A stretch of 64,000 nucleotides of DNA, taken from positions 351 through 64,350 of the forward strand of contig JBILFA010000005.1 in NCBI GenBank assembly GCA_044351795.1, written 5' to 3'. Numbering within the stretch: the first letter of the stretch is position 1; the number at the start of each line of letters is the position of its first letter. The position numbers and the translations under genes were made by a program. Under the pieces are notes generated by a model, which was given only the letters and a program-made list of their open reading frames with translations, made no database searches and was not told the DNA's origin. This DNA is from Bdellovibrionota bacterium (GTDB lineage: Bacteria; Bdellovibrionota_C; UBA2361; OMII01). This document shows, one piece after another, positions 1 through 64,000 of this stretch.

Positions 1-2
1 CC

Positions 3-1169
3 GAAATCGTACATGCCCCCGGAGAAGCGCTCCTCATCGATTGGGGACACCTGTGGAATGTTGCCACGACCAGCAGCGGACGAATTCAGAAGGTATGGGT
101 ATTCGTAGGCGTACTCGGGTACTCACGCTACATGGTGGCGAGAGTCATGACGTCGTGCGACTCGAGCACAACGCTTTCAAGCCTCTCCGACATGTATCAG
201 GAGCTCGGTGGAGTCCCCCGCCGCACCACGTCGGATAACCCAAAGGTCTTTGCGCTGCGAGCCGACCGCTATGAAGCAGTGCTGAATCCAGTCTACGAGC
301 GCTTTGCAGGTCACTACCAGACGATAGTCGAGTGCTTGCCGCCTCGTTCGCCTGAGAAGAAGGGAAAAGTCGAACGTCCGATGCCGTACATCAGACGACT
401 ACTCGAAGCCTACGACGGCGACCGTTCGGATATCGAGGCGATTCAACGCTACCTTACCCGAAAGCTCGAGATCGCAAATCGGAGAGTTCACGGCACCACC
501 AGAGAGCGTCCTTGCGACCGCTTTGAGCGCGAAGAAAAGCCGTGCCTCGGGTCTCTCCCGACACTCCGCTACGAACCCGAAAGCTATCATGAGGGTACGG
601 TGCGAGTTGACGGGCACGTTCGATTCCTCGGCAAGTACTATTCAGTTGCCGAGTGTTACGTACGAGAGCCGGTCACCGTCATCGGAAACTCGACGAAAGT
701 AGCCATTTATCACAAAGGCAAGCTCATCGAAGTACACGACCGGCTCCATGATCGAACCCGCTCAAAATCAACCAAACGACATCACTTAAAACCCTGGGAA
801 CAGGCGTGTGATAATCCGGACGGCTTACGAGGCATAGCGGAAAAGATCGGGCCCGCTGTCGAAGCTGTTGTTTTGAGGATCTTGAAACGAGGTAACGGAT
901 TCATCGACTTCCGGCGGATATGGGGAATCCTGTCGCTCGAGAAGAAATACTCGCCGCACGAGATCGATGCTGCATGTTTGCGTGCAATTGCTTCCGACGA
1001 TGTAAGTCTCCGTTTCATCGAACGCTCAATTCTCGACGCGCGCGCAGAATCAGAAACGATTGAGTCAACGCCTGAACCCCCCAAACGCGCAAAGTTCGAG
1101 CGCTCGCTGTCCGAGTACTCGCAGCTCTTACTTAATTTAACACAAGGAGGAAAAACCTATGAACATTGA
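3..1169 (+). CDS. istA: IS21-family transposase IstA (N-terminally truncated by window edge)
   Basis: Frame 3 is open from nt 3. The translation GEALLIDWGHLWNV...VWVFVGVLGYSRYMVARV...GGVPRRTTSDNPK...KGKVERPMPYIRR resembles the IstA integrase-core region. Confidence 0.9.
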   Translation, partial: EIVHAPGEALLIDWGHLWNVATTSSGRIQKVWVFVGVLGYSRYMVARVMTSCDSSTTLSSLSDMYQELGGVPRRTTSDNPKVFALRADRYEAVLNPVYERFAGHYQTIVECLPPRSPEKKGKVERPMPYIRRLLEAYDGDRSDIEAIQRYLTRKLEIANRRVHGTTRERPCDRFEREEKPCLGSLPTLRYEPESYHEGTVRVDGHVRFLGKYYSVAECYVREPVTVIGNSTKVAIYHKGKLIEVHDRLHDRTRSKSTKRHHLKPWEQACDNPDGLRGIAEKIGPAVEAVVLRILKRGNGFIDFRRIWGILSLEKKYSPHEIDAACLRAIASDDVSLRFIERSILDARAESETIESTPEPPKRAKFERSLSEYSQLLLNLTQGGKTYEH

Positions 1170-1929
1170 AACCGTAAAACAGCAGCTTCGGGAGCTCAAA
1201 CTCAAGGTTGCCGCAGCCGAGCTCGATGAAACGTTGCAGGCGCACAAGAAAAATGTGTCTCTGGATTGGCTCTCATCGCTTCTCTCGGCTGAGATCGATG
1301 CCAGGAGAGCTTCTGCGGTCGAGTCCCGTATCAGGCGCGCCGAGTTCCCTGAGATTACGACACTCGAAGCCTTTAATTGGGAGTTCAATCCGGATATCAA
1401 CCGTACGCTCATCGAAGAGCTTGCAACACTCGAGTTCGTTCACAAGCGAGAGGTCGCGCTCTTTCTCGGAAAGCCAGGAACTGGCAAAACGCACCTCGCG
1501 CTCGCTCTCGGCATTCGTGCCGTTCATAGTGGCGTTCGCGTATACTGTTCGAGTATGAAGCGCCTCGCTGCTCATATTGCCTCTGCCAAGTCCAGGAACG
1601 CTCTCGACGGACTCTTCAAACGTATCCTCGGGGCTCGTCTCTGGATCATCGATGATTGGGGCGTCGTCTCTATGCGCCAAGACATCGCAGAAGAGGTCTT
1701 CGACCTCCTCGATAGGCGTCGCCATTGCTCGGCTCTCATCCTTACCTCAAACAGGGATGTTGATGAGTGGGGCACTGTGTTTCCAGATCCCGTCCTCGCT
1801 AGCGCTGCTATCGACCGCCTCTTCCACAACGCTCACATCGCTACTTTCACAGGCAACAGCTATCGACTCGCGAGCAGAATCGCGCTCCCATCCATACACG
1901 CTTCCAAAAAAACCCAAGGAGGTGACTAA
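1159..1929 (+). CDS. istB: IS21-family helper ATPase IstB
   Basis: 256 aa with Walker A GKPGTGKTHLALALG and Walker B LWIIDDWG. The start overlaps the istA stop. Confidence 0.9.
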   Translation: MNIETVKQQLRELKLKVAAAELDETLQAHKKNVSLDWLSSLLSAEIDARRASAVESRIRRAEFPEITTLEAFNWEFNPDINRTLIEELATLEFVHKREVALFLGKPGTGKTHLALALGIRAVHSGVRVYCSSMKRLAAHIASAKSRNALDGLFKRILGARLWIIDDWGVVSMRQDIAEEVFDLLDRRRHCSALILTSNRDVDEWGTVFPDPVLASAAIDRLFHNAHIATFTGNSYRLASRIALPSIHASKKTQGGD

Positions 1930-2194
1930 GAAAACTCAAACTGATATCTATACTGCGGATCATGTTCGTGGGATCGAGGCGGATCTTTTTAGCGGGACGC
2001 GACAGAGTACAAAGAGCGCTCCAAACGATACCGCTCAGGGGAAGCTGACGTTGAATTTCCCGAAGGCACCTACAAACCACCCCTCTTCACCGTCGCGTTT
2101 TGCGGTGGGATTTCATAACCCCACAGGACAGGTGTATCTAACGTAGCGCGGCAGTCAGTATTACAATGCCCCCCTCCTGCGAGGCACCTCTTTA

Positions 2195-2590
2195 TTATTG
2201 CCGTGGACAGACCCGATCAAGGGCCTCTTTGAACTTAGCCACATCCAGGGGCTTTACGAGGTACTCGTCACACGACATCGAATGGGCTCCGTAAATGAAT
2301 CGCCCCGCCGTACTCTCGGTCACTATCAGAACTCGGGTGGTAACGCCTCCGGCTAACTTACGGGGCTCCTCAAGCGAGCGCAAAAGCGACAGAACCTCGA
2401 GCCCAGGCATACCGGGCATCTGCAGGTCCAAAATCAAAACATCGTACGGAATGCCCCGCTCACTCGCATCGGTAACGAGCAAGGCTGCGGCATCTCCGTC
2501 GTTAGCCTCGAAAATTATGTGCTCCGGCGTGATAGCGGAACGGAGGAGGTCTATGGTTTCTGAGTCTTGCTGAGCTATTAGGATACGCAT
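2195..2590 (-). CDS. Single-domain response regulator (CheY-like receiver)
   Basis: 131 aa. MRILIAQQD...YDVLILDLQMPGMPGLEVL...YLVKP carries the receiver acid pocket, phospho-acceptor Asp and conserved Lys. There is no output domain. An AAGGGGAG RBS precedes the ATG. Confidence 0.85.
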   Translation of the reverse strand: MRILIAQQDSETIDLLRSAITPEHIIFEANDGDAAALLVTDASERGIPYDVLILDLQMPGMPGLEVLSLLRSLEEPRKLAGGVTTRVLIVTESTAGRFIYGAHSMSCDEYLVKPLDVAKFKEALDRVCPRQ

Positions 2591-2885
2591 CTTTATCTCC
2601 CCTTATCGTATCGGTCCTTGCCTGAACTGCCTTAACGGTATCGTTGAGCTGTGGCCGGACGCAGATCATATGAGACGAAGGACCCAAAAACAAAATGCTG
2701 CTCTCGTTCGAACAGGTAATCACCGGAACACCCAGATTGAGCATCTTTCCCTGTAACAGGTCACCATTTCTTACAATCAAGCTTGGTCGTCGGTTTTCTA
2801 ACTCCGTAGCCCAGCTCCTGAGGGAATGTTAAAGTCTCGGCTCTTGGCCTGAACGAGTTTACTAACTAGAAGTGCACATTACATT

Positions 2886-3452
2886 ATGAGTCACAGTGAC
2901 CCCGTGTACGCATTGAGTAACAAAGCGGCCTCATCTTCCCCGGATGCATCACCAATTAACGAGATACTCGCCACGTATCGTGTAGGCGATTCACCAGCAG
3001 CCAAAGACCCTCGCGATAGTCAGCTCTTGGGTCTCCGTCATCGGCTCGTTGCGAGCATGGTGAATACGCCTTCTTCCTTGGATGATTTTAGTACCCGCCT
3101 CCAAGAGCTCGATGAGCTTGTTGCGCCCTCTATCTTTAAAGAAGAGCATCAGGAGGCGATTCGCGATTGTGTAGTAGCGCACTGGAAGAGGTCTCTGGTC
3201 CCTGGCTTGACCGAAGTCTGTATCAGCTCAATTAAGCAGAAGCTGGGCGGATTGCTTTCAGTCGCGGCACTCATCGATGTTGGGTTCGCATTCCGACACG
3301 GCATCGATCGGCAGGTCGCATGGCTGGACCTTATGATGGATACTATTGGACCGGCGGTGGCGCGGTGCTGCGCAACTAAAGAGCAGACTACGGCAGTTCT
3401 TAGGCTCATCCAATCCGAGTACGACAGGGTGTTTGACGTGGCCACATTCTAG
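2886..3452 (+). CDS. Hypothetical protein
   Basis: 188-aa ORF filling an otherwise empty interval, with no motif I recognise. Confidence 0.45.
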   Translation: MSHSDPVYALSNKAASSSPDASPINEILATYRVGDSPAAKDPRDSQLLGLRHRLVASMVNTPSSLDDFSTRLQELDELVAPSIFKEEHQEAIRDCVVAHWKRSLVPGLTEVCISSIKQKLGGLLSVAALIDVGFAFRHGIDRQVAWLDLMMDTIGPAVARCCATKEQTTAVLRLIQSEYDRVFDVATF

Positions 3453-3502
3453 CAGACACCTTCTGCCGATATGTAAGGCCGCTTTAGGGATTGAAGCCCA
3501 AC

Positions 3503-4777
3503 TTAGTCGCGAGACAAGACCGGAAAGGTAACCGGAAAAGGTATTCCCTGTAAGGTGCGTCGTAGGCAGTCTAATGCCACAAACGCTGCATACGTGCGCA
3601 CATTCCCTCGCTCACTCGGATAGAGACACCGAAGGCTCGAGACCCCCTGCGGCGAGGCGAATCCCACGAAGAAGGTACCAACCGGTTTGTCGTCGCTTCC
3701 GCCAGCGGGACCCGCGACTCCACTGACAGACACCCCAAACGTAGCACCGTAGAGAGTGCGCGCCGAGGTCGCCATCGCCTCCACGGTTTGAGCGCTGACA
3801 GCGCCGTGAGTATCGAGAATCTCTCGCGGCACATTCAACATCTGTTCCTTGATGTCGTTGTGGTACGCCACCACTCCACCGCGATAGACACTTGATGAGC
3901 CGGCAGTCCTCGTCAACAACTCGCCAAGCATGCCTCCCGTGCACGACTCTGCGGTAGCGACAGTTGCCCCGTGCTCGATCAGAAGATTCTGCACACGTTC
4001 GACACAGGACTGAGTGGGTTCTTCTGAGAATATGAAGCTCGGCTCGATAATCGATCGCACTTTCTCCGCGTACTCCCTAAGCGCAGGAAAGCTCTCAGAG
4101 GCTTTCAGTACGACATGCACCTCTGGAAAAGCAGCCCGGTATGAAACTACTATCTCCGGCGGCAGCTTCAATCCGGATACGAGTTTTCCAACAAAAGACT
4201 CCGGAAATCCAAAGGTCTTGAAGGTTATCCGCGTGAGCTTAGGCAGTCCTGCGCTGCGCTCTCGTATCAGGGGAGCAACAGAAGCAGCGTACATGCTCTT
4301 GAACTCGCGCGGCACCCCGGAGAGCGAGCACACCGTCACCCCCTCTTTGGTACTCATCATGAATCCAGGAGCCGTACCGAATTCGTTCGGAATCATCTGC
4401 GAGCCAAGCGGCAGGAGCGCTTGTTTGAGATTGGTAGCATCGAGCGTTCGGCCACGTTTGCGGTAAAAGTCCTCGAGGTGCTTGCGAGCGTCTGGATACT
4501 CTGCCAGCCCCACCTGAAAGAACTGTGCAAGCAGATCACGGGTCAGATCGTCGTCTGTAGGCCCGAGGCCCCCGGATGTGATCACGATGTCGCTCACTGC
4601 ACTCAGCTCGCGCAAGCCGCTCACGAGCTCTCCCATATCGTCATCGACGAGCAGCACTCGCTTTAACTTGAGCCCCAGATCCGAGAGCTCTCGAGCGACG
4701 AAATTGGAATTGGTGTCGACTACACGACCATCGAGGAGCTCAGAACCGGTTGCGAGTATCGATACCGAAATGCTCAT
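3503..4777 (-). CDS. cinA: CinA-family protein (competence/damage-inducible; nicotinamide-nucleotide amidohydrolase PncC-type C-terminal domain)
   Basis: 424 aa. The N-terminal MoCF-like domain has ILATGSELLDGRVVDTNS. The C-terminal CinA domain has ATAESCTGGMLG and GVSVSGVAGPAGG. Confidence 0.9.
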   Translation of the reverse strand: MSISVSILATGSELLDGRVVDTNSNFVARELSDLGLKLKRVLLVDDDMGELVSGLRELSAVSDIVITSGGLGPTDDDLTRDLLAQFFQVGLAEYPDARKHLEDFYRKRGRTLDATNLKQALLPLGSQMIPNEFGTAPGFMMSTKEGVTVCSLSGVPREFKSMYAASVAPLIRERSAGLPKLTRITFKTFGFPESFVGKLVSGLKLPPEIVVSYRAAFPEVHVVLKASESFPALREYAEKVRSIIEPSFIFSEEPTQSCVERVQNLLIEHGATVATAESCTGGMLGELLTRTAGSSSVYRGGVVAYHNDIKEQMLNVPREILDTHGAVSAQTVEAMATSARTLYGATFGVSVSGVAGPAGGSDDKPVGTFFVGFASPQGVSSLRCLYPSERGNVRTYAAFVALDCLRRTLQGIPFPVTFPVLSRD

Positions 4778-6156
4778 GCCCGAGGCTTACCAGATCCAAC
4801 CGAAGCAACCGACATCGAGTCGTGAAGCTTCTTGAGGTCAGCAATCATTGCGAGCACCGCTTTGGGCGGCTTGATCGCATCGGGTGACTGCATAATCTTA
4901 GCTTTGAGGGGATCGATGTACTTGCCGTTATCGAAAAGCCCGAAATGGAGGTGCGGGCCGGTGGCCAAACCTGTCTTGCCAAGGGTTCCAATTACCGAAC
5001 CGCGAGTCACTCGCGCACCCTTCTTAATGCTCGCTGCAATTTTATGAAGATGCATGTACTCAGTCGTGTAGCGCGAATCGTGCGCTATCTTGACCATGTT
5101 GCCCATCGACGATGAATACCCCGAAGCAACTACCACTCCATCGCCTACGGTGCGGATAGGAGTCCCGGTCGGAGCGGAGAAATCAACGCCGTTGTGTGGG
5201 CGTGAGATGTGAAGGATCGGATGGAAGCGGGAGGTCGAGAACACCGAACCGATACGGGTGTACTGAACGGGATAGCGTAGGAAGGCCTTAGTTGGCATCT
5301 GGCCATTCTCGTCGAAGTATCGAACCGTTCCGTCTGAGGCTACATCGCGCACGACAGCCATCAACTTATCACCAAGCTTGAGAGACGCGGCACGAATCGC
5401 GCCGGGCTGAAGTTGCTCACCATCTTCGGTAAATGATTCCTCGAACACGACCGAAAAGGTGTCTCCCGGCTGAAGATCGCGTCGGAATTCGACTCGGTTA
5501 CTGAAGAGATCGACGAAGTCATCGACAACGGCATACGGAATGTCGGCTCCATTGGCCGAATCGACCAAGGAGGAGAATATGGTGCCGGTAACCTTCCGCT
5601 CTTTGCTGATAACCCGAGCCTGATCGATGCGTGGAACGTACCCTTGTGCGGGATCCCCTGTGAGGATTAGTGAGGCTCCGCCTGAAAGCTTACGACGAAT
5701 CTGAACTATCTCGCCTGATTGACGCGTAAACTCGAGTGACTCTCCAACTTTGAGGTCGTGTGCAGATACGCGCGCATCTTTGAATGCGTCGACGAGGACC
5801 TGTGCCCCTTCGGGCGCACCGCCGATATCGAGCCAGACAGAGGAGAGGGTGTCACCCTTAGAGATCGTATGTTCGAAGACACCATCGGCGATTAGAGCGT
5901 CTCCGGCTCCGAAGGGGGTAATGGGTGTTCGGACTGAGATATCGGTTCTTGGCGGGGAAGACAGATCTCCCTCCTCCTCGAGCGACAGGGCCCCGAGACT
6001 TTTTAGTGGGCTCTGGTCGCTGTACAGGAGTTCGTTGGACAACAGTCGCAAGCCTGCGAAATCAGTTATCCGACTTCCTAGGTTTGTGCCTTGTATAAAT
6101 AGCACGCTCCCGAACACCACAACCGCAGTTCGAGCAGCCAAAACGTACCTTTTCAT
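4774..6156 (-). CDS. M23-family (LytM-type) metallopeptidase with N-terminal anchor
   Basis: 460 aa with M23 motifs HNGVDFSAPTGTPI and GPHLHFGLFDNGKYIDP and a hydrophobic N-terminus. A 4-nt overlap links it to the downstream cinA-like gene. Confidence 0.85.
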   Translation of the reverse strand: MKRYVLAARTAVVVFGSVLFIQGTNLGSRITDFAGLRLLSNELLYSDQSPLKSLGALSLEEEGDLSSPPRTDISVRTPITPFGAGDALIADGVFEHTISKGDTLSSVWLDIGGAPEGAQVLVDAFKDARVSAHDLKVGESLEFTRQSGEIVQIRRKLSGGASLILTGDPAQGYVPRIDQARVISKERKVTGTIFSSLVDSANGADIPYAVVDDFVDLFSNRVEFRRDLQPGDTFSVVFEESFTEDGEQLQPGAIRAASLKLGDKLMAVVRDVASDGTVRYFDENGQMPTKAFLRYPVQYTRIGSVFSTSRFHPILHISRPHNGVDFSAPTGTPIRTVGDGVVVASGYSSSMGNMVKIAHDSRYTTEYMHLHKIAASIKKGARVTRGSVIGTLGKTGLATGPHLHFGLFDNGKYIDPLKAKIMQSPDAIKPPKAVLAMIADLKKLHDSMSVASVGSGKPRA

Positions 6157-6311
6157 GCAAGCCGGACTTTATCTGAACTGTTCAGGGTGTCACAACCCCT
6201 TAAGCCGCTTTTATGCCTCAAGCAAGGCACCCCAACCGCCCCCTGTGACAGACCTTCAAAAACATCAGGTTTCCATCAATATTTCAACATGTTACAACAC
6301 AGGCCTCAGTT

Positions 6312-6725
6312 ATGACGATAATTGCCGTCGATGTTGGAACCGTTCGGGTAGGCTGCGCTGCTGCCGATGAATCCGTCCGTATCGCTTTTCCTGTGGCGGT
6401 CTGGCCCCGCGCTCAGGCGCATGCCGAAAGGGAACTCCTCAAAACTCTTGAGGAACGCCAGGTAAAGATACTCGTAGTAGGGCTCCCACTTGATGAGAGG
6501 GGGCATCGAACTCCTATCTGTGAAAATATCGAGGGCTTTATTCGTCGTATTGCTAAGAGAGCTGTAATCAAGATTGTATACGTCGACGAAGCATTCTCTT
6601 CGGTGGAAGCTACACAACGGGCCGCGCAGAGTTCCAGCTCGGTCAAAGAGGTTGATGCATTCGCCGCGTGTCTAATTCTGGAACGCTATTTCGAGAGCCT
6701 TACTAACGGCTCTCCTTACTCCTAG
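6312..6725 (+). CDS. ruvX: Holliday junction resolvase-like / pre-16S rRNA nuclease RuvX (YqgF)
   Basis: 137 aa with IIAVDVGTVRVGCA and ILVVGLPLDERG, typical of the YqgF family. Confidence 0.85.
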   Translation: MTIIAVDVGTVRVGCAAADESVRIAFPVAVWPRAQAHAERELLKTLEERQVKILVVGLPLDERGHRTPICENIEGFIRRIAKRAVIKIVYVDEAFSSVEATQRAAQSSSSVKEVDAFAACLILERYFESLTNGSPYS

Positions 6726-6733
6726 AGGGCTCT

Positions 6734-7747
6734 GTGGTTCGTAAGTTACTTCTCACCATTCTGTATATTACAACCCCGATCGTAGTCGGCCTGGGAGTGT
6801 ACCAAGCACTCGAATCCTTCTTCTTCTCTGCGCTGAGCCCCGCGGATACCAGCGCTAAGATATTTGAGGTCGCCCCTCAATCAACCTTCAAAGGGATCGC
6901 CAAGGAGCTCGAACGTCAGGGGTTCATACGCAGCCACTGGTCAATCGTCGCCTTCGCAAAGATCCGCGGGCAGGACACTTCAATTAAGGCAGGAGAATAC
7001 GAACTTTCCCCCTCGATGATGCCAAGCGATATCTTGGAAAAGATGGCGTCGGGCAAGATGTTCCTGCGCAAGATAACGCTCAAAGAGGGTGAATCGATGT
7101 GGGAGATCGGGCCTGACCTCGAACAGCAAAACATCCTCCCGCGCATCGAGTTCGAGAAACTGCTCTCTGACCCCAGCTTAGTGCACGAACTCGGGATCGA
7201 AGGACCCAGCTTGGAAGGATACCTCTTCCCTGAAACGTACCAATTTCCGCGGAATACACCCGCCAAAAAGATCGTCGCAGCCATGTACGAACAGCTCCAA
7301 AAGCGATGGTTACCTGAGTGGGACGAGCGCTTGAAAGAGCTCTCCATGACCAAGCACCAGGTACTGACCCTTGCTTCTATCGTTGAGAAGGAATCGGGCA
7401 GTGCAGACGAACAGCCGATAATCTCCTCGGTTTTTTACAACCGCCTCAAGAAGGGAATGAAGCTCCAGGCTGATCCGACCGTCATTTACGGAATCCAAAA
7501 TTTCAACGGGAACATTACCAAAGAGGATCTGCAAACCCCTACGCCGTACAACACGTATGTGATTACAGGCCTCCCCCCCGGCCCCATCGCAAACCCCGGA
7601 CTCTCCGCTATTAAAGCGACCCTCTATCCAGCCACGACGGATTACCTCTACTTCGTCGCAAACGGGCAAGGCGGTCACATATTTTCAGAAACACTCGACG
7701 CCCACAACGACTCAGTGAACACATATCAGAGGAACTCCGCCCCTTAA
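6734..7747 (+). CDS. mltG: Endolytic murein transglycosylase MltG (YceG-like)
   Basis: 337 aa with a GTG start and an N-terminal TM helix. LTLASIVEKESG and LQADPTVIYG are YceG-domain signatures. Confidence 0.9.
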   Translation: MVRKLLLTILYITTPIVVGLGVYQALESFFFSALSPADTSAKIFEVAPQSTFKGIAKELERQGFIRSHWSIVAFAKIRGQDTSIKAGEYELSPSMMPSDILEKMASGKMFLRKITLKEGESMWEIGPDLEQQNILPRIEFEKLLSDPSLVHELGIEGPSLEGYLFPETYQFPRNTPAKKIVAAMYEQLQKRWLPEWDERLKELSMTKHQVLTLASIVEKESGSADEQPIISSVFYNRLKKGMKLQADPTVIYGIQNFNGNITKEDLQTPTPYNTYVITGLPPGPIANPGLSAIKATLYPATTDYLYFVANGQGGHIFSETLDAHNDSVNTYQRNSAP

Positions 7748-7758
7748 CGTGAGAAACC

Positions 7759-9867
7759 ATGTCCGATCCTATAGACGCTCTGTTACATACGATTCAGAAC
7801 AAGGAGCGTAGAAATCGAACTCTATCTCTCTCCGTTCTTGCTACAGCATATTTAGCCGCCCTGATACTGCTCACTGTTCTCGGTTATTGGTACGACTGTT
7901 GGCTCGTGCTCGCCTCGTCACCGATCGTTGCTGCCGTTCTATGGTACATCTCTCGAAAAGGCATCCGCTCGCTCTCCGTCTCGCTCGCTGAGGCCTCTGC
8001 CATAATAGAGTCTGCGTTTTCAACCAAAGATAGGCTCGGCTCTTTCGTTGAACTACAAGAGTCCTCGCTGGAAGTCGATACCGCGCGTCGCGACTTCATC
8101 TCTCTACAACTACGCTCTCTCATTTCGGGCGCGCCGAATCTTGACGGGATCGGCACATACAAGCTCTCCACCTCTGATAGGAACGCCGCGCTTACTAGTC
8201 TTGTGTTTGCCTGCGCGGCTTTCGGACTCTTCTGGTTTCGACCGATACCTCCCATCGAGCAAGCAGCGCGAGCGATCCGCGAGATCGTCGAGCAGAGCCC
8301 GGATCTGCCGATTCCCCTTCAGGAGCAGGCTCTGGAGCTGGCTCTCACCACACAGGGGTCGCCGTCCGACGTCGCACGGATCTCTGAAGCGCTACAGCGC
8401 ACACGGCAAGAGTTGAGCACAGCGCTGCGAGAGAACGATTCCTCCGGGCACGACCTTGCACCATCCGAATCTTTAGAGAGCTCCCAAGGCTCTGCTCCCG
8501 AAAAGCCGCAGCACTCCCAAAAGAACAAAGAAGAAGCCAAGTCTCCGATCAAAAAGGAGAGCCCGACTTCGCCTCAGCAAGAAAATCGAGCACGCGACGA
8601 GCGCGAAAAGCAAAACCAAGAGAAAGCTCAACAAGAGAAACAAAACTCAAACGAGCCGACGCAAAAGGGAGAGAAGGAGAAGCAAGAGAAACAACAGGGC
8701 TCTCAATCTGCTTCACAGGACCCTTCGAAGAGCTCCACGTCCGAGTCTCAAAAAGAGGGGAGCGATCAACAGCAGGGCTCGCAAGACAAGAACGCCCAAC
8801 AGAAGCAAGGAGGCTCTAAATCCGAGCAGGGCAGCTCCGGTCAACAGCAGACATCAGAACAACAACAACAATCGCAGAAATCCGGGAGCGGCCAACAAGA
8901 AGAGTCACAGGATCAGCAGTCGGGAGGCCAACAAGGCGAGGGGCAAGGGCAGGGAGGCGGATCTGCTCAAGGTCAAAACGATTCGCAGCAGCAAGGTTCT
9001 AAAGGTGCCCCTTCATCTTCCGGCAAGGGGCAGGGAGAGGGTGAACAGAAGACGGGAGAGTCCGATGGTTCACAACAGCAAGGACAAGCCGGGTCCTCTC
9101 CCTCTCAATCAGGGGACAAAGGTTCAGACCAAGCCCTCAACCAACTAGACCAAGCGCTTCAGCAGATGGAGCAAGCCGTAGAGCAACTCCAACAACAAGA
9201 GCAAGGCTCTCAAGGTGACGGAGGCTCAGGCAACAAGGAATCCCCCGGTGACTCTAAGGAGCAGCAAGGGCAGAGCGGAGGCAAACCATCGCCCAACGAA
9301 AATCCAAACCAGAACAACAAGGATTCACAACAGGGATCCAAGGGCCAGGGGAGTGGAGAAGAGCCAAACGACCGTTCGCAGAAGGAGTCCTCTAAGCAGG
9401 GTGACGCCCCAAAAAACGAACCAAACGATCAATCGTCATCTCAGAACAAGGGCGGTAAAAAAGGCGACGACAAGGGGGACAAGGGCTCACAAGGTGGCGA
9501 GGACTCACGTAGTAAAGATAAGCCTCAGGAACAGAAAGAGCAGGGACCTCAAGGCACAGAGGATGGTAGTGGCGAGAGATCTTCTCAGCCGGATCGCAAT
9601 GCCAGAACGAAAGATATCGGAGAGATGGGAGAAGGCTCCGGCGGTGAAGGCCTCGGCCCTAACACTGCGTTCAAAGAATCGGAGATAACGTCACAGGACG
9701 AGAAGTTCGACACACGCTACACCGGCAACGAATCCTCGCTCGAAAAGAACAAGGCTCCGGCCGAACCGAAAACCTCGATAGAAGACGTAACTCTCGCGAA
9801 ACCTAAAGGCTCAAAGGAAAAGGACGAACAGCCGATACCGCTCGAGTATAGGGATATCCTCCAGTAG
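7759..9867 (+). CDS. Membrane-anchored protein with ~450-aa Q/S/G/K/E/D low-complexity region (DUF4175-like organisation, tentative)
   Basis: 702 aa. Hydrophobic helices lie near residues 30-65 and 145-165, followed by extreme compositional bias. It ends with IPLEYRDILQ. Confidence 0.7.
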   Translation: MSDPIDALLHTIQNKERRNRTLSLSVLATAYLAALILLTVLGYWYDCWLVLASSPIVAAVLWYISRKGIRSLSVSLAEASAIIESAFSTKDRLGSFVELQESSLEVDTARRDFISLQLRSLISGAPNLDGIGTYKLSTSDRNAALTSLVFACAAFGLFWFRPIPPIEQAARAIREIVEQSPDLPIPLQEQALELALTTQGSPSDVARISEALQRTRQELSTALRENDSSGHDLAPSESLESSQGSAPEKPQHSQKNKEEAKSPIKKESPTSPQQENRARDEREKQNQEKAQQEKQNSNEPTQKGEKEKQEKQQGSQSASQDPSKSSTSESQKEGSDQQQGSQDKNAQQKQGGSKSEQGSSGQQQTSEQQQQSQKSGSGQQEESQDQQSGGQQGEGQGQGGGSAQGQNDSQQQGSKGAPSSSGKGQGEGEQKTGESDGSQQQGQAGSSPSQSGDKGSDQALNQLDQALQQMEQAVEQLQQQEQGSQGDGGSGNKESPGDSKEQQGQSGGKPSPNENPNQNNKDSQQGSKGQGSGEEPNDRSQKESSKQGDAPKNEPNDQSSSQNKGGKKGDDKGDKGSQGGEDSRSKDKPQEQKEQGPQGTEDGSGERSSQPDRNARTKDIGEMGEGSGGEGLGPNTAFKESEITSQDEKFDTRYTGNESSLEKNKAPAEPKTSIEDVTLAKPKGSKEKDEQPIPLEYRDILQ

Positions 9868-9954
9868 TAGGCTATGCTTCCAAAGCCTACAATCGACCCC
9901 GTCATCGATGCTTTCTGTTAGAACCTTTTCGCGCCTTACGGTATACTTACTTGA

Positions 9955-11835
9955 GTGAACATTTTTTCTCGGCTTCTCTATACTCCTCTGTTCATAGCGC
10001 TCTGTACCGCCATGTGGGCAGAATGTTCTGCTCAAGAGATCTCTCCGTATTTCTTTGACATAGGTACTCCAGCCTTAACCGAACTGTTCGTTGATCCGGA
10101 AAGAGGATCAGATACTGACGATGGGCGCACTCGGACAACCGCGCTTCGAACCGTTAGCGAGGCCTGGCGTCGTATTCCATCGTCTCAAACCCTCAGCAAC
10201 GGATACCGAATCAACTTGTTACCGGGCACCTACGGGGACGATCCCGGTGAGACCCCCTCGTACTGGGAACTCAAGCGTGGGACTTACTCAGCACCGATTA
10301 TCCTCTACGGCGTTGATGGCCAAGGATCTGTGACGTTCACCTCCGACATTAATATGGCGAGGGTCTCGTATTTTTACGTTATCAACATAAACATTACGCG
10401 TGGAGGCGATACCTTTCACTGCGAAGAATGCGATCATATCCTGCTTCGCGGAAACTCATTCATAGGAGCTCCTCAAGGTCGCCTGTCCGGAGAGGTCGCC
10501 CATGAGACTATAAAATTCAATCAATCCCGCCATATCTATATCGAAAACAATCTCATCAAAGGTGCTGATGACAACGCTATCGATTGGGTAGCTGTACAGT
10601 ACGGGCACATCGTGGCCAACACTATTTCAGACTCTCAAAGTTGGTGCACATACGTGAAGGGAGGTTCCGCGTATATCCGTATCGAGGGTAATGAGTTTTC
10701 GGATTGTTTCGAGGGAGGCGTGACCGCAGGACAGGGCACCGGTCTCGAGTACATGACCTCTCCTTGGTTTCGTTACGAGGCCTACGATGTGAAGATCATC
10801 AATAATATACTGCACGACATCTCGGGCGCGGCCCTCGGGGTCAACGGCGGATACAATATTCTTTTGGCGCACAACACCGCATATCGAATCGGCTCTAGGA
10901 GCCATCTTGTGGAGGTTGTCTTTGGCCTACGCTCGTGTGACGAGAACTCTTCGGCTTGCCTCAGTCGTGTCACATCCGGAGCATGGGGACCTCCGGCGGT
11001 AGGGGAGAACACGGAACAGCCGATCGGAAACAAAAATGTGAAGATTCTTAACAACATCTTCTATAATCCCCCGGGCTTTTCCGTAGGAGACCAACACTTC
11101 GCGATTTATGGGCCTCGGGAGCCCACCGCTTCCGGCATTCCAAGCCCTCAACAGACCGATCTCTCTCTGGAAATTAAGGGGAATTTAATCTGGAACGGCA
11201 GTGCCGCGCACCCGCTCGGTATCGAAAACCCGAATGAAGCATGTCGACCCTCGAATCCTACGTGCAATGAAACTCAGCTACGCGCAGACAATTTCATCAA
11301 TGTTACAGTGCCCGATATGCTCGCCCCCGAAAACGGCGACTTCAGGCCAAGGAGCGAGGGAGATATCCTTGCTCTTACTCCCGCTCTCCTCACTGATTTC
11401 ACACCGAGAGGCGAGAGCGAAGCGACCCCCGAGGGAGTTCTCACAAATTCATTTCTCCGCGATCGCTCCGGTTCGGAAGCATTTACTCTGCGTGTCGGTG
11501 CCTACGCGAGCTCCACAGCGAGTATAGCGCCTCCGGTTAACTCCGAAAGTTCTACACCATCAGATCCAAGACCGCCGATACTATCGCTCCTGTCTGCACG
11601 ATCCTCGAGGATTGGAAGAAGCTACCGCATCTCGATCTCATGTGCGGTTGTTGTCACCGGTTCTGTGTCATCCATATCGGCGCGCCTCAGTAGCGGCAAG
11701 CTGATTCCCTTGCAAAAAAGGCGATCGAAATACATCGGCGCAGTCACCGTCCGCTCCAAGAGGCGCCTTTCTGTAACTGTCATACTCACTGACACTAACG
11801 GGCTTACCGCCACGAAAACCACGCGAGTCAGATGA
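9955..11835 (+). CDS. Secreted right-handed parallel beta-helix repeat protein
   Basis: 626 aa with a signal-like N-terminus (LFIALCTAMWAECSAQE). Repeated NN[IL] coil motifs are IENNLIKGADDNAIDW, IINNILHDISGAALGV and ILNNIFYNP. Confidence 0.75.
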   Translation: MNIFSRLLYTPLFIALCTAMWAECSAQEISPYFFDIGTPALTELFVDPERGSDTDDGRTRTTALRTVSEAWRRIPSSQTLSNGYRINLLPGTYGDDPGETPSYWELKRGTYSAPIILYGVDGQGSVTFTSDINMARVSYFYVININITRGGDTFHCEECDHILLRGNSFIGAPQGRLSGEVAHETIKFNQSRHIYIENNLIKGADDNAIDWVAVQYGHIVANTISDSQSWCTYVKGGSAYIRIEGNEFSDCFEGGVTAGQGTGLEYMTSPWFRYEAYDVKIINNILHDISGAALGVNGGYNILLAHNTAYRIGSRSHLVEVVFGLRSCDENSSACLSRVTSGAWGPPAVGENTEQPIGNKNVKILNNIFYNPPGFSVGDQHFAIYGPREPTASGIPSPQQTDLSLEIKGNLIWNGSAAHPLGIENPNEACRPSNPTCNETQLRADNFINVTVPDMLAPENGDFRPRSEGDILALTPALLTDFTPRGESEATPEGVLTNSFLRDRSGSEAFTLRVGAYASSTASIAPPVNSESSTPSDPRPPILSLLSARSSRIGRSYRISISCAVVVTGSVSSISARLSSGKLIPLQKRRSKYIGAVTVRSKRRLSVTVILTDTNGLTATKTTRVR

Positions 11836-11907
11836 TCGTTCGGAGAGAGTTCATAGGCATCGCCCCTCGCCAAACTACGCGCGTGCGTCGTTTTGTCTTG
11901 CTTCTAA

Positions 11908-12972
11908 CTACCACGCCAACTTTCCAGTAAACGAAACCTCCGTTTTTCCAGCCTTAATGAGACCGATAGGGTAGGTGTGGTGTCCATACTTCTCGAGGAT
12001 CGCTATCGTTTTTTGTACGTCATCAGCTCGCACCACCGCAGTGAGTCCGACACCACAATTGAGCGAGCGTAGCATCTCCTCGTCGCTGATCGAACCGATA
12101 TCACGGATCACTTTGAACACCGGGAGCACCTCGATCTTCGAAGCATCAATCTCCGCGTGGGCGCCCTCTTGCAGCACCCTCACCAGATTTCCGGCGACTC
12201 CACCCCCTGTAATGTGCGCTAGACCCGTCACCCGCACCTGCGCGAAGAGCTCCTGGAGCGCTTTGCTGTAGCATGTGTGGGGCTCGAGAACTGCGTCCAA
12301 AAAGGTTTGCCCCCCAGAGACCTGCGATGATGCCAGATCCGGATGTGCATCGAGTAAGCTTCGCACGAGTGTGTATCCGTTGGTGTGCAGACCGTTGGAG
12401 GCCACTGCGAGCACGACGTCGCCCTCTCGTATGGCTGAGCCATCTACGATCTTCTCCTTGTCTACGACACCGAGAGCTGCTGCGCTCAGTATGTATGACC
12501 CTGCAGGGAGCACTCGCGGCTGCTCAGAGGTCTCACCGCCCACGAGGTCACAATCCTGCGCTCGGCATGCATCGGCGACCGCCGCAACGAGTTCAACGAC
12601 GACCTCTTTTTCGAGCGCTCCGCACACAATAGTATCGAGAACTGCAATAGGCCGCGCGCCCATGACTACGACGTCGTTGATGAGGTGATTGACGAGATCG
12701 TATCCGACACCGGCCAGCCGCTTGTGCTGCGCCGCGAGGAGCTGCTTAGACCCCGGTTCCTCCATCTTGAGGACGAGTACCGGGTGTTTACAGTCGCTGA
12801 AAACGCCGTCTACCAGTGAACCGAACGCCCCGAATTTATTGAGCACACGAGGATTGCCGGTCTCGAGCGACTTGGACATTAGCCTTTTTGCGTCATCAGC
12901 ATTACTGATGCTTACACCCGCTTTCTCGTAGGTCATTCCCTCTTTCTTTCCGTCTGCTCCGCTCATATCCAC
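11908..12972 (-). CDS. purM: Phosphoribosylformylglycinamidine cyclo-ligase (AIR synthetase)
   Basis: 354 aa with YEKAGVSI, DLVGGETSEQP and SNGLHTNGYTL, typical PurM motifs. Confidence 0.92.
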   Translation of the reverse strand: MDMSGADGKKEGMTYEKAGVSISNADDAKRLMSKSLETGNPRVLNKFGAFGSLVDGVFSDCKHPVLVLKMEEPGSKQLLAAQHKRLAGVGYDLVNHLINDVVVMGARPIAVLDTIVCGALEKEVVVELVAAVADACRAQDCDLVGGETSEQPRVLPAGSYILSAAALGVVDKEKIVDGSAIREGDVVLAVASNGLHTNGYTLVRSLLDAHPDLASSQVSGGQTFLDAVLEPHTCYSKALQELFAQVRVTGLAHITGGGVAGNLVRVLQEGAHAEIDASKIEVLPVFKVIRDIGSISDEEMLRSLNCGVGLTAVVRADDVQKTIAILEKYGHHTYPIGLIKAGKTEVSFTGKLAW

Positions 12973-13026
12973 CTCTATTCGGCTCTTGGGGGCCCTGGGG
13001 CTAGAAAGTTAGCACGGGTAGACTCA

Positions 13027-14421
13027 ATGATACAGAACCACCCTGCCCAGATGCACCCCGACAAAAAACACCTTCTTGAAACCCCGAGGCTCCACTATAA
13101 CTTTACCAACACTCAATCGCTGGATTACCCTTTGCCCCGTCTACAAAAAGCGTTGATTCACATGAACGACTCGAACCTTGCAAGCGTTGAACCGACCCTA
13201 TCTTCCTCCACCGCCGTCAGTCCACAGACGGTCGATTCATTGGTGGAACAGTTGAAAAGCCTCGATTCACGGAAGGCGGCACAAGCCATCTCTGCACTCG
13301 ACGCAAATACCGCTGCCGAGGCTCTAAGGCGGCTCAGCCCTGTAACGATGGGAGCCATCCTCGAACAGTGCGCCGCAGAGTCTCGTGATCGCATTACCGT
13401 CTACTTTCCATCCAACGTAGCGGCACAGGTCATGACGAATGCAACATTCCCAAAGGACAGTATCGGACGCCTCATGGACCCCCCGGTGGCGCTTTTCAAG
13501 CCGGAAGATTCCGTGGCGAGCGTCATCGCAGAGCTGCGGGAGATCGTAAAAAAAGAGTTCGTCACATACGTCTACATCGTTGATGATCACAAGAAACTCA
13601 TCGGGCTGGTCGTCATGCGCGACCTTCTCTTTGCCGATCCCACGCAACGTCTCTCGGAGATAACGCTCTCCCAACCTTTTGCACTCAATGCGACAACGCC
13701 GCTCATGGACGGAATGAAAGAGGTTCTCCTGCGTCACTATCCGGTCTATCCCGTCGTAAACAACTCGGGCGAACTGCTCGGGCTCGTGCGCGGCTTCCGG
13801 CTCTTTGAGGCTCAAGCTGTGGAGATTAGCGCTCAAGCGGGTAGTATGGTGGGTGTCGAAAAGGAAGAACGGGTCTCGACCTCTCTGCTACGCAGTTTTT
13901 CGTACCGTCATCCGTGGCTTCAACTGAACCTACTCACAGCCTTCGTCGCAGGCGCAGTAGTCAGCTTCTTTCAAGAGACGATCGATCAGGTCGTAGTGCT
14001 CGCCTCGTTCCTTCCTGTGTTGGCCGGGCAATCCGGCAATACCGGCTGCCAGGCCCTCGCCGTAACGCTGCGAGGAATGACCCTGGGAGACCTCGACTCG
14101 CAGAAGCTCTCGAAGGTAATCAGCAAAGAAGCGCTCCTGGGGGCCATGAACGGAGCGCTCGTTGGGCTCTCGGCAGCTCTTGGCATGTACATACTGGCGA
14201 GCTCCCAATCTCATCCGGCGGCTCTTACCCTTAGCACCATCGTTTTCATCGCCATGATCGGAAGCTGCCTCGTCAGCGGCCTCTCGGGCACCCTGGTACC
14301 CTTGGCCCTACGCAAGGTCGGAGCAGATCCAGCGACTGCTTCGAGCATCTTTCTCACCACTGCTACGGACGTGGTCAGCATGGGATTGCTCTTGTCCTTG
14401 GCCTCCGTAGCGTTGATGTAG
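13027..14421 (+). CDS. mgtE: Magnesium transporter MgtE
   Basis: MgtE N-domain, CBS pair and C-terminal membrane domain (LAGQSGNTGCQALAV, TTATDVVSMG). The true start may be the ATG at 13162. Confidence 0.9.
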   Translation: MIQNHPAQMHPDKKHLLETPRLHYNFTNTQSLDYPLPRLQKALIHMNDSNLASVEPTLSSSTAVSPQTVDSLVEQLKSLDSRKAAQAISALDANTAAEALRRLSPVTMGAILEQCAAESRDRITVYFPSNVAAQVMTNATFPKDSIGRLMDPPVALFKPEDSVASVIAELREIVKKEFVTYVYIVDDHKKLIGLVVMRDLLFADPTQRLSEITLSQPFALNATTPLMDGMKEVLLRHYPVYPVVNNSGELLGLVRGFRLFEAQAVEISAQAGSMVGVEKEERVSTSLLRSFSYRHPWLQLNLLTAFVAGAVVSFFQETIDQVVVLASFLPVLAGQSGNTGCQALAVTLRGMTLGDLDSQKLSKVISKEALLGAMNGALVGLSAALGMYILASSQSHPAALTLSTIVFIAMIGSCLVSGLSGTLVPLALRKVGADPATASSIFLTTATDVVSMGLLLSLASVALM

Positions 14422-14566
14422 GACTCTACTCACACCTCAGGTACGGATTTCAAGGAGGCGGTCCTGCATTGCGCCGCGGCTGGTTTTACAGGTACCCGCT
14501 GCAAGCTTCCTTTAGCACGTCATCTCCGTTGCCCCCTCGCCGCTCTAAGGCTAGATTGAGAGGCCT

Positions 14567-15580
14567 ATGCACGAAGCAGATATCCGCGACTCAGCCTCCC
14601 TCGAAAGATCCATAAAGGACTTTCAAACCTCCTTCCTGAAGATAGAACAGGAGGTCGGCAAAGCTATCGTCGGTATGCAGGACGTCGTGAGAGGAACGCT
14701 CTCGGCTATCTGTGCAAGGGGACACGTTCTCCTGGAGGGAGTTCCCGGTCTCGGGAAGACCTCCCTGGTCAAATCGATATCTCAGGCCCTCGGGCTGACC
14801 TTCAAGCGCGTTCAGTTCACCCCCGATCTCATGCCTTCGGATGTGACCGGTACTCAGATCCTCACGGAAGACGAGCATGGAGGGCGCCGTTTCGTATTCA
14901 AGGAGGGCCCAATCTTCGCCAACATCGTTCTCGCTGATGAGATAAACCGAGCCACGGCGAAAACACAGTCTTCGCTGCTCGAAGCGATGGAGGAGCGTCA
15001 AGTAACGGTGCTCGACCAGACCCATCTGTTGCCGAAGCCTTTCTTCGTGCTCGCCACTCAGAATCCGATCGAGCTCGAAGGTACATACCCACTACCGGAA
15101 GCACAGCTCGATCGATTCCTCTTCAAGCTCATCGTCTCGCCTCCTACCTCACAGGAGCTCAAAGATATTCTATCCCGCACAACGGGCGCGACCGTGCACG
15201 AAGTCACACCCGTATTTCCTGCCGATCAGGCCCAGGCCTACATCCTAGCGATGCAAAACATCGTCCGCCACGTGGTGGTCTCTGATCCGATGCAAGAGGT
15301 AATCGTGCGAGTTATCGCCGCCCTGACCCCGAGCTCTCCGTTTGCAACACCCAAAGTGAAGCAGTACCTACGCTTCGGCCCAGGACCTCGCGGAGCTCAA
15401 GCTGTCGTGCTCGCGGCCAAGGTCGCCGCTCTTCTCGATGGCAGGATTAATCTCTCCTTTGAGGATATACGCGGAGTCATTAAACCGGCTCTGCGCCATC
15501 GTCTGATAGTAAACTTCCAGGCAGAGGCTGACGCGATCAGCGCAGATGATCTGATCGAGGAGGTGCGTAACGCCAAGTAA
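14567..15580 (+). CDS. MoxR-family AAA+ ATPase
   Basis: 337 aa with Walker A LLEGVPGLGKT, Walker B VLADEINRA and ATQNPIELEGTYPLPEAQLDRF. Confidence 0.92.
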   Translation: MHEADIRDSASLERSIKDFQTSFLKIEQEVGKAIVGMQDVVRGTLSAICARGHVLLEGVPGLGKTSLVKSISQALGLTFKRVQFTPDLMPSDVTGTQILTEDEHGGRRFVFKEGPIFANIVLADEINRATAKTQSSLLEAMEERQVTVLDQTHLLPKPFFVLATQNPIELEGTYPLPEAQLDRFLFKLIVSPPTSQELKDILSRTTGATVHEVTPVFPADQAQAYILAMQNIVRHVVVSDPMQEVIVRVIAALTPSSPFATPKVKQYLRFGPGPRGAQAVVLAAKVAALLDGRINLSFEDIRGVIKPALRHRLIVNFQAEADAISADDLIEEVRNAK

Positions 15581-15591
15581 GGTGATCTCCG

Positions 15592-16482
15592 ATGCTCATA
15601 GATGCCGACACCTTACGTATCCTCAACGCCTTTGCTCTCCGGACTCGCCGCTCTTTTTTCGGAATGCGCCAAGGGGCTCACAGATCCCCTCGACGCGGCC
15701 ACGGCGTAGAGTTCGCCGAATATCGAAAATACGAGATCGGGGACAATCCGAGATACATCGACTGGAACCTCTTCGCGCGCAGCGACAAGCTCTACATACG
15801 TCGATACCTGCAGGAGGAAAGCGTTTCTCTCTTCATCATTATCGACGGCTCTCGCTCTCTGACGCATCCAGCTCTGAGGAGCAAATGGGACCTCGCAACC
15901 TTACTTGCGGCTTTTACCTCCTACATCGCCCTTTCTGCGCAAGATCCTGTCACTATCTCTGTACTGGGCGGGGCGCACAGCTCAATCTTCTGGGGCGGAA
16001 AAGCTTTTAATTCCGTCAAGAACTTCCTTCAGCAATCGACCGACTCTCTCGTGCACGACTCTCCGCTCACTATCGACGTCGTCGAGGCATCGCGTCGTCT
16101 TGCTACGCGTGTTCAATTCCCAGGCGTGTGTGTCTTCATCTCTGACTTTTTGTACCCGCTCGATACCGTAGCCGAAGCGCTCGGCGCATTTCGCGCACGC
16201 AACATGGAGGTCCATGCGATTCAGCTCCTTGGTCGTTCAGATATCGAGCCCGACCCCGGCTCACCCGGTGCGACCTTAACCGACAGCGAAACAGGAGAGC
16301 AGCTTGGACTCTCTCTCGATCCAGAATCCCGCGCGAGATATACAGAGCTGCTTCAGCAGCACATAGATGCAGTTCGAAACCACTGTTTATCGCGCCAAAT
16401 TAAATTCGTCTCGATGGAGGTTCGAGAGCCGTTGACCGAATGCGGGATCGAAACCCTTACCAACATGAGTCTGTTCCTATGA
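15592..16482 (+). CDS. DUF58 domain protein (MoxR partner)
   Basis: 296 aa. GHGVEFAEYRKYEIGDNPRYIDW is the diagnostic DUF58 motif. It lies directly downstream of the MoxR gene. Confidence 0.85.
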   Translation: MLIDADTLRILNAFALRTRRSFFGMRQGAHRSPRRGHGVEFAEYRKYEIGDNPRYIDWNLFARSDKLYIRRYLQEESVSLFIIIDGSRSLTHPALRSKWDLATLLAAFTSYIALSAQDPVTISVLGGAHSSIFWGGKAFNSVKNFLQQSTDSLVHDSPLTIDVVEASRRLATRVQFPGVCVFISDFLYPLDTVAEALGAFRARNMEVHAIQLLGRSDIEPDPGSPGATLTDSETGEQLGLSLDPESRARYTELLQQHIDAVRNHCLSRQIKFVSMEVREPLTECGIETLTNMSLFL

Positions 16483-18353
16483 TATCGCTCTTCGGCACGA
16501 CTCTAGGCTCAACTGCGCCTTGGCTCCTCCTCGGGGTACCGATTGCAACCGCGTTGCTGGTGTATGTATACCGAAACCTCGGGACCTCTCAGCACGCGGT
16601 CGTATCAACCCTCCTCTTTCTCCGCGAGCTACCCCAACGCCCTACCAGCAGGAAGAGGTTCATCCCACCCTTTCAGTTCTGGATTGAACTTACCGCTCTC
16701 TCGCTTCTCTCCTTGGCAGGAGCCGGTGTCTTCCTCTCCAACACAGGCCGCAAGATAGCGATCGTTATCGATCGCTCTCTCAGCATGGAGGCTCCCGGCA
16801 GCGACGGCACACGCCGTATAGACGCTGCGAAACGACTCGCTATCGCCGACATAACGCAGAGCCTGCCGACCACCCGATTCTCACTCTTCTCGGCTCAATC
16901 TAATTTAAAGCCTCTCTCTTCCGAAAAGCTTACTGCGGGGGAGGCCGCCTCGCTCATCTCTCCTCTGACCACCGTGCCAGCCGAAGATCGCCTGCAGCTA
17001 CACCTTCCTCAACTTGTAGGGAGTGGAGAGTACGATTCAGTGTGGGTGTACACCGATCGCTCTCTGGGAGCCGCTACAGTGACGCCCTCCGTACGGGTCG
17101 TTTCCGTGGCCGACAGTAGCGCCTCACGTCCTTTGGGAAACGTGTGGATGCGAGGCATCTCCACTAAAAAGATCGAGGGTCGCACCTTCCTGTCGGTATC
17201 CCTGGAACAGATCGGTGCAGCAAGCCTTCCTATTACGATCTCGGCTACCTGCTACGAAGCGAACGGCGCTAGCGGCTCCAGCAGATCCCGCATGGTGCCC
17301 GACACGACCGTAGAAGCGCCCAACGGGGTATCGACCACGACACAACTCGGCCCTTTGGATTTCCCGTGGTCCTACTGCCGGGCTCACGCGGTCTCCAACT
17401 CTCCAGGTACAACAGACCTGATCACTAATGACAATGATGCATGGATTACCTCGGATGCCGTCGCCTCTACCGTGGCACTCATCAGCCCACTCTCGCCCGA
17501 GCAGCTCAAGATCGAACGAATCGGCGGCTTCTCGGTTGTCGCAAGCAGTCCTACTCCTGCACAAGAGCGCAGTGTTCAATCGCCGATTATAGTTCACCGT
17601 TCTCCGGCCCCAAAAGAGCCGCAATCCTCAACCTTACTCGTCTTTCCTCCAGTGGGACCACTACCGTGGGGAGGGGCTGTCCGCGAGTCGGAGAATCGGC
17701 CGCTCCAGATATCACGCTGGAATAACGCTCATCCTGTGATGACCTATGTCAATCCGACTCTACTCAACCTTCAAGCGACGCGCGTGATTGAGTGCCCACC
17801 CTCAGCCACATCGATCCTCACAACCACGATCGGCACAGTGGCCTGTGTCGGCGAGCACCAAGGCGCTCGTTATGCCGTTATGGGCTTTGAGATATTCCCC
17901 TTCGATGGATCCAAAACCCCGACCTTGAGCATCCTCACCTTAAACCTCTTCAAGTGGCTCTTCGAGGCGCAGACCTCTTCGCAAAAAATTGTGCCGTTTG
18001 ACACCTTGGCACTGCCCCGTGGTGTGACCGAGGCGAGCTATCTGGCACCCGGTAGCAACACACTCGCTGTTTCGGAGCGTAGCACCATCACTCCTGAAAC
18101 GCCGGGAGTTATCCGACTCTCCGATGCAACCAGTGGGGTTTCTTTCATGAAGGCTGTGAACCTCCTCTCGGATCAGGAATCCAATCTTGCCGAGAATGCT
18201 CCGATTAGTTTGAGCTTTTCAGATCGGCCCTCCGTGAACTCATCCAAGGAGTCTTTCGACATCGCGCCGTGGCTCGCGACGCTCGCGGTACTCGTATTGC
18301 TTTTCGACCTGATCCGCCGAATCGCCCGTGTCACTCGATGGAGCCGATCATGA
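16479..18353 (+). CDS. BatA-like membrane protein with N-terminal aerotolerance-regulator-type anchor and VWA-like MIDAS segment
   Basis: The ATG at 16479 overlaps the upstream stop (ATGA). It has an N-terminal anchor (PWLLLGVPIATALLVYVY), a DxSxS-type motif (IVIDRSLSM) and a C-terminal TM helix. Confidence 0.7.
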   Translation: MISLFGTTLGSTAPWLLLGVPIATALLVYVYRNLGTSQHAVVSTLLFLRELPQRPTSRKRFIPPFQFWIELTALSLLSLAGAGVFLSNTGRKIAIVIDRSLSMEAPGSDGTRRIDAAKRLAIADITQSLPTTRFSLFSAQSNLKPLSSEKLTAGEAASLISPLTTVPAEDRLQLHLPQLVGSGEYDSVWVYTDRSLGAATVTPSVRVVSVADSSASRPLGNVWMRGISTKKIEGRTFLSVSLEQIGAASLPITISATCYEANGASGSSRSRMVPDTTVEAPNGVSTTTQLGPLDFPWSYCRAHAVSNSPGTTDLITNDNDAWITSDAVASTVALISPLSPEQLKIERIGGFSVVASSPTPAQERSVQSPIIVHRSPAPKEPQSSTLLVFPPVGPLPWGGAVRESENRPLQISRWNNAHPVMTYVNPTLLNLQATRVIECPPSATSILTTTIGTVACVGEHQGARYAVMGFEIFPFDGSKTPTLSILTLNLFKWLFEAQTSSQKIVPFDTLALPRGVTEASYLAPGSNTLAVSERSTITPETPGVIRLSDATSGVSFMKAVNLLSDQESNLAENAPISLSFSDRPSVNSSKESFDIAPWLATLAVLVLLFDLIRRIARVTRWSRS

Positions 18354-20914
18354 ACTTCGAACATCCCGGCCTGCTCTATCTGATCATCCTCACTGGAGCT
18401 CTCGTGCTGATGACCTTCCGGCACCGAGGTAGCCGCACACTCTCTGCATTCACAATCGCAACGGCCCGATTTCTTGCATTAGCTACAGCCGTGATAGCCC
18501 TCGCCGGACCATATACGACGACGGAGCGCCCTGCGGAGAGCCTCCTTGCCCTGATCGACACCTCGGCGAGCGTCTCTGAAACGATGGGGGAAGAGCTTCT
18601 GCGGCGGGCTTCTGCTCTCAGTAAAGAGGTTGGGGTGCCGCTGAAAGTCCTCCCGTTCGCCAAAACGGTAGCTCCGGTCGCTGTTGCTCTCGAGAGCACA
18701 TCGTATCAGACGCTCCGTTCTGCATGGGAGAAGCTCGACAGTGGTGCAACCAACATCGAGCTTGCACTCACCACTGTACCGAGCAGCGATGGGGCCGTGT
18801 CGCTTCTTCTCTCAGATGGATATGAAACCATCGGTAGTGTAGTGCCGCACCTCTCGTCTATGTCCACAGCTCGTATATACCCACTGGCAGTAGGTGGAGG
18901 AGCAGAGGACGAAGCGATCACCATCTCCCATCTCCATACGCCGCTCACGGTTAAGGCCCAAAAGAGCGCTGAGATACGCACGACCCTCACCAACTCGCAG
19001 TCGACACCCCGAAACGGGACTTTGACCATAAAGCACGGAGATAAGAGCGTTCTCTCAAAGTCGATTAGCGTGCCTCCCGGGCAGGATCTCACCGTCTTAG
19101 CCCAAAGCGATCCTTCTCTCGAAGGACTGAACCCAATCACAGCGACATTCGCCTGGAGCGATAGCGGTGGGGCGCATTCAATTTCAAGGGCAGGTTGGCT
19201 CTCCGGCGAGAAACGAGACAAGGTGCTCCTTCTTTCGGGCTCTCCCGATGACGAGCGCTATCTCCCGCAGATCTTGAACAGCCAAGCCTATCAACTTCGG
19301 ACGCAGAACACATCGAGCAACCTCTCATCTCTCGGCAAGCCCGAGGATTACCGCGTCATCATTCTCAATAACATTCCCCGTTCAGCTGTACCGAGCACTT
19401 TTCTGGACGCAGTACCTTCCGCAGTGCGAGGCGGCGCAAGTTTCGTCATGATCGGCGGCAACAAAAGCTTCGGATTGGGCGGCTACATCGACACCTCGAT
19501 TGAATCGATCTTGCCCGTTAAGCTCGTCCCTCCACATACCGAAAAGAAACGGCTCAACATCGCCGTGCAATTAGTTATCGACAAATCGCGCAGCATGGCC
19601 GCCGAAAGCAAGCTCGACTTCGCTAAAAGTGCGAGCAACCAGGTACTCGAATCTCTCAAGGACGAAGACTATCTCGGTATAATCGGTTTTGATGAGTTCC
19701 CATTCCTCGCCTTACCACTCTCTCCCGTGGGACAATCTCGTAGCATCGCTCGAGACCGTATCGGCCGTCTCTTTCCCCGTAGTAAGACCAACCTCTTTCC
19801 CGCCTTGGACGAAGCTCGCAACGGTTTGATGCGTGTGAACGCAGGGCGCAAGCACGCTATCGTACTCACAGATGGCAAGCTTCCCGATGCCGGTGAGTAT
19901 TATTTCGAGTTACTACGTCAGATGCGCGGCGTAGGTATCACGGTTTCTACCGTCCTGATTGGAAGTGACGATGATCAAGGATTCCTCGCTCAGATGGCAC
20001 AACGCGGTGGAGGCTCATACTACCAAACCAACGATCCATCCAATCTCCCAAAGATATTCCTCTCTGATGTGAAGGTAGCCTCCGGTGAGCAAACCCTCAA
20101 GGAGACCTCTGAACTGTACGTGAGTCCAGGGCCGAGCGGTATAATCAGCACATCACTCTCGAGCTTCCCCTCTCTGCGGGGTTTCGTGCAGACGCTCGCG
20201 CGCGATAGTGCAAACACCGAACTAATCATCGCCGAGGACGACAAAGCCTACCCCTTGCTTGCAACATGGGAGGTCGGCCAAGGGCGCGCCGTTGCCTTTA
20301 CCTCTGACGCCAACGGTCGCTGGTCGTCGAATTGGATGCGATGGCAGAGCATTAACGAGTTCTGGTCCGACATCCTGGAATCAAGCCTCCCGAAAGGTGC
20401 CGGTACGAGCTCCAGTATTCCGTTCGACGCGCGCTCGTGGCTCGATGGAGGAGATCTCGTGATCGACCTCACGATCTATCAAGACACCGGCTCATCCCGT
20501 ATCTCCGGCTCCATTCTCACTCCGATGGGAGATGACCGTATCCTGAATTTCCAAAGTTTGAGCCCCGGCCACTATCAGGCGAGACTGGACCGACCTACCG
20601 CGGGCACCTACAAAGCTACTGTCCGAGTAGGAGACGCGACTCTTCCCACTGTCGCATGGACACTCTCAGGTGAGCTTTTCGGCGAACAGCCGCGCCGGCG
20701 ACCTAATACCCCGCTACTCGAACAGATCGCCTCGCAAACCGGCGGCAAAGTTAATCCTTCCGCCGAGGATCTCAAGAGTAGTATCAGCGTGCTCTCTGAC
20801 AAAGAAGGCAAACAGCCGCTCTTTCTGCTGATAGCTTTAGCTCTCTTGTTCGCGGAGATACTCGTGCGCGAGTTCGGTCGATATCTTTGGTTTTCGAAGT
20901 CCAGGGCTGGATAG
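18350..20914 (+). CDS. VWA domain-containing membrane protein (BatB/large Bat-like)
   Basis: The ATG at 18350 overlaps the upstream stop (ATGA). It has N-terminal TM helices, a MIDAS motif (LVIDKSRSM), HAIVLTDG and a C-terminal TM helix (LFLLIALALLFAEILV). Confidence 0.75.
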   Translation: MNFEHPGLLYLIILTGALVLMTFRHRGSRTLSAFTIATARFLALATAVIALAGPYTTTERPAESLLALIDTSASVSETMGEELLRRASALSKEVGVPLKVLPFAKTVAPVAVALESTSYQTLRSAWEKLDSGATNIELALTTVPSSDGAVSLLLSDGYETIGSVVPHLSSMSTARIYPLAVGGGAEDEAITISHLHTPLTVKAQKSAEIRTTLTNSQSTPRNGTLTIKHGDKSVLSKSISVPPGQDLTVLAQSDPSLEGLNPITATFAWSDSGGAHSISRAGWLSGEKRDKVLLLSGSPDDERYLPQILNSQAYQLRTQNTSSNLSSLGKPEDYRVIILNNIPRSAVPSTFLDAVPSAVRGGASFVMIGGNKSFGLGGYIDTSIESILPVKLVPPHTEKKRLNIAVQLVIDKSRSMAAESKLDFAKSASNQVLESLKDEDYLGIIGFDEFPFLALPLSPVGQSRSIARDRIGRLFPRSKTNLFPALDEARNGLMRVNAGRKHAIVLTDGKLPDAGEYYFELLRQMRGVGITVSTVLIGSDDDQGFLAQMAQRGGGSYYQTNDPSNLPKIFLSDVKVASGEQTLKETSELYVSPGPSGIISTSLSSFPSLRGFVQTLARDSANTELIIAEDDKAYPLLATWEVGQGRAVAFTSDANGRWSSNWMRWQSINEFWSDILESSLPKGAGTSSSIPFDARSWLDGGDLVIDLTIYQDTGSSRISGSILTPMGDDRILNFQSLSPGHYQARLDRPTAGTYKATVRVGDATLPTVAWTLSGELFGEQPRRRPNTPLLEQIASQTGGKVNPSAEDLKSSISVLSDKEGKQPLFLLIALALLFAEILVREFGRYLWFSKSRAG

Positions 20915-21070
20915 TCCTTGGGGCTTTGTACTATCAAGTCGCTATTTTTCTAGGGCAGGGGCTGTGAGGGGTACAAGGTGCACCGGCCTACCGTCGCGTG
21001 GTCACCCAGGGTTACTTACTCCCCCTTGACTGCTCTTACTGTGTTATGAACCTCTATACAGCGCTACAAC

Positions 21071-22300
21071 TCAGAGCGCCGATAACGGTATGTGTAGCAC
21101 ATTAGGTGTCAACCAGAAGCAATCCTCCTGCGCCGAGATAACTACGCCGGGGCCTTTTGCCCCATGGATCTGAAGGAACCGCTGAATACCTTGAGCGTCC
21201 GCTGCAGAAGGCTGTCCAGTCAATTTGCACTCGATTGGGATCGTCATGTCTGAGGTTAGCTCAACTACGAAATCAACCTCATCGCGCTCACCAGAGCGCC
21301 AGTGATACACAGGCGGTCGAATCCCTTCGCGACTAAGCAGCGCAAACAGGGCGTGTGCACAAAGAGTTTCAAAGGCCGCGCCAAAAGAGGGAGACTCACG
21401 CGCCAAGTCACTTGCGCGAAAGCCAAGGAGATGTAGTAGCAGCCCACTATCACACAGGATCAATTTAGGTCGCTTAACCTCGCGCTTGGTTACTTGCCGC
21501 GAATATCCCGGAATTCGGCGTATCACGAAAGCCGCCTCGAGCACCGACAGCCAATCGTGAATCGTACCCTGAGGTATACCTGAATCGCGAGCCAATGCTT
21601 CTACGTTTAACAATCGCGCAGATGTATTAGCCACGAAACGCAAGAACCTTTCAAAGCGCCCGAGATCCGATATCTCGGCCAGGTCGCGCAGATCTCGAGT
21701 TAGGAATGTTTGAATATAATCGCTTAGACGTTGAGCTACCGTGGCATCATCAGGGCTGTGCTCAGCAAGCACCATGCGCGGAAATCCACCTCTAAACACC
21801 ATATCTGCTGGCGGGAGCGGCCACGGGAAGCGACGACCGACCGGTGGGCTTTGCAACCACTCTGCGAGTGAGTTCGGAGTCTGTTCATCGGCACGGAGCT
21901 CGCTGGGAGTCATACCTGAAAGCTCCAAGATCCCAACTCTGCCAGCTAGCGACTCGGACACCTCCTTCATCATCTGTAGGGGCTGCGAACCGGTGAGGAT
22001 GATCTCGCCCCGCCCAGGATTATTTTGGTCAATAAGATCTTTAAGCTCCAGAAAGAGCTCCGGCACTCGCTGAACCTCGTCAAAGATGCAGGGGGGCGGA
22101 TGATTGCGTAGGAACAGCGCTGGGTCGCTTCTAGCTTCAGAGACAATTCCTGCCCGGTCGAGCAGAACCCACTCGTGCCCCGGGAAGGAGTGTCGCACCA
22201 GTTCGGTCTTGCCCACCTGGCGAATACCGGTCACCAGAACGCAGCTATACATCCCTGCAAGTCCGCGCAGCCTAGGCTCTAGAGTTCGCTTGTAGTACAT
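21071..22300 (-). CDS. AAA-family ATP-binding protein with DUF4143-type C-terminal domain
   Basis: 409 aa with a P-loop-like VLVTGIRQVGKT. The overall layout matches stand-alone AAA+/DUF4143 proteins. Confidence 0.8.
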   Translation of the reverse strand: MYYKRTLEPRLRGLAGMYSCVLVTGIRQVGKTELVRHSFPGHEWVLLDRAGIVSEARSDPALFLRNHPPPCIFDEVQRVPELFLELKDLIDQNNPGRGEIILTGSQPLQMMKEVSESLAGRVGILELSGMTPSELRADEQTPNSLAEWLQSPPVGRRFPWPLPPADMVFRGGFPRMVLAEHSPDDATVAQRLSDYIQTFLTRDLRDLAEISDLGRFERFLRFVANTSARLLNVEALARDSGIPQGTIHDWLSVLEAAFVIRRIPGYSRQVTKREVKRPKLILCDSGLLLHLLGFRASDLARESPSFGAAFETLCAHALFALLSREGIRPPVYHWRSGERDEVDFVVELTSDMTIPIECKLTGQPSAADAQGIQRFLQIHGAKGPGVVISAQEDCFWLTPNVLHIPLSAL

Positions 22301-22553
22301 GTCTTAAGGCTAAATCACTAATCATTCCAATGCAATGCAAAAATCACGGCGATGCCGTGGGTTTTGCAAATAGCTGAGATTGCTTCTTTTTCTCTCCTGG
22401 CTCTCTCGTCCTAGTTCTCTCGTACCCTGGTTGTCTCGTGCATAGTAAAAAATCCCAGCAGTTAATCGCTTACTCTTGCTACAAGTCATCTTTACCCGCG
22501 CCCAATTTGATTTCTGCGAGTTAGCTGACGTAGCCGAATAAGGCGGCCGAGGG

Positions 22554-22953
22554 TTGTGGGCTATAACGTGGCGAAATCTACCGTGTACGAGTGAGGAAGC
22601 TGCTATCTTTACAATACAAACGGCAGGTGACGCCCTTAAATTCCATCCGCATTTGCATGGGATCCTAGCCGACGGCTACTGGAAGAATGACGTATTCACA
22701 CGGTTCCCAGAGATTGATATCGCTGCACTTAATCAAGCCTTTGCTGAGCACGTCTTAGCAGCGCTCCACAAACAAGAGCTCATTACCGACGACGTTGTGG
22801 TACAGATCTTATCGCAAAATCATACAGGCTTTTTAAGTATGGATGAGTGAGCCCTTTCACGACGATGAAAGCGAGCGCTTTGTAGCTCGCTACATAGAAC
22901 GAGCTCCCCTCTCCCTTGAAAAACTCTCTATCCAGGACGACATCGTTATCTAG
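22554..22953 (+). pseudogene. IS91-family (Y2 rolling-circle) transposase remnant, 5'-truncated and frameshifted
   Basis: The fragment contains FHPHLHGILADGYW. The C-terminal continuation ERFVARYIERAPLSLEKLSIQDDIVI is in the +1 frame from 22849. Confidence 0.6.
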
Positions 22954-23520
22954 TGGCTCTCGGATGTGCTCGTTAGGGTAAACGTCCGTTCAGACGACAC
23001 TGCCGTTACCCTCCTGCCGATGAATTGGAAAAAGAAACCTGTCTCTTAGCGGACGGACACGATCTTCTGTGACTTATCATGCCTTGGGAAGCACGTATCT
23101 GGATGGACGCTTACGCTGCAGGCTAGTACCCCACCGATGGAGCCCACATGAAAAAACTTTCTGACGCGGGTACTAGATGAGACTCTTGCGGCTTAGTCAA
23201 CTAGCTCAAGAAAGTAATCAAAACGAAACTGCAATTTTAGAAAATATGCTCCTGAAATGAATAGCAACAAACCCTTCCAGCTGGTACTACTCAGGCTCCG
23301 CTAATATGGTGACAACTTTTAATGCTGTAATGAGCCTATAGCTACGGCGGAGTACAGAGACTTGTCTCTATAATATCTGACTCTCAGTAGGTATCAAGCG
23401 ACAGCCCTACTCTAATCTTCATGGACTTTGGCTATTCTTTTTAGATCTGTTGTACGGCTACAGCCCTCGGAATTCCCGATTATCGTCCATCTCGATCCTT
23501 AGGATTTAGTTGGGGGTCAA

Positions 23521-24303
23521 TTATGTTGTTTCTACCTCTTCAATATATAAATGAGCACTATAATTTCCATCATTAATCTCACAGGAGCTAAGGGAACTAC
23601 CTCGATATCCAATCCCAATACTATGCACACCAGCTGCCAAGCCAGAAATTACTCCCGTCACGGTTGCAGGATGAGAAGTTGTTGCATTAGCCTCAAAGGT
23701 TCCAAAAGTAGCAGTTCCCCCACCGGCTGAACTAAAGCTTGGCAAAACTACTCCATCCAGGCTTCTTGAATTTACCAAAAGTGAAATATCACAAAAGCCT
23801 GAATTTGTGCTGTCATTTACAAGAGTAACATGCGAACTAAGGGTCAATTTAAGTTTGCTGGTACTTGAGATTTTAGTATAATTGCCGACACTTCGAAGAA
23901 GGCGATGACCAAAATCAAAGATTGTTCCTGTGGAGCTTTCACCAAAAATTAAGGCTGTTAAATTAAGCGAACTCGTCCCTCGAGCGCCTTGCGGTCCTGC
24001 AGCTCCCTGTAGTCCTGCAGCTCCCTGTAGTCCTGCAGCTCCCTGTAGTCCTGCAGCTCCCGCAGTCCCCGTGGCCCCCGTGGCCCCCGTGGCCCCCGTG
24101 GCCCCCGCCGGGCCTGCAAACGTTGCACTATTGGCAATTAGGGAAAAGCCCTTAGGACATTTTTCTCCAATTACCTGCTTTGATGATAGCGAAAGTTTAC
24201 CATTCTTGTTCAGGATCTTAGTACAAATAAGATCAGCACTAGCTGTATCAATAAAACAGGGCAGTATGCCCAAACAAAATAAGATTTTTGCAAAATATTT
24301 CAT
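23521..24303 (-). CDS. Secreted collagen-like triple-helix repeat protein with globular C-terminal domain (BclA-like organisation, tentative)
   Basis: 260 aa with a signal peptide (MKYFAKILFCLGILPCFIDTASA) and 15 uninterrupted G-X-Y triplets (GPAGATGATGATGATGTAGAAGLQGAAGLQ...GPQGARG). A ~150-aa Ser/Thr/Gly-rich domain follows. Confidence 0.8.
   Translation of the reverse strand: MKYFAKILFCLGILPCFIDTASADLICTKILNKNGKLSLSSKQVIGEKCPKGFSLIANSATFAGPAGATGATGATGATGTAGAAGLQGAAGLQGAAGLQGAAGPQGARGTSSLNLTALIFGESSTGTIFDFGHRLLRSVGNYTKISSTSKLKLTLSSHVTLVNDSTNSGFCDISLLVNSRSLDGVVLPSFSSAGGGTATFGTFEANATTSHPATVTGVISGLAAGVHSIGIGYRGSSLSSCEINDGNYSAHLYIEEVETT
23995..24108. repeat. Tandem DNA repeats inside the collagen-like gene (18-bp unit x ~3.5, then 9-bp unit x ~4)
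   Basis: tcctgcagctccctgtag is repeated head-to-tail from 23995. Then ccccgtggc is repeated from about 24067. Confidence 0.9.
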
Positions 24304-24460
24304 GGATTATTCTCTCCACTTCAGATTATTAAATCTCATCAACTTTATATAACACCACTTTTGGTGGGTTGAAATCAGGGACTGGTTCCGCCTCTGATGG
24401 AAATGGAACCCGGTCTATGCTAGCGAACTTGGTATCTGAGCCTTTTAGGAGGAAGGTATC

Positions 24461-24582
24461 ATGGCAAGAAAGGGGAGACGTAGATACTTTAAGGCAGCTG
24501 AGAAGGTAGCGATTTTGAAGCGCCATCTTGTTGAAAGAGAAGAGGTTTCAGCTATATGTGAGGATCTTAAGATCCTGTTGCG
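24461..24582 (+). pseudogene. N-terminal fragment of an IS3-like OrfA (HTH) transposase gene
   Basis: A GGAGGAAGG RBS precedes the ATG. MARKGRRRYFKAAEKVAILKRHLVEREEVSAICEDLKI resembles an IS3-type OrfA N-terminus. The reading frame then runs into the 35-bp repeat array. Confidence 0.45.
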
Positions 24583-24722
24583 TCCCACATACTTGACCCC
24601 AGTTTTGGCTAGGTCGATCCCACATAACCGACTCCAGTTTAGGGGGGTCGGATCCCACATAGATGAACCCAGTTAGAGGGGGGTAAATCCCACATAACTG
24701 AACCCACTTTTAGGGGAGAAAG
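24583..24722 (+). repeat. Four head-to-tail 35-bp direct repeats (TCCCACATA-N9-12-CC(A/C)(G/C)TTT-AGGGG...)
   Basis: Units start at 24583, 24618, 24653 and 24688, each beginning TCCCACATA. The period is exactly 35 bp, and the array ends at the IS256 terminus. Confidence 0.9.
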
Positions 24723-26152
24723 ATTAAGCAACCTTCTTTCTGTAAATTGCAAAAGTATCGTCATTAGCCATAGTTGATTTCTGTCGTTGTCCCATGTGGA
24801 CGTAAGGCATCTTGAGCTGCAGCCAGTCCTCGTGAATCTCGATGAGGAGCGCTGAGACGAGCCGTAGGCAGGAAGCGGAGTTGGGGAAGATGGTTGCCAC
24901 CCGAGTTCGCCGCTTGATCTCCCGATTCACAAGCTCCAGCCCGTTAACCGTTCGTAGCTTTCGATGAAAGTCACGCGGCAGTGCATAGATTGCAAAGCAC
25001 TCCTCAATGTTCTCCTCGAGGAATCGGCACCACTCGGGAGCGGTCTTGTGGTAGCTCTCGATAGTGGCACGGAGTCTTTGGCGGGCTTCTTCCTTGGTAA
25101 CGCAGCTGAAGATGTCCCTGAGCGCCTGTCCGAGCTCCTCTCGCAGGTGTCGCTTGGGGATGTAACTCTGTGCGTTCTGTGCGAAATGAAATTGGCAGCG
25201 CTGCCAGGGAACGTTGGGAAAGATAGCTTTGCGCGCAGCCTTCATCCCGGCGTGATCGTCACTGACGACAAGCTCTACCCCGTGCAGACCGCGCTGAGTG
25301 AGTGATTGCAAGAACTCTCGCCAATGAACCTCGGCTTCCGAAAAGGAGGTTGAGACACCCAGTACCTCTCGCTGTCCTTTGAGGTTAATCCCTATGGCGA
25401 TGAGCACTGCATGATCGATGACCTCGTCGTTATGACGAACGCTCTCGTATCGTGCGTCGAGCAAGATGTACGGAAAGCACCCGAGCTGACGGGTTCGGAA
25501 CTTCTCGAGCTCGTCATCCAAGACCTTCGAGACCCTGGATACCTGGGTAGAAGATATGTCGAGCCCGCAAAGAACCTCGGTTATCTCGGTGACCCTCCTT
25601 GTAGAGACCCCATTTACGTACATTTCGGCTATCGCAAGCTTTAGCGCTCGTTCCGACCGGATTCCCTTCTCAAGGCTCTGAGGATAAAACGAAAGCCCGC
25701 GAACCTGCGGAATCTCCACCGTAATAGCCCCCATTCGGGTCTGTATGGTCTTAGGTTTGAACCCGTTGGCGTATCCAGTGCGATCAGGCGTGCGCTCATA
25801 CAGGTCCGCCCCAAGCGCCTCCGCCCGTTCCACCTTCATCGCTTCATTGAGAAGCTTTTGGAACACTTCCCGCATCGAATCAGTACCGTTCGATGTTACT
25901 AGTTTCAAAAGCTTCAGGCATCAGCGTATCGTTTCCTTTAGTCGAGGTCATCGTAAGCTCCTTCATCAGAGTTGATTTGTTGCAAATCAACGATGACCTC
26001 GACTTACTTTTCGTTCCGGAAATCCTCAGTCAGCGCCAAATTTACGCTCCCCGAGCTCCGCCGCGCTTCGCTTCGCGGGGGCTTTTGATTGCCCCCCGCT
26101 CAGCGCGGCTCCTTACCAATTCCGGAATTTACAGAAAGGATGGTGCACTATC
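24722..26152 (-). mobile_element. IS256-family insertion sequence (~1.43 kb)
   Basis: Imperfect terminal inverted repeats are centred on ctttctgtaaatt (24736-24748) and aatttacagaaag (26126-26138). They enclose a Mutator-type transposase gene. I saw no matching target-site duplication. Confidence 0.75.
24724..25908 (-). CDS. IS256-family (Mutator-type) transposase
   Basis: 394 aa. YILLDARYESVR, AIGINLKGQREVLG, LVVSDDHAGMK and WQRCQFHF are typical of IS256-family DDE transposases. Confidence 0.92.
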   Translation of the reverse strand: MKLVTSNGTDSMREVFQKLLNEAMKVERAEALGADLYERTPDRTGYANGFKPKTIQTRMGAITVEIPQVRGLSFYPQSLEKGIRSERALKLAIAEMYVNGVSTRRVTEITEVLCGLDISSTQVSRVSKVLDDELEKFRTRQLGCFPYILLDARYESVRHNDEVIDHAVLIAIGINLKGQREVLGVSTSFSEAEVHWREFLQSLTQRGLHGVELVVSDDHAGMKAARKAIFPNVPWQRCQFHFAQNAQSYIPKRHLREELGQALRDIFSCVTKEEARQRLRATIESYHKTAPEWCRFLEENIEECFAIYALPRDFHRKLRTVNGLELVNREIKRRTRVATIFPNSASCLRLVSALLIEIHEDWLQLKMPYVHMGQRQKSTMANDDTFAIYRKKVA

Positions 26153-26214
26153 AAAGGCGCTCCTATCGGAAACCTCACCTCTCAGATATTCACCAACATT
26201 TATCTAAATGATTT
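26152..26214 (+). repeat. 63-bp exact duplicate of an internal segment of the DGR reverse transcriptase gene
   Basis: 26152-26214 is identical to 28852-28914, which encodes KGAPIGNLTSQIFTNIYLND. It lies immediately next to the IS256 right end. Confidence 0.9.
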
Positions 26215-26453
26215 GCACTGTAGCGGGGCTACCTTTTCACGCGGAAGGTCGCAAGCAATGATCCGTCTTAGGTGAATTCTGTCAGAAACACTCGGTTTCT
26301 GAAGTGTCATGTACCAAGCCCCAGCCACCCCATCCCGTCCGATCCCGACAGGTGCAGACAAGCGCATTAGCAGCTTTTTTGCTTAGCGCACAGGCACTTG
26401 GTACCCTTTCATTCCAGCGGACTAACTAAGAAAACTTAGAAAGAGCATAGGCT

Positions 26454-27131
26454 ATGATCAGCAATAATACTTCTCCTGTGGCGGGAAACTTTGATACCTC
26501 TTCTGGCTCTACCAATCTTGGCACCTCGACTTACGGAGTGGGGGTTACTGGCGTAGAGGACTGGACGAGCGTTTCTTTCCCAGTACCGCAAGCTACCGCT
26601 GCTCTCCCCGAGGGGACCATCAGCGAGCAGGTAGTAAGCAACCAAGGGTCGGGTCAAGCGATTAGCACAACCCACGGCTTTAAGCAGGGCAGAGCCCCCG
26701 ACGACACAGCTGCTATCGAGGTAAAGATTACAAGACCTAACGGGGAAGAAGTAACATGCCTACTCTCTGAAGGAGCTAAGGGTAAGGTGTACAGTCAGCT
26801 CGCGACCTATGGAAAAAAAGATCTCAAAGGAGCAACCCTCCTCACACACGATGACTTTAAGGCCGTGGTAGACAGTCTCTATAGCGCAATTAAGGGCTAC
26901 ACAGCGGTTAAGGACGCTCTCCAAACAGAAGATCAAGCTCTTCAACAAGCATATATAATAGTGACAGAAGGTGTGCGCAGGGCCGGAGGTTTCTCGTGGG
27001 CCAAATTCGATTTGGATAGCGGGGGTGCCGTTGTTGGTCGGCGCGTTAATGACCACGACCTCTACTGGCGCGACGGCAACACTCGCTTCTGTTGCGCTGC
27101 GTTTGTCTCCCCGCCTGCGGAATCAAAATAA
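26454..27131 (+). CDS. DGR variable (target) protein, small, VR at extreme C-terminus
   Basis: 225-aa ORF. The last 35 codons are the VR, and the reading frame puts every TR/VR difference in the first two positions of AAC/AAT template codons. Confidence 0.8.
   Translation: MISNNTSPVAGNFDTSSGSTNLGTSTYGVGVTGVEDWTSVSFPVPQATAALPEGTISEQVVSNQGSGQAISTTHGFKQGRAPDDTAAIEVKITRPNGEEVTCLLSEGAKGKVYSQLATYGKKDLKGATLLTHDDFKAVVDSLYSAIKGYTAVKDALQTEDQALQQAYIIVTEGVRRAGGFSWAKFDLDSGGAVVGRRVNDHDLYWRDGNTRFCCAAFVSPPAESK
27018..27122 (+). repeat. DGR variable repeat (VR)
   Basis: 105 bp aligning without gaps to 27593-27697. There are 13 mismatches, all where the other copy has A. Confidence 0.92.
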
Positions 27132-27227
27132 TTTGATCGTTGATCATTGGTTTCTTGATCCCCTCCGCAAGGAGGGGTTGGGGCCATTGATCATTGGTAC
27201 TTTGATCGAAAAATTTTCTACTTTAGC
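27126..27227 (+). repeat. Post-VR module: GC hairpin (27160-27177) flanked by five TTGATC motifs; copy 1
   Basis: The hairpin is cccctcc-gcaa-ggagggg. TTGATC occurs 5 times in about 80 bp. The module is roughly 90% identical by eye to 31475-31575. Confidence 0.85.
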
Positions 27228-27368
27228 CGCTTCCACTGGTCTGCTACCCTTTGAGTTACCTTGGGTAATGACAAGGCGGCTAAGGCTTCCGTGCACCTAA
27301 GGGCTGTTCCCACAGTAACGTCAGTAGGAGAAATCCGCTGTAACTGCCAGAGTCGTTGCGTCCCGATG

Positions 27369-27392
27369 AGAGGCGGCGTAGCCGCCTCTTTT
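27369..27392 (+). terminator. Rho-independent terminator candidate downstream of DGR target gene
   Basis: agaggcggc-gta-gccgcctct forms a 9-bp GC-rich stem followed by TTT. Confidence 0.6.
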
Positions 27393-27592
27393 AGATTCAA
27401 CGAGCGTGCAGAACTGTGATGGGAGCAGCAATTCTTGTCCAAGTCTCGTGAGGGGATCTTGTTGGTTGGTATCGGATGATACCAAGGTCGAAAAGCGTAG
27501 CTAACGGCACCGCAACCCCTCCGAATTAAATTCAACCGTGAGAACCGTGTAAGCGCTCAAATGGTGGTGGGTCCGTAAGGGCTTGGGCAAAG

Positions 27593-27697
27593 AGCGGGGG
27601 TGCCGTTGTTGGTCGGCGCGTTAATGACAACGACAACAACTGGAACGACAACAACAATCGCAACAATTGCGCTGCGTTTGTCTCCCCGCCTGCGGAA
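27593..27697 (+). repeat. DGR template repeat (TR)
   Basis: This is the invariant, Asn-codon-rich copy (..aat gac aac gac aac aac tgg aac gac aac aac aat cgc aac aat tgc..). It is not part of a credible ORF. Confidence 0.92.
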
Positions 27698-27773
27698 CTG
27701 CTGTCTCCCCCTTTTTTACCTCTGCCGAACGCTCTTTATCCACCCTCCAAGCATCCGCCTTCGCCCTTCGGGG

Positions 27774-28100
27774 CTACTGCGGACAGGTCCGTCCTATCTC
27801 ATCGAGCCGTTCTTGGAGCGAGACGACCTTCTTCAATGGAAGGACCTTTATATCGACTGCAAGTCGGATAAACATCCGCAGCATATCAACCTCTGCGGCA
27901 AGACGAGTCAAATTCTGCGCTCTCTGCTCACACGGGAGGTATCCCGCATGAACAAATCCCTCTAACATCTGAAGGGCGGTCGCCTCAACACGGCGCCAGA
28001 GGCTGTACCGCTCCATCTTGGGTATGCCTTTTTGTAGGTCGTGTAAGGCCCGGTAGAGCTCATACGTTTTGGCGATGATGGGAATGTCTAATTGCTGCAT
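27774..28100 (-). CDS. avd: DGR accessory variability determinant (Avd-like four-helix-bundle protein)
   Basis: 108 aa from the ATG at 28100. MQQLDIPIIAKTYELYRALHDLQKGIPKMERYSLWRRVEATAL...LDEIGR fits the Avd / 23S-IVS four-helix-bundle pattern (PKxERYxL). The listed longer ORF (to 28208) has an unlikely Arg/Ser-rich extension. Confidence 0.75.
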   Translation of the reverse strand: MQQLDIPIIAKTYELYRALHDLQKGIPKMERYSLWRRVEATALQMLEGFVHAGYLPCEQRAQNLTRLAAEVDMLRMFIRLAVDIKVLPLKKVVSLQERLDEIGRTCPQ

Positions 28101-28133
28101 AGTCCTCCTTCTGTGACGGTTTCGACTAGAAAT

Positions 28134-28303
28134 GGTCTCCAAAGTAGCTCCGTCGCGAGGGCAACGAGATGAGGAGCGAAACGAGGAAAGCGAGCGAAAA
28201 AACCGCAAGTGTATCCCCTGAGATACAGTGAGGATTTTTTCGTGAAGCTTGACGAAGTTGCAGCCCCATCTCGTTGCCCGCAGTAGGAGATACTTTGGAG
28301 ACC
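28134..28303. other. 170-bp bipartite inverted repeat (two perfect 13-bp helices) in the avd-RT intergenic region
   Basis: 28134-28146 pairs with 28291-28303. 28159-28171 pairs with 28267-28279. Together they enclose a ~95-nt purine-rich loop. Confidence 0.8.
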
Positions 28304-28324
28304 AGTTCGAATATATTCGACGAA

Positions 28325-29353
28325 ATGATCTCTCCCGAGCGCCTTTTTGAGGCGTGGTACGAGTTTAGGAAAGGGAAGGGGAACCGCTGCGACGTTCAAG
28401 AGTTTGGTCGGCACGCAGAAAAGCACATCTTTCGACTGCATCGTGACCTTGCTTCAGGAACGTATCGGCACTCTCCGTACGAGTCGTTCTTTGTGCACGA
28501 TCCAAAGAGGCGACACATCAGAAAAGCCTGTGTGCGCGATCGTCTCGTACACCATACGCTCCACATGACCCTACGCCACATCTATGAGCCACGGCTTTAT
28601 AGCGGTGTCTATTCCAATCGTATCGGCAAGGGTACTCACCGGGCGGTAAATGCGTTGCAGCGTGCAGTTTGGAAGGTGAGCAAAAACCTCACACACCCCT
28701 GCTGGGCGCTAAAATGCGATATCAAGCGCTTTTATGACTCAGTAGACCACGAGATCCTAAAAGAGACCCTGGCTAGGGTGATTCATGATGACCGAGCGCT
28801 TCTTCTCTTAGAGCACGTTATCGATAGCTTTCACGTAGAAGGTTCCGTTGGCAAAGGCGCTCCTATCGGAAACCTCACCTCTCAGATATTCACCAACATT
28901 TATCTAAATGATTTTGACCAGCACGTTAAACACGTGCTTCGAGTAAAGCACTATCTCCGGTTTGCTGACGATTGCCTCTTCATTGCCCCTCATCGACAGG
29001 AGTTAGAGGAGCTGCTACCGAAGATTGAAGAGTTTTTAGCCCTACGGCTGAAGCTTGCGCTTCACCCTGACAAGGTAAGCATACGGCCCCTAAATCACGG
29101 TATCGACTTCTTAGGTATCGTGGTGCATCCATTTCGCCGCACGCTCAGAACAACAACCAAGCGCAGGATGCTTCGAAAGTTGACCGAAAGGCACGGGGAG
29201 GCGTTTAGAGGAGAGATTGATTCAGACTCACTTCATCAGTCGCTTCAGTCGTATCTTGGGATTTTGTCACATGTTGATGGGCATGGGCTCTCCACACTTC
29301 TTAAAAACGGCTTCTTTCTGTTCTCTCCATACCGAGGTGGTATTGTCTCGTGA
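28325..29353 (+). CDS. DGR-type reverse transcriptase
   Basis: 342 aa from the ATG at 28325 (the listed ORF starts at TTG 28274). It has the IGNLTSQIFTNIYLNDFD motif characteristic of DGR RTs, an FADD catalytic box and N-terminal LFEAWYEFRKGK. Confidence 0.92.
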   Translation: MISPERLFEAWYEFRKGKGNRCDVQEFGRHAEKHIFRLHRDLASGTYRHSPYESFFVHDPKRRHIRKACVRDRLVHHTLHMTLRHIYEPRLYSGVYSNRIGKGTHRAVNALQRAVWKVSKNLTHPCWALKCDIKRFYDSVDHEILKETLARVIHDDRALLLLEHVIDSFHVEGSVGKGAPIGNLTSQIFTNIYLNDFDQHVKHVLRVKHYLRFADDCLFIAPHRQELEELLPKIEEFLALRLKLALHPDKVSIRPLNHGIDFLGIVVHPFRRTLRTTTKRRMLRKLTERHGEAFRGEIDSDSLHQSLQSYLGILSHVDGHGLSTLLKNGFFLFSPYRGGIVS

Positions 29354-29422
29354 AAACAATGGATTAGAGGAGATATGATTTGGCTTGCGGTGGTGTAGGT
29401 TTTAACCTACAATGAAAGATAC

Positions 29423-29770
29423 ATGGAAGTTCTCCGAAAAGCTTTAAAGATCTATCAGCGCGAAAACGGAGATCTCCCTTTCGTGAGATGGATGAGGGGG
29501 CTGCGAGATGTCCGAGGAAAGCAAGCGATCGAGGCACGGCTTGCTCGTGTTCGTTTGGGAAACCTTGGAGACCATCGCCCGGTCGGGGATGGTGTCACGG
29601 AGCTGCGGTTCTTTATTGGTCCAGGCTACCGTGTCTACATCGGCCTCGAAGGCGATACCGTTGTGATCCTCCTTTGTGGTGGTGATAAAGGCTCTCAGGA
29701 TGGCGACATCGAAACGGCGAAAGCATTTTGGAAAGATTACCAGAGGAGCAAAGCGTATGAAAACGGTTGA
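29423..29770 (+). CDS. Type II toxin, HigB/RelE-superfamily addiction-module killer protein
   Basis: 115 aa. RLGNLGDHRPVGDGVTELRFFIGPGYRVYIGLEGDTVVILLCGGDKGSQDGDIETAK matches the addiction-module killer family pattern. Confidence 0.85.
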   Translation: MEVLRKALKIYQRENGDLPFVRWMRGLRDVRGKQAIEARLARVRLGNLGDHRPVGDGVTELRFFIGPGYRVYIGLEGDTVVILLCGGDKGSQDGDIETAKAFWKDYQRSKAYENG

Positions 29771-30062
29771 TTACGATGAGTATCTAATCGCAGAACTTAA
29801 AGATCTTGAATATGCAGCCGGTTACTTAACGGCCTGCCTCGAAGAAGGTGCAGATGTGTTTCTGGAAGGAATTAGAAACGTCGCCCTAGCTCAAGGCGGG
29901 ATGAAGGCTCTCTCCGATGCCACTCGACTCAATCGTGAAAACCTCTATGACATGCTCTCAAAGGAGGGCAATCCACGTCTCTCAAGCCTCACTACGATTC
30001 TCTCTCAACTAGGTATGGAGGTATCGTTCAAGCCAAAGATGCAGGGAACGGATGCGGCTTGA
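29757..30062 (+). CDS. Type II antitoxin, HigA-family addiction-module antidote (HTH)
   Basis: 101 aa from the ATG at 29757, overlapping the toxin stop by 14 nt. YDEYLIAELKDLEYAAGYLTACLEEG...NRENLYDMLSKEGNPRLSSLTTILSQLGMEVSFKPK matches the antidote family. Confidence 0.85.
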   Translation: MKTVDYDEYLIAELKDLEYAAGYLTACLEEGADVFLEGIRNVALAQGGMKALSDATRLNRENLYDMLSKEGNPRLSSLTTILSQLGMEVSFKPKMQGTDAA

Positions 30063-30171
30063 ACAGGATAGTGGCGGTAGCTGTCGCCTGCTGTAGCGGT
30101 TTTCCTGAGCGCCTGTTGAGGTCTTGGATGGCTTCATTCAGTCTGATCGTATCTTAGAAGTAAGGCCTACC

Positions 30172-30630
30172 ATGAGTAACTTTGACGATTTCAAGGATAT
30201 GCCCGAAGATCGATTCAGCCGCTCCGCCATCCTGCTTCAAGTGATTGATGGGGACACGCTCGATGTTGAGCTCGATCTTGGATGGTCGATGAGGCTCAAG
30301 GAGCGGGTTCGTCTCGAGCGAGTCGATACCCCCGAAATAAAGCGAAAGGAAGAGTGCGATGCTGCTATCTGGGTAAAGGAAGAAGTAGAAAAATTACTCA
30401 AGCCAGGAGCACCTCTGGTCATCACCTCCATGGCTTACGACCGAACAGGTCAAGTGCGTGGAAAGTTTGGAAGAACGATGGCCGTCGTGTATCGGGCAGA
30501 AGATGGTCTTTGCATCAACAGGTATCTTATTGAACAAAAGATCGCCTGGATTACAAATGAACGTGGGAAACTCCTTCAAGACCGCGACCTGTCTCTACTT
30601 ATAGGGATACCACTAGCTCGTAGACCTTAG
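30172..30630 (+). CDS. Thermonuclease (SNase-like) family protein
   Basis: VIDGDTLDVELD...RVRLERVDTPE is the staphylococcal-nuclease-type motif. I prefer the ATG at 30172 over the listed TTG at 30124. Confidence 0.7.
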   Translation: MSNFDDFKDMPEDRFSRSAILLQVIDGDTLDVELDLGWSMRLKERVRLERVDTPEIKRKEECDAAIWVKEEVEKLLKPGAPLVITSMAYDRTGQVRGKFGRTMAVVYRAEDGLCINRYLIEQKIAWITNERGKLLQDRDLSLLIGIPLARRP

Positions 30631-30634
30631 GGGT

Positions 30635-31177
30635 TTACCAGCCTGTATACAGGGAAGGATCGTGAGGATGTGGGCGAAGAGGGAGCGTCTGCTGACAATA
30701 TTTCAGTACGTTTTTACTGAAAGCGATCGGCCTTGAATTCGCGGCCTTCCCTAGTTCCCTCGAGAGTTTTTCAAAAACAACCTCCTTGCAGTACTGGATG
30801 ATGGAAATGTCCGTATTCCCGGGGGGATTTGAGGCATCGAGCCCTTCTGGTGTATCCATCTTGATGCCGTGCCGTTTGATTGCTTTCTCAAGATCGTTTG
30901 ACAGCTTAGACATCTCGCCTTGAGTGATGCAGGGGTATTCCTGAATCGCTTTAATCCCCAGATGCGATTGAACCCCATTCTTGTAAGCCTTATCGATGGC
31001 ACGATCGATGGTTTTTACCCCGCTACAGCACTTCTGCTGCCCAACGAGGTTATCCGCAGAGATGTAGTCGCAGATCCGTCGCTCGTCCCAGGGGCTAGTC
31101 TGTGGAACGTAGTCCTGGCTGTGATCTGTGTACGGGACAGGCTGGGAAGTTTGGGCAGTGATGGCACTTGGCGTCAT
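30635..31177 (-). CDS. Hypothetical protein
   Basis: 180-aa ORF convergent with the nuclease gene, with no recognisable motif. Confidence 0.5.
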   Translation of the reverse strand: MTPSAITAQTSQPVPYTDHSQDYVPQTSPWDERRICDYISADNLVGQQKCCSGVKTIDRAIDKAYKNGVQSHLGIKAIQEYPCITQGEMSKLSNDLEKAIKRHGIKMDTPEGLDASNPPGNTDISIIQYCKEVVFEKLSRELGKAANSRPIAFSKNVLKYCQQTLPLRPHPHDPSLYTGW

Positions 31178-31440
31178 GGAATTATCTCCTCTTGTCTGAG
31201 TTAAGCTGATGGAGCGTCAAAGACACGCCCGGAACTGTCCCTGATAATCGGATACTAGAGCGAATAGTTTCGTGGTAATGGCCAGCTGTTATTCGCGTAC
31301 TAGCTGCGTAGTACAATGGCGGCGCTAGTTGAAACAGAATTGCTAATTCTGTTTCACATAACGCACTTTCCAAATCGTATCGGCGTATACGCGGGATCGA
31401 AAACCGCTCTAACAAATCGTATTCATTGATCCAGCAGTAA

Positions 31441-31575
31441 TGTTGCTGCGTCTGGCTCTCCCTCCCCGGAATTAAAATAATTTGATCCTTGGGTCTTGGT
31501 TTCTTGATCCCCTCTGAAGGAGGGGTTGGGTCCATTGATCATTGGTCCTTTGATCGAAAAATTTTCTACTTTAGC
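31441..31575 (+). repeat. Second copy of the VR-tail plus post-VR hairpin/TTGATC module, without an intact upstream ORF
   Basis: 31475-31575 is about 90% identical to 27126-27227. 31441-31474 is a diverged match to the last ~35 nt of the VR. The hairpin is kept with a C-G to U.G change. Confidence 0.85.
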
Positions 31576-31650
31576 TGTGAAGCTCGTTTAGCTCTCCTAC
31601 AGAGCTACCACATCCTAGCAGCGATATTCTTTTCCTCTGCTCCAACCCAG

Positions 31651-32022
31651 CTAGTTGTTTACATGCCGAAACTCGACCATATAGCTGCCTGGCTCTGGTG
31701 TGTAGTTGCGGAACTTACGACATCGCATCTTCCGAAGACATGTGGAGTTTGCCACGAGTATTGGTGGCGAGGTCGCCTCTGTTCGGCCGCTATACACCTG
31801 CACCTTAACTGAAGGGTCGTAGGCAGCTGGTATCTCGTAGTCATGTGGAAGTGGGATGGTGTACTTGTAGTGAAGTTTACAGTTGGGTTTTCTCCCCGTA
31901 GACCTCCCACAGAAGCCTTCATTGTGAACGTAGGAGATGTGGATGTAGCTACCGTCGTTAATAATATCTACTTTCGGCTTACGTTGCCGTACGGCTCTAC
32001 CAAGCCACCCATCGCGATTCAC
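31651..32022 (-). CDS. Hypothetical protein (possibly translationally coupled to purN)
   Basis: 123-aa ORF whose ATG overlaps the purN stop by 4 nt. It has no motif, and competing ORFs exist on the other strand. Confidence 0.35.
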   Translation of the reverse strand: MNRDGWLGRAVRQRKPKVDIINDGSYIHISYVHNEGFCGRSTGRKPNCKLHYKYTIPLPHDYEIPAAYDPSVKVQVYSGRTEATSPPILVANSTCLRKMRCRKFRNYTPEPGSYMVEFRHVNN

Positions 32023-32684
32023 GATCGAGGGCCCGTCAGCGATATTTTTTCCGTAGCTCGCTCCGATTTCTGCTCCGAGGTGGATACTCCCATAGTTTTT
32101 AAGCGCTGCATCTCCATCAAGGTTCTAACGAGAAACGGCGGCTCCTCGTTCTTTACCTTTTCTGCCAGCATGTCAGCGGTGTCGCTCGGGTCTACCGGAA
32201 TCCTCAAGCGAGCGACGATCGGACCTTCGTCGTAATTGCTATCAACCTGATGAATCGTAATTCCAGTCTCGACCTCTTTGGCTTCGATTACTGCCCTGTG
32301 AACATTCATCCCGTACATTCCCTGCCCACCGTATTGGGGTAGAAGGGCGGGATGAATGTTGAATATTCGACCAGAGTAGTGAGCGACTATCTCGGGCCCA
32401 AGTTTTTTCATGTACCCGGATAAAATGATCAGATCGACCCCCAGCTCTTGCAGTCGCTCGAGAATTCGCTCCTGTACGCCTGCTTCGCTGCCGCATATCT
32501 TTACGTTAATGACTTCGTAAGTAATTCCCGCGTCCTTGGCGAATGAAATAACGGCACTGTCTGGGTTATTCGAGATAATGATCGCGGGAGAGGCTTGTAA
32601 CTCATGGCCACAGGCGGCGATGACCCCCCGGGAGCCACTCCCGCCGTGGGAGGAGAAGAAGGCGATACGCGAAAAGCTAAGCAT
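32019..32684 (-). CDS. purN: Phosphoribosylglycinamide formyltransferase
   Basis: IAFFSSHGGSGSRGVI, NIHPALLPQYGG and ETGITIHQVDSNYDEGPI are PurN motifs. I prefer the start at M31 (32684), although the ORF is open to 32774. Confidence 0.88.
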   Translation of the reverse strand: MLSFSRIAFFSSHGGSGSRGVIAACGHELQASPAIIISNNPDSAVISFAKDAGITYEVINVKICGSEAGVQERILERLQELGVDLIILSGYMKKLGPEIVAHYSGRIFNIHPALLPQYGGQGMYGMNVHRAVIEAKEVETGITIHQVDSNYDEGPIVARLRIPVDPSDTADMLAEKVKNEEPPFLVRTLMEMQRLKTMGVSTSEQKSERATEKISLTGPRS

Positions 32685-32922
32685 GGGCACGGCAACAAAC
32701 TCGTCGATCGGTTGCCATCGCTGTGCCCCTGAGTGCGCTGAAGGCCCCGGGCGTTGTTCATTGCTCGCATTCATACGAACGACTTCCTAGCAGTAGTTTC
32801 CGGCGTAAAGGGCCTACATTATCGCATTTCACGCACGTGACCCCCTACACCGCGCTAAACTATAGCTAAACATACTTGGATAATAAAGGAGAGTCTCAAT
32901 AAGGCTACCTACCGCACCGTTG

Positions 32923-33861
32923 TCATCGCCATCGGCGCTGATCTGCCAGGACAGCGAGAGAGTTAGTACTTTCGACATCCAAAAGGTGCGCCGTTTCGTG
33001 CAGGGATAGGTACGGTGACGGTGCCTGAGCATGAGTATCAAAGCAAGCCGCTCTGCGGTGGGCGTTTACCAGTACGTTGAAGATAGCTTGTCTCTGAAGA
33101 GCTGAATCCTCGAGAAGTTCTGTGCAGTATTCCTGCATTGTAGCCGCCACATCAAGAAGGGTCTGAGCCGTATGCTTCCACGTTCTATGTGTACTGTCCT
33201 CGTAGTATCTCTTAGTCAGAATAGAGTCCGGCACGAATGAGAAGGGTCCTTTCAAGGCGAGCGCGAAAAGCCACGCTCGCTCGGAGTGTATCAAAGTTGG
33301 AGTTTTCTTGATTAAGAGATTCGACTTTCGAACCATCTTCGCTCGAACAACACCTTTGAACGAGCCTCCGTATCTTCCCATCCAAAATAGAGAGAGCGCG
33401 TCCTCCAGGTTCCACTGCGAAACACCCGGCATTTCGGTTGCATTGGAGTGATCCTTATCCGGGAGAGGACGGCCATGCAAGGTACACGCATGTACTACTC
33501 CGTACGCTAGAATTGCAGAGGTATCTCTGTCGAGTGCTTCCGTCAGTCGACGAGTCGATTCAGCTGTTGCAGTGTCATCGTGCGGTGTTATACGAAAGTA
33601 CTCCCCGCCGCATGCGGATACGAGAATATTGATGTTGTCGACCCAGTTCAGCTCGTCCTTCGCCTCGATGATTTTGACATTCCGCTCGCCACGATAGATC
33701 TCAGACAGAATAGTGGTGGTGTCATCGAGTAGATGACGATCTGATATGATAATCTCAGCATCGAGTTCGAGATGAGCATCGATATTGCCTCGAATGATCT
33801 CCAGAAAACGGCGTGAGCGGTAGAGAGGGATCAAGCAGGAAAGCTTCTTCATGTTCTTCAC
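32923..33861 (-). CDS. Glycosyltransferase family 2-like protein
   Basis: 312 aa with an N-terminal LSCLIPLYRS...IIISDRHLLDD GT-A-like fold signature. A 4-nt overlap links it to the upstream oxidoreductase gene. Confidence 0.7.
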   Translation of the reverse strand: MKNMKKLSCLIPLYRSRRFLEIIRGNIDAHLELDAEIIISDRHLLDDTTTILSEIYRGERNVKIIEAKDELNWVDNINILVSACGGEYFRITPHDDTATAESTRRLTEALDRDTSAILAYGVVHACTLHGRPLPDKDHSNATEMPGVSQWNLEDALSLFWMGRYGGSFKGVVRAKMVRKSNLLIKKTPTLIHSERAWLFALALKGPFSFVPDSILTKRYYEDSTHRTWKHTAQTLLDVAATMQEYCTELLEDSALQRQAIFNVLVNAHRRAACFDTHAQAPSPYLSLHETAHLLDVESTNSLAVLADQRRWR

Positions 33862-35099
33862 TGAAGATAGTCTACGACGAGATCCGCTGTTTGAAGGCCG
33901 AAGAAGGGGGCCATGCAGTATTTGCCGGTGTCCACCGATATCCAGTTGTCATGAACCGAAGGCCCAATCTGATATCTCTGATGCAACCCGCTATCGATAT
34001 CGGTGATATCGCTACTTCCCCAGGCGAAGATAACGCCTCCGCCAACTTCGACAGAATCATTACCAGCTCGGAGCTTTTCAAGGCACGGCACGTAGCGCGA
34101 CAGCGCCGCTAGGCTCTCATGTACCAACAAATCGAAGTTAATACCGCTTGCCGTCTCGTAAAGCAGATCGCAGTTGCTTGTCGGTGTTTCGCCTAGCTTG
34201 CATATCGGATACCAGGATAGGTAAACTTTTCCGTTGCCGTGGTTGACCAGATCTCCATACGGGCCAAGAACGAGCGTAGTGGAGGGAAGGCGGCGCAAAA
34301 GTTGGTCCTCTGGGTGTCTCCGCAGGGTAATCGCAGCCTTGTAGCGCATAAGCCACGGTCGAGTAGGGGTTATACCGACACATGCGTCGATCTTAATTCT
34401 GTCGTTCCAGAGACAGTTGACTATAAAAGGGTACTTACGAACTGCGTGCTCATCGCCGGAGCGACTGGAGATCGCATAATTACCTCCTACTGTTCTCTCT
34501 GCTCCAACAACAGAGGTACGAGTGTGTACCAGAATGTTCGGGTGAGCGCGAACGCACGCCCCAACCAGCTGCGCCACTTGTGCGGTGTCCAGGGAATACT
34601 CGCCTGTCTGAAAACCAGCTACGACCACGTCGGGACTAAAGTGCTCTCCGAGTTGCTGAGCAGATAGCGGGACAACGGGAGCAATGGCCTTAAGCTCTTT
34701 GAGCTCTGGTCGTTCCCGATAGATGGCGCTGATAGCTTTATCAACTGCGCCGAAATGTCGTGAGACTGTCTCGGTGTCAAGAAGTGAATCGGCCGGAATG
34801 GCGTACATGAAAGGGTGGGATCTCGTGAATAGTTCACAGGGGGTTCCTGTGAGGCTCTCCAGGATGGACAGGAAACTGAGCGAGCCCAGAGCTAACAATG
34901 CGTGAGTCTGGGAATCAGGATCGGCTGCGTACACATACCCCAGATGCAGCTTTCCTTCGTTGTGCAGACTTGCGCCCTGCAGTAACTGAGAACTCCCTTC
35001 GAAGAGATCAACTTGAATGCCCCTCCTAGCGAGCGCCAATGCGGTACAGCATCCGGCAAGGCCGCCACCCAAAATACATACTCTCGCAGGAGTAACCAT
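33858..35099 (-). CDS. FAD-dependent oxidoreductase
   Basis: 413 aa with an N-terminal dinucleotide-binding motif (VCILGGGLAGCCTALALARRG). Confidence 0.85.
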   Translation of the reverse strand: MVTPARVCILGGGLAGCCTALALARRGIQVDLFEGSSQLLQGASLHNEGKLHLGYVYAADPDSQTHALLALGSLSFLSILESLTGTPCELFTRSHPFMYAIPADSLLDTETVSRHFGAVDKAISAIYRERPELKELKAIAPVVPLSAQQLGEHFSPDVVVAGFQTGEYSLDTAQVAQLVGACVRAHPNILVHTRTSVVGAERTVGGNYAISSRSGDEHAVRKYPFIVNCLWNDRIKIDACVGITPTRPWLMRYKAAITLRRHPEDQLLRRLPSTTLVLGPYGDLVNHGNGKVYLSWYPICKLGETPTSNCDLLYETASGINFDLLVHESLAALSRYVPCLEKLRAGNDSVEVGGGVIFAWGSSDITDIDSGLHQRYQIGPSVHDNWISVDTGKYCMAPFFGLQTADLVVDYLQ

Positions 35100-35285
35100 A
35101 GCTCCTAAACCTATAAATTATCGCGAGGAATCTACGTTCCTCGATGATTTCAATACTCAGTACGCTACATCAGTAATAAGAGCTGTATCCTACCGCACTA
35201 CCTTTTTGTTCAGAAAGCCCTTCGTCGCCCGTTACCTCTCACCTCGGCATCTCTACTTGCTGCTCCTGTGGTCACTATGCTGACA

Positions 35286-38200
35286 TCATCGCGCAAGAAG
35301 AGCGTGCAATTTCGTCAGAGCAGCTATCAGGGTACGTTTTGTGCCAGCTAGGTGTCGCTCGGATTGACGATCTAGTTTCAATGCCCCGAATTCTAGTGTT
35401 TCAAACGCTGCTATGGTGTCCTTTGGGTTGCTACTGAGGAGCAGAGCTTCGAAGCGAGCGATAAAATCAAATATCGCCGTACGGAGCTGTCGTGCCGTTC
35501 TCACGCGAGCAGCTCGCTGTTTTGCTTGTAAGCCAGAAGCCTTAGTTGATTTCAGTTTCCCAACCTGCGCTCTTAACACTCCTGCTTCTCCAGCCAGGTT
35601 GGAGATCTCTGCGGGAGGTGGTGTTGGTTGTTCTGTAGGAGTTGGCGTTACCGATGGGGTAGTCGGCGTGGGGCCTAGGGTAGGGGTCTGTGACGTACCT
35701 AGACCCGTTGGGGTCGTCGGATTGGGCAGAGGGGTCTGAGTACTGCCAGCGCTGCGCCAGTTGCTCACTTCGACGTTGAATATATGCTCGATCGGTTCAC
35801 GGCCATCCTGCGGGCAGACATTGAGGAACAGAGAGGCAGGACGATACGCGCTCGAATTGATCTCTAGGGGTCTGTTAGAGGGCCAGACCCCCTTCATCTT
35901 TAGGCTCGAGATCTTGGGGTCGAATTGGGCATACTCTTTGTAGTAATCGCTACCTTCAAGTGTGTAGGGTAGATCCGGTTCATCGCTCTGAAAGCGTATC
36001 GGTATCGTACGCTCTTCGTTTAATTTTACGTACGGCTCTGTACTTCTCCAGAGTCGTTCTGATTCTTCATCAACTAAGGTGCTGGAGTTAGAAGCGCGGA
36101 GGTTAAGGTGCAGGAACTCGAACGTCGTGAGCGAGGAGCTTCCTGAGGTAGGGTCAATCAGTTTGAGAGGGACTTCTAAGATGTCGTATGGGTTGTCCTT
36201 CACGCAGCCCTTTACGCCCTCTTCACCCGAATCGGCGTAGAGAATGCCATCTTTAAGCGATTGTACGGCATTGGGTTTGGGTTCAAGCAGTTCGAGTGTA
36301 TAGCTTTGCGAACTGAAATCGATCCCGGAGATAACCTTGATGCGGTACTGACCGGGTATGCCCTCTTGGAGCATGTACGCCCACGGGTCTTTGTAAATCG
36401 CTGGAACTCCCGGTTTCGAAAGTACAGCGAATCTCTTCTTAACCTCGAAGGTCTCTCCACACCGCTCAGCAGTAATCACGACATCAAAGCGACGACCTAC
36501 ATCCTTAGGGGTGACCTGCCAATCGACGCCAGCGCGGGTACTATCAAAGGTAATCGGTCGTAGCTCGCCTACGCCTTTGAGCCGGTTGTCATTCTTCAGT
36601 ACATAGGAGATTCCGGGTATGCCGAGACCAAAGCTCTTTTTGTAGTGGTCTCCGGGGTACAGAACTGAATCGCGAGCGTCTATCGAGCCGTATGGATCCA
36701 TTGGATCTACTGTGCCTGTTCCGTGCAATGGGCTCCTCCAGTAATAGAGTTGGATCTCGCCAGAGGTCTCGTGTCCAGCCGCATCAACTGCTGTGAGGAT
36801 AATGGATTCATCTTTTGGCGGGGGCTTGGAGCAGTCGAGAGGTTTGAAGACCTTGAGTTTACCCCCTTCCAAGCGCACACCAGGAGGTAATTCCCAAGCG
36901 GATCGAATCGATACCAGGTCGTTGTCTGGATCCTTGATCGGGAGGTCAAATACAGCTTCAATTCCCTCCGGTACCCTTAAATAGATGTTGTCGCGACCGC
37001 CGTCTGCGGAGTCAAAATACGGTGCTGAGCCTGTACGAGGAGTGGGATTTGACCAGCAGCTCTTTGTGTCTAAAAAAGTATTAAATTCATTAACGGTGTA
37101 CTCACCAAGTTTCACCGCATAGTTTAGCGAAGGATACATCAGGTAGGGGCAGAGAAAGTAGGCGTTGGGATTTGAGGGAAGCAGACCGCAGTTGTAGTGG
37201 CGGGCTCCGAGAAGATGCCCGATCTCATGGGCTATAACACTACGCTCCAAGGAGAAAAGGAGCGTGTCTTCAAATTGGAGGGACAAGCCGTATTTCAAGT
37301 TACCGCAGGCACCGGATAGGTAGGCATAACCAACGAGGCCGTCGCTGTACCCGGGTATCGCTTTGTACCTCAGGAATGCGATATCGATGTTCGGGTCTGA
37401 CGTTTCCGGTAGTGTTGGAGCAAGAGTTCGAAACGAGGTGAGGGTTTGCGGGGCATTTGTATCGACTTTGCTTACCATCTTTTGATGGATCGGATCGTTG
37501 TCACAGCTTGCGTAGAGCTTCTGTTTGAGTAGGTTAATCCTGATTCGAGCTTCCCGCTCGTAGAACACGTTCATGGAACTAACTGCTGCTGCGGCGAATA
37601 TCGCTGCGCGCTCGGCAGAGCCGGCGTTCTGTACCATGCCGCAAGAGGTAACCATCGCTACATCGAACTGTGCGATCTCACGTTCTGATTGTCGGCTGAA
37701 CTCTCCGGATGGGGCAGAGGTAGTTTGTATAGCGGGGATTGCATCGGTTAGGCCGCACGATGATGAGTGATCTCGCTCGTGCTGTTCACGCGACCGGAGT
37801 CGCAAGACCCCTGAGCGCGAGGGCTTCCCGCGTACATCGAAGGTGCGCTTGTCAGCGTCGGACGCAAATCCAAACACCTCACTCTTGTGCACAAAGAGGT
37901 CAATACTGGCGCGATTTCCTCTAAGCCTCATGGAGCCGCTAAAAGAGTACAGGCGGGGTGATGGCATGCGTTCCTCAGAGCCGTCGCTTTTTACTACCGA
38001 GATCGACTGCTCCGGTGTGTTATTGAGGTATGGGCGGAGATCGAGTTGGGCTGCTCCAGGGAGACGGAGAGTCCTGTTCATGGTCAGTCGTGACAAGGCG
38101 CGGTCGCGTGAGCCTTCTTTGAGCATTAGGCGACCAAAGGATGCTCCGTTTTCATGTTGTGTGTACAAGCGCTTCAAGGCCCGTATGGCCCGACTACTGA

Positions 38201-38348
38201 TCGTAACCGTTTCGTCGTGATAGTTGTGGCTCGACTCAGCCGCGAGGAGTAACGGATAGACGAGAACTGCGACCAGCACGCACAGCGCCGATACTCTACG
38301 GCTGATAAGGCGGTCGAGGATGGGGTATTTATAGGAGAGGCTCATCAT
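35286..38348 (-). CDS. Large secreted metzincin-type zinc metalloprotease with Pro/Thr linker and C-terminal helical domain
   Basis: 1020 aa with an N-terminal anchor or signal and an AHEIGHLLGARH (HExxHxxGxxH) zinc site. A PT-rich linker (TPLPNPTTPTGLGTSQTPTLGPTPTTPSVTPTPTEQPTPPP) follows. Confidence 0.85.
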   Translation of the reverse strand: MMSLSYKYPILDRLISRRVSALCVLVAVLVYPLLLAAESSHNYHDETVTISSRAIRALKRLYTQHENGASFGRLMLKEGSRDRALSRLTMNRTLRLPGAAQLDLRPYLNNTPEQSISVVKSDGSEERMPSPRLYSFSGSMRLRGNRASIDLFVHKSEVFGFASDADKRTFDVRGKPSRSGVLRLRSREQHERDHSSSCGLTDAIPAIQTTSAPSGEFSRQSEREIAQFDVAMVTSCGMVQNAGSAERAAIFAAAAVSSMNVFYEREARIRINLLKQKLYASCDNDPIHQKMVSKVDTNAPQTLTSFRTLAPTLPETSDPNIDIAFLRYKAIPGYSDGLVGYAYLSGACGNLKYGLSLQFEDTLLFSLERSVIAHEIGHLLGARHYNCGLLPSNPNAYFLCPYLMYPSLNYAVKLGEYTVNEFNTFLDTKSCWSNPTPRTGSAPYFDSADGGRDNIYLRVPEGIEAVFDLPIKDPDNDLVSIRSAWELPPGVRLEGGKLKVFKPLDCSKPPPKDESIILTAVDAAGHETSGEIQLYYWRSPLHGTGTVDPMDPYGSIDARDSVLYPGDHYKKSFGLGIPGISYVLKNDNRLKGVGELRPITFDSTRAGVDWQVTPKDVGRRFDVVITAERCGETFEVKKRFAVLSKPGVPAIYKDPWAYMLQEGIPGQYRIKVISGIDFSSQSYTLELLEPKPNAVQSLKDGILYADSGEEGVKGCVKDNPYDILEVPLKLIDPTSGSSSLTTFEFLHLNLRASNSSTLVDEESERLWRSTEPYVKLNEERTIPIRFQSDEPDLPYTLEGSDYYKEYAQFDPKISSLKMKGVWPSNRPLEINSSAYRPASLFLNVCPQDGREPIEHIFNVEVSNWRSAGSTQTPLPNPTTPTGLGTSQTPTLGPTPTTPSVTPTPTEQPTPPPAEISNLAGEAGVLRAQVGKLKSTKASGLQAKQRAARVRTARQLRTAIFDFIARFEALLLSSNPKDTIAAFETLEFGALKLDRQSERHLAGTKRTLIAALTKLHALLAR

Positions 38349-38546
38349 CGACCATCACCTGATCTGCGCCGTTGGTTGAAAAGCGTCCCTTTGCCAGGAC
38401 TGGCACTATACCGTTGAGAAATAGTTGGTTGATAGCTTGTAATCAAGGGAGTCCGACTAAATCTGAATCTTTATCGGCAATCTAGCCGCTGCTAGTTCGC
38501 TCCGGCTCCCTAGTCATACCACGCGTGAGGCATGGAATGCTGTCCG

Positions 38547-38620
38547 ATGAGTAAGAAAACCGCTCACTTTTTTGCAAGTAGCTGATTTGCCCTCGGGAGG
38601 TCAATTTTCAACCCGGAAAA
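38547..38620 (+). repeat. Intergenic repeat family, copy A (core TTTTGCAAGTAGCTGATTTGCC...CAATTTTCAAC)
   Basis: About 75-80% identical by eye to 40618-40690. The core is shared with 22362-22383 and 22511-22535. Confidence 0.8.
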
Positions 38621-38890
38621 CAGTCGGTAGATGCCCAGCCCTTCATAGTCGAGCATTCTGCTCTGCTTCGAGAGGGATTCGAGAGGGAGGGGAGAATGCT
38701 ATGATTTCGGGTGGGTTTTGGTTTACGAGCACGGGCTCGGGAATAGATACTCAATTCGCCCACAAAACAGGGGGTTATCCCCTCTTAGTGCCTGTCGCCG
38801 CCCACCGGATTCGATTATGACCCCTTATGCTTTACTACGACCGCAATTAATCTAATAATCCGGGCGGAGTTTGGGTCACGAAGTGAGGAG

Positions 38891-40609
38891 TTGAACGGCT
38901 TGTTAGCGCTTTCTCCAGGAGCAGTAGAAAATGTTTGGGCTAGACCGGTAGTAACTACAGAGCTTACTGGCACCTTTTTACCGAATCGCCTCATTTTCTT
39001 CGGCTGGGAGATGCTCAGCCAGTTTTTCGAGCAGCTCAAAGCTCGACCTGTTTCGAATGAGCAAGAGTTCGAGCAGTATGTGAAAGACCTGGGAGATTTG
39101 GAGGCCCAACTGCACGATGCCTACCAAAATCTCAACGTGCTGTGCGCCCTATTTCCCAATGATCCGAGAACGAGCGAGTTCCAACGTAACTTACAGAATC
39201 ACGAGTACCTTTGGGACGTTGCTCGCCAGACGATATACGAGCGCCTCAGCGCAATGCCATGGATCAGTCAGGTCGAACGATTCGGTAGACTTGCCGCGGT
39301 AGTCAACAATTTAGCGGAAGTATTCCATCCGCAATGGTATTCACTGCAGAACAGTGACCGCTGGCTCTGTGATGAACTCCAACAGGTGGAGAGTCGCGTG
39401 AACACCGAGCGTGAGAACAATTCAGAAGAGTTCGAAACTGAGCAGCAATATTGGCGATCTGAACAGCGCAGATTACTGAAGCACGCTCCGGAATTGGATC
39501 GAGTAATCTCAAAGCTAATTAGCGTTCGTAACGAAAAGGCGCGCTCAGTAGGGTGCGGCTCCTTTGCAGACCTCTGCCTTCGGCGCGACGATTCGCTTGA
39601 GTACACAGCTCACGATCTGGAGATACTCGCTGAGGCGGTCCTCGAGTATTTCTCTCCTCTAGCCCGTGAGGTGAATGCACGGAGCCTCAGATCTGCTGGC
39701 ATCAGACGTTGGAGACCATGGTCTGACACTGAAACTGACTTTCTCTATCCGGATCAGCTCAACTCCCAGGAGGTTTTGGAAGGTGCGCTAGCGGCATTTC
39801 TCGGTCGGCTATCTCCCGAGTTCAGCGCCCTTTACCGAGATAATCGTTACCGATCGTCGCTCGATCTTTTTACTCGTGAGGGAAAGATCAGTAATCCCTT
39901 TGTGTCAAGTTTCACCCGGCCCGACGGGGTGTTTCTCTCGACTAACCTAGATGGCAGTGCGGCAAGCCTTACGGAGGTATTTCACGAAACAGCACACCTC
40001 CTTGAATCGTTTGCGGCTCTTTCTCAACCCTTCTACTATTATCGCAATCCGGCCCCGGACACCTCCGAGGCAATCGCACTTGCAATGGAGCTGATCGGCA
40101 CGCGACACTACGATCTCTTCTACACGGATGGGCGCAAAGAAGCGGCGCTGCTGGTGCTCGGCGAGCATATCACGATGGTCGTGAACTACGCGTGGGAGAC
40201 TCTCTTTGAACTTTGGCTGTATAGGGAAGGCGGCGATGCCTCTGCCACGACGAGAGCCCATAAATGGAACGCGTTAGAGGAGCGAAGCGGGTCTCTGATC
40301 GACTGGAGCGGATGCGAAAAATACCGACAAGTGGAGTATCTCAACGACCTCAACCGGTATCTCTCACCATTTAATAGCACGAAGTATCTTGTTGGAGCGA
40401 TCGCGTTGTTCCAGGTATACTTGAATTATTTGAGAGATCCGTCCGCTGCGACACGCCAAATTCTCGACACCATGTCGGCAGGTGATTCGCTCCACCTCTT
40501 CCAACTCTTTGAAAAACTTGGAGCTCCGCTCCGCTTTGACCGTCTTCACATCTTGGGTCTGAGTGAACGAATGAGAGATGTATGGGGTCGGGCAACGAGT
40601 GAGGAATAG
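38891..40609 (+). CDS. M3-family oligoendopeptidase (PepF-like)
   Basis: 572 aa with an HExxH site (VFHETAHLLE). The start is uncertain: TTG at 38891 or ATG at 39011. Confidence 0.8.
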   Translation: MNGLLALSPGAVENVWARPVVTTELTGTFLPNRLIFFGWEMLSQFFEQLKARPVSNEQEFEQYVKDLGDLEAQLHDAYQNLNVLCALFPNDPRTSEFQRNLQNHEYLWDVARQTIYERLSAMPWISQVERFGRLAAVVNNLAEVFHPQWYSLQNSDRWLCDELQQVESRVNTERENNSEEFETEQQYWRSEQRRLLKHAPELDRVISKLISVRNEKARSVGCGSFADLCLRRDDSLEYTAHDLEILAEAVLEYFSPLAREVNARSLRSAGIRRWRPWSDTETDFLYPDQLNSQEVLEGALAAFLGRLSPEFSALYRDNRYRSSLDLFTREGKISNPFVSSFTRPDGVFLSTNLDGSAASLTEVFHETAHLLESFAALSQPFYYYRNPAPDTSEAIALAMELIGTRHYDLFYTDGRKEAALLVLGEHITMVVNYAWETLFELWLYREGGDASATTRAHKWNALEERSGSLIDWSGCEKYRQVEYLNDLNRYLSPFNSTKYLVGAIALFQVYLNYLRDPSAATRQILDTMSAGDSLHLFQLFEKLGAPLRFDRLHILGLSERMRDVWGRATSEE

Positions 40610-40617
40610 CTCCCCTC

Positions 40618-40690
40618 ATGAGTAGGAAAACCGATCGCTTTTTGCGAGTAGCTGATTCGCCGTAGGGATGCCAATTTTCAACACAGAAAT
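40618..40690 (+). repeat. Intergenic repeat family, copy B
   Basis: It starts 9 nt after the peptidase stop and aligns to copy A in the same orientation. Confidence 0.8.
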
Positions 40691-41194
40691 GCAATTTAGA
40701 GCGTGGAGAAATGCGTAGTGCCCAGCTCCATCGTGTGGATTGAAGGATCCAAGAAGAGGCAAGGCTGGTGGTTTAAGTTGCAAAAACTAGCTGTCTATAC
40801 ACACGACTCCCGTCCCATCACGTAGGAAGCGGAGTTTAGAAGTCATCAGGGGCTGTTCGACGTTGCTCACCACAAGTGGCTCGAATGAGTCGTACGAAGG
40901 GAGTTCATCGACCATTCGACGAGCTCACGCTCGTTAATTCCGAGCACCTACCATGCAGTCTCTGAGAAAACCCCTGGGGTCGTGCTGTCAAGGGACCCTG
41001 AACCCAAACAATCCGGAGCTGCCAGGTGTATAAACTGGCAAGAAGGCATCGCTCAGATGTTTTAGACCAATTACTAATCGGCGTTTGCAGGAAAACGCAA
41101 TGAGGCGTAAGTGCCCCCGCACAGAGCCGTAAAGGCACTCCATGCTCGCGGGGTGCCATAACCTCCGGTAACAAGGTTTAAAGGGTTACTGCCG

Positions 41195-42067
41195 ATGTCT
41201 CAGATGCAGGCTCCGAACACTGCTCGATTGCGTGAAGGTGAAGGGATCGCGCGCGCACTGCCGAACGAAACGCCCTCGTTCTCAACCGAAAGTGCCAGCT
41301 CGGATAGCTCACTCCGAGAAAGATTTACCCCGCGGCCATGGGGCGAAATCCGCGCCACACGTGAGGTCGAACCCGCCCACGAGTTCGGCCGGAAGGTATT
41401 CAACCTTCCCGGCGGTGTGCGCCTGGAGCTACAGCTGCCGTCGGCCGAACAGCTTCTCAGCGCTCCCTGTTCAACGTTGGTAGAGCTCGTCAAGCAGAAC
41501 CACGCCGCGCTTCAGGAGTGCGTAGGCGTGCTTCGCGAATCGATCCCCTTCTTCGGTCTACAAGGAACGACGAAGGAGCGCATGGATCTCATCTTCGCAA
41601 CGCAGAGCATTAAGGAGGGGTGTTTCGGGTGTATCAAGGAGCGCGCAGCTCAGCCAGCCCAGCTTTTGGAGGATCTCCTCGCGGTGGCCGGCGATGCAAA
41701 TAGCTATTCAGAGCGAGAGTGGGAACGGCGCAAAGGAACGCCTGTCGAACCTGGCGGGATCCTCGTTGCAGATCTCTCTAGTAGAGCGACCGCAGTTCTA
41801 GGACGTTTGCCGGGGGCCGACCTTCGGGGTAACTCGAGATTTCCAGGCGCGGAGCTAGAGCCCTGCTTCAAGGCAGAGACCGGGGCTCGTATCGATCCCG
41901 CAGATTTCGATCGGAAGGTGCTTGGGGTCGTGCCTCCTGAACTCATAGCGGCGCTCGACGTAGCAGGAAAAACTTCCCAGTACGATAGGATCATACTGAG
42001 CGCGCGCCTGAAGCAGCACGTCATAGTTGCACGGGCGCTGGAGTTGTTCGGGAGCCTCACTGAGTAG
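41195..42067 (+). CDS. Hypothetical protein
   Basis: 290-aa ORF followed by a strong terminator hairpin, with no recognisable motif. Confidence 0.5.
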   Translation: MSQMQAPNTARLREGEGIARALPNETPSFSTESASSDSSLRERFTPRPWGEIRATREVEPAHEFGRKVFNLPGGVRLELQLPSAEQLLSAPCSTLVELVKQNHAALQECVGVLRESIPFFGLQGTTKERMDLIFATQSIKEGCFGCIKERAAQPAQLLEDLLAVAGDANSYSEREWERRKGTPVEPGGILVADLSSRATAVLGRLPGADLRGNSRFPGAELEPCFKAETGARIDPADFDRKVLGVVPPELIAALDVAGKTSQYDRIILSARLKQHVIVARALELFGSLTE

Positions 42068-42102
42068 GCTTGTGGGGCCTGGCCTTGCGTAGGGAAACGA
42101 AG

Positions 42103-42128
42103 AAAAACAACGCGAACGCGTTGTTTTT
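42103..42128. terminator. Bidirectional rho-independent terminator between convergent genes
   Basis: aaaaacaacgcg-aa-cgcgttgttttt is a perfect 12-bp stem with A/T tracts on both sides. Confidence 0.8.
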
Positions 42129-42147
42129 CCTCTTCTCCTTTCTCCGA

Positions 42148-43965
42148 CTAATAATGCCGCTTATTCGCTTGTAGTATCGTCTTCCTCAGTCGGATTGACT
42201 TAGGAGTAACTTCTACCAGCTCGTCGTCGCGGATGAATTCAATCGCCTTCTCGAGCGTCATCGGAACAACAGGAGAGAGGATGACGTTTTCATCCTTGCC
42301 TGCGGCTCGGATGTTCGTCAGCTTCTTCTCTCTGCAGATGTTGACGTTAAGATCGTTGTCGCGATTGTGCTCTCCTACGATCATGCCTTCGTATACTGGG
42401 TCTCCGGGCTGAACGCAGAGGGTTCCTCGTGGTTGGAGGTGGAAGATAGCGTAAGGAATCGCTTCTCCTTGGCGATCGGCGATGAGCGAGCCCGTAGTTC
42501 GCGAAACGAATTCACCTTTGAATGGCTCGTATCCCTTCAAGTACGAGTTCATTATTCCTGTCCCACGAGTGTCGGTCAGGAACTCATTGCGATACCCGAT
42601 CAGTCCCCGTGACGGGATGTCGAACTCGAGGCGCACACGACCTGAGCCGTGATTCACCATGTTAACCATCTTACCGCGGCGAATTGCGAGTTTCTCCGTG
42701 AGTACGCCGATATACTGCTCGTCGCAGTCAATCAGGAGGTGCTCGATCGGCTCGTGCTTCTCCCCGTCGACCGTCTTGAAGATGATCTGAGGTCGACCGA
42801 CGGTGAGCTCGAAGCCCTCTCGCCGCATCTGCTCGATGAGGATCGCCATCTGAAACTCACCTCGTCCACGGACGAGGACGCTCTCGTCCTCTTTGGAGTC
42901 TTCGATCTTCAGCGCGACGTTGAAAAGAGCCTCTTTATACAGGCGGTCCTTGATCTTCTGAGGCTGAACAAGCTTGCCCTCTTTACCGGAGTAGGGCGAG
43001 GTGTTCGCCATGAACTTCATGGAGATCGTCGGTTCATCCACCGAGATTCGTGGAAGCGCTTCGGGAGTCTCCACTGTGCAGATGGTGTCTCCGATTGCGA
43101 CATCTTCTACGCCGGATAAGATAATGATCTCTCCTGACTCGGCTTCGTCTACTTCCTGAAATGAGATTCCCTGATAGACCTGGAGTTTGCTCACTCGTAA
43201 GGGCTCCGCCTTTCCAGCCTCTCCTATGCGAGCAAGGCGTTCGTTCTTGCGCGCCTTGCCGTTGAAAACACGCCCGATAGCGAGGCGTCCGAGGTAGTCG
43301 GAGTACGAGAGGTTCGAGACAAGCATCTGAAACGGCTTGTCTGGATTGAAAGAGGGGCCGGGCACGGTCTTTACTATCTCGTCGAAGAGTGGGGCGAGGC
43401 TTGTTCCTTTTTCATCGAGGGTCGTCTGGGCGATACCATCTCGGCCGATGGCGTAGAGCAGTGGGAAGTCCAGCTGATCCTCGGTAGCATCCAGATCGAT
43501 GAAGAGGTCGTATACCTCATTCAGCACCTCTTGAGGACGCGCGTCATTACGGTCAATCTTGTTGATTACGACGATGATCGCCAATTTCGCTTCGAGCGCT
43601 TTTTTCAGAACGAAGCGCGTTTGAGGCAGGGGGCCTTCAGAGGCGTCGACAAGCAGAATCGCCCCGTCGACCATCATCATGGCGCGCTCAACTTCTCCAC
43701 CAAAGTCCGCATGGCCTGGGGTGTCGAGGATGTTGATCTTGACGTCGCCCCACCCCACCGAGCAGTTCTTGGCGGCGATCGTGATACCGCGCTCGCGCTC
43801 GAGGTCCATACTGTCCATAACTCGGTCAGCCACATCTTGATTGGCGCGGAAGAGGCCGCTTTGCCGGAAGAGGTGATCCACGAGGGTGGTTTTGCCGTGA
43901 TCGACGTGAGCGATGATGGCTATGTTGCGAATGTTCGGATTTGTAGCTTTGTTCTTCGAAGTCAT
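42148..43965 (-). CDS. typA: Translational GTPase TypA/BipA
   Basis: 605 aa from the ATG at 43965 ([27 protein letters not shown]). It has DTPGHADF and NKID motifs and BipA-like length. The listed ORF extends a further 54 codons upstream. Confidence 0.93.
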
Positions 43966-44221
43966 GCGGCAGAGATGGTAACGTGAAGCACCGTTTTGTT
44001 CAATCTGGCGGCGCACTTTAGGCGCCGAAAGGGTCGATTTGTCATCCCAATTCGGAAAATGACCGGAAATCCAGGGGAAACAGTGGTCGTGTGAGTGCCT
44101 GTGAGGGGTCTTCAGGCCGAATTTCACCTATCCGAACAGTTATTGGACGGGGTAATAATGAAAATCCATAGCCCCTTCGCGCCTTTCCGTGAAGTAGGGC
44201 AGAGCTCGATGAGAGGTTTAT

Positions 44222-45454
44222 GTGAGTAGTGGCCCTTTACAATCGGACTCAGGTTTCCCGGTAGCTATTATAGTGGCCATGGGCTTTGGGCTCCTCGCCG
44301 GGTTATTGCTGGGGCAGCATGCAGTTCCACTCGGAGTGTTCGGGAAGCTCTTCGTTCAGCTCATTAAGATGATGGCTATACCGTTGGTTTTCTTCTCGAT
44401 AATCGAGGCGCTTGTCGCAACATCGGTTTCATGGAAGAGCGCGGGAAGGCTTTTTATCGTAGTGGCAATAAATTCGACCTGCGCCCTCGCGATCGGGCTC
44501 ACGTTGTCTAACCTCGTTCATCCAGGTCAGGGCTTCATCCTGCAGCACACGCCGGAAGGGGCACCGATACCGGAGGTGAAGCCTTTCGATCTCCAAACGG
44601 CGTTGAATGCGATCATGCCTTCGAGCATCGTGCAGCCATTTGTGGAAAACAACGTCATCGCCGTGGTCTTGCTTTCATTGTTGCTAGGCGGAGCTCTTCG
44701 CAAGCACCTCAATACGGCACACGCTGATTATGCAAGCGGACAGGTGGAGAGAGTGATACGCACCGTGATTGCGGTGTGGAATATCCTGCTCGGTTGGCTC
44801 GTTCGATTGGTGCCGATAGCTGTCTTCTGTGTTACGGCCCGCACAGTGGGGGAATACGGCTTCGCCCCGTTCAAGGGACTCGTATGGTATGTAGGGTTAG
44901 CCGTTTCCGGCCTCTTGCTTCATATCTCTCTCGTTTATCCGATCTGGATTCGCTTCGTTGCCGGATTATCCCTGCGCGACTTCTTGAGCCACGCCAAGCG
45001 TCCCGTAGTGTATGCCTTTGGCACCAATTCGAGTCTGGCGACTCTGCCCCTCACCTTGCAAGCCCTTGATGATATGCAGGTTCCCAAAGCGGCTTCGCGG
45101 CTTGGCTCGTGCATCGGAACCAACCTCAATAACGACGGCATACTCTTGTACGAGGCCATGGCCGTGATGTTTGTGGCACAAGCCTACGGGATGGACATAT
45201 CTCTAGGAGAGCAGATAACGGTAGCGCTCATCAGCCTCGCAGCGGCTATCGGTGTTGCAGGTATTCCCGAGGCCGGGGTGATCTCTCTCTCTCTCGTGTT
45301 GACAGCGGTTGGATTACCACTCGAGATCTTACCGATGTTGCTGACGGTCGACTGGATCATCGCTCGAGTGCGCTCGATCGCAAACGTGCTAAGCGATATG
45401 ACGGTCTCGATCGGGATCGCGGCTTTGGAAAAACGGACTACTCACGCAAGGTAA
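44222..45454 (+). CDS. Dicarboxylate/amino acid:cation symporter (DAACS family)
   Basis: 410 aa, polytopic. FGTNSSLATLP and GIPEAGVISL are typical of the GltP/DctA family. Confidence 0.88.
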   Translation: MSSGPLQSDSGFPVAIIVAMGFGLLAGLLLGQHAVPLGVFGKLFVQLIKMMAIPLVFFSIIEALVATSVSWKSAGRLFIVVAINSTCALAIGLTLSNLVHPGQGFILQHTPEGAPIPEVKPFDLQTALNAIMPSSIVQPFVENNVIAVVLLSLLLGGALRKHLNTAHADYASGQVERVIRTVIAVWNILLGWLVRLVPIAVFCVTARTVGEYGFAPFKGLVWYVGLAVSGLLLHISLVYPIWIRFVAGLSLRDFLSHAKRPVVYAFGTNSSLATLPLTLQALDDMQVPKAASRLGSCIGTNLNNDGILLYEAMAVMFVAQAYGMDISLGEQITVALISLAAAIGVAGIPEAGVISLSLVLTAVGLPLEILPMLLTVDWIIARVRSIANVLSDMTVSIGIAALEKRTTHAR

Positions 45455-45658
45455 GTTCGGAACCAACAACACGCGCCTCTTTTCGAAGCGGCCGATTCCT
45501 AGTTCGGCCGGGAAAAGAAGCTTCTGAGACCCCTCTGATAAACCGGCTCTCGCAGAGTTGCTCGTCATGTAGGATGGCAAGAGTGAGCGTATCTTTGGAC
45601 GCCGCACATTTTCTCGTTCTATTTCTGCGCTAAGCGCGGTAAAGAGTCACTATAAGGA

Positions 45659-46825
45659 TTGCCGCCTGAGCGTAGCGGTTGTCGTGCAGTGATTGCTATG
45701 GAGCCCGAAGCATTCGTATCGCCTCAGTTGTCAACTCAGACCGACGATGTGAGTGCGCATCTTGCTGGATTGCGGATGAGTCAGCGAGAGATAGGAAAAT
45801 TCGTCGGCACGGTGCAAGAGTTCTCGCCGGAGCAGCTCGAAGTGCTAAGGGAATTTCTTGCGACCAATTCGGAGGCGATTGCAGGGAGAGCGCTACACCC
45901 GCAGTTCAATGCTGCGTGCGAACGGCTCTTGTACCGGTACATGGAGCTTGCTCGCCGTCGAAATATGACGATTCAAGCCCCGCAAGGGTGCGCTGCCGTT
46001 CTTCATGAATTGACCAAGGAGCTGCGACTTAATTGCGCTACCTTCAAACTCGCGCCTGAGAAACTGGTGTCCGCGACACTACTCAGTGGCCAGCCGCTCA
46101 GGGAGTTGCAGGAAGACAAGATCCTGGCTCCTTTTATTGATCGGTTTCGAGATCTTGTAGGTCGCGCTATGTCGAGCTATCCGGCAGACCCGCATGCCTA
46201 TTTACACGATGTCTGCTCGCGTTTCTCGCTATGTGAGGCACATGAAAGTCAACACGAGCCGCGTCCGTTAAAGGATCGTACTATCCTTTTCCTCGCAAAG
46301 ACACGTCGTGAACTCGAGCCGCTCGAGCGCTTGGCGTTGTTTCGATCAGAGCTGCAATCGCTGCGCGCTGCGCTCGAATTTGAGCCACTCCTTGCGCTTT
46401 TTCGTACTGATTTGGCGCGCACCCGGTTCCTTGAAGGTGTTTTGACTCGCTTCAAAGAGGAGGGGTGCCGCCCCTACCTGAGAAACGTTTTGGAGAGCTT
46501 CAACGAGATAGTAGTTGATGCCGCCTTTGAGAAGCTCAGATCTCGTCGAGCGGATATACTCGTCGGCATCCTACGTTATGGAGATGGCGTCAAAGAGTTT
46601 TTCAAAAAAATGCTCGAGAAGGAGTCCCGAATTACCGACCTTGCCACGCGTTCCGGGGCATCGTTCTCGTCCAGGGAGATCAGAGTCCTCTGTCTTCGAA
46701 CTCCCCGAAAGGCCGACAAGGTGGAGGCATCTCTCATACCAAAACTTGGCCAAGAGGAGCTGAGCCCACCTCAACAAAGCGACTTCGACCGCGTCACCCG
46801 ACCTGAGCAACGGCGTGGGGCTTAG
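45659..46825 (+). CDS. Hypothetical protein
   Basis: 388-aa ORF that looks helical and Arg/Leu/Glu-rich. The start may be the ATG at 45698. Confidence 0.5.
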   Translation: MPPERSGCRAVIAMEPEAFVSPQLSTQTDDVSAHLAGLRMSQREIGKFVGTVQEFSPEQLEVLREFLATNSEAIAGRALHPQFNAACERLLYRYMELARRRNMTIQAPQGCAAVLHELTKELRLNCATFKLAPEKLVSATLLSGQPLRELQEDKILAPFIDRFRDLVGRAMSSYPADPHAYLHDVCSRFSLCEAHESQHEPRPLKDRTILFLAKTRRELEPLERLALFRSELQSLRAALEFEPLLALFRTDLARTRFLEGVLTRFKEEGCRPYLRNVLESFNEIVVDAAFEKLRSRRADILVGILRYGDGVKEFFKKMLEKESRITDLATRSGASFSSREIRVLCLRTPRKADKVEASLIPKLGQEELSPPQQSDFDRVTRPEQRRGA

Positions 46826-48023
46826 GAGACGACGCTATCTTGGCACCGTAGTATCGGCTCATAAGCAGGTCTGCGGCATGTTCGGCTCCGGCTTTGAGTT
46901 CTTTGATGATAGGACGTTGTCGCTCTTGAAGTGCTTTGCGAGCATCCCAGGCCTCCGCCAACTTTGTTGCCAGGTTTTCGGCGGTCAGCGAGGCGAGCTC
47001 GAGTCCATAATCCTCGCATTCAAGGAGCCTGAGGTAGCCGCGAACCTTCGGCGCATAGATCAGTCCCACCACCGGGATCTCTACCGACGACGCTAAGACG
47101 ATGGAGTGAAAGCGCATGCCTATGAGGAGACCGCACCGTCTGAGCACTGCCTGGATATCGTGACTGAGATATTTGGTGTTGGTGAGAACCTTTCCGCCCA
47201 CCATCGAGGCGAGTTCGTTGCAGGTGCGCTCGTCCATGGGGTGGGTGCAGGTTATCAAGGGTTGGAAGGGCTCCTGCACATCCTTCTGCGCTTGAGTGAT
47301 CGCCTGCGCGAGCATCGAGAGGAAGGATTGCGGATTCTGAAGACGCTCGTTTGGCTTGAGCCAGCTATCGAGGTAGCTCGTAGCATTCACTGCCAAGATA
47401 GGCTTCTCGGGGTCGAGTCCTATCTCGCGCAAAATGCCGATCGCTACTGAGTCCGACGATACGGGATTGATGAATGCAGCATCTCCGGTGAGTTCGATCG
47501 GCTGAGTTACGCCGATCTCCTTTGCAAGCTTCTCGCTATCTCGTTCGCGCATCATCACGAGATCGCATCCGTTGACGGTCCACTTTGCGAGTAGGCGGCT
47601 GATAGCATTCTGGAAGGGGCCGATGCCGCAGCTATAGGCGACCATTTTACATCCAAAGAGCCGCGCGAGAGGGACTAAGAACACGAGAGTGATAAGATAA
47701 TTGAAAGCTGGGTTGAAGAGCTTCTTGCCGAAGATGATCCCGTCGCAGATGAGGGCACAGTCGCTCTTGGCGAAGCAGCGAAGAGTAGGTAAGCCGAGGA
47801 GCCTGATGCTGAGGGTCCACGGCATTACATTGATGGCTTTAACGTTGTACCTATCGCCGTAGTGCTTCGTGACCCAGTCAGGATTAATAGTTGGAACAAA
47901 GAACTCCGCGTTCGGATGTCGCTTGGAGACGCTCTCCATAATACTCGACATGATCGCCATGTCGCCGAGGTTTCGTCCGGAGTTGTTACCAAGCAGAGTA
48001 ATACGGGGGTGTGGGCCTTTCAT
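46794..48023 (-). CDS. Polysaccharide pyruvyl transferase family protein
   Basis: 409 aa. The N-terminal ITLLGNNSGRNLGDMAI pattern and overall layout are typical of the PS_pyruv_trans family. Confidence 0.75.
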   Translation of the reverse strand: MKGPHPRITLLGNNSGRNLGDMAIMSSIMESVSKRHPNAEFFVPTINPDWVTKHYGDRYNVKAINVMPWTLSIRLLGLPTLRCFAKSDCALICDGIIFGKKLFNPAFNYLITLVFLVPLARLFGCKMVAYSCGIGPFQNAISRLLAKWTVNGCDLVMMRERDSEKLAKEIGVTQPIELTGDAAFINPVSSDSVAIGILREIGLDPEKPILAVNATSYLDSWLKPNERLQNPQSFLSMLAQAITQAQKDVQEPFQPLITCTHPMDERTCNELASMVGGKVLTNTKYLSHDIQAVLRRCGLLIGMRFHSIVLASSVEIPVVGLIYAPKVRGYLRLLECEDYGLELASLTAENLATKLAEAWDARKALQERQRPIIKELKAGAEHAADLLMSRYYGAKIASSPKPHAVAQVG

Positions 48024-48370
48024 AGCGGTCTCTCAAACAGCTCGGGTCACCTGTCACGCGCAGGAGTCATCCTAGTGACAGCAGTAGCATCAGGAACACC
48101 TTTTGTATGGTTTTGATCGCGGGATAGCAAGTATCCCCGATGTGAAAAATGAGCTAACTATACGATTACAGGAGCGGGTCGATGCCCGTCCAGAAGATGG
48201 TGAATGCTACCACGTCTGCCGGTGTAGGTTTCTTTCGCCTCGCTTTGTTAGAGTTCCTGCGGTGAGATGATCGCAGGTCGTTAAAGCCTGTGGGTGGCTG
48301 TAACTTAGCTACTCAGTTTAGTGTATACTGCTAGTAAAGAGACACTTCGGAAGTTCGCGGTACACTCGTC

Positions 48371-49198
48371 ATGGTATTCAAGCTACTCAACTCAGTACGC
48401 GCTAAGACCACCAATCAGGAACCACAGCAACGTACTGTAGCGGCTCCAACGGCGCCGAATCCTGAAGCACTCGCTCGTATCGCCCGTCAGCGAGCAGAGG
48501 ATCGCCAAGCTGTAAATGCAGCACGGCAAGGGTTGAGTGATGCCTATCAGATCTTCCTCGGTCAGCTCGACAAGGCGTACAAGACAAAGAACGCAGAGCA
48601 GCGACTTCGAATCGAGGCGAACTATGCAGTGTGGGCTGCGCTGTACGAGTTACTCAAAGGCAATTTCAAAGATCTGTGGTCCTTTCTCGGTGTGGTTGAT
48701 GCTGATGTTGAGGGTTGGTATCGCATCTCTCCGACCGGGAGTCCCCTCGGGTTTATGACTATAGGGCGCGAGGGGTACAGCTTTGCTGCCGGGATTGAGC
48801 AGAACTCCAAGCGCGGCGTGCCGTTTCCAAAGAAGTGGCTGACGGTATCGCTTGCACATGCCAACGGATATGCGGCCGGCATCGGCGATGAGCGCGTGGT
48901 GGGGCGTGTTGAGCCGATTGATGAAAATCTGGTGGGTCTAGAAAGATGTACCGGTAAGATCGGAGATCACCAGGAGGAGGGTGCCCTAGCGCTCAAGAAC
49001 CGAGCGACGAGTTTCCCGCTCGTATTTACTCTTTCGAGTGAAACCCATGGACAGCACATGACGCAGGTGCCGGTTTCAGCTCTCGAGAAGTACACCTTGG
49101 CAGAGATGGTTCAGCCGCTCATCGTGGCGCTGACGCACGAGGATCTCCGCAAGGCTACGGATCTCTTGCCGACTAGCCAACGTTTAAAGCTCACCTAA
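48371..49198 (+). CDS. Hypothetical protein
   Basis: 275-aa ORF with no recognisable motif. Confidence 0.5.
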   Translation: MVFKLLNSVRAKTTNQEPQQRTVAAPTAPNPEALARIARQRAEDRQAVNAARQGLSDAYQIFLGQLDKAYKTKNAEQRLRIEANYAVWAALYELLKGNFKDLWSFLGVVDADVEGWYRISPTGSPLGFMTIGREGYSFAAGIEQNSKRGVPFPKKWLTVSLAHANGYAAGIGDERVVGRVEPIDENLVGLERCTGKIGDHQEEGALALKNRATSFPLVFTLSSETHGQHMTQVPVSALEKYTLAEMVQPLIVALTHEDLRKATDLLPTSQRLKLT

Positions 49199-49309
49199 GG
49201 CGGAGAGGTAAAACCACGCAGACGCGTGATTTTGTAATGTGGGGGAACCCTCGGCCACAGCGCACACTTTTTACTAATTGACTTCACACTAGTGATCCAG
49301 GTACGAAGC

Positions 49310-49475
49310 AGATGATTGCGAGCGCCAGGGAAGAACGGTGTAATTCCGTCGCGGTCCCGCCGCTGTATCTGGGAGAGCCCCCTCACACAAGCCCACTGTT
49401 CCGGTTTTTATGTGGAATGGGAAGGGGAGGGAGCGAGTAGCCCAGGAGCCAGAAGACCTTCTCGCAATGATGAGC
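49310..49475 (+). promoter_or_regulatory. Cobalamin (B12) riboswitch
   Basis: The P1 helix pairs attgcgag (49315-49322) with ctcgcaat (49461-49468). The conserved core is AGGGAA..CGGTG.AATTCCG..GCGGTCCCGCCGCTGTA...GCCCACTG...GGGAAGG, with a B12-box-like AGCCCAGGAGCC. It lies upstream of a TonB-dependent receptor gene. Confidence 0.8.
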
Positions 49476-49509
49476 CCGAGTATTCGGCTGTCATCCGGAA
49501 CGTACCCTC

Positions 49510-51513
49510 GTGGATTGGGGCACGTATCCGACGAGTTACTGTCCATCGTCTAGTATCAGCGGAGCGCGTGTGCCATCACGAGCGTCAACCCTTGCCCGCA
49601 GTTGTGGGCTACTACTCTTTCTCGCCGTCTTTCAGGCCGGATCCCGACAAGGGCATGCTGACCAGGGCGGTACGGACCCTATCACTACGACGCCGATTAT
49701 CGTCAGTGCCAGTCGAATAGAGACTCACGAAGCCAACGTCGCAAGCTCGGTGTCGACGGTGACTGAGGAGGATATCGACGATGGGCAATATGTAAATGTG
49801 ACAAACGCAATCGAACCCGTTCCCGGCCTTGAGGTCGTGCAGAGCGGTGGGCCCGGCGGCACAGCGGTCGCATTCATAAGGGGAGCTAACAGCGAACACA
49901 CGTTAGTGCTTCTGGATGGGATAGAGCTCAACAACCCTGCGTCTCCCAATCGAGCCTTCAACCTGACCAATTTGACCTTGGAAAACATAGAGCGGATCGA
50001 AGTCTTACGAGGGCCGCAGAGCTCTCTGTATGGTTCTGACGCGATGGGCGGAGTTATCAACATCATCTCCAAAAAAGCTCAGGATGGGCTGCAAATGACT
50101 CTGCGATCTGAGGCCGGTTCCTACAACTCATTCACGCAGGTCGGAAACCTCTCGTATGGGAGTGACTGGATACAGGTTTCCAACGGAGTCACTCGACAAG
50201 ATATCGGAAGTATCTCGTCTGCAAGCAGTCGTGACGGCAACTTCGAACACGACGGGTATGAAAATACTTCGCTCTCTAACCGCGTAAAGATTCTGCCCTC
50301 TGAGTTTATCGATCTGAACGTCAGTACTCGCTACGATCGTTCGAATGCGGCACTCGACAATGCCGGAGGAATCGGTGGAGACGATCCAAACCGACGCTTC
50401 AACAACGAGGAGTTTTTTGTACGGGGTGAAATGGCAGGACACCTGCTCGAAAAGACACTTACTCCCTCTCTCTCACTTGCGTATTCTCACCACGATCTCA
50501 GTGACACGAACGACCCCGACCTGTCCTCCACGGAGTTCCTTCGTTCCGATTATAAAGGAGATCTTCTCAAGCTACAAAGCGTCACGAACTGGAGCCCGGT
50601 GCGGGATTTCTCCGCTGTTCTCGGGGCTGAAACTGAGCGTGAGCGAGCTGACTCCTACTACCTTTCTGACGGACTGTATGGGCCGTATGAAGAAGCGTTG
50701 CAAGGGCGAGATGCGAGAACGAATGCGATCTTCAGCGAGGCACGGGTCTCCTACGACAAGCGTGCATATGTCGATCTTGGCGGAAGACTCGATGATCACT
50801 CTCGCTTCGGGACGTATAAGACCTGGAAGGTCGCACCGGCATACCTGCTCGACGACGCCACGAAGCTCAGAAGCTCAGTCGGTACCGGCTTCAAAGCCCC
50901 TTCGCTCGTGCAGCTGTACTCCAGCTACGGGAACACGGAATTGCGACCAGAGGAAAATGTGGGATGGGACGTGGGTATCGATCGACAATTAATCAAAGAT
51001 CGGTTGTCAGTGTCGCTTGCCTACTTCCACAATTACTTTGACAACCTCATCTCGTTTGACCCGAACACGTATATTCTCAATAATATTCGCAACGCTGAGA
51101 CGAGCGGCTGCGAGGTGTCAACGGACCTTACGCTGACCGAAAGCTTCTCAGTTCGGACTGCGTACACCTATACCGATTCGCAGGATGATGAAACAGGCGA
51201 ATCGCTGCTTAGGAGACCTCAGAACAAGGCCACTGTGACGCTGGTGTACCTCCCCACTTCACGGGTCAAAACTCAGCTTCAATGGAGAGGTACCGGCAGG
51301 CGCTTCGATATCAACTACTCCGGCAGCGAGCCGGAGCGTATCAGCCTGGGGGGATACGGCACGATTAACCTGACACTCTCTTACCAACTCTCAGAAACGG
51401 TAGAGCTCTTCTCGCGAGTCGACAACTTATTCGACAAGGAATATGAGGAGGTGTACGGTTTCGGGACTATGGGAGCCGCTGCGTACGGTGGAATAAAGCT
51501 TGCCTTGTACTAA
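49510..51513 (+). CDS. TonB-dependent receptor (BtuB-like)
   Basis: 667 aa with a TonB box (TPIIVSASR), a plug motif (IEVLRGPQSSLYGSDAMGGVINII) and a C-terminal beta-barrel ending in an aromatic residue. The start codon is uncertain. Confidence 0.9.
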   Translation: MDWGTYPTSYCPSSSISGARVPSRASTLARSCGLLLFLAVFQAGSRQGHADQGGTDPITTTPIIVSASRIETHEANVASSVSTVTEEDIDDGQYVNVTNAIEPVPGLEVVQSGGPGGTAVAFIRGANSEHTLVLLDGIELNNPASPNRAFNLTNLTLENIERIEVLRGPQSSLYGSDAMGGVINIISKKAQDGLQMTLRSEAGSYNSFTQVGNLSYGSDWIQVSNGVTRQDIGSISSASSRDGNFEHDGYENTSLSNRVKILPSEFIDLNVSTRYDRSNAALDNAGGIGGDDPNRRFNNEEFFVRGEMAGHLLEKTLTPSLSLAYSHHDLSDTNDPDLSSTEFLRSDYKGDLLKLQSVTNWSPVRDFSAVLGAETERERADSYYLSDGLYGPYEEALQGRDARTNAIFSEARVSYDKRAYVDLGGRLDDHSRFGTYKTWKVAPAYLLDDATKLRSSVGTGFKAPSLVQLYSSYGNTELRPEENVGWDVGIDRQLIKDRLSVSLAYFHNYFDNLISFDPNTYILNNIRNAETSGCEVSTDLTLTESFSVRTAYTYTDSQDDETGESLLRRPQNKATVTLVYLPTSRVKTQLQWRGTGRRFDINYSGSEPERISLGGYGTINLTLSYQLSETVELFSRVDNLFDKEYEEVYGFGTMGAAAYGGIKLALY

Positions 51514-52375
51514 CCCTTCAATCAGATATCTCGCGCTCCTGATCGGATGGATGTTTGCCTTCAGCGCTGCAGCTGAAGGACATAGCTGCGCGCGTATCGT
51601 CTCATTAGCTCCGAGCATCACCGAAACGCTCTACGAGCTCGGTCTTGGAGATCGGCTCGTTGGTGTCACACGTTTCTGCCGCTATCCCACGGAAGCACAA
51701 AAGATAGAAAAGGTGGGTGGTTTTTTCGATGTCAGCATCGAACGGCTCGTCACCTTGAAGCCGACTCATGTCTTCGCATTGCAAGAGAGTGCTGATGCCT
51801 TACAGCTGCTCCAGAGGTTTGGAATAACTATCTTGAAGGTTGATCATCGAAGTTTGCAAGGAATTCGTGACAGCTTCTCGTCAGTAGGCGAAGCGTGTGG
51901 ACTACGCGAGCGTGCGGTAGCCAAGCTCAAAGAGCTAGAGCAGCGAGAGTCGGCTCTCAAGGAGAGGTTGAAGGGGGTGTTCCCTCTCAAGGCGCTCGTC
52001 GTGGTAGGTCGCACACACGAAGCGAGTCGGCTATCCGGGGTGTATGTTTCAGGGCGTGATGGAGTGTATTCAGATCTGCTCTCTTTGATCGGCTCTCGTA
52101 ATGTCAATGATCATCCAACAGCGGCATTGCCGACGCTCTCCCCCGAGGGGCTCATGTCCCTCGGAGCCGAGGTGATTATCGAGATAGCTGATGCAGATGA
52201 TGGCCCCGCAGACGTCGAAAAGCTCCAAAGCCTCTGGAAAGGGTATCCCGGAATTCCGGCCGTGGCTAACGGTCGAGTAGCGATACTCACCGAGGATTAC
52301 GCAAGCATCCCGGGCCCCCGCTACATCCTCCTCGCTGAGAGATTTGCAAAGGTGCTTTATCCCGACCGCTTCTAG
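51500..52375 (+). CDS. Periplasmic cobalamin/siderophore-binding protein (BtuF-like)
   Basis: RIVSLAPSITETLYELGLGDRLVGVT is a typical periplasmic-binding-protein cluster-8 motif. The start is probably at an internal ATG (MFAFSAAA). Confidence 0.8.
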   Translation: MPCTNPSIRYLALLIGWMFAFSAAAEGHSCARIVSLAPSITETLYELGLGDRLVGVTRFCRYPTEAQKIEKVGGFFDVSIERLVTLKPTHVFALQESADALQLLQRFGITILKVDHRSLQGIRDSFSSVGEACGLRERAVAKLKELEQRESALKERLKGVFPLKALVVVGRTHEASRLSGVYVSGRDGVYSDLLSLIGSRNVNDHPTAALPTLSPEGLMSLGAEVIIEIADADDGPADVEKLQSLWKGYPGIPAVANGRVAILTEDYASIPGPRYILLAERFAKVLYPDRF

Positions 52376-52501
52376 GCGTTCGAGTAAAATCTGTGGCTTC
52401 TCGTAGCGTGGCGTTTTTGACTCTCAGTCGAGAGACCGATATACCGGGGCGCTCACTAATTTAATTAAAGCAGGAAACAAAGTCGTAAGCCCCCAATCTT
52501 T

Positions 52502-53434
52502 ATGTATCCTTCTTCTAACCAAGATCTAAACTTCCGCGACTCAATATGTTCTCCAAAGAGAACAGTGCCTGCTTCCGAAGAGTCGCCAGGCCCTCTGGCT
52601 CCAACAAAGCTGGGCACGTGGGATAATCCAGAGGTTGCGGCGTGCTATTCCAGGTTTGCCAAGGCTGCATGGTATCAGAGCGTTCTAGACACCATGATAC
52701 ACATGCTTCCGATCAAGCCATCGAGCTCGCTGATCGATGTAGGGTGTGGAACAGGAGCAGGGACTTTTAGGCTGGCAGAGCGTGCCGGTCACGGATCCCA
52801 CATCGTAGGTATTGATGCCTCGATAGTGCAGGCTCATTTCGCAAAAAATATCGCACCCTCCAATCTTTCGGTGGACTTCCTTCCGTACAGCGTATCCGAT
52901 GCGGTCGAGCGATACCGTGCGGATTTTGATGGGCTCGTCGGATTCAATTCAATACATCTCCTTGGAAGGACCGAAGTAGCGCTCTCTCAACTCGCCTCGC
53001 TGGTGAAGCCGGGCGGCTTTGTGGCGTTCTGTACAGGGTATCACACGGATGCTCGAAGCTTTGCAGAGATGAAGAGATCGGTTGCGATGTTCGAGGTCAT
53101 GCAGGAAATAGCAGCTCGGCATCCGACCCCGACCAATAACGTCGCCAGTGGTAGGAGCAGCGCGGCTATCCGCTCTGTTCGCGTGAGCAAGCTTGAGTCT
53201 TATATGGACCAAGCCGGGCTTAGTTCCATAACAAAGCAAATGATCCCCGTTGATATGCCTGCCGAAAGCCTTGTGGAGTTTTTGGCATTACCGGGCATGG
53301 CTGCTTCGATTCTCCCGGCTGGCTTCTCAAGAGAGCAGGCGAGGGGTGTTATCAGTGAAGCTCTTGATATCTGTGGAGTATCTTCTATCTCTCGTAAATG
53401 GCTCTTCGTTTTGGCAGAACGCCGTGAAGCTTGA
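52502..53434 (+). CDS. Class I SAM-dependent methyltransferase
   Basis: 310 aa with motif I (LIDVGCGTGAG). Confidence 0.75.
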   Translation: MYPSSNQDLNFRDSICSPKRTVPASEESPGPLAPTKLGTWDNPEVAACYSRFAKAAWYQSVLDTMIHMLPIKPSSSLIDVGCGTGAGTFRLAERAGHGSHIVGIDASIVQAHFAKNIAPSNLSVDFLPYSVSDAVERYRADFDGLVGFNSIHLLGRTEVALSQLASLVKPGGFVAFCTGYHTDARSFAEMKRSVAMFEVMQEIAARHPTPTNNVASGRSSAAIRSVRVSKLESYMDQAGLSSITKQMIPVDMPAESLVEFLALPGMAASILPAGFSREQARGVISEALDICGVSSISRKWLFVLAERREA

Positions 53435-53603
53435 GACTGACCTTGGTGTACGCTGAGTGTGTCCTCTCGCCGGTGTATCGGCAAGGAGTACATCAAGGCA
53501 CCTGTGACGATTTCAAGTGTTTGCTCTTATACGCCCTCACGCTGCCGATCGTGGCGCTATAGGATTCCAGTTCGACAGTTTCAGCCATAGGTGGTAGCGT
53601 TCT

Positions 53604-54335
53604 GTGGTGACCTCTGAACTCCTTGTCATCCGCGACCTTGGCTTAATGGTCGGCAATCATCAACTCCTCCAATCGCTCTCATTCGTCTTGCAATCTGGGG
53701 AGCCTGTGTGTGTGGTAGGTCCGAATGGAGCGGGAAAGACGACGCTTTTGAAGGTCGTAGCGGGCTTATCGAGGGGCTACTCCGGCTCAGTTCTCTTGCA
53801 ACAACGCGAGGTGCGAGATGAGCGTCCCGATAGGCTGGCCCACATAGTCGGCTTCGTTCCGCAGCGCCTGGAGCACCTGCCGTGCTTCTCGGTAGCTGAG
53901 TTTCTAGAACTCAGTGGTAACGCGCGTAAGGAAGCGGTCACTCGACTCACCGATCACGTTCGCAACAGGTATCTCCCGGAGTTGAGCGGCGGTGAGCTCC
54001 AGCGAGTGCTTTTGGCAGGAGCGTTGGCACAAGGAGTGCGGCTGCTCTTATTGGATGAGCCGACGTCAAACCTCGATCCCACCGGTAGAGCAGAGGTTGA
54101 GGTCTTGCTTGACGAGCTCGCGCAGGAAGATGTCACCCTTATGATGGTTACTCACGATATATCCCTCGCGGTCCGTTGCAGCACGCGGCTCGTGATTATG
54201 TCGCAGGGCAGCATCTCGTGGAGTGGGGGAGTGAATGACGAGGCTCTCGTGTCGGAGCTCGGAAAAGCGTACCGGTGTCGTTTCTTGCGAGTTGAACACC
54301 ATGATTTGCAGAGGCCTCTCATAGTAGCTCAATAA
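53604..54335 (+). CDS. ABC transporter ATP-binding protein (FecE/BtuD-type)
   Basis: Walker A GPNGAGKTT, signature LSGGELQRV and Walker B LLLLDEPTSNLD. Confidence 0.9.
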   Translation: MVTSELLVIRDLGLMVGNHQLLQSLSFVLQSGEPVCVVGPNGAGKTTLLKVVAGLSRGYSGSVLLQQREVRDERPDRLAHIVGFVPQRLEHLPCFSVAEFLELSGNARKEAVTRLTDHVRNRYLPELSGGELQRVLLAGALAQGVRLLLLDEPTSNLDPTGRAEVEVLLDELAQEDVTLMMVTHDISLAVRCSTRLVIMSQGSISWSGGVNDEALVSELGKAYRCRFLRVEHHDLQRPLIVAQ

Positions 54336-54355
54336 AGGTAGCAGCGGGTCATTGA

Positions 54356-55348
54356 ATGGAGACGGTCGATACGGGCATTAGAAGTGGGTCCACGAGGGCT
54401 TTTCAGCGGACATTCTTGTGGGGATCTCTGATTCTCATGCTCCTCTCGGGGCTTTCGCTTATCTGCGGCGCCTCAATCTATAGCCCTTGGGATCTCTTCA
54501 ATAGTTCTGAAGCTGCGCAGATCGTCTTTGGTCTTCGTCTGCCGCGTATCATCATGGCGATGCTTGTGGGCGGAGCGCTTGCTTTGGTCGGCATGATTTA
54601 TCAAGCATTATTCCGAAATCCTTTGGCGAGTCCGTTCTCACTCGGAGTTTCGTCGGGTGCCGCACTGGGGGCGTCCATTGCTTTGTTGCTAGGTGTTTCA
54701 ACCACGATATCCGCGATGCTTTCGGCGATTTTGAGTATTGCGCTGATCCTTGCTTTTAGTCGTAAAGGGCTCTCTCGAACGGGAGATACGATTCTTTTGG
54801 TAGGCATCATATTTAGTTTCTTTTGTTCTAGTGTCCTTACCCTGGTTCAGTACCTCAGTGACTACTCGCAGATCTTTCGAATGAGCCGGTGGATGATGGG
54901 AGGTATACCTGTGCCCGAGCTTTCTGATGTGCTGATCGGCTCTACCCTTGTCGTCATTCTCGGCACCTGGGTGCTTCGCTATCGCACGGAACTCGATCTG
55001 ATGTGGTTTGGTGATGAGTTGGCTACGATCAAGGGTGTTGAGGTGGAGCGGGTATACGGGTCCGCATTCCTCGTGACATCACTGGTAATTGGGTGGATCG
55101 TTGCTCAATGCGGAGTAATAGGTTTTGTGGGTATAATCGTGCCTGCAGGAGTTCGAATAATGGTCGGCCTGCGACATCGGTATGTAGCACCGCTTTCGTT
55201 TCTTCTCGGCGCGATTCTGGTTGTGGCGTGTGACCTATTGGGTCGAGTTGTCTCACCCCCCTTTGAGGTGCCCGTTGGAGTCTTCACTGCGGTTGTTGGC
55301 GGCCCCCTGTTCATGCTGCTTCTTCTGAGGAGGGGGGCTAGGCTGTAA
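54356..55348 (+). CDS. FecCD-family ABC permease (BtuC-like)
   Basis: 330 aa, polytopic. LRLPRIIMAMLVGGALA and GVSSGAALGA are typical of FecCD. Confidence 0.9.
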   Translation: METVDTGIRSGSTRAFQRTFLWGSLILMLLSGLSLICGASIYSPWDLFNSSEAAQIVFGLRLPRIIMAMLVGGALALVGMIYQALFRNPLASPFSLGVSSGAALGASIALLLGVSTTISAMLSAILSIALILAFSRKGLSRTGDTILLVGIIFSFFCSSVLTLVQYLSDYSQIFRMSRWMMGGIPVPELSDVLIGSTLVVILGTWVLRYRTELDLMWFGDELATIKGVEVERVYGSAFLVTSLVIGWIVAQCGVIGFVGIIVPAGVRIMVGLRHRYVAPLSFLLGAILVVACDLLGRVVSPPFEVPVGVFTAVVGGPLFMLLLLRRGARL

Positions 55349-55500
55349 TGAGAGCGTGAGGCTCAGGCTTGCGATCGATGCCCGCACCGATAGGTACGGA
55401 GCCAAAAGCGGCTAACGACCGAATTACTCACCCAACGGCCGAAGGCGCCTGTTCCCTTTACTTGTTAGCCTTTTGAAGAGGGCTGCTGTACGATGACTGC

Positions 55501-56508
55501 ATGGATTCTTCTTCCCAATCGACCCAATTCTTTTTCGAGCTTACTCCGGAGCGTGTGCTTGATGCCGTTGAACGGCTCGGGGTGCGGTGCACTGGGCGTG
55601 TCATGGCGCTCAATAGCATGGAGAATCGGGTGTACGAAGTCGAGCTTGACATGGAGCCGACGCATGACGGAGGACGCTGGGAGGCATTCCGCGTAGTTAA
55701 ATTCTATCGCCCGGGAAGGTGGACCAGGGATCAGATAGCGGAGGAACATGCGTTTCTGCTCGATTGTAAAGAAGCGGAGATACCGGTTGTAGCGCCGTTG
55801 TCGTTTCCGGACGGCTCTACGTTATCAGAGGTGCCGGACACCGGAATTTTGTACTCAGTGTTTCCGAAGGTTAGTGGGCGAATACTGGATGAGATGAGTG
55901 ATTCGCAGCTGCGACAGATCGGTCGTTTGATCGGTCGAATGCACGCTGTGGGTCGTCGCGCCGGTTTTCAGCACCGCATGAAACTGACAGCGGAGACCTA
56001 CGGATTCTCGAACCTGAGCTATCTGCGGGAAAATAAGCTTCTGCCGTCCTCGGTCGAATCTCACTATTTGAATCTTGCGGAGCGGATATTCAAGCTGTCA
56101 AATGATTGGTTGCAAACAGTTTCCACGCAGCGTCTGCACGGAGATTGCCATATCGGTAACATCCTGTGGGACGTGCAAAGTTGTTCTATCGTCGATTTCG
56201 ATGATGCGCTCGAGGGCCCATGTGTTCAAGACTTGTGGCTCTTGACTCCGGGGCGCGATGCTCTGACGGATCGGTATCGGGAGCTTCTCTTGGAGGGTTA
56301 TGAAATGATGAACCCATTTGATCGCTCCTCGCTTAGGTTGATAGAGCCGTTGCGAGCCCTCCGAATGGTGCACTTCACCACGTGGATAGCGCGGCGTTTC
56401 GAAGATCCGGCATTCAAACGAACCTTTGTGGATTACGGCTCGGAGCGCTACTGGCGAGAACAGCTGATTGCACTCCAAGAGGTTGGGGAGTCGCTCGGGA
56501 TTGCATAA
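55501..56508 (+). CDS. Stress response Ser/Thr kinase SrkA/YihE-like (aminoglycoside phosphotransferase fold)
   Basis: 335 aa with a catalytic loop (LHGDCHIGNILW) and a metal-binding IVDFDD. Confidence 0.85.
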   Translation: MDSSSQSTQFFFELTPERVLDAVERLGVRCTGRVMALNSMENRVYEVELDMEPTHDGGRWEAFRVVKFYRPGRWTRDQIAEEHAFLLDCKEAEIPVVAPLSFPDGSTLSEVPDTGILYSVFPKVSGRILDEMSDSQLRQIGRLIGRMHAVGRRAGFQHRMKLTAETYGFSNLSYLRENKLLPSSVESHYLNLAERIFKLSNDWLQTVSTQRLHGDCHIGNILWDVQSCSIVDFDDALEGPCVQDLWLLTPGRDALTDRYRELLLEGYEMMNPFDRSSLRLIEPLRALRMVHFTTWIARRFEDPAFKRTFVDYGSERYWREQLIALQEVGESLGIA

Positions 56509-56553
56509 TGTTCGTGTGAAAAATCCCGTTATTCTGTATAGTCCGTCAACCAT

Positions 56554-57891
56554 ATGGCCGTAGGTGTCCTACTCGTACTTCTTCTCGTGCTCATCAATGC
56601 GTTCTTCGTGGCAGCGGAGTTCGCTATCATCAAGGTTCGTTATGCCTCTGTTGAGGCTGATGCGGCGGCCGGTCGGAACATCGCCCGAATAACTCGCGGC
56701 ATGCTAGACCGCCTGGATGCCTACCTCTCGGCAGCGCAGATCGGCATAACATTGGCGAGCCTCGGACTGGGGTGGATCGGTGAGCCGGTGTTCGCAGAGC
56801 TGCTAGTCAACGGTATGGCCTTGGTGGGTATCCCGATATCGTCCGATCTCGCCCACAAGATCGCCGTACCGATAGCCTTTATCGCTATCACGATCTTGCA
56901 CCTCATATTCGGTGAGGCCGTTCCGAAGTATGCGGCGATCTATTATCCCCAGGAATTCACCTATTTTTGCGCGCTGCCTCTGCGTTTCTTCGCCGCAATC
57001 ACGGCACCGCTCGTGTGGGTGATCAACAGTGGGACATGGTTGGTCCTCGCGCCCTTCGGAATCCGGGTTCAGTCTGATCACGAGAGTCATACCGAAGAGG
57101 AACTGCGGCTGCTTCTTGCCGAAAGTGCCCGCAGCGGAGATCTCGGGTCAATTCAAAAAACCGAACATGAACTAATAGAAAAGGTGTTTCGCTTTGATGA
57201 GCGAGTTGTTCGGCAAATCATGGTGCCCCGAACCAAGATGGTGGCTATCAGCGTAGAAGCCACTGCACAGGAGGCGTTCGATGTGATCGCGCGAGAGGGA
57301 TACACTCGTATGCCGGTGTATTCCGAGTCGCGTGATTCCATTGTGGGAGTCGTGCACTCCAAGGAGCTCTTGCGTCGCTTCATGGAGAAGAGTGATGCGC
57401 CGATCTCCGAAATCATGCGGCCTCCATACTTCGTGCCTGAAACGAAAAAGATTGGGACGCTGCTTCGGGAGTTACAAAACACCAAAAGCCACATGTCAGT
57501 TGTCGTCGACGAGTTTGGAGTGACCTGTGGGCTTGTTACGTTGGAGGATATCGTAGAAGAGCTGGTAGGTGAGATTCAGGATGAGTACGATGATGAAAGG
57601 CCGGTCGTTGAGAAGACGGCAGACGGTGCATTTGTAGTCAACGCGCATGCCTCGATTCTGGATGTGAACAGTTATCTGCCTGTTCATCTGGAAGAAGCAC
57701 CTGAATACGCTACGGTTGCAGGCCTCTTGAACGTGCTCTTCAGCGGAATCCCTGAGGTGGGCCAAAAAGTGAGCGATGAACACTACGAATACAAGGTTCT
57801 GAAGCGCTCTCAAGGGAGCGTGGACTCAGTCCAGCTAACCGCGCTGATCAACGGAAAGCCCCATAATCACAAAGGAATAGACGGTGCTTAG
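56554..57891 (+). CDS. CNNM/TlyC-family hemolysin-like protein (DUF21-CBS-CorC_HlyC)
   Basis: 445 aa with an N-terminal 4-TM DUF21 region, a CBS pair (IMVPRTKMVAI...) and a C-terminal CorC_HlyC-like domain. Confidence 0.9.
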   Translation: MAVGVLLVLLLVLINAFFVAAEFAIIKVRYASVEADAAAGRNIARITRGMLDRLDAYLSAAQIGITLASLGLGWIGEPVFAELLVNGMALVGIPISSDLAHKIAVPIAFIAITILHLIFGEAVPKYAAIYYPQEFTYFCALPLRFFAAITAPLVWVINSGTWLVLAPFGIRVQSDHESHTEEELRLLLAESARSGDLGSIQKTEHELIEKVFRFDERVVRQIMVPRTKMVAISVEATAQEAFDVIAREGYTRMPVYSESRDSIVGVVHSKELLRRFMEKSDAPISEIMRPPYFVPETKKIGTLLRELQNTKSHMSVVVDEFGVTCGLVTLEDIVEELVGEIQDEYDDERPVVEKTADGAFVVNAHASILDVNSYLPVHLEEAPEYATVAGLLNVLFSGIPEVGQKVSDEHYEYKVLKRSQGSVDSVQLTALINGKPHNHKGIDGA

Positions 57892-57967
57892 TCAGGTTTA
57901 TCCGGGCACCGTCAAAAGTTGAGCTTGGGGCGGTATTGCGATACCCTTTTCAAGGACTGACTCGGGA

Positions 57968-58411
57968 GTGAGTAATTCTATGGAGCGGATACTGTCGGTG
58001 ACTAACGTGAGTTTACGGGATTTCGAGAGGTTTCATGCACGTCGTCAGAGTAAGCCTCCGACGACCCCGTCCTTGAAGGAGCTGGCGTTGACTCTATTGA
58101 CCACTCTAGTGATGACGCCGTTTCTCTACGTGACCTTCTTCGTTATTCCTCTTATGGGCCAAATTACTGTCGGCTTTGCAGGGTTACTCACCCTGATCTA
58201 TCTCTATTATCGCCGATCTGTTCTCGTGCTAATCATTACAGTGACTGGTTTGACGCTCTTTTCGTCTGTGACATTTGCGACGATACAGACGATAAAGTAC
58301 CGACTCGAGATACCTCTGTTCGTATTCCTTGCTCTCGGAATTCCGATGTCTTTTGCCTACTGCGTTTTAGTAGGTTCGCGAATATGGGTGGTGCGTGGTG
58401 GGGGAGAGTAG
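57968..58411 (+). CDS. Hypothetical membrane protein
   Basis: 147-aa ORF with 3-4 hydrophobic helices and an uncertain start. Confidence 0.45.
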   Translation: MSNSMERILSVTNVSLRDFERFHARRQSKPPTTPSLKELALTLLTTLVMTPFLYVTFFVIPLMGQITVGFAGLLTLIYLYYRRSVLVLIITVTGLTLFSSVTFATIQTIKYRLEIPLFVFLALGIPMSFAYCVLVGSRIWVVRGGGE

Positions 58412-58511
58412 ACCTTTTTCTATCGACGATTATAACACCTCGTCCCATGCGTTTTCATGTAAACAGACATGCCCCGCACGAGGGACTAGAGAAAACAAAA
58501 GGATTGTAAGT

Positions 58512-58865
58512 ATGAACTTGTATCGTTCCCTCAGATCGTTGGTGGTGGTGTTTGTCGTTGCACTTTCGGCGAGCCTCGCCCACGCTGATGATGCATACAC
58601 TTTCAAAGTGAAAGGTGTCATTCGAGGTATGCCGGGCAAGGGTTTGGCCAAGAACGAGATCCTCGTCAAACATCAGGATATCCCGGAGTACCGGGATGAG
58701 TCGGGTAAAGTAGTCGGTATGATGGCTATGACGATGCCGTTCTATTTGTCGCCTGAGCTATCACTCGACGGCTTTGCGCTCGGGGACTCCGTAGAGCTCG
58801 AAGTCGAGCAGCACTTGGAGCCCGAGTTCAGTGAAAAGGTAGTGGCGATAAAGAAGGTCGGCTAG
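58512..58865 (+). CDS. Periplasmic copper-binding protein (CusF-like, tentative)
   Basis: 117 aa from the ATG at 58512 with a signal peptide (SLVVVFVVALSASLAHA) and a Met-rich VGMMAMTMPF motif. Confidence 0.6.
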   Translation: MNLYRSLRSLVVVFVVALSASLAHADDAYTFKVKGVIRGMPGKGLAKNEILVKHQDIPEYRDESGKVVGMMAMTMPFYLSPELSLDGFALGDSVELEVEQHLEPEFSEKVVAIKKVG

Positions 58866-58869
58866 GAAA

Positions 58870-58897
58870 GCAAAGCAACGTATTCGAGTTGCTTTGC
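58870..58897 (+). terminator. Hairpin downstream of CusF-like gene (terminator candidate without U-tract)
   Basis: gcaaagcaac-gtattcga-gttgctttgc is a perfect 10-bp stem. Confidence 0.4.
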
Positions 58898-59067
58898 GAG
58901 GGGCGAGGCCTATTACGCTTCCGCGTGCACGTTGAGATAACGCGGAAAGTCTCCCAGTCGATGCCGCGAAGCCCTCCTTCTTCAAGAGCCTAAAACACCG
59001 TCTTCAAAAGCAGCCTTAAGTTCCTTCGAGAGGCATCCCGATAACCTTCGTAGTAGAGTGGTCAATA

Positions 59068-59760
59068 GTGTCTTCTAGCTATGTGTCTCGAATGCTTATG
59101 CGGTCTTTCTTTTTTCATGTGGTCCTGTTTTTCGTCTCTGCGCTCTCCACTGCTTGTGGGCCCCGGCACGTAGCACCCCCTGCTCCTGTTGATCAGGGTA
59201 GCTTTCTTGTGCATCGAGTGACGAGACAGGGAGAAACTGTGAATTCGCTCTCGAAGTGGTACACAGGCTCTGAAAAGCCCGCCAAAGAGATAGCAACAGC
59301 AAGTAGCATTGGTGAGCACTCGGTCCTCAAGCCGGGGCAGAGAGTGCTAATCCCCAATTCTTATGTGAAAAAGACGGCACCTCCACCTAAGCGCAAGCCT
59401 AGCCCGAAATCACCTCCTGCTCCCGAAAAGATCGACCGAGCAGCGACCGACAAGGCGCCGGAGAAATCCGAACAAGGAGTCGCGGCCTTGACTGATGTCG
59501 GCTCTGTTCCGATACGGGCGGAAGAGGCAGGATCGCCGACTAAACTGAGTGAGGCTGAGCCCACGATCCTAGCCGAAGAGATTGCTGTGTCGAGCGCAAG
59601 GCCCCAAGAGCAGCCCGCAGTTGAAAAGGCGGTGCCCAATACCGAGGCTGCCAAGCCGGCCGTCAGCTTCGAGGAATTGCTCTTGAAGGAGCAGAGCGAA
59701 GTGGAGCGACTACGCCGCGAAATGCAGCTGGATGCTCAGCCAGCCGGTGTCGGCAGTTGA
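59068..59760 (+). CDS. LysM-domain lipoprotein with Pro/Lys/Ala/Glu-rich tail
   Basis: Lipobox-like LSTAC and a LysM-like segment (HRVTRQGETVNSLSKWY...LKPGQRVLIP). Confidence 0.7.
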   Translation: MSSSYVSRMLMRSFFFHVVLFFVSALSTACGPRHVAPPAPVDQGSFLVHRVTRQGETVNSLSKWYTGSEKPAKEIATASSIGEHSVLKPGQRVLIPNSYVKKTAPPPKRKPSPKSPPAPEKIDRAATDKAPEKSEQGVAALTDVGSVPIRAEEAGSPTKLSEAEPTILAEEIAVSSARPQEQPAVEKAVPNTEAAKPAVSFEELLLKEQSEVERLRREMQLDAQPAGVGS

Positions 59761-59801
59761 GCAAGAAGCACCCTCACTAGCAAAATGCGCTACAGCCAGG
59801 C

Positions 59802-59999
59802 TTAGTGTTCTCCTCCGCACGAACCCGACCCACATGTGCAGGCACTTGTGTCTCCCTTGCTACAGCCGTCACAGGAGCAGACCGCCTTAACGGCCTTTTT
59901 GCCACAGGCACAACTCCCTCCGGCCGGGGCGGCGGCTTTGTGCGAGCACGCGGCCATGGCGATGGCACATACAGAGATTAAAAAGACCTTACGTATCAT
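59802..59999 (-). CDS. Small Cys-rich putative lipoprotein (metallothionein-like composition)
   Basis: 65 aa with a signal plus lipobox (VFLISVCAIAMAAC). Eight Cys occur in CxC/CxxC spacing within ~35 residues (SCACG...VCSCDGC...ACTCGSGSC), and the C-terminal residue is His. Confidence 0.55.
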   Translation of the reverse strand: MIRKVFLISVCAIAMAACSHKAAAPAGGSCACGKKAVKAVCSCDGCSKGDTSACTCGSGSCGGEH

Positions 60000-60120
60000 A
60001 GACTTTCCCTTCGTTGTATTTCACGATGCAACAGGACGGTGTAACAACTCTATTTTCGGTCGTCGGTTGTCTGTTCGCAAGGGGTTGTTATGGAACGATG
60101 TAGCACAAAGCGTGTAATGC

Positions 60121-61125
60121 ATGGGAAGTTGCTTGAGTAGTCGAGTGTACCTGTTGGTGCTGCTTCTGTTACAGGTAGCGGCTGCGTCGGCAGAGGACCG
60201 CGAGTTGCTCAACGTGTCATTCGATCCGACTCGAGTGGTGTACGAGCGCCTGAATCCCATCTTCACTCAGGAATGGAAATCCAAAACCGGCGAGGATGTC
60301 GTCATCTATCAGTCGCACGGAGGTTCTGGCAAACAAGCCCGTTCGGTGATTGAAGGACTCGAGGCGGACGTCGTAACCTTGGCGCTCTCGTATGATATCG
60401 ATAATATCGCAAAGCGTGGGTTGCTGCCCCTGACGTGGAAGGAGAGGTTGCCCCACAAAAGCGTTCCGTGTTCCTCGACGATCGTCTTTATGGTGCGGCG
60501 CGGCAATCCCAAGGGGATACATGACTGGGTAGATCTTGCGGGATCAGGCGTTGCAGTCGTGATGCCGAACCCCAAGACTTCCGGAGGTGCTCGGTGGAAC
60601 TACCTTGCGGCCTGGGGCTACGGTATGAGGAAGCTGGGAGATGAGGGGCGTTCCCGTGAAATGATCGCAAAGATATTGGCGAATGTGCCGGTATTCGACA
60701 CAGGCGCTCGAGGTTCTATGACGACTTTTTTGCATCGGGAAATAGGAGATGTGCTCGTCACCTGGGAGAGCGAAGCGCGTGAAATACTAAGCTTGTACCC
60801 CGGAGGCGATTTCGAGATCGTTGTGCCCTCTGTAAGTATCAAGGCTGAGACTCCAATTGCCGTTGTTGATCGCAACGTACAACGACACAAAACCGATAAG
60901 GTCGCTACAGCATACGCAGAATTCCTCTTTACTCCCGCGGCTCAACGTATCTTTGCGGAATCCCATTACCGGCCATCGGACCTCAATGTTCAGCGAGAGT
61001 TCGCCTCTTCGTTCCCCAACGTGAAGCTTCTCACTATCGATGAGGACTTTGGCGGCTGGTCGGAGGCCCAGAAAATTCACTTCGACGATGGCGGTACCTT
61101 CGATCAGCTGTACAGCCTTAGCTGA
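60121..61125 (+). CDS. sbp: Sulfate/thiosulfate ABC transporter substrate-binding protein
   Basis: LLNVSFDPTR...IYQSHGGSGKQARSVIEGLEADVVTLALSYDID is a close match to the Sbp/CysP signature. Confidence 0.92.
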   Translation: MGSCLSSRVYLLVLLLLQVAAASAEDRELLNVSFDPTRVVYERLNPIFTQEWKSKTGEDVVIYQSHGGSGKQARSVIEGLEADVVTLALSYDIDNIAKRGLLPLTWKERLPHKSVPCSSTIVFMVRRGNPKGIHDWVDLAGSGVAVVMPNPKTSGGARWNYLAAWGYGMRKLGDEGRSREMIAKILANVPVFDTGARGSMTTFLHREIGDVLVTWESEAREILSLYPGGDFEIVVPSVSIKAETPIAVVDRNVQRHKTDKVATAYAEFLFTPAAQRIFAESHYRPSDLNVQREFASSFPNVKLLTIDEDFGGWSEAQKIHFDDGGTFDQLYSLS

Positions 61126-61201
61126 TGAAGCGAGAAGTATGAATTGTGGATTGCTCCGGTTAAAGGTGAATCTTTTGCTTCGTTGTGCAATATAAAGCGG
61201 C

Positions 61202-62035
61202 ATGTCCCTTCAACGTGCGTCAATAATGCCCGGTTTCGGGCTCTCCTTCGGTGTTTCTGTCACCTACCTGTCCGTCATCGTCTTACTTCCCCTTTCGACT
61301 ATTTTGATCGGCGCTAGTGAGATCTCGTGGAATGAATTTTCGGCGATACTAGTATCCGCGCGCTCTGTGGCTGCATTCAAGCTCAGTTTGCTGACAAGTC
61401 TCGCGGCAGCTCTCGTTAACAGTGTAGCAGGCACTATCGTCGCGTGGGTGTTGGTACGGTATGCATTTCCCGGTCGTCGTATCTTAGACGCCTTGATCGA
61501 TCTCCCCTTCGCGCTTCCAACGGCCGTCGCAGGTATAGCTCTGACTACCTTGTATGCCCCGAAAGGTTTGCTCGGGAGGCCGCTCGCGGCTCTGGGTATA
61601 GAGGCGGCCTTTGCCCCACTCGGCATCATCGTGGCGCTCACCTTTGTAGGGCTTCCCTTCGTGGTAAGAACGGTACAACCGGTCTTAGAGGAGCTGCAGA
61701 TCGAGATTGAAGAGGCGGCTGCTACTCTGGGCGCGAATCGCTGGACAACGATTCGTACCGTGGTTGCGCCTGTGGTTCTACCATCGGTGCTCACAGGATT
61801 CTCCCTCTCTCTCGCGCGTGGGTTGGGAGAGTACGGTTCCGTTGTGTTCATCTCCGGCAATCTTCCGCTGAAAACGGAGGTGCTGCCGCTTGTTATCATG
61901 GGGCGTCTCGAGCGCTTTGATTATCACGGAGCGATCGTTTTAGCCGGTGTTATGCTCTCGCTTTCCTTCTTGATATTGCTCGCTATCAACATGCTTCAAA
62001 CAAGAATAGGCGTGATGCGGTCGAGGTCTAGCTAG
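61202..62035 (+). CDS. cysT: Sulfate ABC transporter permease CysT
   Basis: 277 aa in the first permease position. It has the EAA-type loop (IEEAAATLGANRWTTIRTV). Confidence 0.9.
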   Translation: MSLQRASIMPGFGLSFGVSVTYLSVIVLLPLSTILIGASEISWNEFSAILVSARSVAAFKLSLLTSLAAALVNSVAGTIVAWVLVRYAFPGRRILDALIDLPFALPTAVAGIALTTLYAPKGLLGRPLAALGIEAAFAPLGIIVALTFVGLPFVVRTVQPVLEELQIEIEEAAATLGANRWTTIRTVVAPVVLPSVLTGFSLSLARGLGEYGSVVFISGNLPLKTEVLPLVIMGRLERFDYHGAIVLAGVMLSLSFLILLAINMLQTRIGVMRSRSS

Positions 62036-62036
62036 G

Positions 62037-62909
62037 ATGGCGAGCGTGGAGCTTTTGAGTTCGAGACAGGTAGGGATTCAAGAGCCGCGCGCGGCGCGGA
62101 TTCTCTTAATAGCCTTCACCGTGGGGTTTTTAGGCCTCTTTCTGGTGCTCCCTCTCGCCATTGTTTTTGAGCATGCGTTTTCCGCCGGCGTTCGAGCTTA
62201 CTGGAGTGCGGTGAGCGATCCTTTGACGCTGTCAGCGATGCGCCTTACCGTGCTTGCTTCCACGAGTGCGGTACTCTGCAACGCCGTCTTTGGAATAGCA
62301 CTAGCCTGGCTCGTAACTCATTTTCGATTTCGAGGGCGACAGGTGCTCATGACGATGATGGATATTCCTCTTGCCGTCTCGCCTGTGGTTGCGGGTATGG
62401 TGTTCGTTCTGTTATTGGGGCATCACGGCTGGTTCGGTCCTTGGTTGGACGCATGGAATGTGAGGGTAATATTCGCCACCCCAGGAATTATTCTCTGCAC
62501 CGTGTTCGTCACGGTTCCGTTTGTCGCGCGGGAGCTCATTCCGGTGATGGAAGAGCGTGGCGCGACAGAAGAGGAGGCCGCACTGGTTCTGGGAGCTAGT
62601 GGGTGGCAAACATTGAGGCTGGTGACTTTACCGGCGATTAAGTGGGCGCTCTTATACGGGTTGGTGTTGTGCAACGCCCGAGCCATGGGAGAGTTTGGAG
62701 CGGTCTCGGTGGTATCGGGCCACATTCGCGGTCGTACGAACACGCTGCCGCTCCACATCGAGATTTTGTACAACGAGTACGAGTTTGCGGCGGCATTTGC
62801 GGTATCCTCGCTCTTGGCGTTGTCGGCGCTCGTCACCCTCGGGATCAAACGCGTGGTGGAATTGAGGCACCTTCGGGGAGTTCGGGGAGGGAGTGCGGGA
62901 GGTTTATGA
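62037..62909 (+). CDS. cysW: Sulfate ABC transporter permease CysW
   Basis: 290 aa in the second permease position. It has the EAA-type loop (EEAALVLGASGWQTLRLV). Confidence 0.9.
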   Translation: MASVELLSSRQVGIQEPRAARILLIAFTVGFLGLFLVLPLAIVFEHAFSAGVRAYWSAVSDPLTLSAMRLTVLASTSAVLCNAVFGIALAWLVTHFRFRGRQVLMTMMDIPLAVSPVVAGMVFVLLLGHHGWFGPWLDAWNVRVIFATPGIILCTVFVTVPFVARELIPVMEERGATEEEAALVLGASGWQTLRLVTLPAIKWALLYGLVLCNARAMGEFGAVSVVSGHIRGRTNTLPLHIEILYNEYEFAAAFAVSSLLALSALVTLGIKRVVELRHLRGVRGGSAGGL

Positions 62910-64000
62910 CGATTGAATTGCGCGAGGTGCTGAAAAAGTTCGGTGAGCAGCTCGTGATTAATCTTGTATCGCTCTCGGTACAGGAGGGAGAGCTCTTCGT
63001 CCTGCTCGGGAGCAGTGGAAGCGGCAAGAGCACGATCCTGCGAGTGATAGCCGGACTGGTGCGCCCGGACAGCGGCTGCGTGCTGCTACGAGGTAATGAC
63101 GTTACGCCCCTCCCTCCGCAAAAACGAGAAGTTGGTGTGGTGTTCCAGAATTACGCCCTCTTCAAGCATATGACGGTTGCTGAAAATATCGAGTTTGGCT
63201 TGAAGATTCGCAAAATACCTCCGGCCCAACGCAAGCAGCGCAGCGATGAGTTGCTGGAGCTGGTCGGATTAAGTGGTCTCGCGCACCGCTACCCGACTCA
63301 GCTATCAGGAGGCCAATCTCAGCGGGTCGCCCTTGCTCGAGCACTCGCTTACGAACCGTCGGTGTTGCTCCTCGATGAGCCCTTTGGAGCTCTCGACGTG
63401 AAGATACGAGGGAAATTACGCCGTAGCCTCAAAGCTCTCCAAAGGGAATTGGGGATAACCACAGTACTCGTCACGCACGACCAGGAAGAGGCGTTCGAGC
63501 TTGCGGATCGAATCGCCGTGGTAGAGCGTGGTCGCATCGTCGAGGTGGGAACGCCGCATCAATTATACCACAGCCCGAAGACCGAATTCGTTGCTAACTT
63601 TGTCGGCGGTGGGAACGTCTTGTTTGGGCGATATCATGAGGGCCGAGTGCGCTTAGGCGGCACTTCATTACCGTTTCCAGCGGAAGCCCCTGCCCATGAC
63701 GAGGGTGCCCCGGTCCGTGTGCTCTTCCGTCCGGAGTGGGTTACCTACAGTCGCGAGGCGATTGAGTCGGGGGAAGGCAATCTTTCTCTGGGCAAGGGAA
63801 CGATACGAGACCGCCTCTTTGGAGGCTCCATGGAAAAGCTGCGGTTTGAGCTCGATGACTTACGTGGTTCTCAGTCTGTGGGGTTATCGCTCGAGTACGG
63901 TCAGCGCGGTACTCTGGTAGATGGATTGGCTAGTTCTCTCGCTGCAGATATTCCAAGCATCGGAGAACAGCGCTGGCTTTCGTTGAAGCGTTGTCACGTC
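62906..64000 (+). CDS. cysA: Sulfate ABC transporter ATP-binding protein CysA (3' end beyond window)
   Basis: The ATG overlaps the cysW stop (ATGA). The frame is open for 365 codons to the window end. It has Walker A GSSGSGKST, signature LSGGQSQR and Walker B LLLDEPF. Confidence 0.9.
   Translation, partial: MTIELREVLKKFGEQLVINLVSLSVQEGELFVLLGSSGSGKSTILRVIAGLVRPDSGCVLLRGNDVTPLPPQKREVGVVFQNYALFKHMTVAENIEFGLKIRKIPPAQRKQRSDELLELVGLSGLAHRYPTQLSGGQSQRVALARALAYEPSVLLLDEPFGALDVKIRGKLRRSLKALQRELGITTVLVTHDQEEAFELADRIAVVERGRIVEVGTPHQLYHSPKTEFVANFVGGGNVLFGRYHEGRVRLGGTSLPFPAEAPAHDEGAPVRVLFRPEWVTYSREAIESGEGNLSLGKGTIRDRLFGGSMEKLRFELDDLRGSQSVGLSLEYGQRGTLVDGLASSLAADIPSIGEQRWLSLKRCHV

Follow-up and report, generated by a model that had tools for sequence, protein, structure and literature searches.

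The locus lies in a window of 64,000 nucleotides (the whole stretch of DNA that was analysed) from a Bdellovibrionota bacterium. It holds a target gene that ends in a variable repeat (VR), a non-coding leader, a template repeat (TR), an avd gene and a reverse transcriptase (RT) gene, with two insertions:

26454..27131, plus strand: target gene, 225 aa, with the VR as its 3' end
27018..27122, plus strand: VR, codons 189-223 of the 225-codon target gene; variable codons 199-204, 206-210 and 212-213
27092..27122, plus strand: IMH-like VR 3' end, 31 nt shared without a mismatch with the TR 3' end (27667-27697)
27160..27177, plus strand: candidate hairpin or cruciform, CCCCTCC-GCAA-GGAGGGG, GC-rich, 37 nt past the VR
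27187..27592, plus strand: conserved non-coding leader from the VR hairpin to the TR, candidate 5' part of the DGR RNA
27593..27697, plus strand: TR with 26 A: 1 in the opening AGC codon, 2 in the closing GAA and the rest in ten AAY and three GAC codons
27756..27789: REP-like insertion, 34 nt, absent from the related loci L003, L005, L007 and L010
27774..28100, minus strand: avd, 108 aa, between TR and RT
28127..28311: MITE-like palindromic insertion, 185 nt, in the avd-RT intergenic region
28325..29353, plus strand: RT of a diversity-generating retroelement (DGR), 342 aa, motif IGNLTSQ

A first-pass annotation had claimed that TR and VR align without gaps over 105 nt and differ only at template adenines. 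Pairwise alignment of 27593-27697 with 27018-27122 confirmed this. There are 105 aligned nucleotides, zero gaps and 13 mismatches, and at all 13 the TR carries A and the VR carries C, G or T (hypergeometric P = 7.4e-10, based on 26 A among the 105 nt of the TR). A mismatch at a non-adenine TR position was looked for in the alignment and none is present. In a BLAST search within the window the pair has an E value of 1.7e-31, and no further copy of the TR was found across the 64 kb. The VR begins in frame at codon 189 of the ORF 26454-27131, and the mismatches fall at positions 1 and 2 of AAY codons. The codon changes listed earlier are those that we see (aac to cac, ctc, tac, cgc, ggc and ttc; aat to act and tgt), and so is their placement in eight AAY codons; the total of such codons is ten, eight changed and two unchanged, and not nine as had been counted. 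Three GAC codons of the TR also contain a mutable A, and these positions do vary among population variants.

The shared 31-nt 3' end is G+C-rich, with A confined to the final GAA, and divergence of VR from TR sets in right after GCGGAA. Our reading of this end as IMH-like is modelled on Wu et al. (PMC5758913). Beyond it, the hairpin at 27160-27177 sits inside an outer inverted repeat (DNA fold z = -3.36). Its stem is invariant across relatives and its loop is GCAA, GCTA, GTAA or carries an insertion.

The protein encoded at 28325-29353 contains the RT motif PIGNLTSQIFTNIYLNDF. RTs of the DGR clade carry (I/V/L)GxxxSQ in place of the group II QGxxxSP. The best match among solved structures is bRT, the RT of the DGR of Bordetella phage BPP-1 (8ub7; E 7.6e-36, 127 bits), ahead of a group II intron RT structure (77 bits, E 1e-20) and a retron-type RT (55 bits). 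These scores bear on the question of whether the RT is closer to other clades, and they favour bRT. RT homologues at 51-57% identity come from source records named Peregrinibacteria, Peribacteraceae or Paceibacterota. The Avd-like protein of the first-pass annotation was borne out as a member of Pfam bAvd PF22296 (53.1 bits, cut-off 40), encoded on the minus strand; against NCBIfam DivGenRetAVD it scores 69.8 bits, under the cut-off of 80. This Avd is C-terminally truncated relative to all relatives, with 108 aa against 116-120 aa (8-12 residues short).

It is conceivable in principle that ordinary duplication or gene conversion produced the 105-nt repeat and that the RT comes from an unrelated group II intron, retron or defence system. 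The top NCBIfam matches of the RT are indeed group II, Drt and retron models, but every one is far under its cut-off. Against this explanation stand the position of 13 of 13 mismatches at A (P = 7e-10), the same bias in 11 related loci, bRT as best structural homologue, the presence of Avd beside the RT in every locus, and Rfam, which gave no match to an intron RNA or retron ncRNA. We regard it as extremely improbable. The locus is a real DGR with every defining component present, and the earlier identification from a signature of mutagenic retrohoming holds on the A-only mismatches, the DGR-like RT, the Avd and an ORF that ends in the VR.

The gene order is that of architecture B3, which Wu et al. 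(2018, PMC5758913) defined as TR-(avd)-RT and found nearly absent outside their CPR set. We found the full order (target upstream, TR, opposite-strand avd, RT) here and also in related loci, 5 of them close and 8 farther removed (L003, L005, L007, L009, L010, L014-L016, L018, L019, L022, L055 and L056). Each of these loci shows A-specific TR/VR mismatches, and avd adjoins the RT gene in every one of the relatives. The core gene order is the same as in the CPR B3 DGRs of Wu et al. (2018, PMC5758913), and L022, in an assembly labelled Peregrinibacteria, has the same arrangement of the predicted helices Pa and Pb described below. In contrast to those elements, the present one has a host outside the CPR. 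Its nearest loci bear the label Bdellovibrionota, and its contig carries a normal Gram-negative gene complement. The target family differs as well. We are highly confident that this is a chromosomal DGR of architecture B3, ordered target/VR, leader, TR, inverted avd and RT, which would work by the mechanism proposed below. The element is an ordinary member of a known DGR class, and its gene order implies a putative RNA scaffold upstream of the TR.

The target protein is predicted to be disordered at residues 1-68 and to form a compact alpha/beta domain at residues 69-225 (157 residues; pLDDT of the predicted model 90.9). Searches of the target against Pfam, NCBIfam and PDB sequences gave zero matches, and none of 35 family members matched the Pfam C-type-lectin-related families even at E <= 1. 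A family profile of the target found nothing among PDB sequences at E <= 10, and hhalign against Mtd gave a probability of 0.3%. Foldseek was run with both full-length and trimmed target models. Its best PDB match reached only E 0.17 and TM 0.26, by a method that may miss the loop-rich C-type-lectin fold, and in BFVD nothing was better than E 0.2. A search of IMG/VR for target relatives found none. The target is a member of a tiny unannotated family, and its predicted fold has no recognised relative in PDB or BFVD.

C-type-lectin-fold variable proteins of DGRs include Mtd, TvpA, AvpA and TaqVP, and the Pfam DUF1566 and FGE-sulfatase types. As in these proteins, the variable residues are bunched in the last ~35 residues of the target and the AAY-rich TR codons are spaced by invariant W, R and C. 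The order beta-alpha-(beta)-alpha-beta-beta-beta-[VR]-beta would fit a minimal C-type-lectin core. Unlike them, the target gives no sequence, profile or Foldseek match to the group, with the same reservation that Foldseek can overlook a loop-rich fold.

The first-pass annotation had held that the element was active at some point, and comparison with other assemblies strengthens this to recent activity in the population. An independent assembly of the same locus (L017) differs at 16 of 1181 nt; 15 of these differences are in the VR, all at TR-A positions, and a single one lies outside it. Since only 1 difference is found outside the VR against 15 at TR-A sites, the diversification must be very recent. 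Consistent with this, three 225-aa alleles (that of the window, P0192 and P0193) are identical except within residues 199-213. The contig of P0192 encodes the same truncated 108-aa Avd as the window together with a different VR, which indicates that the VR was diversified after Avd was truncated. The DGR has been recently active at population level.

The cassette has nevertheless suffered damage, which would fit a decaying relic, now inactive, whose VR records past activity and which was silenced by a MITE, a REP-like element and IS256. The 34-nt REP-like insertion swaps the conserved 12-residue Avd tail MLGGWIKSVRQR for TCPQ, and the 185-nt insertion is missing from all five close relatives, in which the avd-RT spacer is 13-44 nt; L009 has a related copy of this insertion at a different site. 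Two remnants also point to a rearranged region:

26152..26214, plus strand: RT fragment, 63 nt, 100% identical to RT 28852-28914 (the IGNLTSQ region)
31439..31575, plus strand: remnant of a second VR, of another type: its 3' end, the hairpin and conserved sequence beyond it

The RT fragment abuts the right end of an IS256 element. The second remnant matches the TR 3' end of L009 at 97% identity across 33 nt, and no ORF leads into it. It is possible that the insertion in the avd-RT gap and the loss of the Avd tail impair the DGR. However, the RT and target ORFs are intact, contigs from other samples share the 108-aa truncated Avd but differ in VR, and the differences in 1181 nt are concentrated at TR-A sites. 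We therefore think it improbable that the element is a dead relic and favour a DGR that has stayed active.

Conservation is higher in the leader than in the coding DNA on either side. A small leader-encoded protein was ruled out by indels of 1 and 2 nt between relatives. The predicted RNA elements of the leader and of the sequence beyond the TR are:

27402..27412, plus strand: helix Pc 5' strand, GAGCGTGCAGA, pairs with 27721-27734
27421..27434, plus strand: helix Pb 5' strand, GGGAGCAGCAATTC, pairs with 27695-27709; proposed counterpart of the Sp primer strand of BPP-1
27435..27445, plus strand: helix Pa 5' strand, TTGTCCAAGTC, directly adjoining Pb, pairs with 27580-27590; proposed, by analogy, as the equivalent of the Sp strand in the cPRT Stop duplex
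27446..27579, plus strand: inner domain of the leader, candidate RT-binding part
27466-27485, plus strand: hairpin in the inner domain, TTGGTATC-GGAT-GATACCAA
27521-27543, plus strand: A-rich stretch in the inner domain, CCGAATTAAATTCAACCGTGAGA, universally conserved
27580..27590, plus strand: helix Pa 3' strand, GGCTTGGGCAA, ends 2 nt before the TR
27695..27709, plus strand: helix Pb 3' strand, GAACTGCTGTCTCCC, made up of the final 3 nt of the TR and the next 12 nt
27721..27734, plus strand: helix Pc 3' strand, in relatives also antisense of the last avd codons

In this model the single strand 27421-27445 would form two stacked helices, Pb and Pa. Pb would join the TR 3' end and the following 12 nt, and Pa an 11-nt segment that stops 2 nt short of the TR, so that the TR would be looped out between primer-like and Stop-like duplexes as in BPP-1. 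In Pb, C27698 faces a conserved mismatch and T27704 is bulged. We found that the 35 pairs of the model are 93.6% paired across 14 loci, counted, circularly, on the same sequences that yielded the structure. Both sides have changed at 16 pairs; shuffles gave 7.8 +/- 1.6, and 0 of 500 attained 16. Slid registers of the model are 40-52% paired. Pa (11 bp) and Pb (13 bp) are 96-97% paired in the 14 loci, with compensatory changes at 12 of their 24 pairs among loci whose RTs are only 53-67% identical. In L022, for which the anchors were picked by complementarity, the Pb sequence is completely different, yet paired. A single-sequence MFE fold gives back the same helices. An unbiased scan placed a bipartite strand upstream of the TR in 9 of 9 canonical B3 loci, and on BPP-1 the same scan recovered the Sp strand at its known downstream position. 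Opposite-strand avd coding is a confounder for the Pc 3' strand and the trailer motifs. A pairing of GGTGGTG (27563-) with ATCCACC (27740-) was dropped; it shows zero covariation, and the variable positions of ATCCACC are wobble sites of the opposite-strand avd codons MLGGWI. From the covariation we infer that an RNA scaffold sits upstream of the TR in this DGR.

We also considered that the leader could be a promoter or operator, a terminator of the target gene or a product of recent horizontal spread, the real spacer RNA lying 3' of the TR, antisense to avd. The thermodynamics of the leader are weak: the folding-energy z-score is only -1.40, so that energy alone does not support an RNA structure, and 4 out of 120 shuffles of the leader attained its bipartite score. 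The leader also contains a terminator-like hairpin (27370-27388) followed by TTTT and a promoter-like conserved AT-rich block (27187-27224); a scan for promoters and terminators gave no convincing candidate for the DGR RNA. Moreover, Avd coding conserves the sequence 3' of the TR, which would hide an RNA role there from our analysis, and the up- and downstream duplexes of CPR DGRs in Handa et al. used just 40 nt upstream of the TR (bioRxiv 10.1101/2023.10.23.563531). A spacer-like RNA may arise from the antisense-avd sequence downstream of the TR. Rfam gave no match at the gathering threshold in the DGR region and none at E <= 1 in 27100-28350. A scan of IMG/VR with the leader motif gave 32 matches, all attributable to chance, with a complementary trailer in 0 of 32. 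The compensated pairs of Pa and Pb and the distinct Pb of L022 speak against such a leader, as do the helix ends, which match the boundaries of TR/VR homology within 3 nt. In addition, the TR end lies 6-21 nt from the avd stop codon in relatives; at 6 nt, L019 leaves practically no room for a non-coding spacer past the TR. Together with the upstream position of the strand, these distances argue against a BPP-1-type spacer RNA 3' of the TR. We consider a leader of this other kind unlikely, though a real contender, and prefer the upstream scaffold.

The Bordetella phage BPP-1 DGR (mtd-avd-TR-brt) is the mechanistic prototype. Like BPP-1, the present element shows adenine-specific transfer from TR to VR; its RT is of the same clade, with the IGxLTSQ motif in common, and its Avd is a bAvd-family protein. 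In both, the target gene ends in the VR, the repeats have an invariant, G+C-rich 3' end, and a GC-rich hairpin with a 4-nt loop lies past the VR. As in BPP-1, the TR is predicted from sequence to be bracketed by two neighbouring RNA duplexes built on a single continuous strand. In contrast to phage-borne BPP-1, this DGR is chromosomal, with no target relative in IMG/VR, its avd is inverted between TR and RT, and within the repeat its IMH does not differ from IMH*. The BPP-1 Avd has no BLASTP-level similarity to the Avd here, nor Mtd any detectable similarity to the target. In BPP-1 the spacer 3' of the TR is the source of both the primer and the Stop strands and of the stem-loops that bind Avd and RT (bioRxiv 10.1101/2023.10.23.563531). 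Against its 140-nt spacer, ~18 nt of non-coding sequence follow the TR here, and the predicted duplex-forming strand lies on the 5' side of the TR, ~150-170 nt away.

By homology with BPP-1, we infer the following course of cDNA synthesis and retrohoming, in which the IMH-like end and the hairpin would play the same roles as there. A plus-strand RNA with the TR would be copied by RT and Avd, template adenines would be miscopied, and the cDNA would take the place of the VR in which the 225-aa gene ends. Recoding of ten AAY and three GAC codons would allow about 15^10 x 4^3, or ~4e13, proteins. A further reading, plausible but to our minds somewhat more apt to fail than to hold, is that the RNA of B3 DGRs, including those of CPR, is a circular permutation of the BPP-1 DGR RNA and the target a DGR scaffold other than a recognisable C-type-lectin fold. 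The organiser strand and RT-binding domain would then lie 5' of the TR, and a helix of the RNA 5' and 3' ends would stand in for the Avd-binding hairpin. The cDNA would be primed from about C27434/T27435, begin about G27694 and halt at helix Pa.

Tens of thousands of DGRs have been catalogued, so the locus adds little as a DGR alone. The B3 class is dominant in CPR bacteria, and we know of no study of its mechanism; the locus is a compact example of it. Together with its relatives it offers a covariation-supported prediction of where primer and Stop duplexes would form without a spacer 3' of the TR, and the generality of BPP-1 cis-priming is therefore directly testable. The variable domain of 157 residues, with no detected structural relative, bears on whether DGRs are limited to C-type-lectin scaffolds and could serve as a small engineerable binder scaffold.

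The window carries a diversity-generating retroelement (DGR) composed of the following features.

26454-27131, plus strand: target gene, a 225-aa ORF bearing the variable repeat (VR) at its 3' end
27018-27122, plus strand: VR
27160-27177: hairpin CCCCTCC-GCAA-GGAGGGG, 37 nt past the VR (DNA fold z = -3.36)
27593-27697, plus strand: template repeat (TR)
27774-28100, minus strand: avd, the accessory variability determinant gene; passes the Pfam bAvd cut-off, falls short of the NCBIfam cut-off
28325-29353, plus strand: RT ORF with an IGNLTSQ motif (RVT_1 match, E 4.9e-20)

The first-pass annotation had described a gapless repeat pair with 13 mismatches, all at TR adenines. Pairwise alignment of 27593-27697 with 27018-27122 bore this out: over 105 nt without gaps, the TR base was A at 13/13 mismatches. 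The TR contains 26 adenines, and the probability that 13 randomly placed mismatches would all fall on A is 7.4e-10. The VR is entered in frame at codon 189 of the target ORF, and codon counting upheld the claim that changes are confined to positions 1-2 of AAY codons, eight of which are altered. The TR holds ten such codons rather than the nine claimed, and additionally three GAC codons with a mutable A. The 31 3'-terminal nucleotides are the same in VR and TR and are G+C-rich, with divergence immediately past GCGGAA. We found no further copy of the TR/VR sequence across the 64-kb window. The stem of the hairpin past the VR is unchanged among relatives while its loops differ.

Among solved structures the RT was nearest to the BPP-1 (Bordetella phage prototype) DGR RT 8ub7 (E 7.6e-36, 127 bits), compared with 77 bits for a group II intron RT and 55 bits for a retron-type RT. 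Scores against the NCBIfam group II, Drt and retron models were far under their cut-offs. The 8ub7 match and the IGNLTSQ motif agree with the DGR-type RT claimed earlier, as does the Pfam bAvd score with the claimed Avd-like protein. The gene order, target/VR(+), TR(+), avd(-), RT(+), is architecture B3, TR-(avd)-RT, of Wu et al. (PMC5758913), who found B3 in 90% of CPR DGRs and nearly absent elsewhere.

Past activity had also been claimed, and a check for population heterogeneity was positive. Clustering of the target protein at 90% identity groups three 225-aa alleles that come from different samples and differ solely at 13 positions within residues 199-213. W205 (TGG) and R211 (CGC), whose codons contain no A, are unchanged among the three. 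An independent assembly of the locus (ENA contig L017) differs from window 26195-27375 at 16 positions, of which 15 lie in the VR, 15/15 at TR-adenine positions, and one elsewhere. The hypervariable block GRRVxxxxxxWxxxxxRxxCAxF is also present in a further 35 target family members, and related cassettes have mismatches mostly or entirely at TR adenines. We conclude that the window cassette is a genuine DGR, complete and recently active, with the known B3 architecture.

TR/VR mismatches located at TR adenines in close (L003, L005, L010) and more distant related cassettes
L003: 18/20
L005: 12/12 substitutions, plus 3 gap columns
L010: 16/16
L014: 11/11
L015: 13/16
L016: 10/10
L018: 12/13
L019: 15/15
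L022: 14/15
L055: 11/11
L056: 11/13

The cassette and its flanks also carry insertions and scars.

24722-26152: IS256-family element with imperfect terminal inverted repeats; transposase 24724-25908, minus strand
26152-26214: 63-nt RT fragment, a 100% match to the motif region of the RT (28852-28914), abutting the IS256 right end
27756-27789: 34-nt insertion in avd
28127-28311: 185-nt palindromic element in the avd-RT spacer (hairpin energy -94.8 kcal/mol)
31439-31575: remnant VR end, comprising a VR 3' end of a different VR type, hairpin and downstream block

The 34-nt insertion swaps the conserved Avd tail MLGGWIKSVRQR for TCPQ. Since a contig with a variant target protein (P0192) encodes this same 108-aa Avd and a different VR, diversification went on after Avd truncation. 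Short REP-like units (...GCCAAGGCTACGNCNGACARG...) were seen at differing sites in related cassettes; the window has one copy, truncating Avd, and the copies in L003 and L009 lie within the loop of the VR-proximal hairpin. The avd-RT spacer is 13-44 nt elsewhere, and the near-perfect palindrome that fills it here (terminal inverted repeats 28129-28151 / 28286-28308) is missing from five related cassettes. L009 has a related copy at a different site (6809-6993), and the element behaves like a MITE. The RT fragment directly abuts the IS256 element, implying that an RT copy was recently rearranged in association with the IS; no target-site duplication was found at this element. No ORF leads into the remnant VR end, whose type is that templated by the L009 TR and not by the window's own TR. 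Conversely, the VR type of the window is found in the adjacent target of L009, where the TR is non-cognate. The pattern suggests that recombination in the conserved flanks has swapped TRs or cassettes.

Compared with L005, in which sequence matching window 31197-31290 comes directly after the RT, the window has an extra HigB/HigA pair, nuclease gene and 180-aa gene (29423-31177). The first is a type II toxin-antitoxin pair directly past the RT (29423-30062; HI1419/HigB-like RelE/ParE toxin and HI1420/HigA-like antidote), and the DGRs of L014-L016 and L055 likewise lie beside TA modules, resolvases, integrases or conjugation genes. The staphylococcal-nuclease-like gene and unannotated 180-aa gene (30124-31177) recur in L009 (1630-2852) in different order and orientation. 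Three DGR loci of this clade that otherwise differ each have an AAA_14/DUF4143 ATPase gene no more than a few kb away (window 21071-22300, L018 4167-5342, L019 1-859). Immediately left of the IS256 element, 24583-24716 contains three overlapping 64-nt copies spaced by 35 nt, or about four 35-nt units (TCCCACATA..CCAGTTT.GGGG) that are 70-73% alike. Positions 23521-24303 (minus strand) encode a 260-aa protein whose GAT/GLQ triplet repeats are collagen-like, and the DNA includes exact 18-nt tandem repeats at 24000-24061. A cobalamin riboswitch (49303-49479; Rfam RF00174, 84 bits) precedes a TonB-dependent receptor gene (49510-51513) in an ordinary btuB-type arrangement. The window otherwise holds ordinary chromosomal genes, and no relatives were found among viral contigs. 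MAGs labelled Bdellovibrionota contain the nearest DGR loci, and TypA homologues bear just the label 'Pseudomonadota bacterium', so the host is probably an uncultured bacterium related to Bdellovibrionota.

The target protein matched nothing in Pfam or NCBIfam. Its family is small (38 representatives among 1.84 billion clusters), and one member, P0157, has the domain fused with a Ser/Thr kinase. None of 35 family members matched C-type-lectin-related families even at E <= 1, the family profile found nothing relevant among PDB sequences at E <= 10, and hhalign against Mtd gave a probability of 0.3%. Residues 1-68 are predicted to be disordered, and residues 69-225 gave an AlphaFold2 model with pLDDT 90.9 and pTM 0.88. 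Foldseek with this model returned no PDB match (best E 0.17, TM <= 0.26) and none in BFVD. As modelled, this is a variable-protein domain without a detectable structural relative among those searched. Roux et al. (PMC8144416) regard uncharacterised VR domains as probably divergent C-type-lectin folds, and the predicted secondary-structure order of the target is compatible with that view.

The non-coding leader upstream of the TR (27187-27592) is more conserved than adjoining coding DNA in an alignment of the window with the five close cassettes L003, L005, L007, L009 and L010. A conserved ORF was excluded because the leader carries 1- and 2-nt indels between cassettes. Leader blocks are recognisable in all eight more distant cassettes, whose RTs are merely 53-67% identical; Rfam gave no match in the region. 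RNAalifold and single-sequence folding both predicted three helices formed from one strand.

Pc, 27402-27412 / 27721-27734: 3' strand further 3'
Pb, 27421-27434 / 27695-27709: 3' strand is the final 3 nt of the TR and the following 12 nt
Pa, 27435-27445 / 27580-27590: 5' strand contiguous with Pb, 3' strand stopping 2 nt short of the TR

We counted pairs in an anchored alignment of 14 loci against 500 shuffles and slid registers. Standard pairs occupied 93.6% of cells versus 84.9 +/- 0.8% when shuffled (0/500 reached the observed value), and 16 pairs were altered on both sides versus 7.8 +/- 1.6 (0/500), in counts made on the same sequences that yielded the structure and with L022 anchors selected by complementarity. 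Slid registers paired 40-52% of cells. Pb was 96.2% paired with 5 covarying pairs, and Pa 97.4% with 7. The Pc 3' strand and a trailer motif, ATCCANCCNCCRAGCAT, are at least partly explained by opposite-strand avd codons (MLGGWI). The folding energy (z = -1.40) is unconvincing on its own, and 4/120 shuffled leaders attained the observed bipartite score. A terminator-like hairpin, GAGGCGGC-GTA-GCCGCCTC (27370-27388) then TTTT (to 27392), lies inside the leader 10 nt ahead of Pc; it is kept in close relatives and missing in L014 and L015. A promoter scan for the DGR RNA identified none.

In BPP-1, one strand of the spacer RNA (Sp) makes the template:primer duplex with TR 117-129 and, two nucleotides on, the 'cPRT Stop' duplex with a segment just upstream of the TR, which is looped out between them (Handa et al., bioRxiv 10.1101/2023.10.23.563531). 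The predicted organising strand of the window shares this topology and 5'-to-3' order but, unlike that of BPP-1, lies 5' of the TR. We scanned without bias for a single strand able to pair first with the 3' end of the TR and next with the 25 nt that precede the TR. In 9/9 canonical B3 loci the top strand lay 5' of the TR, at -121 to -217. On BPP-1 the scan recovered the known Sp 43-71 strand downstream, ranked second behind an artefact from the Avd-binding hairpin. Among relatives, the stop codon of avd falls just 6-21 nt past the TR, leaving no space on that side for a non-coding spacer; a spacer-like RNA could possibly be encoded there as antisense avd. The simplest reading of the sequence comparisons is that the window DGR RNA would be a circular permutation of the BPP-1 layout. 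Under this permuted layout, priming would occur near C27434/T27435, the first template nucleotide would lie near G27694 and cDNA would terminate before 27590; these predicted points agree with the TR/VR homology boundaries within 3 nt. The survey of Handa et al. (bioRxiv 10.1101/2023.10.23.563531) would have missed a strand about 150 nt upstream because it reached no further than 40 nt 5' of the TR, and we found no published description of an upstream-strand layout in the literature covered, which was incomplete.

Two side results are worth follow-up: the target domain, which as modelled has no detectable structural relative, and the RNA scaffold of B3 DGRs, which covariation supports as being permuted relative to the BPP-1 paradigm.

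Follow-up and report, generated by a model that had tools for sequence, protein, structure and literature searches.

The stretch of DNA analysed here (hereafter the window, 64,000 nt) carries ordinary chromosomal genes (53.6% GC) and, among them, a DGR cassette. The cassette runs in the order target gene, template repeat (TR), reversed avd gene and reverse transcriptase (RT), that is, in the TR-(avd)-RT layout. The features on which the argument rests are as follows.

24724 to 25908, minus strand: transposase of the IS256/Mutator family (Transposase_mut, 1.3e-105), part of an insertion element abutting the scar in the next line
26152 to 26214, plus strand: 63-nt segment that repeats part of the RT gene's interior (28852-28914) exactly, a scar of rearrangement 5' of the target
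26454 to 27131, plus strand: DGR target (variable protein) gene, a complete ORF of 225 aa
26454 to 26669, plus strand: lineage-specific N-terminal tail (residues 1-72), rich in S, T, G and N and predicted to be disordered
26670 to 27128, plus strand: conserved 155-residue alpha/beta domain (residues 73-225), defined by family alignments and the AlphaFold model, with the variable repeat at its C-terminus
27018 to 27122, plus strand: variable repeat (VR), a 105-nt repeat of the TR
27048 to 27092, plus strand: hypervariable codons 199-213 (13 variable; W205 and R211 invariant), with ten AAY and three GAC codons in the TR
27093 to 27122, plus strand: invariant, GC-rich, IMH-like 3' end of the VR, encoding CAAFVSPPAE; the VR equals the TR up to 27122/27697 and then diverges
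27132 to 27592, plus strand: conserved non-coding VR-TR spacer, 85-90% identical in the related loci L004 and L006
27160 to 27177, plus strand: GC-rich hairpin CCCCTCC-GCAA-GGAGGGG, 3' of the VR (-22.4 kcal/mol predicted for a 50-nt stretch)
27593 to 27697, plus strand: TR, with 26 adenines, 23 of them within the 13 variable codons
27774 to 28100, minus strand: avd accessory gene (108 aa) between TR and RT (Pfam bAvd, 52 bits, cut-off 40)
28274 to 29353, plus strand: DGR RT (RVT_1, 5.4e-20), the ORF running from a TTG at 28274
31445 to 31575, plus strand: relic of the 3' end of a second target with its hairpin, 87% identical to 27096-27227

The RT contains the motif IGNLTSQ, and the pattern (I/L)GxxxSQ is a hallmark of DGR RTs. 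Translation of the enzyme likely starts at the ATG at 28325. It is 30% identical to Brt of the Bordetella phage and up to 36% identical to the RTs of other phage DGRs, while identity reaches 92% with the RT of locus L006 and 92-93% with that of locus L012. Against NCBIfam DivGenRetAVD, the avd product scores 69.8 bits, which is below the cut-off of 80. The hairpin 3' of the VR is found again after the second VR (VR2) of L006 and in the relic at 31445-31575, and in L005 its left arm and loop can be recognized intact; by analogy with the DGRs of BPP-1 and Legionella, it is a candidate target-recognition cruciform (PMC5758913). The spacer between the repeats likely holds the promoter and the 5' part of the TR RNA, and an Rfam search for structured RNA in it returned no match. 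The coding tail of the relic, AASGSPSPELK followed by a stop, matches the C-terminus of a 258-aa target in locus L014.

Over the 105 nt that they share, VR and TR differ at 13 positions; all 13 lie at TR adenines and none at any other base, a pattern that is far beyond chance. No further TR-like copy was found on either strand of the window. The TR encodes the peptide GGAVVGRRVNDNDNNWNDNNNRNNCAAFVSPP, just as the first-pass annotation of this DNA had quoted it. That annotation had counted nine AAY codons and arrived at 3.8e10 variants, and here its figures have to be revised: the TR contains ten AAY codons (AAT, seven AAC, AAT and AAT, at residues 199, 201, 203, 204, 206, 208, 209, 210, 212 and 213) and three GAC codons (residues 200, 202 and 207), all 23 adenines in them being mutable, and the protein repertoire is 15^10 x 4^3, or about 3.7e13. 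The outcome of this process can be read from three members of one 90% cluster (P0001, P0036 and P0037), which come from separate contigs. Residues 1-198 and 214-225 are the same in all three; the differences take in every one of the 13 adenine-bearing codons (199-204, 206-210, 212 and 213) and no other, with W205 (TGG) and R211 (CGC) fixed among them. Loci L004 and L006 have TR/VR pairs of their own, which are likewise adenine-specific. The DGR is real and active, and diversification is restricted to the templated adenine positions. After the model of BPP-1, the invariant 3' end of the VR would act as the IMH (PMC5758913).

The target belongs to a small protein family. A word-indexed search recovered 35 homologue clusters of 166-249 aa, 33 of which fall within 185-231 aa (typical length about 205-225 aa), and an HMM run exhaustively over 1.84 billion representative proteins found only 43 relatives; a second, broader profile search for distant or fused relatives gave nothing new. 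Every family member that has a source name is labelled 'hypothetical protein'. No member has a Pfam domain, and NCBIfam, PADLOC and PDB sequence searches with the family, including profile searches of the PDB sequences, returned no match. The target belongs to an undescribed family, as the first-pass annotation had suspected; it is a small and unannotated family of DGR variable proteins within a known category. Family alignments show a conserved C-terminal domain of 155 residues (H74 to the C-terminus) and, N-terminal to it, a variable region of about 65 residues, which in most members takes a common form (M.QQLS..A..AL...LAA.IA); hypervariable columns are confined to the VR across the family. 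The 571-aa homologue P0045 carries the domain fused to an N-terminal Ser/Thr kinase, whose best matches are the defence kinases PD-T4-6 and MAD6. P0045 is the one representative of this kind; its contig measures 2.4 kb and its VR appears degenerate, so that diversification may have ceased.

The conserved domain could be modelled with high confidence. With the family alignment as input, which is shallow (21-35 sequences, Neff about 2-4), AlphaFold gave pLDDT >90 for residues 70-225 and <50 over residues 1-68; a run with the domain only (residues 69-225) gave pLDDT 91 and pTM 0.88 with the same secondary structure as the full run. The predicted domain begins with strands 76-80, 86-93 and 99-105, continues with helices 113-123, 132-146 and 161-172 and short strands between them, and ends with the hairpin 179-187/192-201, a loop with a one-turn helix and the final strand 214-218. 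In the model, the variable codons begin at the end of strand 192-201, span the loop and stop just before strand 214-218; this last strand is CAAFV, for which the VR's invariant 3' end codes. Such a placement of the variable site, between the end of one strand and an invariant last strand, would be built on the same principle as the binding sites in DGR targets whose fold is that of C-type lectins (CLec).

As to the fold of the domain, searches of structures and profiles gave no assignment. With the pLDDT-91 model, Foldseek found no neighbour among 350,542 PDB chains (best E=0.08, TM 0.26) or in BFVD (best E=0.06, TM 0.24); Mtd (1yu0) and TaqVP (5vf4), both of which are in the PDB sequence copy, are absent from the 50 best Foldseek matches listed. 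None of the 35 members matches FGE-sulfatase or DUF1566 in Pfam at E<=10. hhalign gave a probability of 0.3% for the family against Mtd and 0.3-2% against an FGE-type target profile, which was built from phage loci. The first-pass statement that the VR does not resemble that of FGE-type targets is borne out by these results, and membership of the FGE-type, DUF1566 or Mtd groups was rejected, as no match appeared at permissive thresholds. Three further candidates were tried and set aside. An apparent match to the CLec alpha1-beta-alpha2 elements, which placed SQLATYGKKDLKGATLLTHDDFKAV on the FGE-type EQAKAACAAKGGTWHLMTTAEWAGL in hhalign with two profiles, was treated as noise, since a third profile gave another top segment. 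An OB-fold for residues 74-150 was suggested by BRCA2 OB2 (Pfam, E 0.054), RPA32 (PDB, E 1.4) and PrgE (Foldseek, E 0.08), all of them insignificant. An Ig-like target does not agree with a mixed alpha/beta model that has three long helices, and there was no Ig match in Pfam or Foldseek.

The best-surviving alternative is that the domain is a very divergent and compact CLec fold, missed by sequence methods and by Foldseek in the way that AvpA was before its crystal structure; we regard this as a serious contender, at a little under even chances. The predicted elements of the C-terminal 120 residues (strand, helix, short strand, helix, strand, (helix), strand, strand, strand) may be mapped onto the beta1-alpha1-alpha2-beta2-beta3-beta4-beta5 order of CLec. 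The VR is C-terminal with a central invariant aromatic residue (W205), its variation starts from a strand end, and the last strand comes from the invariant IMH-like end; AvpA, Mtd and TvpA have been described in the same terms (PMC5006420). According to Roux et al., every VR that could be annotated is of the CLec type (PMC8144416). The profile negatives carry little weight against this fold, because our positive control, the FGE-type profile against Mtd (a true CLec pair), reached only 1.6% in hhalign. Against the CLec fold stand the empty Foldseek searches with a confident model, the absence of Mtd and TaqVP from the best matches listed, the lack of any FGE-sulfatase or DUF1566 match and an hhalign segment that is not reproducible between profiles. 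The model is confident, has no Foldseek neighbour and does not resemble Ig; its element order is compatible with a compact CLec core.

It is also possible, and we put this forward tentatively, that DGR hypervariation has here found a genuinely new scaffold, neither CLec nor Ig. A confident and reproducible model without a neighbour in the PDB chains or BFVD would fit this, as would the fact that neither sequence nor profile comparison connected the family with Mtd, with FGE-type targets or with 17 further target clusters of this RT lineage. Three different target types are served by RTs with 88% identity or more, which shows that the lineage readily adopts new scaffolds. However, the identical evidence favours the CLec fold, and Foldseek can miss a conserved core of 60-70 residues within a domain of 155.

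As for the location of the protein, the highest 15-residue Kyte-Doolittle mean in a scan of the N-terminus (residues 1-59) is 0.65, in line with the earlier claim that there is no hydrophobic N-terminal signal. Judged by hydropathy and composition, no family member has a hydrophobic N-terminus or a signal-like or transmembrane segment. The first-pass annotation had also asked whether homologues are longer or carry secretion signals; longer ones do exist as rare fusions (571, 476 and 755 aa), and signal-bearing ones were not found. The DGR lies in a 10-kb island together with a PDC-S01-like ATPase, transposase remnants, an IS256 element, a HigB/A-like toxin-antitoxin pair and an SNase-like gene, and the island is flanked by housekeeping operons, with metabolic genes among the neighbours. 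In PADLOC, the ATPase hits the candidate defence system PDC-S01 (9e-96). Since these genomes contain multiple copies of PDC-S01-like ATPases, the linkage of ATPase and DGR may be coincidental. Across loci, no gene is conserved beside the target except DGR parts and these multi-copy ATPases, and no secretion-system genes linked to the target were found. A phage or prophage tail-type target was considered and rejected: the family has no relative in IMG/VR viral contigs, and what surrounds the target is an IS element together with metabolic genes, an ATPase and a toxin-antitoxin pair.

Cellular DGR targets are for the most part binders anchored in the membrane (PMC8144416), and the hosts, where named, are Bdellovibrionota MAGs. 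On this basis one may propose that the target is exported or displayed on the surface without a Sec signal and works as a variable adhesin, for example in the recognition of prey or particles by a predatory bacterium, and the N-terminal region of about 65 residues common to most members could serve targeting or docking. We consider this unlikely. Besides the absence of signal-like and transmembrane segments and of linked secretion-system genes, the window copy has swapped this N-terminal region for an unrelated disordered tail and is still diversified, and the kinase-fused homologue has no predicted membrane segment.

The first-pass annotation had further allowed that the ORF might be truncated. 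In-frame stops lie directly 5' of its ATG, and the ORF contains no frameshift and has the 225 aa first assigned to it. DNA homology with the other target loci (L001-L006) begins only at 26671 (codon 73/74), and the first 72 codons have no similar sequence in any other locus fetched. These codons are unrelated to other members and adjoin the IS256 element (inverted repeats at 24728-24748 and 26126-26146) and the 63-nt RT-gene scrap, so the 5' end is remodelled rather than truncated. Window positions 25945-27852 recur with 100% identity on a 1.9-kb contig from another sample (L092). It is very improbable that the ORF is what remains of a longer gene after 5' truncation or decay: codons that are unique to the window lineage and adjoin the IS256 element and the RT-gene scrap, and the few longer relatives, could be taken to favour it, but the longer relatives are rare fusions and not the norm of the family, the conserved domain is complete in the window copy at the usual family length, and the gene, free of frameshifts, is identical outside the VR in three independent sequences while its VR keeps changing.

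The cassette is best understood within its RT lineage. The layout TR-(avd)-RT corresponds to architecture B3 of Wu et al., who report it for 90% of their CPR set (PMC5758913). Searched with the window RT, metagenomes yielded 80 relatives (42-93% identity). Every one of the 63 with an Avd match has avd in reverse orientation, and 41 show the order TR, avd, RT. Adenine-specific TR/VR pairs were identified in 46 related loci, where the VR lies upstream of the TR by 365-650 nt in almost every case. Complete targets of the RT relatives (n=28) are 240 aa long at the median, and none of them begins with a hydrophobic segment. A Pfam scan of nine representative targets of the lineage found no domain, two representative targets had no significant match among PDB sequences, and none of the targets from the 46 loci is detectably related to the window family. 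The term 'atypical', which the first-pass annotation applied to the target, is apt when the FGE/Mtd textbook type is the yardstick and overstated otherwise, because small targets without hydrophobic N-termini are the rule in this RT lineage. CPR and archaeal DGR targets without membrane or other domains have been described before (PMC8144416, PMC5758913). The B3 lineage has been reported mainly from CPR; a host in the CPR/DPANN radiation is not indicated here, as three of the four genome loci with the target family are in freshwater MAGs labelled Bdellovibrionota.

The closest known systems are AvpA and the small targets of Nanoarchaeota and CPR (PMC5006420; B3 and 'UVR' classes, PMC5758913; clades 2 and 5, PMC8144416). 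Like AvpA-type targets, the window protein is a single small domain of about 200-260 aa without a signal peptide, membrane segment or other recognizable domain; it has a short VR (about 27-35 residues, 12-13 variable codons, mostly AAY) with a central invariant aromatic residue and a last strand from the invariant IMH-like end. The cassette order with reversed avd is shared as well, as is a fold that cannot be predicted from sequence. The differences are that the VR lies at the very C-terminus, whereas 46 residues follow it in AvpA, that AvpA has a solved CLec fold while the window model has no Foldseek match to PDB chains, and that the named hosts are Bdellovibrionota MAGs instead of CPR/DPANN. 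With Mtd (BPP-1) and the FGE-type (CLec1) targets TvpA and TaqVP, the window target has in common a TR-templated, AAY-rich C-terminal VR, adenine-only mutagenesis, the invariant aromatic residue and last strand, Avd and RT, and a GC-rich hairpin after the VR. Unlike these, its domain is half the size, its VR lacks the GGxW...GFR frame, hhalign stays at <=2% with no FGE-sulfatase, Mtd or Foldseek match, and the cassette is not phage-borne and has avd on the other strand, after the TR.

A third comparison concerns location. Cytoplasmic DGR 'antigen sensors', including kinase-linked ones, have been described in Thiohalocapsa PB-PSB1 (PMC10907252) and cyanobacteria (PMC7517822), and the window target shares their predicted intracellular position. 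As in the sensors fused to kinase, STAND or MoxR-vWA modules, P0045 has an N-terminal Ser/Thr kinase resembling PD-T4-6 and MAD6, and the window island holds a PADLOC candidate defence ATPase and a toxin-antitoxin pair. Those sensors, in contrast, have a recognizable CLec domain, usually in a large multidomain protein, whereas the variable domain of the window family stands alone in nearly all members and could not be recognized as CLec.

Taken as a whole, the explanation that we prefer, and hold to be the probable one, is that ORF 26454-27131 encodes a complete and functional variable protein of an active chromosomal DGR. Following the established DGR pathway, the TR would be transcribed on the plus strand; the RT and the divergently encoded Avd would then make cDNA, misincorporating opposite adenines; and the cDNA would replace the VR, with the invariant GC-rich 3' end and the hairpin downstream serving as anchors. 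In this way, 13 codons (10 AAY and 3 GAC) would be rewritten, while W205, R211 and the final CAAFV strand would stay fixed. Most likely, the product is a cytoplasmic programmable ligand-binding or sensor protein, plausibly with a role in conflict with phage or other invaders; a surface adhesin or phage tail protein is unlikely. We infer an intracellular binder or sensor because of the kinase fusion, the defence-type genes of the island and the lack of export signals.

These findings bear on the biology of DGRs in several ways. The RT lineage is present in MAGs labelled Bdellovibrionota, and the pairing of near-identical RTs with three target types shows how readily DGR cassettes acquire new targets. 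The domain is small, single and soluble-looking, with 155 residues and known natural variants, properties that recommend it for crystallography and as a compact scaffold for binders. To our knowledge, all DGR variable proteins solved to date have the C-type-lectin fold. The target family is a concrete candidate for testing the universality of this rule, because the target is confidently modelled, actively diversified and without detectable CLec similarity. There is some chance, though a minor one, that it represents a third structural solution for hypervariation besides CLec and Ig: a stand-alone intracellular programmable binder that may in one relative have become the sensor arm of a defence-type kinase.

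Reverse transcriptases (RTs) at least 88% identical to that of the window serve three different DGR targets, which are found at three other loci as follows.

L012:2119-2682, a 187-aa target type, 29% identical, with the C-terminal end GALFVRASAESK
L014:1191-1964, a 258-aa target type, unrelated
L006, VR at about 14318, minus strand, a target of the window's own family

A similar tail, encoded by the IMH-like sequence (the invariant GC-rich 3' end of VR), closes all three target types. In P0017, a protein of the target-family set, the C-terminal extension is the beginning of a gene of the 187-aa type, which suggests that targets are arranged in tandem. Within the window, positions 31445-31575 repeat, at 87% identity, the final 36 nt of the 225-aa target gene together with the GC-rich hairpin downstream of it. 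The coding tail of this copy, AASGSPSPELK*, matches the C-terminus of the 258-aa target of L014, whose RT is 89% identical to the window RT; the copy appears to be a remnant from a target of a second type, or else an orphan homing site.

The following features flank the window's own DGR.

14567-20914, MoxR (AAA_3)-DUF58-BatA-vWA operon, 5.5 kb upstream of the DGR
21071-22300, minus strand, AAA_14/DUF4143 ATPase
23521-24303, minus strand, 260-aa protein that is hydrophobic at its N-terminus and carries collagen-like triplet repeats (GAT/GLQ)
24583-24716, three tandem repeats of 35 nt each (TCCCACATA...), after the collagen-like gene and adjoining the IS element
24724-26150, IS256-family element
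26152-26214, 63-nt copy of an internal RT-gene segment, 100% identical to 28852-28914
29423-30630, HigB-like/HI1420-type antidote pair and SNase-like nuclease gene, directly 3' of RT

The RT-segment copy adjoins the right end of the IS256-family element close upstream of the target, and looks like the scar of an IS-mediated rearrangement that involved a DGR copy. DGR targets associated with MoxR/vWA are on record (PMC10907252); here mobile-element debris separates the operon from the DGR, and the link is probably coincidental. At 9e-96, the ATPase matches PDC-S01, a candidate defence system in PADLOC. Three such copies at L001 (2888-4114, 4688-5824 and 9804-10985), a locus with a target-family homologue, match it too; these ATPases lie near the target in both places. 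The HigB-like protein had no match in Pfam.

For the N-terminal half of the target, three independent OB-like hints fall on residues 74-150 (26673-26903), all of them insignificant: BRCA2 OB2 in Pfam (E 0.054, in four members), RPA32 in PDB (E 1.4) and PrgE in Foldseek (E 0.08).

The non-coding spacer from VR to TR (27132-27592, 460 nt) has counterparts in L004 and L006 with 85-90% conservation, and TTGATC/TGATCATTGG motifs recur around its hairpin. It had no match in Rfam, and could contain the promoter of the TR RNA or a structured 5' part of it. Further downstream, a 23-nt inverted repeat (28129-28151/28286-28308) surrounds the divergent start region of avd and RT. Across the window (27774-28325) and the 80 metagenome loci related by RT (L012-L091), avd lies between TR and RT and always on the opposite strand (63/63 loci), so a TR transcript extending towards RT would be antisense across avd.

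Follow-up and report, generated by a model that had tools for sequence, protein, structure and literature searches.

A TTGR-array and hairpin module as the probable recipient mark of a Bdellovibrionota DGR, with a second copy that appears to be a target-gene relic

In a 64,000-nt stretch of DNA from a Bdellovibrionota bacterium (hereafter, the window), the target gene of a diversity-generating retroelement (DGR) is followed by a short module in which a GC-rich hairpin lies between two periodic arrays of the motif TTGR, and this module recurs farther downstream in the same orientation. Based on the comparisons outlined below, we think it probable that the module acts in cis, in the 3' flank of target genes, to designate them as variable-repeat (VR) recipients for this DGR lineage and that its second copy is what is left of a lost second target. 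Hairpins of this kind are familiar from DGRs; the interest of the locus lies in the periodic array.

The locus itself is, by its sequence, a complete and intact DGR, with an A-biased template repeat (TR)/VR pair and Pfam matches for both bAvd and RVT_1. Target gene 1 (26454-27131, + strand) is a 225-aa ORF with no Pfam match; its homologs in the related loci L055 and L057 are 50 to 55% identical, and the second target of L003 is 58% identical to it across the C-terminal 81 aa. The C-terminal VR (27018-27122, +) matches the TR (27593-27697, +) over 105 nt, and all 13 mismatches fall at TR adenines. The last of these is at offset 74, leaving a GC-rich final 31 nt (27092-27122 in the VR, IMH-like and invariant; 27667-27697 in the TR) identical, so that IMH equals IMH*. 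The accessory variability determinant avd (27774-28100, -; PF22296, E = 5e-14) lies on the strand opposite to that of the TR and the reverse transcriptase (28325-29353, +; RVT_1, E = 5e-20), and relatives of the latter occur, at 80 to 96% identity, in Bdellovibrionota-labeled MAGs; the RT relatives belong to DGR loci with A-biased repeats. Next come a toxin-antitoxin-like pair (29423-30062, +; ORFs 29423-29770 and 29757-30062, the second matching the addiction-module antidote family PF21716) and an SNase-like nuclease ORF (30172-30630, +; a weak PF00565 match, E = 0.0026, under the curated cutoff), all missing in L003 and L006, and then a 180-aa ORF with no assigned function (30635-31177, -) that is also present in L005 and L053.

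Because the VR and TR end in 31 identical nucleotides, position 27123 is the first base that tells recipient from donor, and it is also the first base of module copy 1 (27123-27227, +), as delimited by alignments of 8 to 16 copies. Where IMH and IMH* are identical, recognition must reach downstream (Wu et al. 2018, PMC5758913). The left array (27133-27159, +) has TTGR units at 27133, 27140, 27147, and 27155, spaced 7, 7, and 8 nt apart; the right array (27178-27217, +) has units at 27178, 27187, 27194, and 27202, spaced 9, 7, and 8 nt apart and followed by an A5T4 tract. Between them lies the hairpin (27160-27177, +), which the preliminary description had correctly given as a 7-bp GC stem with a 4-nt loop: CCCCTCC (27160-27166), GCAA (27167-27170), and GGAGGGG (27171-27177). 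It begins 29 nt past the stop codon TAA (27129-27131) and 38 nt past the end of VR/TR homology at 27122, folds as single-stranded DNA with -8.3 kcal/mol, and is present 3' of the VR and absent 3' of the TR. Also as described earlier, TTGATC occurs five times here on the + strand (27133, 27140, 27155, 27187, and 27202), and TTGATCATTGGT flanks the stem on both sides (27140-27151 and 27187-27198). The whole window holds 27 TTGATC on that strand, or about 0.03 expected per 75 nt, which gives a Poisson estimate of P ~1e-10. The sole Rfam match in the window is a cobalamin riboswitch (49303-49479), and there is none at the module.

Sixteen distinct copies of the module were found behind divergent target genes in related genomes and metagenomes, and all assessable copies, save two orphans, sit immediately 3' of a target-type ORF's stop codon. 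Where paralogous targets have diverged too far for their coding DNA to align, the modules behind them retain 84 to 92% identity; among orthologous DGR-proximal loci, the module is not clearly more conserved than the neighboring spacer, avd, or the reverse transcriptase gene. In 12 copies, the stem pairs at 100% of its positions and its sequence is nearly constant, and the other four distinct aligned copies keep the consensus arms, while the loop reads GCAA, GCTA, GTTC, GAA, or GCA or is expanded by inserts of 30 to 63 nt. Those 12 copies contain no stem covariation, and we thus infer the hairpin structure from stem invariance together with loop variation. The right array is invariant in copies ascertained through the reverse transcriptase (both of L003, L005, L006, L029, and L055); the same invariance in L056 to L066 was imposed by the search pattern that found them. 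Relatives exchange GATC for GGTC, AGAT, GAAT, GATT, or GGGT, and TTGR stays. On this alignment evidence, the conserved unit is TTGR (TTGA or TTGG), repeated every 7 to 8 nt on both sides of the hairpin, and not GATC.

Do other DGRs carry such arrays? Across 47 distinct VR 3' flanks, a sample in which one RT clade dominates, self-matching peaks at a lag of 7 to 8 nt (0.36 to 0.38 versus ~0.25) and again at a lag of 15; the profile has no such peak downstream of TRs, upstream of VRs, or downstream of 1015 other ORFs (Mann-Whitney p = 1.9e-14). The most enriched 5-mer is CTTGG (33 observed versus 3.2 expected), and the motif is clade specific: TTGATC/TTGGT here, CTTGG in a Patescibacteria-type clade, AATCTGG in Faecalibacterium phages, CTCTTTA in gut phage contigs, and ATCTG among the motifs of other clades. 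The wider RT clade of the window, which takes in Patescibacteria and Nanoarchaeia loci, carries arrays of CTTGG or CTTGA in the corresponding position, most of which lack GATC. No partner of the array came to light, and near the TR neither the TTGR motif nor its complement is enriched. As far as the DGR literature was accessible to us, we found no description of a periodic array in VR flanks. We raise, tentatively and as a broader idea that may well prove wrong, the possibility that a 7- to 8-nt array with a clade-specific motif between VR and hairpin is a widespread and unrecognized cis-determinant, a sequence-specific code that would let a host single-strand-binding factor or the RT-Avd-RNA-cDNA particle tell VR from TR and that would correspond in function to what is VR-specific in the BPP-1 IMH.

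The second copy is best understood together with the coding remnant that precedes it. The target gene 2 relic (31438-31480, +) holds the last ~38 nt of a VR/IMH and 13 codons (VAASGSPSPELK) with their stop codon; the orphan module copy 2 (31472-31575, +) has TTGR units at 31482, 31489, 31496, and 31504 and a hairpin at 31509-31525. By blastn, 27096-27227 aligns with 31445-31575 in the same orientation over 132 nt, and the window contains two copies only; the repeat itself thus stands, at 87.1% identity rather than the roughly 90% estimated by eye, and this identity is uneven (77% in the first 86 nt and 97% in the last 59 nt). As had been noted, copy 2 retains four TTGATC (31482, 31504, 31535, and 31550) and its stem, CCCCTCT and GGAGGGG around a loop of GAA, carries a C>T change that leaves a T.G apposition. 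The loop is 3 nt, the DNA fold gives a 6-bp stem, and this change, one of two private substitutions in copy 2, is the sole stem change among the 12 copies counted. An independent assembly (Logan SRR27426722; L114) is 100% identical across window positions 30311-31493, and thus the copy 2 junction is not peculiar to the assembly studied here.

The preliminary description had remarked that no intact ORF lies upstream of copy 2, as the ORF list bears out, and had suggested the relic of a second target gene, to be sought intact in related loci. Such a gene was found in L066, a metagenome contig orthologous to the copy 2 locus. L066 is 89.6% identical to the window from 31441 on and is anchored by the adjoining 123-aa ORF (31651-32022, -), whose counterpart at L066 993-1331 is 94% identical in aa sequence; the intact target-type ORF of L066, 225 aa long, ends just before the module, at the very point where the window keeps only 13 codons. 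The relic also matches the C terminus of the 258-aa target of L064 (tblastn), and its VR tail agrees at 94 to 97% with the 3' ends of the L029 and L057 TRs versus 21/28 with the resident TR end; the tail is of a different TR flavor (L029, L057, and L064). In L003, L005, and L006, the segment corresponding to 31197-31290 is followed by an integrase that is missing from the window. In total, these observations point to 31438-31575 being the stump of a lost second target gene, the body of which, and probably also the adjoining integrase, would have been deleted or replaced. With a VR tail of ~38 nt and no VR body in an intact ORF, copy 2 is a relic and not a functional target; it presumably cannot be rewritten and would be decaying. 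Copy 2 is also unlikely to be a decoy homing site, as it offers the cDNA no VR body for pairing. The duplicated module as such is then an ordinary relic.

Could the two direct copies instead be att-like sites at the ends of a mobile element of 4.35 kb, a TR-avd-RT-TA-nuclease cassette that arrived through homologous or site-specific recombination? The copies do bracket a segment with a toxin-antitoxin pair and a nuclease, a tyrosine integrase adjoins the DGR in L003, L005, and L006, and the loci of this population show mosaicism, as in L057, where the TR and the neighboring VR do not correspond. We nonetheless hold this reading to be very unlikely, and the same evidence speaks against the earlier suggestion of a recombination boundary for a 4.3-kb segment: homology to L066 breaks at 31441, within the old coding/VR tail and not at the module edge, the indels among relatives at 29316/31196 and 31290 are likewise off the module edges, and the two modules of L003 are mutually inverted, each on its own target gene. 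In addition, the window contains neither the 5' part of the L066-type gene nor an integrase, and the internal repeats are direct and not inverted. The module is short, has a hairpin, and occurs twice, which would also fit a dispersed repeat of a generic kind (REP or MITE-like) whose proximity to the DGR is accidental. This reading is hardly credible, given that a scan of metagenomes with a module-only pattern of 35 bases gave only 11 loci, 10 of them with a target 3' end upstream, and none in viral contigs, that assessable copies all abut the 3' end of a target-type ORF or are themselves a recognizable stump of one, and that the window has two copies only; as far as these scans reach, the module is not a common genome-wide repeat.

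Two further readings accept the module as part of the target but assign it another task. GATC clusters are bound by SeqA or read by Dam-dependent switches, and the density at copy 1 (five GATC in 75 nt), the invariance of the two right-hand GATC in all RT-ascertained copies, and the fact that the window shows no depletion of GATC (394 observed versus 247 expected from base composition) would fit methylation-dependent or GATC-binding-protein control (Dam, SeqA, or MutH-like logic) of the target gene or of homing, as had been proposed. This is quite unlikely: the left and stem-adjacent GATC are replaced in relatives, with three of the five sites lost in several copies and TTGR kept, and the arrays of distant relatives are mostly GATC-free (CTTGG or CTTGA) or built on other motifs altogether. 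Unlike in SeqA/Dam clusters, GATC is not the conserved unit, and the 7- to 8- and 15-nt spacing together with TTGR conservation points elsewhere. Alternatively, the module could be mainly an RNA-level 3'-untranslated-region (3'-UTR) element of target mRNAs (a terminator, stabilizer, or regulator site) and not a DNA homing signal, a reading that is compatible with our main explanation but, as the principal function, seems unlikely. Its position directly past the stop codon fits, as does the T-run that follows the hairpin here in many distant relatives, and TAACTGA heptamer repeats elsewhere have been proposed as post-transcriptional regulator sites (PMC4679880). Against it, the hairpin in the window is followed not by a T-run but by TTGGGGCC and is not picked up by a terminator scan, a hairpin that better resembles a terminator is found farther on, at about 27370-27394, and the periodicity is missing in the 3' flanks of other genes at the same loci. 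Moreover, C-GAA-G and GNNA loops are classic stable DNA mini-hairpins.

If the module is indeed a recipient mark, its layout (stop codon, four TTGR units, 7-bp GC hairpin with a 3- to 4-nt G-initial loop, four TTGR units, and A5T4 tract) suggests how it might work. In E. coli reconstitutions, the cDNA-pairing strand is favored when it serves as the lagging-strand template. We posit that the GC hairpin would fold when the sense strand, which would be the one pairing with the cDNA, is transiently single stranded and that the AT-rich TTGR arrays on either side would help melting; alternatively, a host factor or the RT-Avd-RNA-cDNA particle may dock on the arrays multivalently. Either docking or melting would place the cDNA at the IMH. 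In mutagenic retrohoming, the step that still awaits a solution is the cDNA's search for and entry into the VR; a 2026 study calls it "still mysterious" and, on the target side, names no elements beyond GC14, IMH, and the stem-loop (PMC12875486). An array where the recipient first differs from the donor is a concrete, mutable candidate for the recognition signal, and it could account for DGRs in which IMH and IMH* are identical. It could also serve as a portable "target tag" for engineering DGR-based directed evolution and as a sequence signature for spotting remote or fossil targets such as copy 2.

The hairpin lies where DGR target-site hairpins are known, as the preliminary description had it, and its form agrees in part. 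As in the GC14/IMH and GC-rich hairpin/cruciform of Bordetella phage BPP-1, homing of which requires hairpins of this form (Guo et al. 2011, PMC3240598), the VR is closely followed by a GC stem of 7 bp, within the known 7 to 10 bp, whose small loop opens with G; its position and orientation relative to the VR are the same, and none follows the TR. Unlike in the phage systems, the distance from the end of VR/TR homology is 38 nt, slightly past the reported 4 to 34 bp, the loops are GCAA, GCTA, or GAA (GCAA being GNRA, not GRNA as in BPP-1), the stem sequence is invariant where in BPP-1 structure alone matters, IMH and IMH* are identical, and the hairpin sits within TTGR arrays of a kind that the BPP-1 work does not describe. 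Nanoarchaeota DGR hairpins have GRA trinucleotide loops (Paul et al. 2015, PMC4372165), and a C-GAA-G triloop likewise occurs in 6 of the 16 module copies, while copy 2 of the window too has a GAA loop; however, the Nanoarchaeota hairpins are inside the target ORF, whereas those here are past the stop codon with repeat arrays around them. The arrangement of a core flanked by two targets, each with a 3' recognition flank, is that of multi-target DGRs (Wu et al. 2018, PMC5758913) and is seen in L003, where the second target is shorter; in the window, by contrast, the second target is cut to 13 codons and the module. In their 7-nt period, 2 to 6 copies per set, and intergenic position, the arrays also resemble the TAACTGA heptamer repeats of Beggiatoaceae, Cyanobacteria, and Bacteroidetes (MacGregor 2015, PMC4679880), but the latter lie mostly just upstream of start codons, genome-wide and with no link to DGRs, while the arrays here come after VRs and stop codons and are confined to DGR targets. 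As a separate observation, the VR flank of phage VHML reads TAACTGTTAACTGA, which resembles those heptamer repeats.

The diversity-generating retroelement (DGR) in the window is complete. The recipient repeat (VR, 27018-27122) differs from the donor repeat (TR, 27593-27697) at 13 positions, 13/13 of which are TR adenines, and the final 31 nt of the two are identical. The accessory gene avd (27774-28100, minus strand, a match to PF22296) is followed by the reverse transcriptase gene (RT, 28325-29353, a match to RVT_1), and a toxin-antitoxin-like pair, a weak SNase-like ORF, and a 180-aa ORF lie downstream of RT. The nearest RT relatives (80-96% identity) come from freshwater metagenome-assembled genomes (MAGs) labelled mostly Bdellovibrionota; remoter ones (41-53%) fall mainly in Patescibacteria, the others being some "Gammaproteobacteria" MAGs and a single one from Nanoarchaeia. 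The target gene (target 1, 26454-27131, 225 aa) ends just before the module under study, a GC hairpin with repeat arrays on both sides. Direct reading places the hairpin, CCCCTCC-GCAA-GGAGGGG, at 27160-27177, past the stop codon, with five TTGATC motifs around it (27133, 27140, 27155, 27187, and 27202), and window self-comparison finds one further copy (copy 2, 31472-31575), all as the preliminary description had it. The second copy has the orientation described, and the identity estimated by eye at about 90% is corrected to 87.1% over 132 nt (27096-27227 versus 31445-31575), which is distributed unevenly, the first 86 nt agreeing at 77% and the final 59 nt at 97%. Copy 2 retains four TTGATC motifs and a hairpin, CCCCTCT-GAA-GGAGGGG (31509-31525), and ORF calling in the window confirms that no intact ORF lies upstream of it.

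What is conserved in this module? Comparison of 16 distinct copies shows that the conserved element is something other than GATC: the GATC sites on the left and beside the stem give way to GGTC, AGAT, GAAT, GATT, or GGGT, while TTGR (TTGA or TTGG) is kept at eight positions: four on the left (27133, 27140, 27147, and 27155; spacing of 7, 7, and 8 nt) and four on the right (27178, 27187, 27194, and 27202; spacing of 9, 7, and 8 nt). All four left units are present in copy 2. The hairpin stem is invariant save in copy 2, which has the sole stem substitution among the copies, and no stem covariation was seen among them; loops are GCAA, GCTA, GTTC, GAA, GCA, or inserts of 30 to 63 nt. Two related DGR loci (L055, at about 9000-9062, and L057) carry such loop insertions, made of CGCCAAGGCTACGTC(C/T)GACAAGCC repeats, and retain the CCCCTC/GGAGGGG arms. 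We rejected an outer helix predicted for copy 1 by ViennaRNA (TGATCA.TTGG with CCAT.TGATCA), which is 77% paired across copies, shows no compensatory change, and is lost in copy 2. An attC-like reading of GTTGGGT was also rejected, there being no inverse core site and the internal repeats being direct.

In this lineage, DGR targets carry the module as a conserved appendage. In four related loci ascertained through their RT (L003, L005, L029, and L055), the DGR-proximal target has it after its VR and stop codon, and L003 contains a second module, in reverse orientation and about 2 kb past RT, behind a second, shorter target ORF. A 35-base pattern taken from the module's right half, run against metagenome contigs, matched only 11 loci. 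In 10 of these the module lies directly behind the 3' end of a target-type ORF, and in the remaining one the contig begins within the module; a viral contig scan gave no match to the pattern and none to the RT. The target ORFs fall into several divergent groups, with pairwise identity mostly below 35% or undetectable, and their VR tails are of at least five sequence flavours. The module itself is 84-92% identical across paralogous contexts (for the scan loci L056-L066, the invariance of its right half is imposed by the search pattern), and the flanks on both sides are unalignable. Given the few scan loci, the attachment to divergent targets, and the retained identity, the module is not a generic genome repeat; a common genome-wide repeat unrelated to DGRs, the outcome that would have undone the preliminary description, is at odds with 11 metagenome loci of which 10 are behind targets. 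Between orthologous DGR-proximal loci, conservation of the module does not clearly exceed that of the spacer, avd, or RT.

Tests for periodicity indicate that the array is general and not confined to this lineage. We found TR/VR pairs in distant RT relatives by their A-biased mismatches. Among the 5-mers of 33 distinct VR 3' flanks, CTTGG has the strongest enrichment (33 observed versus 3.2 expected); it occurs 7 times after TRs and 4 times before VRs. Pairs of neighbouring TTGR units 7 to 9 nt apart number 33, against a mean of 1.0 and a maximum of 6 in shuffles, and occur at 0.064 per flank in 747 other ORF 3' flanks. In phage DGRs of other clades the period is the same and the motif differs, the array mostly standing immediately before a GC hairpin. 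The motif is AATCTGG, present four times, in Faecalibacterium phage FP_Lagaffe and its relatives, ATCTG in BalMu-1, AACTG in VHML, ATTCT in a Pseudomonas phage, and CTCTTTA in gut phage contigs. Between members of the FP_Lagaffe group, with RT identities of 66-99%, the array is kept and the hairpin stems covary. A motif-free test, in which self-match was scored by lag in 47 distinct VR 3' flanks, gave 0.361 at lag 7, 0.382 at lag 8, and 0.337 at lag 15, with other lags at about 0.25; flat profiles were obtained for TR 3' flanks, VR 5' flanks, and the 3' flanks of 1015 other ORFs. The control 95th percentile is exceeded by 32% of VR flanks versus 0% of TR flanks (Mann-Whitney p = 1.9e-14), and the signal holds in the Patescibacteria-type clade and, more weakly and at lag 8, in 14 phage flanks. 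Could the array act by base-pairing with the DGR RNA? In 24 loci, sequence within 250 nt of TRs shows no enrichment of the leading array 5-mer or of its complement; RNA-DNA pairing through the array is therefore unlikely, and we rejected it. A reading of the CTG/TTG motifs as primase sites was dropped because the motifs of Firmicutes phages do not match the CTA/TTA specificity reported for primase.

In total, these observations show a module that is linked to targets and not to TRs, that begins at the first position where recipient differs from donor, and that consists of a stable, small-loop GC hairpin between two periodic arrays. Passages in the DGR literature report that hairpins of this kind are required for efficient homing in BPP-1 (PMC3240598), that GRA triloops are found in archaeal DGRs (PMC4372165), and that where the 3' ends of VR and TR (IMH and IMH*) are identical, discrimination must lie downstream (PMC5758913). 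By a further account (PMC12875486), the strand engaged by the cDNA appears to be the sense strand, during its single-stranded phase at the fork, and the stem-loop apparently prolongs the open state there. We posit that the hairpin would fold on the exposed sense strand and that the TTGR arrays, being AT rich, might help opening or else might serve as a multivalent dock for an RT-Avd-RNA-cDNA particle or a host factor. We consider it probable that the module marks the target site and that copy 2 is a relic. A role of the array as a sequence-specific recognition code is a tentative idea, which we rate as much less likely and at clearly less than even chances.

Copy 2 is the relic of a second target gene, one of the readings that the preliminary description had offered. 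By its alignment, L066, a module locus from the pattern scan, is the ortholog of the copy 2 locus: its positions 768-1313 are 89.6% identical to window positions 31441-31974, and the 123-aa ORF downstream is 94% identical. L066 has an intact 225-aa target ORF (127-804), with an A-variable-looking C terminus, that stops just before the module; the window retains 13 codons of such a gene (VAASGSPSPELK, 31442-31480), which match the C terminus of the 258-aa target of L064. The tail at 31438-31471 has 94-97% nucleotide identity to the TR 3' ends of L029 and L057, an IMH flavour different from that of the resident TR. The junction upstream of copy 2 is reproducible, since a contig of another assembly (L114) is 100% identical to the window across 30311-31493. 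A segment matching 31197-31290 is followed by a tyrosine integrase in L003, L005, and L006, and the window has no tyrosine integrase; a deletion or replacement probably removed the integrase and most of target 2. The window also has no 5' part of the L066-type gene, for which reason simple insertion of the DGR into such a gene was rejected. A decoy homing site is unlikely, because copy 2 has no VR body and the cDNA would find no pairing partner. A recombination boundary at the module is not supported: the breakpoints (31441, 31290, and 29316/31196) lie off the module edges, the modules of L003 are mutually inverted, and the 5' part of the L066-type gene is, as noted, missing from the window. 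The second-target relic is itself ordinary; damaged or orphan target ends occur elsewhere, as in L006, where a module with a 30-nt insertion has no upstream VR, and in L060, where the target (ORF 4255-4860; site 4780-5060) bears a VR but has lost the IMH end and module, unlike its orthologs in L062 and L065.

The hairpin and the multi-target layout are of known kinds. A term search of PMC3240598, PMC4372165, and PMC12875486 did not find a 7-8-nt periodic array, nor does the section of PMC5758913 on the IMH and inverted repeats contain one; Paul et al. 2017 (CPR DGRs) falls outside this comparison. Under target-site terms, PMC8144416, PMC10907252, and the preprint 10.1101/2024.11.15.621889 yielded nothing relevant, and the matching passages of PMC6642488 treat the IMH as background only. 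Of the phenomena described, the closest is the direct repeat of the TAACTGA heptamer (PMC4679880), which was reported at a different position from the array and without a link to DGRs.

A 1.9-kb block (29316-31196), comprising the toxin-antitoxin pair, the SNase-like ORF, and the 180-aa ORF, is present in the window and L005 and absent from L003 and L006, in which RT is directly followed by the 31197-31290 homologue and then the integrase; L053 has the SNase-like and 180-aa ORFs. The DGR loci of this population are mosaic: in L057 (820-990 versus 1620-1790), a TR of the L029/L064 flavour is mismatched to the VR of the adjacent target, and the damaged L060 target is a further case. Within the window, avd lies between TR and RT on the strand opposite to both, and thus a plus-strand transcript containing the TR and reaching RT must cross avd in the antisense direction. 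The 365-nt spacer between module and TR (27228-27592) is 77-95% conserved in relatives and contains a terminator-like hairpin, GAGGCGGC-GTA-GCCGCCTC-TTTT, at about 27370-27394; L064 carries a duplicate of part of it (27282-27399). An imperfect palindrome of about 185 nt (28127-28311), with 23-nt terminal inverted arms (28129-28151 and 28286-28308), separates the divergent avd and RT start codons. It is found in L002 and missing from L003, L004, L005, L029, L055, L057, and L065, where the avd-RT gap is only about 40 nt, and it resembles a MITE-like insertion placed immediately before the RT start.

An IS256/Mutator-family element appears to have struck DGR RT genes at three different positions. 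A 63-nt RT fragment (26152-26214), 100% identical to resident RT positions 28852-28914 and encompassing the motif KGAPIGNLTSQIFTNIYLNDF, is found 240 nt before the target gene and directly abuts the right end of the element, whose transposase ORF (24724-25908) adjoins it; in L054 the junction is between this element end (window 26060-26152) and RT position 29169, and in L006 RT is truncated at 28712 with IS-like sequence before it. A minus-strand ORF with collagen-like GAT/GAAGLQ repeats (23521-24303) also adjoins the element. GC skew changes sign at about 24000-28000, being about -0.05 to -0.11 to the left and +0.04 to +0.07 to the right, with a cumulative minimum near 26 kb and large ORFs mostly on the plus strand on either side. 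This change could be an origin-type switch, the breakpoint of a large IS-mediated inversion, or a chimeric join; if the right side is the true replichore, target 1 is co-directional with replication. A tRNA gene scan of the window found none, and an Rfam scan gave no match at the DGR/module locus and detected a cobalamin riboswitch at 49303-49479 on the plus strand (84 bits).

Follow-up and report, generated by a model that had tools for sequence, protein, structure and literature searches.

The window, by which is meant the whole 64-kb stretch of DNA that was analysed, carries a DGR whose genes and associated features are the following:

26454 to 27131, plus strand: DGR target gene, an open reading frame of 225 aa with the variable repeat at its 3' end
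27018 to 27122, plus strand: variable repeat (VR), a 105-nt direct repeat of TR with 88% identity
27160 to 27177, plus strand: GC-rich hairpin CCCCTCC-GCAA-GGAGGGG, read directly from the sequence
27419 to 27593, plus strand: conserved motif of structured RNA adjoining TR on its 5' side, located by covariance model
27593 to 27697, plus strand: template repeat (TR), the 105-nt repeat partner of VR
27755 to 27789, no strand assigned: indel of about 34 nt in the 3' end of avd, specific to the lineage, from alignment and translations
27774 to 28100, minus strand: avd (accessory variability determinant), a C-terminally shortened allele of 108 aa, Pfam bAvd PF22296
28127 to 28308, no strand assigned: palindromic (foldback, MITE-like) insertion of 182 nt, from folds and from alignment with empty sites
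28306 to 28320, no strand assigned: small palindrome TTCGAATATATTCGA, which spans the right insertion junction in the alignment of relatives
28325 to 29353, plus strand: DGR reverse transcriptase (RT) of 342 aa, with its ATG at 28325 and a Pfam RVT_1 match (E=4.9e-20)

The locus is a DGR, with adenine-specific differences between TR and VR, an RT, an Avd protein and a diversified VR all in place. The mismatches between the two repeats lie opposite TR adenines in 13 of 13 cases, and the GC-rich hairpin starts 38 nt 3' of VR, which is the classical position of the DGR target-site hairpin; a hairpin downstream of VR has been described as a feature of DGRs (Wu et al. 2018, PMC5758913). A non-coding stretch of about 460 nt separates the target gene and its VR from TR, and a Pfam search found no domain in the 225-aa target protein. 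Bdellovibrionota MAGs contain homologues of the RT with 80-96% identity, and the RT clusters with the DGR RTs of CPR, Patescibacteria and Nanoarchaeia at 40-53%; an exact look-up of the RT sequence gave no match. Three members of the target-protein cluster (225 aa) are identical except for the VR-encoded residues 199-213, and one target VR variant lies on a contig that carries an identical 108-aa Avd allele. This variation indicates that the DGR is still active, and that diversification of VR is ongoing.

The identification of the small reverse-strand gene as avd, which had been proposed in an earlier sequence-only reading of the region, survived a profile search (bAvd PF22296, E=5e-14, 53.1 bits where the cut-off is 40, covering profile positions 3-99 of 107). 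Over residues 1-104 the protein and the 116-aa Avd found in close relatives share 84-95% identity. The indel at the 3' end of the gene then shifts the frame, shortening Avd from 116 to 108 aa, with loss of MLGGWIKSVRQR and replacement of the C-terminal 12 residues; inside the indel lies a stem-loop, CCGC..GCCC-UUCG-GGGC..GCGG (27755-27782). A 9-nt match between this indel and the right arm of the inverted repeat (CCGCAGTAG) was considered, and no link between the two was drawn from it, such a match having a chance probability of about 3% by a rough estimate.

The same reading placed VR, TR, the reverse-strand avd, RT and the inverted repeat between avd and RT correctly, and described the arrangement, with avd reversed between TR and RT, as unusual. 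This description is not borne out: the layout is that of the published architecture B3, TR-(avd)-RT with avd on the reverse strand, to which 90% of the CPR set belongs (Wu et al. 2018, NAR 46:11, PMC5758913), and it is the rule within the RT clade. The coordinates of the window follow the B3 core order, and the related loci are arranged alike. In tblastn searches, avd lies on the opposite strand, divergent from RT and directly upstream of it, in all 45 related loci in which the two genes could be located. Their start codons are normally separated by 10-60 nt; the median gap is about 40 nt and most gaps fall within 10-173 nt, as compared to 224 nt in the window and in one relative, L060. In 33 of the 40 related loci with enough upstream sequence, an adenine-biased TR/VR pair was found in the orientation of RT, upstream of the avd stop. 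From the end of TR to the convergent avd stop, the distance in related loci has a median of about 22 nt and is usually within about 55 nt; close relatives have about 15-20 nt as compared to 76 nt in the window, where the greater distance is due to the indel at the avd 3' end. The remark that a long spacer RNA 3' of TR must run antisense into avd was correct, and holds generally for the B3 clade studied here.

The conserved motif immediately 5' of TR represents, within this clade, a strongly covarying structure of about 110-175 nt. A covariance model (R2), for which relatives supplied the sequences (96% paired cells, 23 of 23 pairs covarying), matched the window over its full length with 45.7 bits (E=3e-8), the match ending at the start of TR. 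P1 is formed by 27435-27446 with 27579-27590 and P2, which includes a large insert, by about 27451-27456 with 27516-27521; from 27522 there follow the conserved junction CGAAUUAAAUUCA, the P3 hairpin and GGUGG. A MAFFT-based pairing of GATGATACCAAGG in the window with the conserved 5' GAAGATACTTGG of CPR loci proved wrong, the covariance model placing P1 at 27435-27446. A 13-nt complementarity flanking TR (27584-27596 with 27730-27742), which resembles the 'cPRT Stop' duplex of BPP-1, was also not accepted, since it overlaps the 3' strand of P1 and its own 3' strand is avd coding sequence in relatives. Only one Rfam family, RT-16 (RF03019), gave any signal on the motif, with 27.2 bits in the related locus L015 and 16.5 bits in the window. 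The two share the core AUAAAAUACAG, followed by a hairpin and then GGUG, inside a long-range helix; the RT-16 gathering score of 50 bits was reached neither by the window nor by L015, nor by any of 14 further loci. The motif resembles RT-16 distantly, and is no member of the family by the Rfam criterion. Among the 'RT motifs', only RT-10 has been linked to a DGR (Weinberg et al. 2017).

In the DGR of BPP-1 (avd-TR-Sp-brt), the RNA elements that bind RT-Avd and those involved in priming are all located within a 140-nt spacer 3' of TR (Handa et al. 2018; bioRxiv 10.1101/2023.10.23.563531). The position of the conserved structure in the present clade evokes the tentative idea, less probable than its negation, that B3-type (CPR-type) DGRs use a permuted template RNA, in which recruitment of RT-Avd, and perhaps cDNA priming, would take place in the structure 5' of TR. 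A terminator-like hairpin lies 5-24 nt 3' of TR in 14 of 34 loci, and under such a scheme the TR transcript of many members would end at a hairpin and U-run at the avd stop. Such a scheme would account for the antisense placement of avd directly behind TR, and for the acceptance of hairpin insertions like that of the window in the spacer between avd and RT.

The inverted repeat in that spacer is more extensive than had been described. Both of the 13-bp helices reported in the sequence-only reading are indeed perfect (28134-28146 with 28291-28303, and 28159-28171 with 28267-28279); the outer one extends to 23-nt terminal arms (28129-28151 and 28286-28308, 91% identity), and the second to 16-nt arms (28159-28174 and 28264-28279, 94%). 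The purine-rich loop of about 95 nt said to be enclosed by them is no loop, since it contains a third nested helix (28195-28215 with 28222-28242, 76%), making the whole a near-complete foldback; its purine richness applies to the left half (70%) and not to the other (54%). The right arm, placed 22 nt before the RT ATG, does lie close to it, the perfect arm ending 21 nt and the extended arm 16 nt before 28325. The minimum free energy fold comprises 67 bp on each strand, without a G-U bias towards either, at -93.4 and -86.1 kcal/mol. In a comparison with shuffled sequences the fold goes far beyond chance (-96 kcal/mol and z=-10.7 on the plus strand, z=-6.9 on the minus strand), none of 200 shuffles being as stable. 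No Rfam match to the inverted repeat was obtained, either in a scan of the whole window at the gathering score or over 27100-28400 at E<=1. The small palindrome TTCGAATATATTCGA contains TATATT, a sequence that all close relatives share at 7 nt upstream of the RT ATG and that may represent a -10 box; a sigma-70 promoter scan of 27000-28500 gave no full match, and none in or beside the inverted-repeat unit.

Comparison with relatives establishes how this unit came to lie between the two genes. Seven of them (L001, L002, L003, L027, L051, L053 and L062) have an empty site, with a 42-nt gap between avd and RT at the exact insertion point; in six of these, whose RTs are 80-96% identical, the alignment contains one clean gap of 182 nt with conserved flanks on both sides, L062 being the seventh empty site, and the gene coordinates of P0002 and L063 indicate further ones. 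The junctions GGTTTCGACTA|...|GAATATATT, set against the empty site GGTTTCGACCACTATATT, correspond to a net gain of 182 nt, and leave the avd Shine-Dalgarno sequence, TATATT and the RT ATG intact. TTCGA is present on both sides of the insertion, and a clean target-site duplication appears in no register. The comparison of filled and empty sites thus shows the 182-nt foldback to be a recent insertion into the 42-nt avd-RT spacer of the window lineage. Full carriage of the element is limited to this lineage and to a single relative, L060, a Logan run with a 95% identical RT, where the insertion occupies the identical site with both junctions intact and 97% identity (5 substitutions); its terminal arms are perfect over 18 nt. 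A further contig, L059, carries the element in part. Since the same insertion is seen in independent assemblies, it is real, inherited DNA. Between the window and L060, one of the 5 differences makes a pair, two break pairs and two are neutral, which does not amount to a compensatory pattern, two carriers being too few to give a covariation test any power. A different insert bounded by inverted repeats, of about 100 nt, lies in the avd-RT spacer of L014 and L015 and is missing from L040; between L014 and L015 the arms of this insert show a compensatory change of C-G to T-A.

Since neither the seven close relatives nor the other members of the clade have the 182-nt unit, it is not a conserved DGR component. 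Among the four explanations that had been put forward, this favours a MITE-like insertion, and speaks against a structured RT leader, a relocated functional RNA and a divergent-promoter operator, each of which implies such a component. With a probability of about 0.85, the locus is an ordinary CPR-type B3 DGR, in which the inverted repeat between avd and RT is an orphan, MITE-like palindromic insertion that is tolerated and forms no part of the DGR. The unit has the build expected of a MITE, being short and non-coding with terminal inverted repeats (180-182 nt, 23-nt arms), and its insertion is polymorphic among close relatives; an autonomous IS with matching terminal repeats was not found within the window. 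The single IS of the window, an IS256-like element (24725-26149), was rejected as its source because the terminal repeats differ, and a local inverted duplication of flanking DNA was rejected because neither half resembles other window sequence. No second copy was detected in the 64-kb window, the only part of the source genome covered (arm searches with up to 2 mismatches, which gave chance-level extras only, and blastn of the unit), in the fetched related loci (blastn of the unit), in viral contigs (0 matches), or in plasmid and phage collections searched in distant mode (0 matches). In JGI metagenome contigs, a 19-mer arm pattern gave 4 single-arm chance matches in unrelated sequence, and also missed the known carrier contigs, which makes the negative outcome on copy number a weak one. 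A concatenated six-frame translation of the unit had 0 matches among 5.8 billion proteins. The term 'mobile element' is thus suggested by shape and insertion polymorphism, and not by demonstrated membership of a family.

The possibility that the foldback was created by the assembler, as a chimeric artefact, draws on two short JGI contigs with the identical avd that stop at or inside the element, L058 ending 18 nt upstream of avd and L059 near the centre of the palindrome. It is nevertheless very improbable, given that L060, assembled independently by Logan from another run, has the insertion with its 5 substitutions and both junctions, and that no perfect run within the imperfect arms exceeds 14 bp, so that an assembler would not produce them by k-mer foldback. 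Scarcely credible is the proposal that the hairpin is a relocated spacer-type RNA, equivalent to the BPP-1 Sp or Rfam RT-10, which would recruit RT-Avd and prime cDNA synthesis: although the hairpin is highly structured and immediately precedes RT on the same strand, as does the BPP-1 spacer (Weinberg 2017; Handa et al.), it does not adjoin the 3' end of TR, the reverse-strand avd intervening, and has no Rfam RT-motif match. The empty sites in seven close relatives and its absence from the whole clade contradict such a role, and the conserved, covarying RNA of the clade sits 5' of TR. A retron msr-msd ncRNA was also rejected, in that the unit is a single co-axial foldback, as opposed to separate msr and msd stem-loops within a1/a2 repeats, has no Rfam retron match, and the RT is that of a DGR with TR/VR and Avd.

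A regulatory function is more probable than these, and still unlikely. In such a case, the hairpin would be a lineage-specific element kept because it is useful, either as a structured 5' leader or as an insulator that separates avd from the divergent RT. It could, for example, be a hairpin for RNase III or for translation control, or tune DGR activity as a cruciform or operator site. It does lie in the control region of two divergent start codons, which normally measures about 42 nt, has a very stable fold on either strand, and has been retained at 97% identity in two diverged carriers, while the DGR of the carrier lineage still diversifies; the unrelated insert of L014 and L015, with its compensatory arm change, lies in the same spacer. 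Against this, the nearest relatives have equally intact DGRs and no hairpin, the 5 substitutions between carriers lack a pair-preserving pattern, no promoter-like site turned up within the unit in the scan, and two insertions among about 46 loci do not exceed what would be expected of intergenic DNA that tolerates insertion.

On the favoured reading of a tolerated insertion, the nearly perfect 182-nt foldback of foreign DNA that entered the 42-nt spacer in the window lineage is most probably a small non-autonomous palindromic element of MITE-like or ERIC-like type outside the DGR mechanism. It was probably tolerated because it interrupts neither the TR-containing RNA nor the structured 5' element of that RNA, both of which are found upstream of avd. 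The hairpin may sit in the 5' leader of avd, of RT or of both, and could alter their expression, which would be a side effect and not a conserved function. The gene order is thus a catalogued architecture, and the inverted repeat a private insertion of which nothing more has been demonstrated than the survival of the DGR. It is of value as a natural experiment, in which continued diversification of VR in the population is compatible with the combination of a 182-nt hairpin between the starts of avd and RT and a C-terminally shortened Avd. In addition, the location of a conserved RNA 5' of TR in a large, little-studied DGR clade provides a defined construct for reconstituting a CPR-type DGR.

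ERIC/IRU and Correia/NEMIS-type elements are MITE-like bacterial repeats of 100-200 nt, palindromic over their full length and non-coding, which occupy intergenic sites near start codons. By description, the unit is unlike them in that the searches yielded no second copy, clear target-site duplication or partner transposase; it resembles them in size, in being non-coding, in its terminal inverted repeats and in folding into one long imperfect hairpin, as well as in its intergenic site near start codons and its presence or absence between close relatives.

The DGR itself shares the order and strands of B3 (Wu et al. 2018), with target and VR, TR and RT co-oriented and avd reversed between TR and RT. 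It departs from the B3 CPR set in its host, which appears to be a Bdellovibrionota-like freshwater bacterium and not a CPR organism, and from its B3 relatives in the Avd shortened by an indel and the avd-RT spacer of 224 nt instead of about 42 nt. With BPP-1 it has in common the RT and Avd, the adenine-specific differences from TR to VR and the GC hairpin after VR. In contrast to the 3' spacer of BPP-1, TR in the close relatives ends about 15-20 nt from the avd stop and the conserved structure lies 5' of TR, which is a caution against carrying the '3' spacer' model of BPP-1 over to B3 elements.

A complete diversity-generating retroelement (DGR) occupies the region: a target gene carrying the variable repeat (VR) is followed by the template repeat (TR), the gene for the accessory variability determinant (avd) and the reverse transcriptase (RT). 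Its features and those of its immediate surroundings are as follows (coordinates; strand or location; description):

24725-26149; -; IS256-family-like IS with a 394-aa transposase ORF and 21-nt terminal inverted repeats (86%)
26454-27131; +; target gene, 225 aa, with the VR at its 3' end
27018-27122; within the target gene; VR, counterpart of the TR
27419-27593; +; structured RNA referred to as the 5' motif, ending exactly at the TR start (45.7 bits, E=3e-8)
27593-27697; +; TR, a 105-nt copy of the VR at 88% identity
27755-27789; avd 3' end; lineage-specific indel of ~34 nt (from alignment and translations)
27774-28100; -; avd, Pfam bAvd, E=5e-14, 53.1 bits against a cut-off of 40
28127-28308; between avd and RT; 182-nt palindromic insertion referred to as the foldback unit
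28325-29353; +; RT, RVT_1, E=4.9e-20

All 13 differences between VR and TR lie at TR adenines, and the assignment of the minus-strand gene as avd, made in the sequence-only reading, passes the profile search.

The same reading had presented this layout as unusual, a headline that is already known: in the classification of DGR cassettes by Wu et al. 2018 (PMC5758913), TR-(avd)-RT, where parentheses denote the reverse strand, is architecture B3, and it is the norm for the clade. A scan of the window RT against 185,579 species-representative genomes yielded 53 loci, with close relatives (80-96% identity) in MAGs labelled Bdellovibrionota, Pseudomonadota or simply "bacterium", and the remaining ones (40-53% identity) in Patescibacteria/CPR, "Gammaproteobacteria"-labelled MAGs, one Planctomycetota and one Nanoarchaeia. 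Both genes could be located in 45 related loci, and in each of these avd is directly upstream of RT on the opposite strand, with a median gap between start codons of ~40 nt, and often of only 12 nt. An adenine-biased TR/VR pair with the TR on the RT strand was present in 33 of the 40 loci with sufficient upstream sequence, and the TR ends a median of ~22 nt from the convergent avd stop codon. The sequence-only reading was thus right that a long spacer 3' of the TR would be transcribed antisense to avd, but with avd reversed and the TR close to its stop codon across the clade, B3 elements share this in general and the locus is not exceptional.

The foldback unit is a private palindromic insertion, without evidence of a role in DGR function. 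Alignment of the avd-RT spacer from the window and six close relatives (L001, L002, L003, L027, L051 and L053) reveals conserved flanks around a single clean 182-nt gap in 6/6 relatives, the spacer measuring 42 nt in these and 224 nt in the window. L062, whose RT is 86% identical, provides a seventh empty site, and gene coordinates indicate empty sites in the P0002 contig (90%) and in L063 (77%). The unit is found at the identical site, with five substitutions, in the independent Logan assembly L060 (RT 95% identical), while the L059 contig ends inside the unit and retains the left half. Filled sites in these two loci, together with the empty ones, indicate that the unit is real DNA, that it is inherited in a narrow sub-lineage and that relatives with 94-96% identity elsewhere are polymorphic for it. 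Its identification as an insertion is made with high confidence.

Both 13-bp helices described from the sequence are perfect, and they lengthen to arms of 23 and 16 nt; the "95-nt loop" that they were thought to enclose is mostly paired, because a third helix is nested between them, making the unit a foldback ~180 nt long. Folding gives -96 kcal/mol on the + strand (z=-10.7) and z=-6.9 on the - strand, the 180-nt core forms 67 bp on each strand, and G-U pairs favour neither. Among the five substitutions that separate the window from L060, one adds a pair, two disrupt a pair and two are neutral, so that pairing is not preserved, and this pattern, along with the lack of G-U strand bias, argues for a DNA-level palindrome rather than a selected RNA. 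In shape (180 nt, non-coding, 23-nt terminal inverted repeats) the unit fits non-autonomous palindromic elements of the MITE/ERIC type, which it also resembles in folding back over its full length and in having known filled and empty sites. No register yields a clean target-site duplication at its junctions, and the IS256-like element, the sole IS in the window, has unrelated ends. A second copy was found neither in the window or the fetched loci, nor in viral contigs, plasmids and phages, nor in a six-frame peptide search of 5.8 billion proteins; JGI metagenome contigs returned only 4 single-arm chance matches, in a search that also did not return the known carrier contigs. The unit is therefore named an orphan MITE-like insertion, since its shape is MITE-like and no second copy appeared in the searched collections (a weak negative), and it is with moderate confidence that it is regarded as a mobile element. 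A different insert of ~100 nt, bounded by the inverted repeats CACCCYGTTAGAA / TTCTAACRGGGT, is present between avd and RT in two loci of CPR type (L014:1345-1497 and L015:2357-2529) and absent from a related one (L040:2113-2179); its arms are distinguished by a compensatory change (C-G to T-A). This spacer has thus taken up hairpin DNA at least twice.

The DGR has apparently not been disabled by the foldback unit. The RT is full length, its start codon is the ATG used in relatives, and the insertion has left intact the Shine-Dalgarno sequence of avd as well as the conserved TATATT 7 nt ahead of that ATG. Three clustered target proteins are identical over 225 residues except at residues 199-213, which are exactly the VR codons, and one variant, P0156, is encoded on a 2111-nt contig carrying the identical 108-aa Avd allele, by which the VR variants are indirectly connected to the hairpin. 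The indel at the avd 3' end holds a UUCG-capped stem-loop (CCGC..GCCC-UUCG-GGGC..GCGG) and shifts the frame, replacing the conserved C-terminus MLGGWIKSVRQR with TCPQ and giving an Avd of 108 aa versus 116. The stretch 27716-27754, once avd coding, is kept unchanged as non-coding DNA directly after the TR.

The neighbourhood of the locus holds several other features. Positions 31445-31575 (+) repeat, at 87% identity, the 3' end of the VR together with the hairpin downstream of it and ~50 nt of flanking sequence (27096-27227). The end of this copy resembles the TR end of the relative L027, not that of the local TR; no intact ORF lies upstream, and a second DGR target that has since decayed is its probable source. 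The 63 nt at 26152-26214 (+) are 100% identical to RT-internal 28852-28914 (motif KGAPIGNLTSQIFTNIYLNDF) and may be a recombination or IS-associated remnant; the IS256-like element has its right end a few nt away, and the target gene begins ~240 nt downstream. One flank of the IS carries three to four 35-nt tandem repeats (24583-24716; TCCCACATA...). Directly downstream of RT lies a probable toxin-antitoxin pair (29423-30062, +), the second gene matching Pfam dnstrm_HI1420 (antidote), and in L062 (1233-1794) the RT is followed by the conjugation genes TrbC and VirB3; the DGR may travel on mobile DNA. A cobalamin riboswitch at 49303-49479 (+; RF00174, 84 bits) is unrelated to the layout and the foldback unit considered here.

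The part worth pursuing is a strongly supported structured RNA 5' of the TR in this CPR-type DGR clade. In every locus 270-540 nt separate the VR end from the TR start, with long ORFs mostly absent, and the conserved structure occupies the last 110-175 nt. RNAalifold analysis of 11 CPR loci yields a 12-bp long-range helix (P1) around hairpins P2 and P3, with compensatory changes at 18/23 pairs. A first covariance model built from these loci gave 30 matches in 522 kb, at most one per locus and with no other position listed, and where TR coordinates allowed a check, the match stops a few nt short of the TR. In the alignment of these matches 96% of cells are paired versus 37-46% with slid partners, double-sided changes occur at 23/23 pairs, and the covariation score is 0.92 versus at most 0.21 for slid controls, the alignment having been fitted to the model, which favours structure, a bias that the controls share only partly. 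A second-round model gave 41 matches, one in the window and one in each of 40 related loci, for example:

L014:716-822, L015:1741-1849, L001:516-616; related loci; 5' motif

Two unpaired segments are conserved, CGAAUAAAAUACAG in the P2-P3 junction and GGUG following P3. No Rfam family reaches threshold at the motif, the sole signal being RT-16 (RF03019), with 27.2 bits in L015 and 16.5 in the window versus a gathering score of 50; RT-16 belongs to the "RT motifs" described by Weinberg et al. 2017, of which only RT-10 was tied to a DGR (the BPP-1 spacer). Just upstream of the motif, L015:1693-1756 forms a hairpin (AGAGU-CGG..GUCAAGGC..CCG-AGAGU) that aligns with positions 1-47 of Rfam RT-7 (RF03028; at 27 bits and a local E of 1.6e-4, far short of the gathering score of 116.8), and RT-7 may be another relative of this RNA.

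On the other side of the TR, 14 of 34 related loci have a GC hairpin with a T-run, 5-24 nt downstream and at or close to the avd stop codon, against 2.3 expected from shuffles and 2 on the opposite strand. Carriers include L014, L015, L018, L021, L024, L030, L032, L036 and L048 (within 5-40 nt after the TR), and the hairpin overlaps or abuts the convergent stop codon; it is not present in the window and its subgroup. Its terminator-like form suggests that the TR transcript ends there, and its position recalls the Avd-binding stem-loop of BPP-1.

In the Bordetella phage, the RT- and Avd-binding and priming elements all reside in the 140-nt spacer 3' of the TR (Handa et al., bioRxiv 10.1101/2023.10.23.563531), and the survey of other DGRs in that work reached no further than 40 nt upstream and 100 nt downstream from the TR. 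Position and conservation suggest that in B3 elements the functional RNA may lie on the other side, and that the 5' motif may be the RT/Avd-recruiting RNA of the clade: whereas the functional RNA of the Bordetella phage lies 3' of the TR, the conserved structure of the B3 clade lies 5' of it.
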